From Candidatus Hermodarchaeota archaeon (lineage in GTDB: Archaea; Asgardarchaeota; Hermodarchaeia; Hermodarchaeales; Hermodarchaeaceae), in assembly GCA_016839805.1 (NCBI GenBank), contig JAEOTO010000045.1, forward strand, positions 1 to 10,677: 10,677 nucleotides of DNA, read 5' to 3'. Positions 1 through 10,677 of the stretch are shown here, one piece after another (positions within the stretch are counted from its first letter, which is position 1; every line of letters begins with the position of its first letter). Position numbers and translations under genes: made by a program. The notes below the pieces were generated by a model. The model was given only the letters and a program-made list of their open reading frames with translations. It had not been told where the DNA came from and ran no database searches.

Positions 1-66
1 ATATTTCTTATTCAGAAAAAATAATTATATGTCAAGGACATGTACCAGTGCAAAGAGGCATTGAAA

Positions 67-243
67 ATGAACTGGAGCCCACGCCATACCCGAGTCCTTA
101 TCGCGATAATCATTGGCACCATTATTGGTATTATCTGTAGTTGGTTCTTTACCAACCTTCTCTACCTCCCTCTCATAATCATGTGTTCAGCATTAATCGT
201 GCTCTTCTGTAAAAGTGCTCCCGAAATCCCTCCTGAGGAATAA
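67..243 (+). CDS. Small membrane protein with two predicted TM helices, function unknown
   Basis: ORF 40..243; I prefer the ATG at 67 (MNWSPRH). Two hydrophobic segments (VLIAIIIGTIIGIICSWFF, LLYLPLIIMCSALIVLFC) and an acidic Pro-rich tail. C-ending codon style matches the neighbouring genes. Confidence 0.6.
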   Translation: MNWSPRHTRVLIAIIIGTIIGIICSWFFTNLLYLPLIIMCSALIVLFCKSAPEIPPEE

Positions 244-405
244 GAAAAATTCTACACCGAGTAAACCTTATTGGAATCCTGATTAGGTGCAATTTTCCCC
301 TCTTATCGCACTTTTTCCTGGGTAAAACGGTCACTTTCAGCCTAATTTGCACCATGATTCATCTCAATAGCGATAATTTGTTTTTATCGGATATCAAAAC
401 GAGGT

Positions 406-439
406 GAAAGTTTAAATATGGGCTTTAGGCAAGCCTAAA
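406..439 (+). promoter_or_regulatory. Archaeal BRE/TATA promoter followed by a palindromic operator (DtxR-like core)
   Basis: GAAAG (406-410) and TTTAAATA (411-418), about 40 nt upstream of ATG 456, then a perfect inverted repeat TTTAGGC-AA-GCCTAAA at 424-439. Confidence 0.6.
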
Positions 440-455
440 TCATAAGTGATCAACC

Positions 456-926
456 ATGTCTTCTTCAGGTCATAACCATGTCGCTGGCGAAGCCCGGCGA
501 AGCCATCAAATCCAAATCGGACTTTTCATTTTCTTTATTATCATCTGGATTCTGGATTCCTTTCTCCTCAGAATAACACCTCTTGTGTACCTCGTCCCCC
601 TCTATCTCAATGTAATTCCCGGAATTATCATTATTATCAGTGCATTAGTACTCATGCAAAAATCGCACATCATCTTTGAAGGCCCCGAACCCCATGTCGT
701 GACAACCAGTGTCTATAGTCGGGTGCGACATCCCATGTATCTAGGTTCAATCCTTTTGTATTTCGGCTTCTGGATCACAACACTATCACTCATCACCCTT
801 CTCCCACTCCTCTGCGTCATCGTAGGCTACAATTACCTTGCCAACGCCGAAGAACAGCTCCTAGAAGAGAAGTTTGGTGATGAATACCTGGAGTACAAGA
901 AACGTGTTGGAAAATGGATCCCCTGA
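456..926 (+). CDS. Isoprenylcysteine carboxyl methyltransferase (ICMT/PEMT)-family membrane methyltransferase
   Basis: About 4 TM helices; family motifs VVTTSVYSRVRHPMYLG and EEQLLEEKFGDEYLEYKKRVGKWIP (RHPxY...EE...FG..Y..Y). Confidence 0.9.
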   Translation: MSSSGHNHVAGEARRSHQIQIGLFIFFIIIWILDSFLLRITPLVYLVPLYLNVIPGIIIIISALVLMQKSHIIFEGPEPHVVTTSVYSRVRHPMYLGSILLYFGFWITTLSLITLLPLLCVIVGYNYLANAEEQLLEEKFGDEYLEYKKRVGKWIP

Positions 927-941
927 CTCGTTTCACTTCAT

Positions 942-1487
942 CTATTTCACTCCATGAGGTAAGATTTTCGGCTCTTTCCATTCGTCACGGAGAATGCCGT
1001 AAAGGGCAAGATCCCGGAAACGACCCACACTGAACAATACTTTTCGGAGTACGCCTTCCTTTTTGAAACCGTTCTTTTCTAAGACGCGCTTTGAGGCAAC
1101 GTTTTCCTCCATGATTAAAGCTTGAATTCGTTGCCATTCCTTATCTAAAAAGAGATAATCTACCATCATTGTAACAGCTTCAGTGCAGAAACCTTTCCTC
1201 CGATGGTCTGGAACTAGCATGTATCCAATCTCTTTTGTTGACATATATCCGCCAAAACGCGTCATGAAATGGGTGATCCACCCGACGGGTGTACCATCTT
1301 TTGCCTCAATAATGAAAGTAGCACTATCGGGTTGCTCCTCATCAAATTTTTTTTCGACAGCAGCGACGGAGCGAGGAAACGGGATGAAGAATTCACCCAC
1401 AAAATCAGGATCATTCATCCATTTAGCGTAGGTGGGAATATCTTCCTTTTCCATAATTCGCAAATTAATTTTGTTACCTCTGAACAT
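942..1487 (-). CDS. GNAT family N-acetyltransferase, RimJ/RimL-like
   Basis: N-terminus GNKINLRIMEKED, acetyl-CoA motif EIGYMLVPDHRRKGFCTEA, NVASKRVLEKNGFKKEGVLRK and DLALYGILRDEW. GGAGG RBS precedes the ATG at 1487 (ORF track opens at TTG 1490). Confidence 0.92.
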   Translation of the reverse strand: MFRGNKINLRIMEKEDIPTYAKWMNDPDFVGEFFIPFPRSVAAVEKKFDEEQPDSATFIIEAKDGTPVGWITHFMTRFGGYMSTKEIGYMLVPDHRRKGFCTEAVTMMVDYLFLDKEWQRIQALIMEENVASKRVLEKNGFKKEGVLRKVLFSVGRFRDLALYGILRDEWKEPKILPHGVK

Positions 1488-1925
1488 CAAAACCCTCCTG
1501 CATCAGATGTTCCGTCTAACTACCCAAAAAAACTATGGAAACTGTGTAAAACTTCAAGTTTTGGGGTTCTATGATGTAAAACAGAAGTTTCACGTCGTTT
1601 CTGAGGGGCTTCGAATGGTTGGTTGTTATCAATAAGAGAGATATTTGGGAATCAATTATGTATGTTCGTTGTATCGAAAGATTTGATTATTTAGTTGTCA
1701 TTTTTAATATTTAATACCTTTTATGTTCAATGTGTTTATATCACTAAATGTTTATTTAGAATTGATTCTATTATGTTTTATTTTCATTTGATGTATTGGG
1801 TTATCTCTCAGTTTTCGACCCATCGAAAATAAAATGGTTTCACGTCATCTGAAAATCGCCTGAGCGAAACAAGAAAGCTTACGCTGAAATAATTTCCAGG
1901 TCTCAGTAGGGACATATAGCCACTA

Positions 1926-2327
1926 CTAGGCGTACTGGCCCTCGCTACGAGGTGGCAACCGTTCCAAGGCACGCCATGCGGCTTGTCGAACTTGCTCGTC
2001 AGGATCCTTACGGGCTTGGAAAATTGCCCCTAAGACACGGGGTTCTGACCGAATGTGCCCTAAAGCTTCCACGGCATAGCGTCGTGACGCAGGATTATCG
2101 CTGTTCATTGTATCTAATAACGGATCAATAGCTGGTTTACCAATGCGACCCAAAGAGAGGGCGGCAAGCTTGCGAGTGTATTCGTCGTCTTGTTCATGGA
2201 GAACCTGGACTAGTTGCATCACCGCTAATGCGCCAATCTCTGCTAGCGCAGTACTGGCTCGTAGCCCTTCGCGACCTGGTTTACTCAGTTCTTTGATGAG
2301 CTCCTCGATACGTTGCTCTACATTCAC
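1926..2327 (-). CDS. HEAT-repeat (PBS lyase HEAT-like) protein
   Basis: Repeated helical units ASTALAEIG / AALSLGRIG / AVEALGHI / VRQAAWRALERL. The ORF track starts at TTG 2342, but GGAGG (2340-2336) sits 8 nt before GTG 2327, the likelier start. Confidence 0.85.
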   Translation of the reverse strand: MNVEQRIEELIKELSKPGREGLRASTALAEIGALAVMQLVQVLHEQDDEYTRKLAALSLGRIGKPAIDPLLDTMNSDNPASRRYAVEALGHIRSEPRVLGAIFQARKDPDEQVRQAAWRALERLPPRSEGQYA

Positions 2328-2593
2328 TGGCAAATCCTCCAACGAATAGACATTACATAATCGTATGCTTTGAGTGTTTCGATTTCAGTATATTTGTCAA
2401 AATCCCTGTTTTACTAAACAAAAAAGAACCATGTACTACATTTCCATTAACAAGCTGATGAGTGTCAATTTTTTTATATTTATTCATAAAAACTAAACTT
2501 AGGCTGCGTATTCTCCCTGATGTCTGTTATTCTATCTGGACTTCTCATCCTAATGTTACCTCTCAAAAAATATGATAATTTTGCATTATGTGT

Positions 2594-2619
2594 TTTCACA
2601 CTAATTTTAGAATGTGAAA
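2594..2619. terminator. Hairpin just downstream of the 259-aa GNAT stop; possible terminator or protein-binding site
   Basis: TTTCACA (2594-2600) pairs with TGTGAAA (2613-2619), with an inner CTAA/TTAG pair. It lies about 25 nt past the stop codon at 2644. Confidence 0.25.
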
Positions 2620-2643
2620 CGGTGAATTTGGTATGAATGGTCA

Positions 2644-3423
2644 TTATTCCTTGGCGAGACGATACCAGTAGGTATAGGCATCTTTGAATCCGAGGTTATA
2701 GTAGAGTTGTTGGGCAGATTTATTCGGTTCCGACACTTGCAAATAGGCTTTCTTAGCTCCTTGACTTTGCGCCCAGCTTACCAAGCTCTGGGTAATCGAT
2801 ATAGCTACACGTTGACGACGATACTTTTCTTGCGTGACAAGCGAAAACAATCCTAGCCAATGACCATCAAGCACACCCATTCCAACACCGATAATCTTAT
2901 CACCCTTTATCGCGGCAGCACAGGCTTTATCACTAGAAATTCGTGAAATAATATCTCGCCTGACACGAAATCTTGTAGGTTCAAATTCAGCGTATTCACA
3001 ATAGGCCCTATACCAGTCTTCCCAAGGTTCACCCATGATTACAACCCCAACTTCGGTCTCATTTGTGAGAACATCGTTGAGGTTAGCAGTCTGGACAATC
3101 ACATGCATCTCGATTTCCAGACCATATGATTGTAATTCCTCGTCAAGGTTGGTGGGTTGACTAGCTTTTGTCATTTGAAATTGCACAGGGAGCTGGTGCA
3201 TGCCATAGAATTCTTGAACCACTTCCAAAGCTTTCTTAATGTCTCCTTTCGGGGGATCGTGTAACGGAAGAACACTATTTGCTCGATGGGTTACGCCATC
3301 GGTGCTCCGAAGTAACCATCCACCAAGTTGTTGGGTGTGTTTAGCAGGCCAGGCACGAGCTGCAATTTCTTCAATTTCCATAATTTGATTCGTGGATACC
3401 ACTTCGATCACTTTAGTTCGCAC
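2644..3423 (-). CDS. GNAT family N-acetyltransferase, two-domain type (Rv0428c-like)
   Basis: N-terminal AARAWPA...LGGWLLR...GVTHRANSV; C-terminal GNAT LFSLVTQEKYRRQRVA...AYLQVSEPNKSAQQLYYNLGF. AGGAG RBS precedes the GTG start. Confidence 0.88.
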   Translation of the reverse strand: MRTKVIEVVSTNQIMEIEEIAARAWPAKHTQQLGGWLLRSTDGVTHRANSVLPLHDPPKGDIKKALEVVQEFYGMHQLPVQFQMTKASQPTNLDEELQSYGLEIEMHVIVQTANLNDVLTNETEVGVVIMGEPWEDWYRAYCEYAEFEPTRFRVRRDIISRISSDKACAAAIKGDKIIGVGMGVLDGHWLGLFSLVTQEKYRRQRVAISITQSLVSWAQSQGAKKAYLQVSEPNKSAQQLYYNLGFKDAYTYWYRLAKE

Positions 3424-3709
3424 ACACTGTGAACTCCTATTTTTACTCTTCTCTTAGCCTGAACGAAAGCACGACTTTAACCTGTTGTTTTGGTTTAATG
3501 ATTTGAGTCGGGTACAGAACCGAAAAAAACCCATTAAATTCAATGAAATTATTGAATTCTGCTCCACTCTCACTCATTACAATTTTGAGTAAATCATGAG
3601 AAATGAATCGTTACATTCACAATAGGGATACCTTTTATTTAGGTTCTCAACTGCTATGTTATCATCGAATTTGGGTTGGCGGAATTCCTCTAATAGGGTA
3701 GGAGTGATT

Positions 3710-4528
3710 ATGGCGATTCACAGCTTCTATGTTATTGCCTGGGACTCAGGACAACCCCTCTATCATAGAACCTTTGTCGAAGTCTCCGATAATCCAACCC
3801 TTCTATCCGGATTATTAGCCAGTGTTGAACTTCTTGCCTTGAAAATTACACAGCAACACGTGAATGTAGTAACCATGCGCGATTCACGGTTTCTCTTCAA
3901 AGTCGATAATGATAACGGTTTATTACTGGTTTTTATCACTGATATTACTGAAGACCCTGAACGATTCAGCGAATACCTCGATATGCTCCATGAACGCTTC
4001 TTAGAAATCTTTGAAGACCCCGCACACAAATTACCCGTCTATCAACGGGACCCCCGACGAGCCAAAGTCTTTGACGAACTCGTTGACAGCCTTGTTTCCC
4101 ATTGGGAAACGGGTGAAGCTAGCATCCTTTCGGCTAAAATCATGGATATTCTCGACGTGTACACGGTCTTCTACAACCTCACCCTACAAAAGATTCTCTC
4201 AGACCGGTCTCGTGAAATGCATTACCCAGATATCAAACGAATCTTCGAAACACACCTACAATCTGATCCCGCACTTCGCCATATGTCTGTAGACCAACAC
4301 GGTGTCGTTTCCTATGATCAGGTAAACCCTGATCTAGTTCGTCTTCAGTCCCTCGTTGATACTTTACATCTGATCCTACAAGAACTCATCGCCATTGCCA
4401 GACGCACTCGGCGCAGACAGAGTTATGAAACGCTATTCTTTGAACACTTTGCCCCGATGATAAAAGCCGAAAACGAACGCTTAAAGGAATATAACCTCAC
4501 AGAAAAATTAGTGATGGAACTGCTATGA
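3710..4528 (+). CDS. Longin-domain protein (TRAPP Bet5/Trs23- or adaptin sigma/mu-like N-terminus) with an uncharacterised, probably helical C-terminal domain
   Basis: GGAGTGA RBS precedes ATG 3710 (ORF track opens at 3656). Longin pattern: beta-hairpin MAIHSFYVIAWDSGQPLYHRTF, helix LLSGLLASVELLA, three strands (VNVVTM, RFLFKV, LLLVFITD), helix FSEYLDMLHERFLEIF, helix FDELVDSLV. The stop overlaps the GTPase start (ATGA). Confidence 0.75.
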   Translation: MAIHSFYVIAWDSGQPLYHRTFVEVSDNPTLLSGLLASVELLALKITQQHVNVVTMRDSRFLFKVDNDNGLLLVFITDITEDPERFSEYLDMLHERFLEIFEDPAHKLPVYQRDPRRAKVFDELVDSLVSHWETGEASILSAKIMDILDVYTVFYNLTLQKILSDRSREMHYPDIKRIFETHLQSDPALRHMSVDQHGVVSYDQVNPDLVRLQSLVDTLHLILQELIAIARRTRRRQSYETLFFEHFAPMIKAENERLKEYNLTEKLVMELL

Positions 4529-5073
4529 CACCACCTCCCTCAACATCACACACGGAAGAGCCCACCTATAGTTATCGGGCTAAAGTTGTGGTAGTTGGGG
4601 ATCCTGCAGTGGGAAAAACTAGCCTGGTCGTTCGATACGTTAAGGGTGTTTTTAATCCCTCCTATATCCTTACCCTGGGTGTTAATTTCTTTGTCCAAGA
4701 CATATCAATAGGCGACAACAAGCTGCGTATGAATATCTGGGATACAGCCGGACAAGAACGATTTGGTCCTATTCGGAAAAAGTATTACAAGGGTGCCCGT
4801 GGGGCAGTTTTGGTGTTCGACCAGACGAATCGAGAAAGTTTTGAAAGGTTATCCTTTTGGATTGATGAAGTTAAACGTTCATGTGGAGAAATTCCCATGA
4901 TTATCGTAGGTAACAAAGCTGACCTGATTTCATCTATAGATGAAACTGATGCACAGGAATTTGCTGCCCAACATCAACTCACCTATGTCGAAACAAGCGC
5001 CAAAACGGGTATGAATAGCATCCGCCCCTTCCGTCTTCTTGCACCCCTCATGTTAGATAACATGGGTGTGTGA
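4525..5073 (+). CDS. Rab-like small GTPase (Ras superfamily) without a C-terminal prenylation motif
   Basis: G1 GDPAVGKT, G2 YILTLG, G3 WDTAGQE, G4 GNKAD, G5 ETSAK. RabF-like motifs LGVNF, RMNIW, RFGPI, YYKGA, LVFDQT. Ends ...MLDNMGV. Confidence 0.95.
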   Translation: MTPPPSTSHTEEPTYSYRAKVVVVGDPAVGKTSLVVRYVKGVFNPSYILTLGVNFFVQDISIGDNKLRMNIWDTAGQERFGPIRKKYYKGARGAVLVFDQTNRESFERLSFWIDEVKRSCGEIPMIIVGNKADLISSIDETDAQEFAAQHQLTYVETSAKTGMNSIRPFRLLAPLMLDNMGV

Positions 5074-5118
5074 GAATCACCTATTCAACCAGATTAGGGT
5101 TCTCCCAATATTGTACCG

Positions 5119-5147
5119 GTTTTTTCACACGAGGGCTTGCTTTTTTT
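5119..5147 (+). terminator. Candidate archaeal oligo-T terminator after the longin-GTPase pair
   Basis: Two T7 runs (5119-5125 and 5141-5147), 45-75 nt after the GTPase stop. Confidence 0.35.
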
Positions 5148-5178
5148 GGTCATGAAATGTATAATCCTGCTACCGGTG

Positions 5179-6357
5179 ATGTCATTGGTTATCCAAGAAC
5201 GCGATGAGAGTTTTTTCAACTTCCTAACTCCCTCCATTATGACTATTTTAGGCGTATTACTTTTAACAATAGGTGCAATTGTTCTCATTCTCATCCACTT
5301 TGCTATCCCAATCTTAAGCCCCGATGACATCATACAAAACCTACAGTTGAACCTTTTTGGTCAAATCATAGGGACTATCGTTGTGCTAGGCTTTTTGATA
5401 CCGTTTTTCAAGGTGAAAGATGTTGAGACTAAACCAATATCGCCAATAAACATCGCTAAGGTTGTGGGTGTGGCTTGTCTAGCTCTTACTGTCGCTATCT
5501 TACTTGCATTTCTCCTCTTTGTCATCTTTACGACTCTAGGAATGCCCATTGAACACTCTTATGGCGATCTCATTTTGGGTCTGGATCAACTAGCAAATCC
5601 CTGGAATATTGTGCTCTTCTTTGCTACCGCATCCCTTGGGGCAGCAATCTTTGAAGAACTCATCTTCCGGCGCATGCTCATCCCCACCCTGGAAATCCGG
5701 GGCATGGCCCCAATCGCCGCTGTCATTGCATCTAGCTTAGGATTCGCAATGATTCATGTCCCAAACGATCTCCTTTTTGGTAGCCCAAGTTATGTGATCT
5801 CACATTTCATCACGAGTGTTGCCCTCGGCCTCTTCCTGGGGTTCGTCTATGTCACAACACGCAATGTTATCTACCCCATGATTATTCACGGCTTCATCAA
5901 TTTCATCGGTTTTACCGAAAGCATCCTCCTCAGCCTTAATAACCTCGCACTCCTCCTTTTCTACACTGGCATCCTCCTCATAATTTGGATAATCGGTATC
6001 ATCGTCGCCGGAATCGCACTCTTCTATTACCTACGCGAACCCCAACCTACCTGGGTAAAAACTCTCCAAATCAAATCCCGCATTAACATTCTTCCAGGAC
6101 TCATCGGTTATCTCATAATCGGTTTCATGTTGATTTTACTTCCAATAGCCCTTGATCTCGTCGTGACAATCCTTTTCTTCCCCATCCTTCCCCTCATCTA
6201 CTTCGGATTATTCCTAGCCTACATACTCCTCTTTGCCCTCATACTCTGGCTCGTCAACAACATCAAATATGAACCCAGCTCACCAGATGAAGAACCCCCA
6301 CCAACCAGACTCTATGAAAAAGCCAGTGAGGTTAAGCTGGAACCTCACCAAGAATAA
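5179..6357 (+). CDS. CPBP-family (Rce1/Abi, type II CAAX protease-like) intramembrane glutamic protease with extra TM helices
   Basis: Motifs FEELIFRR (EExxxR), FAMIH (FxxxH) and IIHGFIN (HxxxN); about 10 hydrophobic segments. Likely ATG at 5179 after GGTG (ORF track opens at TTG 5137). Confidence 0.92.
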   Translation: MSLVIQERDESFFNFLTPSIMTILGVLLLTIGAIVLILIHFAIPILSPDDIIQNLQLNLFGQIIGTIVVLGFLIPFFKVKDVETKPISPINIAKVVGVACLALTVAILLAFLLFVIFTTLGMPIEHSYGDLILGLDQLANPWNIVLFFATASLGAAIFEELIFRRMLIPTLEIRGMAPIAAVIASSLGFAMIHVPNDLLFGSPSYVISHFITSVALGLFLGFVYVTTRNVIYPMIIHGFINFIGFTESILLSLNNLALLLFYTGILLIIWIIGIIVAGIALFYYLREPQPTWVKTLQIKSRINILPGLIGYLIIGFMLILLPIALDLVVTILFFPILPLIYFGLFLAYILLFALILWLVNNIKYEPSSPDEEPPPTRLYEKASEVKLEPHQE

Positions 6358-7279
6358 GCGACAACCGACGCTGATTCCGACCACGCACAACCGTAACATC
6401 AACACGGCTCCCCACTTCCCGCTTCCGCAATTGTTCTTGGATCTCACCCATCGATGAAATTTTCTCTCCATCAAAAGCTACGATCACATCACCCTCTTGC
6501 AATCCCGCCCGTGCAACTGGGCTTCGCGGAACAACCTGTGCAATAAGCACGCCCTCCTTAACACCTAAAGAATAGGTACGAGCAATTTGTGGGTTCACAC
6601 TCACACCTAGAAATCCCATGTAAGCGCGTCGGACATGTCCAAACTCAATAATCTCCTCAGCAATCTCCTTCACAGTATTGATGGGAATGGCAAACCCTAT
6701 CCCCTGCGCCCAGGGCAACATCGCCGTATTAATACCAATCACATTGCCAATAATATCACATAAGGGACCTCCGCTGTTTCCAGGATTAATCGCAGCATCT
6801 GTTTGAATCAGCTTCTCCAGAACCACATTCTTCGCCTGGATTTGGCGTTGTACCGCGCTAATTACGCCCGTGGTAACTGTCGGACCACCAAGAATAAAGC
6901 CATACGGATTCCCCACCGCGATGGCTAGTTGACCCACTTCAAGCTTATCAGAGTCCCCTAACTTTGCAGGAATGAGCCCCCCATTCTCAACTTGGAGCAC
7001 TGCAATATCAACAAGTTGATCACTACCTAAGAGAGTCGCCTGATAGCGATCTCCACTTGCATCAGCAATGGAAATCCGTTGAGCTTTATCGATTACATGG
7101 CGGTTTGTGACGATATGATTACGATCATCGAGCACTACCCCCGAGCCCATACCACCAATGGGATGGACACGGTAGAAGTTCCGCATTAATGCAAGAGTAC
7201 TAACGCTGACCACGCTTGGTGTCACACGTTTCACTGCTTCAATAAGCTCGTCTTGAAAGGCATGAGTAGGGACTGGCAT
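6332..7279 (-). CDS. htrA: HtrA/DegP-family trypsin-like serine protease with one PDZ domain and no signal peptide or TM anchor
   Basis: Catalytic triad motifs IVTNRHVI, DIAVLQV and INPGNSGGPL; C-terminal PDZ (YMGFLG...PRSPVARAGLQEGDVIVAFDG). ATG 7279 is preferred over GTG 7294 because a TATA-like element lies about 30 nt upstream. Confidence 0.93.
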   Translation of the reverse strand: MPVPTHAFQDELIEAVKRVTPSVVSVSTLALMRNFYRVHPIGGMGSGVVLDDRNHIVTNRHVIDKAQRISIADASGDRYQATLLGSDQLVDIAVLQVENGGLIPAKLGDSDKLEVGQLAIAVGNPYGFILGGPTVTTGVISAVQRQIQAKNVVLEKLIQTDAAINPGNSGGPLCDIIGNVIGINTAMLPWAQGIGFAIPINTVKEIAEEIIEFGHVRRAYMGFLGVSVNPQIARTYSLGVKEGVLIAQVVPRSPVARAGLQEGDVIVAFDGEKISSMGEIQEQLRKREVGSRVDVTVVRGRNQRRLSLILGEVPA

Positions 7280-7287
7280 ACTATAGT

Positions 7288-7326
7288 TACTCACATTTTG
7301 TGAGTATTAAATCTTTTACACTCACA
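7288..7326 (-). promoter_or_regulatory. htrA promoter with an abutting palindromic operator
   Basis: The minus strand reads AAAAGA-TTTAATA (7318-7306). Perfect inverted repeat TACTCACA-TTT-TGTGAGTA at 7288-7306, and a third half-site CACTCACA at 7319-7326. Confidence 0.55.
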
Positions 7327-7776
7327 ACTTAACATAATAGAAAAGCGAATAAAATAAACAAACTCTTAGGGAATACTTTCCTTTTGCTCATATAAACCTT
7401 CGGGCTTTTCTGAAAAACATCTAATGAAAAATAAAGCTGTATTTCTATTTTGGTATCATTTCCATTTATCAAGTGTAGGTGGTAGCCCCTCTCTCTTCTT
7501 ACTTTTTCTTGCTTCCATTGGTGCAAAAGTCTATGGTGGTAGTAGTAGAGCTACATCCTGACGAATTCTTTGCCCAACTTGCCAACAAAATCACTGGGGA
7601 AAAAATACCACATGAATAAGCAGTACATAGAGGCAAGGAATCAAAGACAGGATACATGAAAGTGCCAAAAACACTCTTCTCACCGATAGCCGACGTTCTC
7701 ACCAGATTTGAGGTTACGAAGAAATTCAATATTATGGTAACAAGGCAAAAGCACAAACAATAGGGGGGACAATGAA

Positions 7777-7908
7777 ATGAATAAAGAAACTTTGTTAACA
7801 GGTAAGAAACCTAAAGCATATAAGAAGCTTAAAGAAATGAAGAAAATTATGGGAGGGATATGGGACTTTGCTGATAGTATTGTAAAGTTGTCAATGTTCG
7901 TCTATTAG
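7777..7908 (+). CDS. Possible 43-aa small protein (MNKETLLTGKKPKAYKKLKEMKKIMGGIWDFADSIVKLSMFVY)
   Basis: Manual translation; a G-rich RBS-like AGGGGGGA lies upstream. It is the last and longest of a chain of mini-ORFs. No family recognised. Confidence 0.3.
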   Translation: MNKETLLTGKKPKAYKKLKEMKKIMGGIWDFADSIVKLSMFVY

Positions 7909-7971
7909 ACAGATAGAAACAGGAAATATAGCGATAGTAGACAAACACGAACCCCATATGGAGGTGATAAA

Positions 7972-8508
7972 ATGAATAAGAAAGTCTTGCTAATAGTCTC
8001 GGTGTTTCTACTCATGGTTGTAGGATACTCTGTTGTTTCAGCAAATGGTTCTTGGTCCCTTATAAAACATGAATCATACGATTTTGTTTCGAGTTCACCC
8101 TTTGAATTTGATAGCGTTTCAGAAGAACTGGAGGAGGGAAATAGGGTAGACTTGACGTTATCTACAACCGGATATACGTGGATTGATCTTGTGGATAATG
8201 AAACATTCTATGGCTTTTATTATGAACCCTATGCTCTTAATGTTGTTATACATCTCTACATGGCGACAAATTCTACTGAGACAGCGACATTCATTGTCCC
8301 GCATGATTCAAACTGGCACTTCGTGGTTCGAGCAGCCGAACAAACCACTTCTGAACTGACGATAGACATATACGAGTGGATTGAAGAACCCGTACTACCA
8401 GTGTTTTTCATTATTGAAATAGTGCTAGTGACAGCAGCAGTAATTGAGGGAATAATTATCGCAGCTTTAGCTGCACTTTTAGCCAAAAGGCGAACACAAC
8501 GAATGTGA
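7972..8508 (+). CDS. Type-I membrane protein: signal peptide, acidic beta-rich domain (possibly GOLD/jelly-roll-like), C-terminal TM helix and basic tail
   Basis: Strong RBS GGAGGTGA; signal peptide MNKKVLLIVSVFLLMVVGYSVVSA; N-glycosylation sequons NGS, NET and NST; long C-terminal hydrophobic segment followed by KRRTQRM; T7 run at 8601-8607 downstream. Confidence 0.8.
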   Translation: MNKKVLLIVSVFLLMVVGYSVVSANGSWSLIKHESYDFVSSSPFEFDSVSEELEEGNRVDLTLSTTGYTWIDLVDNETFYGFYYEPYALNVVIHLYMATNSTETATFIVPHDSNWHFVVRAAEQTTSELTIDIYEWIEEPVLPVFFIIEIVLVTAAVIEGIIIAALAALLAKRRTQRM

Positions 8509-8680
8509 CGAACATGCTAACGGGACTATTGTTTATCACGCCTATCGGAATTGCTCCGGTAGTATATGACGTTCAATACTATCCGAAAGTGTAGAACGGG
8601 TTTTTTCTTGCTGAAGAATTCTGATATTTTAGTTTAGCGGAATTATGTGAGTATAAAGGCGTCGGTTAAAAAAACTTGGC

Positions 8681-9556
8681 TTATTCTGTATCTCTCTTGG
8701 TCAAGAATCGAATGTAAATACGTAAGTCACGCAGCCTGATATAGAGAGCAGGTACGTTTTGTTGGTATTCAATGAAAGATTCACCAAACCTATCTTGGAG
8801 TTCCTTCTCCTCAACAAAATAGATGTGAGCCAGTAAACCAAATAAGAACATAAAGAAGAGCAACAGCGAGTAAACAGAGAAGCGAAGCCACAGGCCCCCC
8901 ATCGCGATGGACAACAATCCGAAATATGTTGGATGACGGATGACCGAGTATATCTCGTGTTTTTGAATCTGTGACTCAGCTGGATAGTAGAGGTACACCA
9001 GAGCCATGTAGTCAAATCCAAAGGTGAGCAATGCACTTCGGATTGTTAATAAACCAATGATTACGATGAACAAACTCAAGACGATTCGAATAGTAAAATC
9101 AAGTCCAACAGGAATACCCAGAAATGATATGAGGGACCTACAGAGCAGGGTCGTAATGGGATTTACAGGCGTTCCAGCTGGGAGAGTGTCTATTGGGATA
9201 TAAATGTGAATGCATATTGCAAAGATCCAAGAGATTCCAAAAACACCACGGGGTATCGCTTTCTGATATGCGAGTTCTCCAAATTCTGCTACATATCGGT
9301 CCCTGTTTTGCCAAACCCCCCAGATCGACCTGAAAGCAATTATCTCACACAAAAACACTCCTAGAGCCGGGAGAATTGGCTCAATCAAAACCAAAACCGT
9401 CATGTGCGGAAAAATTCTTGTTACTGAATCAATGAACAACATGAGGGTCAAAGCGATGCTGAATCCTAGGAGAATCAATAATCCTATTTCTACTACTCTC
9501 CAACCCAAGTACTTGGGAAGCTTTTCCTTCAGCTTGTCCAGACCCTTAAAATGCAT
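8681..9556 (-). CDS. ICMT/PEMT-family membrane methyltransferase, long form with N-terminal TM extension
   Basis: C-terminal motifs IYSVIRHPTYFG and VEEKELQDRFGESFIEYQQNVP; about 6-7 TM helices. Likely ATG at 9556 after GGTTGA (ORF track opens at TTG 9568). Confidence 0.88.
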   Translation of the reverse strand: MHFKGLDKLKEKLPKYLGWRVVEIGLLILLGFSIALTLMLFIDSVTRIFPHMTVLVLIEPILPALGVFLCEIIAFRSIWGVWQNRDRYVAEFGELAYQKAIPRGVFGISWIFAICIHIYIPIDTLPAGTPVNPITTLLCRSLISFLGIPVGLDFTIRIVLSLFIVIIGLLTIRSALLTFGFDYMALVYLYYPAESQIQKHEIYSVIRHPTYFGLLSIAMGGLWLRFSVYSLLLFFMFLFGLLAHIYFVEEKELQDRFGESFIEYQQNVPALYIRLRDLRIYIRFLTKRDTE

Positions 9557-9978
9557 CAAATTAATCAACCAATTGAAACGTATTTTCTATTCTTAAAATA
9601 AGTCTTAGTACCTCTAGGTCTTAGTTCATCAACAAAATAAAAGATTGCTAAATACTTTGAGGATTGAGATCCACTTTTCACCCTATCACGCACGCCTTCT
9701 CTTCTCTTTAGTTGATACTTCCGTGCAAAGTGAAAAATCCAGAATAAATTTCAGTAAGGCTTGGGCTTGTGAGTAAAAGCGTATTGGATGTCTAGGCTTC
9801 CTTCGAAACAGAGGGAACTAGCTTGAGGTTCTATTAGTTCCAGGAATAGCGGTCATCAAATTCGTCGTAGTAGATGGTGTTTGGCTTTTCACCTTTGGAG
9901 GGTTTGGTATTACAACGCCCTAATAGAAACCTTACAACGAGTGTCACATCACGGCTGCTTCAGTTTCTATAAGGGGAT

Positions 9979-10449
9979 CTAAGTTAGACGCAACTCGACA
10001 TAATAATGACTCATTAACCCTGGGAAAATAGTTGGTGAGAGATTAGGTGTGGCACAAATGTAATGGTTATGATATCTATTCCAAATCGTGTCATTTTCAA
10101 CAAATTCTAAGACGACTGGGTGACCATCAATGGCCATGACTATTTGCTCCTCAGTGATCTGGAATCCACTGATGTAATAACTCCATTTGAGCAACACTTC
10201 ACCATTCATCAAATCTGGTTCCGGTGTGACAACTAGTAATCCGAAACCCGATTTCACAGTGAGGGAGACGTTCCATTGACAAGTAGCTTCCCATCCACCA
10301 TGGTGTTGACCTGAGTCATTGAAGTTTAAGCTGCCAGTCAAAAAGAATTCAGGCTGGTTAACATAGATGAAGGTTCCAGCTGCAACAATGGTTGTGGTAA
10401 GAATGATGATAAAAGCCGACACAACCAATAGTTTTGTTCTTCTTTCCAT
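9979..10449 (-). CDS. Hypothetical protein with an N-terminal membrane anchor and a beta-rich, probably extracellular domain
   Basis: Likely start ATG 10449 (MERRTK followed by LLVVSAFIIILTTTIVAAGTFIYV); ORF track opens at 10503. Sequons NDS, NVS, NDT and NLS; two Cys. No family recognised. Confidence 0.7.
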   Translation of the reverse strand: MERRTKLLVVSAFIIILTTTIVAAGTFIYVNQPEFFLTGSLNFNDSGQHHGGWEATCQWNVSLTVKSGFGLLVVTPEPDLMNGEVLLKWSYYISGFQITEEQIVMAIDGHPVVLEFVENDTIWNRYHNHYICATPNLSPTIFPGLMSHYYVELRLT

Positions 10450-10677
10450 TTCACTTACATCCAGTGCAACCCAGTAATATTCTGTTATAGGACTCCGTTG
10501 CATAATATCCTAAGGATTAGAACACCTGACCTTGGTTCCTCTGCATTTTTAAGGGGCACATAACTGGCGATGGCTACTGGAACGCATATGATTGTGGTAT
10601 TGAAGAACTCGTAATGAAGTCTTCACAAGAGTCTAGAATCCAATCATCTCCTATTGCGGAGGTATACAGAGTTATAC

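Follow-up and report, generated by a model that had tools for sequence, protein, structure and literature searches.

The closest described counterparts of the locus considered here are the tri-longin Rab GEFs, namely Mon1-Ccz1 (acting on Rab7/Ypt7), Fuzzy-Inturned (Rab23) and the HPS1-HPS4 complex BLOC-3 (Rab32/38). This class is defined by a heterodimer whose two first longin domains jointly bind the Rab, the catalytic first longin domain touching the Rab switch regions. In TRAPP, whose Bet5-Trs23 pair belongs to the GEF for Ypt1/Rab1, catalysis requires Bet3-family subunits. Among prokaryotic operons in which a regulator gene precedes its GTPase gene, mglB-mglA is the best studied, and its regulator is a GAP rather than a GEF. 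Catalysis by Mon1-Ccz1, Fuzzy-Inturned and BLOC-3 depends on a Tyr-Lys/Arg pair in switch I of the substrate (PMC12383261). The MglB-type regulator acts as a dimeric platform (PMC10933270), and longin GAPs of the FLCN, NPRL2 and SMCR8 type combine a GP motif upstream of strand 2 with a catalytic arginine finger (PMC12290439). In Asgard archaea an operon encoding a LAMTOR1-like roadblock protein, a Rab-like GTPase and a DENN protein has been proposed to be a GEF module (Liu et al., 10.1101/2020.10.19.343400), and the Asgard longin-GTPase fusions described in the literature contain Arf/Rag-like GTPases (Klinger 2016 via PMC4917890; Tran 2024, PMC10933270). In Asgard genomes both the Rab-, Arf- and Rag-like GTPases and the longin/roadblock proteins number in the dozens. 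According to a structural survey the GTPase genes generally lie outside operons containing longin or roadblock genes, so that assigning a GEF or GAP to a given Asgard GTPase is difficult (PMC10933270). The gene pair A-B described here is one of the rare cases in which an archaeal Rab-like GTPase can be matched with a candidate regulator.

The pair lies on the + strand of the window, i.e. the whole stretch of 10,677 nucleotides that was analysed, between a divergent GNAT gene and a CPBP protease gene downstream. Gene A (P0001; ORF 3710..4528) encodes a 272-aa protein composed of an N-terminal longin domain and a C-terminal helical domain, and gene B (P0002; ORF 4525..5073) a 182-aa Rab-like small GTPase without a C-terminal Cys. 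The ATGA start/stop overlap between them (4525..4528, +), already pointed out in the initial annotation, is confirmed in the sequence, the ATG of B at 4525-4527 lying over the TGA of A at 4526-4528. ATGA overlaps are frequent in prokaryotic operons; this one goes beyond chance since it is retained at every related locus examined, and it is consistent with translational coupling of the two genes. Gene A likely starts at ATG 3710, because all 26 homologues (~272 aa, none with a functional name) share the same N-terminus and because a Shine–Dalgarno-like AGGAG (3700..3704, +) is present 5 nt upstream of this codon. A TATA-like box, TTTTATTTA (3633..3641, +), is a putative archaeal promoter element of the A-B operon and is situated 69 nt upstream of ATG 3710. 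An alternative start at ATG 3656 was rejected: the homologues begin at the equivalent of 3710, the Shine–Dalgarno-like motif precedes 3710, and the TATA-like box, just 15 nt upstream of 3656, would be too near. Oligo-T tracts are known archaeal terminators, and on this basis two oligo-T runs (5120..5147, +; T6 at 5120-5125 and T7 at 5141-5147), 47-74 nt downstream of the gene B stop codon, are read as a putative terminator. In one wetland metatranscriptome two 151-nt contigs, 98-99% alike, fall within gene B (4648-4796 and 4883-5033) and may be DNA carry-over; no contig of the same data set covers gene A or the A/B junction.

Judged by its sequence, P0002 is a Rab-like GTPase. The complete set of G-boxes and the catalytic Gln expected from the initial annotation can be read as G1 (GDPAVGKT, residues 25-32), G2 (Thr50), G3 (DTAGQ, residues 73-77, with the catalytic Gln77), G4 (NKAD, residues 130-133) and G5 (SAK, residues 158-160). 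The protein matches Pfam Ras with an E value of 3e-50 and is nearest to Rabs, which make up all of its best 60 solved-structure matches (Rab23, Rab1, Rab35 and Rab5, E 5e-39 to 1e-33). The further claim of a close match to all five RabF motifs was somewhat generous. Relative to the consensus motifs reportedly established by Pereira-Leal and Seabra in 2000, 16 of 27 positions are identical, distributed over LGVNF (3/5), RMNIW (2/5), RFGPIR (3/6), YYKGA (4/5) and LVFDQT (4/6); the agreement is good for RabF4 and RabF5 and poor for RabF2 and RabF3. The switch II sequence RFGPIR includes a Gly-Pro that is specific to the clade of GTPases paired with a gene A homologue. The N-terminal P-x-Y-x-Y and the switch-I S-Y-I align with Rab1, and Tyr47-Ile48 of switch I aligns with Tyr-Lys in Rab23 and Tyr-Ile in Rab1. 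P0002 retains Phe43 and Tyr47 of switch I; among 13 paired GTPases Tyr47 is invariant, while position 48 is Ile in 11 and Val in 2. A geranylgeranylation Cys motif is absent from P0002, which ends in ...LDNMGV and has C120 as its sole Cys, and none of the 13 paired GTPases possesses a C-terminal Cys. At twelve positions the paired GTPases are invariant in a residue that the other Rab/Ras-like ORFs seldom have. All 12 are located within residues 1-82, in the N-terminus, switch I (K40, N44, P45), the interswitch (D59, R68) and switch II (G81, P82).

For gene A the initial annotation had noted a longin-like pattern, and this is borne out by structure prediction. A longin domain has a five-stranded sheet with the order strand-strand-helix-strand-strand-strand-helix(-helix), without the N-terminal helix that marks roadblock proteins. 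The full-length AlphaFold2 model of P0001 (mean pLDDT 81.4) presents E3-10, E16-21, H29-47, E53-55, E60-66, E71-77 and H83-100, that is bbabbba over residues 3-100, and the N-terminal domain (residues 1-135; 3710..4114, +) is, as modelled, a longin fold, probably of the Mon1/Fuzzy first-longin type. Compared by VIA-align with about 35 solved longin domains, residues 1-138 gave Z scores of 10-14.5 (VAMP7 longin 14.5, Fuzzy 14.2, Trs23 13.9, synbindin 13.2, Mon1 12.0), against 8.7-9.7 for roadblocks, which span residues 1-105 at most. The longin domains of adaptor complexes and of the SRP receptor are also among these matches. The top Foldseek matches of the domain are MON1A, Mon1 and Ccz1 LD1.

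Searches of PDB and NCBIfam with the P0001 sequence alone gave nothing meaningful. The gene A family profile, in contrast, retrieved four MON1 chains from the PDB (MON1 LD1, E 3e-5 to 2e-4), and a strand motif G-x-P-(V/L)-(Y/F)-S-R is common to the family and MON1 LD1. Pfam Fuz_longin_1 (PF19036) is matched by P0001 with 17.4 bits (E 0.0054), short of the 26.1 bits required by its gathering cut-off, and by 16 of 40 family members at E <= 0.01, the best at 1.5e-6; a match to Sybindin is weak (E 0.037). Sequence profiles therefore support a placement of the gene A longin domain nearest to the first longin domain of Mon1/Fuzzy/HPS1. The best-conserved elements of the domain within the family are helix alpha1 and strand beta1.

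The C-terminal part of P0001 (residues 128-272, 145 aa; 4091..4525, +) is a helical domain of no recognised family or solved fold. Its model is all-helical with one small hairpin (pLDDT 92.9, pTM 0.87), and the domain is conserved across the whole gene A family. No Pfam family was found for it and no Foldseek match at E <= 0.001; the best VIA-align score against solved structures, Z 6.6, is at the noise level for helical proteins, and neither VIA-align nor Foldseek gave a longin match. Bacterial PatA_N (PATAN) clusters resemble it in shape only (TM 0.62, without sequence support) and count as no more than a lead. In A no membrane-binding element was identified; a basic stretch at residues 229-235 is conserved neither in the paralogue nor in distant members of the subfamily.

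The coupling of A and B is a stable property of the subfamily. The ATGA overlap was read directly in 15 of 15 loci of the same genus, and a 4-base longin/GTPase overlap is present in 9 of 9 gene-called loci of other assemblies, where identity of the longin protein to P0001 is 32-75%. The pair is thus coupled in 24/24 subfamily loci examined, down to 32% identity and without exception. Outside the subfamily, none of 16 loci of distant family members (19-25% identity) shows the coupling; their neighbours are unrelated and include an Lrp/AsnC regulator, CitMHS and MFS transporters, TFIIB and a glycosyltransferase. In five genomes of other families P0001 matches are just 19-28% identical and P0002 matches at most 48%, with the N-terminal extension unmatched. 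The synteny across Asgard genomes that had been suggested as a check accordingly holds for this subfamily but not for the 7 other Asgard families to which the 16 loci belong. The A-B pair has been duplicated as a unit: a second pair resides on contig C26 of the same genome (longin 43% and GTPase 53% identical), again with an ATGA overlap. It was correct that the window contains only one longin gene. The genome as a whole, however, has this second pair and 19 longin-like ORFs next to 24 GTPase-like ORFs, and its two full-length gene A family members are both coupled to a GTPase. Some relatives carry two A-B pairs side by side or tandem gene A family genes. Given these paralogues, a heterodimer of paralogous longin proteins would be as plausible as the homodimer envisaged initially. 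In the GTPase tree the 13 paired GTPases group together as a single clade (SH-aLRT 98), to which none of the other 22 GTPase-like ORFs in the genome belongs, and the longin tree resolves into the same three groups. Because the two genes stay paired across the subfamily and were duplicated together, and because the GTPases involved make up a single clade, the cognate regulator-GTPase pair proposed in the initial annotation is the best reading. This kind of longin also occurs fused to a GTPase domain in three ORFs of the genome and in Atlas clusters.

We consider, with a probability of about 0.5, that A-B is a dedicated regulator-GTPase operon in which A controls the nucleotide state of B, most likely as a GEF. 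B would be a Rab-like GTP switch and A its dedicated partner, both being encoded in a two-gene operon of a Hodarchaeota-type Asgard archaeon. The longin domain of A, probably dimeric with itself or with a paralogue, would bind the face of B formed by switch I, interswitch and switch II, and thereby control which nucleotide B carries, most likely by promoting exchange. The helical domain might contribute to dimerisation, localisation or a further contact. We infer that A binds B, and likewise through which interface, in which oligomeric state and with what effect on the switch. Going by its sequence, B cannot be activated by the lysine-insertion mechanism of Mon1-Ccz1, because it has Tyr47-Ile48 where the substrates of these GEFs need Tyr-Lys/Arg.

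A 2:1 complex of A and B was predicted, with the GTPase alone being scored. The score was 0.34 compared to 0.00 for the best control, which was rated as weak support; at least 70% of the contacts agree between prediction runs and the partner pLDDT is at least 74. Of 80 solved complexes 58 reach the mark for this score, as do 2 of 110 mismatched pairs; those reaching it at a score of 0.60 or less are just 7 of the 80 solved complexes and both of the passing mismatches. The weak score would be compatible with A and B not interacting, their coupling then reflecting no more than co-expression of genes acting in the same process. Such an arrangement would also fit with the observation that most Asgard GTPase genes lie outside operons with longin or roadblock genes (PMC10933270). 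It is nevertheless very improbable: all 24 loci, with protein identities as low as 32%, retain the overlap, A and B were duplicated together, the two trees agree, the GTPase clade is exclusive, and longin-GTPase fusions exist in the same genome.

If A does bind B, it might do so without catalysing anything, as an effector, as a membrane or localisation adaptor, or as a chaperone that replaces the missing prenyl anchor and GDI system. Lacking a C-terminal Cys, B would need other means of localisation, and the extra, well-folded 145-aa helical domain, present family-wide, could serve such a role; moreover, longins in adaptor complexes and the SRP receptor, both among the fold matches, are also plain platforms. 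We nonetheless regard a purely non-catalytic binder as rather unlikely, as no membrane-binding element was identified in A and the sequence signal is that of the catalytic first longin domain of Mon1. About equally doubtful is that A is the GTPase-activating protein of B, in the manner of MglB-MglA or of the longin GAPs FLCN-FNIP, GATOR1 NPRL2-NPRL3 and C9orf72-SMCR8. The operon order, regulator then GTPase, is that of mglB-mglA, B is without the lysine in switch I on which the related GEFs rely, and in P0001 the sequence G14-Q15-P16 is located just upstream of strand 2 and followed by a nearly invariant Arg20, which is reminiscent of a GAP-type GP motif and arginine. However, the G-x-P...S-R strand is not GAP-specific since it also aligns with human MON1A, a GEF subunit, and the published motif is GP rather than GxP with an arginine finger elsewhere in the domain (PMC12290439). 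In addition, GAP-type longins (GATOR1 Z 9.4, Lst4 Z 9.9) rank below the GEF, SNARE and adaptor longins (Z 12-14.5), and the Pfam and PDB profile searches favour Mon1/Fuzzy.

Returning to exchange activity as the preferred function of A, the locus could be a minimal pre-eukaryotic GEF of the Mon1/Fuzzy/HPS1 class, in which a single first-longin-type domain, dimerised with itself or with its paralogue via the helical domain, activates a Rab1-like non-prenylated GTPase without a switch-I lysine, and from which the eukaryotic tri-longin GEFs were elaborated as from an Asgard module of this kind. This more far-reaching scenario we put forward only tentatively, as an improbable one. If A does have exchange activity, Mon1/Fuzzy-type Rab activation would predate eukaryotes and operate by a mechanism without the catalytic lysine; if A is a GAP, the pair would be the longin counterpart of MglB. 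Either activity would give a role to a protein family present in most of the Asgard genomes searched. Being tightly coupled, duplicated as a unit and from the Hodarchaeota/Heimdall side of the Asgard archaea, A and B offer a ready-made pair for the bench, consisting of two small soluble proteins (~272 and 182 aa).

How, then, does the A-B operon relate to the known systems? With MglB-MglA of Myxococcus and Thermus, a roadblock homodimer GAP and a Ras-like GTPase, it shares a roadblock/longin regulator gene placed directly upstream of the GTPase gene. The topology of A is that of a longin, not a roadblock (MglB Z 8.7-9.1 over ~100 residues compared to 14.5 for longins), and B is Rab-like with a DTAGQ G3, while the MglA type lacks the G3 aspartate. 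Like the operon of Liu et al., it joins a roadblock-superfamily protein with a Rab-like GTPase in an Asgard archaeon, but that operon has three genes encoding roadblock and DENN proteins in addition to the GTPase, whereas A-B has two, lacks a DENN core, and joins a longin of Mon1 type to a new helical domain. The Asgard longin-GTPase fusions link the same two modules; here, by contrast, the modules are split over two genes that are probably translationally coupled, with a GTPase of Rab-like kind and an extra domain on the longin protein. A likeness to TRAPP is apparent in the scores of A with Trs23 (Z 13.9) and synbindin (Z 13.2), in the weak Sybindin match, and in the Rab1-like N-terminus and switch-I Y-I of B. 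The A-B operon differs from TRAPP in having no Bet3-family subunit; a search for Bet3 (PF04051) in its own, 87%-complete genome gave no match, but as the control genomes were likewise without a match, this negative carries no weight.

The tri-longin GEFs remain the nearest comparison. The longin domain of A is MON1 LD1-like by profile, and Fuz_longin_1 is its top Pfam family, though the score of P0001 is below the cut-off. Where each GEF subunit has three longins, A combines a single one with a new helical domain, and B is non-prenylated with Ile48 in place of the lysine of the YK pair. The A-B operon is without a second, different subunit, a part that could be played by the paralogue encoded on C26.

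The ATGA overlap described in the initial annotation is confirmed: gene B, coding for a Rab-like small GTPase of 182 aa (4525-5073, + strand), starts with an ATG at 4525 inside the end of gene A, which codes for a 272 aa longin protein (3710-4528, +; TGA stop at 4526-4528). Signals read from the sequence on the same strand, a TATA-like TTTTATTTA (3633-3641), an AGGAG (3700-3704) and two oligo-T runs (5120-5147), all putative, bracket the two genes, and this arrangement would fit a bicistronic unit. A longer ORF for A beginning at ATG 3656 is unlikely since the homologues all start at the equivalent of 3710.

The pair lies on contig C37 of a 2.3 Mb genome that is 87% complete, and close homologues of the window proteins are labelled Promethearchaeota or Candidatus Hodarchaeota, i.e. 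Asgard archaea, in public sources. Upstream, gene and Pfam annotation places genes for a HEAT-repeat protein and, next to A, a GNAT acetyltransferase of Rv0428c_C type (both within 1926-3423, −); downstream follow genes for a CPBP/Rce1-like membrane protease (5137-6357, +; Pfam E 1e-18) and an HtrA-like trypsin-PDZ protease (6332-7294, −), with two annotated ICMT/PEMT-family methyltransferase genes farther out (456-926, +; 8681-9568, −). For the Rce1-like gene, ATG 5152 seems a likelier start than the listed TTG 5137 because the latter falls between the two oligo-T runs. The order of the HEAT-repeat, GNAT and HtrA-like genes around the pair is maintained in several relatives. Relatives also have an Rce1-like gene two genes 3′ of the pair. 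B lacks a C-terminal cysteine, a feature reported before for the Rab-like proteins of Asgard archaea (PMC10933270), and with no cysteine near its C-terminus it is not a CAAX substrate by eukaryotic rules.

B has a match to Pfam Ras (E 3e-50) and its best 60 relatives of solved structure are all Rabs, headed by Rab23, Rab1, Rab35 and Rab5 (~1e-38). As had been claimed, none of the boxes G1-G5 is disrupted and the catalytic Gln77 is present, and the N-terminal P-x-Y-x-Y and the switch-I S-Y-I-x-T align with Rab1. The proposed close match to all five RabF motifs has to be toned down: against the consensus motifs, 16 of 27 positions are identical. In the P-loop GDPAVGKT, Pro27 (window 4603-4605) occupies the third position, equivalent to Gly12 of Ras, where 12 other paired GTPases have Ala (10/12), Ser (1) or Thr (1). 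Switch II contains an unusual Gly81-Pro82 specific to the paired-GTPase clade. In one wetland metatranscriptome, two read-length contigs match the B gene with 98-99% identity (4648-4796 and 4883-5033); this hints that both the lineage and the B gene occur in that RNA library, nothing more.

The coupling is well conserved in this subfamily. The ATGA overlap occurs in 15/15 own-genus loci read, and a 4-base overlap is seen in nine gene-called loci of other assemblies, the longins of which are 32-75% identical to A; on one of these contigs, two coupled pairs lie inside 4 kb (L043:253-3885). There and in a second metagenomic relative (L010:1171-3152), the coupled pair is part of a run of three or four genes for Rab-like GTPases. 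The earlier statement that there is only one longin gene applies within the window; the genome contains 19 longin-like and 24 GTPase-like ORFs, including a second pair on contig C26 (longin 43%, GTPase 53% identical), and its only two full-length family members are both coupled. Three further ORFs of ~300 aa (C26:84640-85563, C26:89849-90739 and C27:16235-17137) match the longin-family profile in their N-terminal part and the GTPase profile, and are longin-GTPase fusions; their GTPase parts form a separate clade with ORF C8:11337. A third longin protein, of 228 aa and distantly related, differs in its C-terminal part (L003:1492-2178, i.e. C26:116258-116980); its match to the family profile is confined to the longin part (E 2.4e-21), and there is a Rab-like gene 1.4 kb away.

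The thirteen paired GTPases group together in a single clade (SH-aLRT 98) apart from the 22 other GTPase-like ORFs of the genome. The longin tree has the same three groups as the paired-GTPase tree and the pair has therefore diverged as a unit. All 12 positions marking the paired GTPases lie within residues 1-82, covering the N-terminus, switch I, interswitch and switch II. Within this subfamily, the pairing is more than accident. The synteny that was to be checked across Asgard genomes does not extend further. Members of the wider family, longins with this helical domain at 19-25% identity, occur throughout the phylum, the profile matching in 293 of 301 genomes, a count that includes plain longins. 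None of 16 loci from seven other families has a GTPase following the family gene. Tight coupling is thus a trait of this lineage. One other Asgard family has a divergent GTPase. In three genomes of another family (L025, L027 and L028 in G041, G050 and G058) two longin-plus-helical-domain genes stand in tandem, which hints at a possible heterodimer; in G041 (C7:383156-394036), three Rab-like genes in a row lie ~2.5 kb away in the same orientation.

The longin-like pattern noted in A holds up in its structural model (AlphaFold2, mean pLDDT 81, built on 18 homologues). Residues 3-100 adopt a strand-strand-helix-strand-strand-strand-helix order followed by helices, and an exhaustive comparison puts longin domains first (VAMP7 Z 14.5, Fuzzy 14.2, Trs23 13.9, AP mu and sigma subunits ~13, Mon1 12.0), with roadblock proteins reaching only 8.7-9.7 over the first ~100 residues. 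In Foldseek the first longin domains of MON1A, Mon1 and Ccz1 rank first. Against Pfam, A alone gives sub-threshold matches to Fuz_longin_1 (E 0.0054) and Sybindin (E 0.037), and the signal to Fuz_longin_1 and MON1 is clearer from the family: 16/40 members match Fuz_longin_1 (best 1.5e-6), and a PDB search with the family profile returns four MON1 chains (E 3e-5 to 2e-4) in an alignment from strand 1 to helix 2 with a common G-x-P-(V/L)-(Y/F)-S-R strand. Residues 128-272, modelled separately, give a confident fold (pLDDT 92.9) that matches neither a solved structure nor a Pfam family. Their predicted shape (window 4091-4525) resembles unnamed bacterial proteins and a PatA_N (PATAN, PF14332) cluster (TM 0.60-0.64 over 122-128 residues), a likeness of shape only for which a search of Pfam gave no sequence support. 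The targets of PATAN proteins are type IV pilus motors, and their genes reportedly lie close to homologues of mglA/mglB (preprint 10.1101/2021.06.11.447907).

The pair is best read as a longin/roadblock-type module of regulator and GTPase. The interpretation in the initial annotation is partly supported: the kept coupling, co-duplication and congruent trees make a cognate pair the best reading, the GEF role being a putative one drawn from sequence affinity. The suggested modelling of a longin dimer with the GTPase weakly suggests binding: two copies of A with one B scored 0.34 against 0.00 for the best control, where the mark is passed by 58/80 solved complexes and 2/110 mismatched pairs, and at scores ≤0.60 by only 7 of the 80 and both passing mismatches. 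At least 70% of contacts are shared between runs, and the pLDDT of the partner is at least 74. Most likely A would be a dedicated regulator of B, its longin platform binding the switch face, probably as a GEF, which is favoured because of the affinity of A to the first longin domain of Mon1/Fuzzy. That A instead acts as a GAP, as in MglB-MglA or longin GAPs, is rather improbable; its G-x-P and Arg20 are no specific pointer to this role since MON1A carries them too, and for the same reason they do not decide between roles. A non-catalytic adaptor of B is an equally doubtful reading.

Earlier papers describe Asgard longin and Rab-like genes as well as longin-GTPase fusions (PMC4917890, PMC10933270), and a preprint (10.1101/2020.10.19.343400) puts forward one roadblock/Rab-like/DENN operon as a GEF module. 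Full-text literature searches gave no description of the 272 aa family or of its coupling to a GTPase. According to an Asgard structural survey, operons are not the rule, which hampers the matching of GTPases to regulators (PMC10933270); the pair is of moderate interest, chiefly as a directly testable matched regulator-GTPase pair. In the Mon1/Fuzzy-type GEFs, the first longin domain supplies most of the Rab interface and a Tyr-Lys/Arg motif is needed in switch I of the substrate (PMC12383261). B, in contrast, has Tyr47-Ile48 in switch I, and the mechanism of these GEFs can therefore not be transferred to the putative GEF encoded by gene A.
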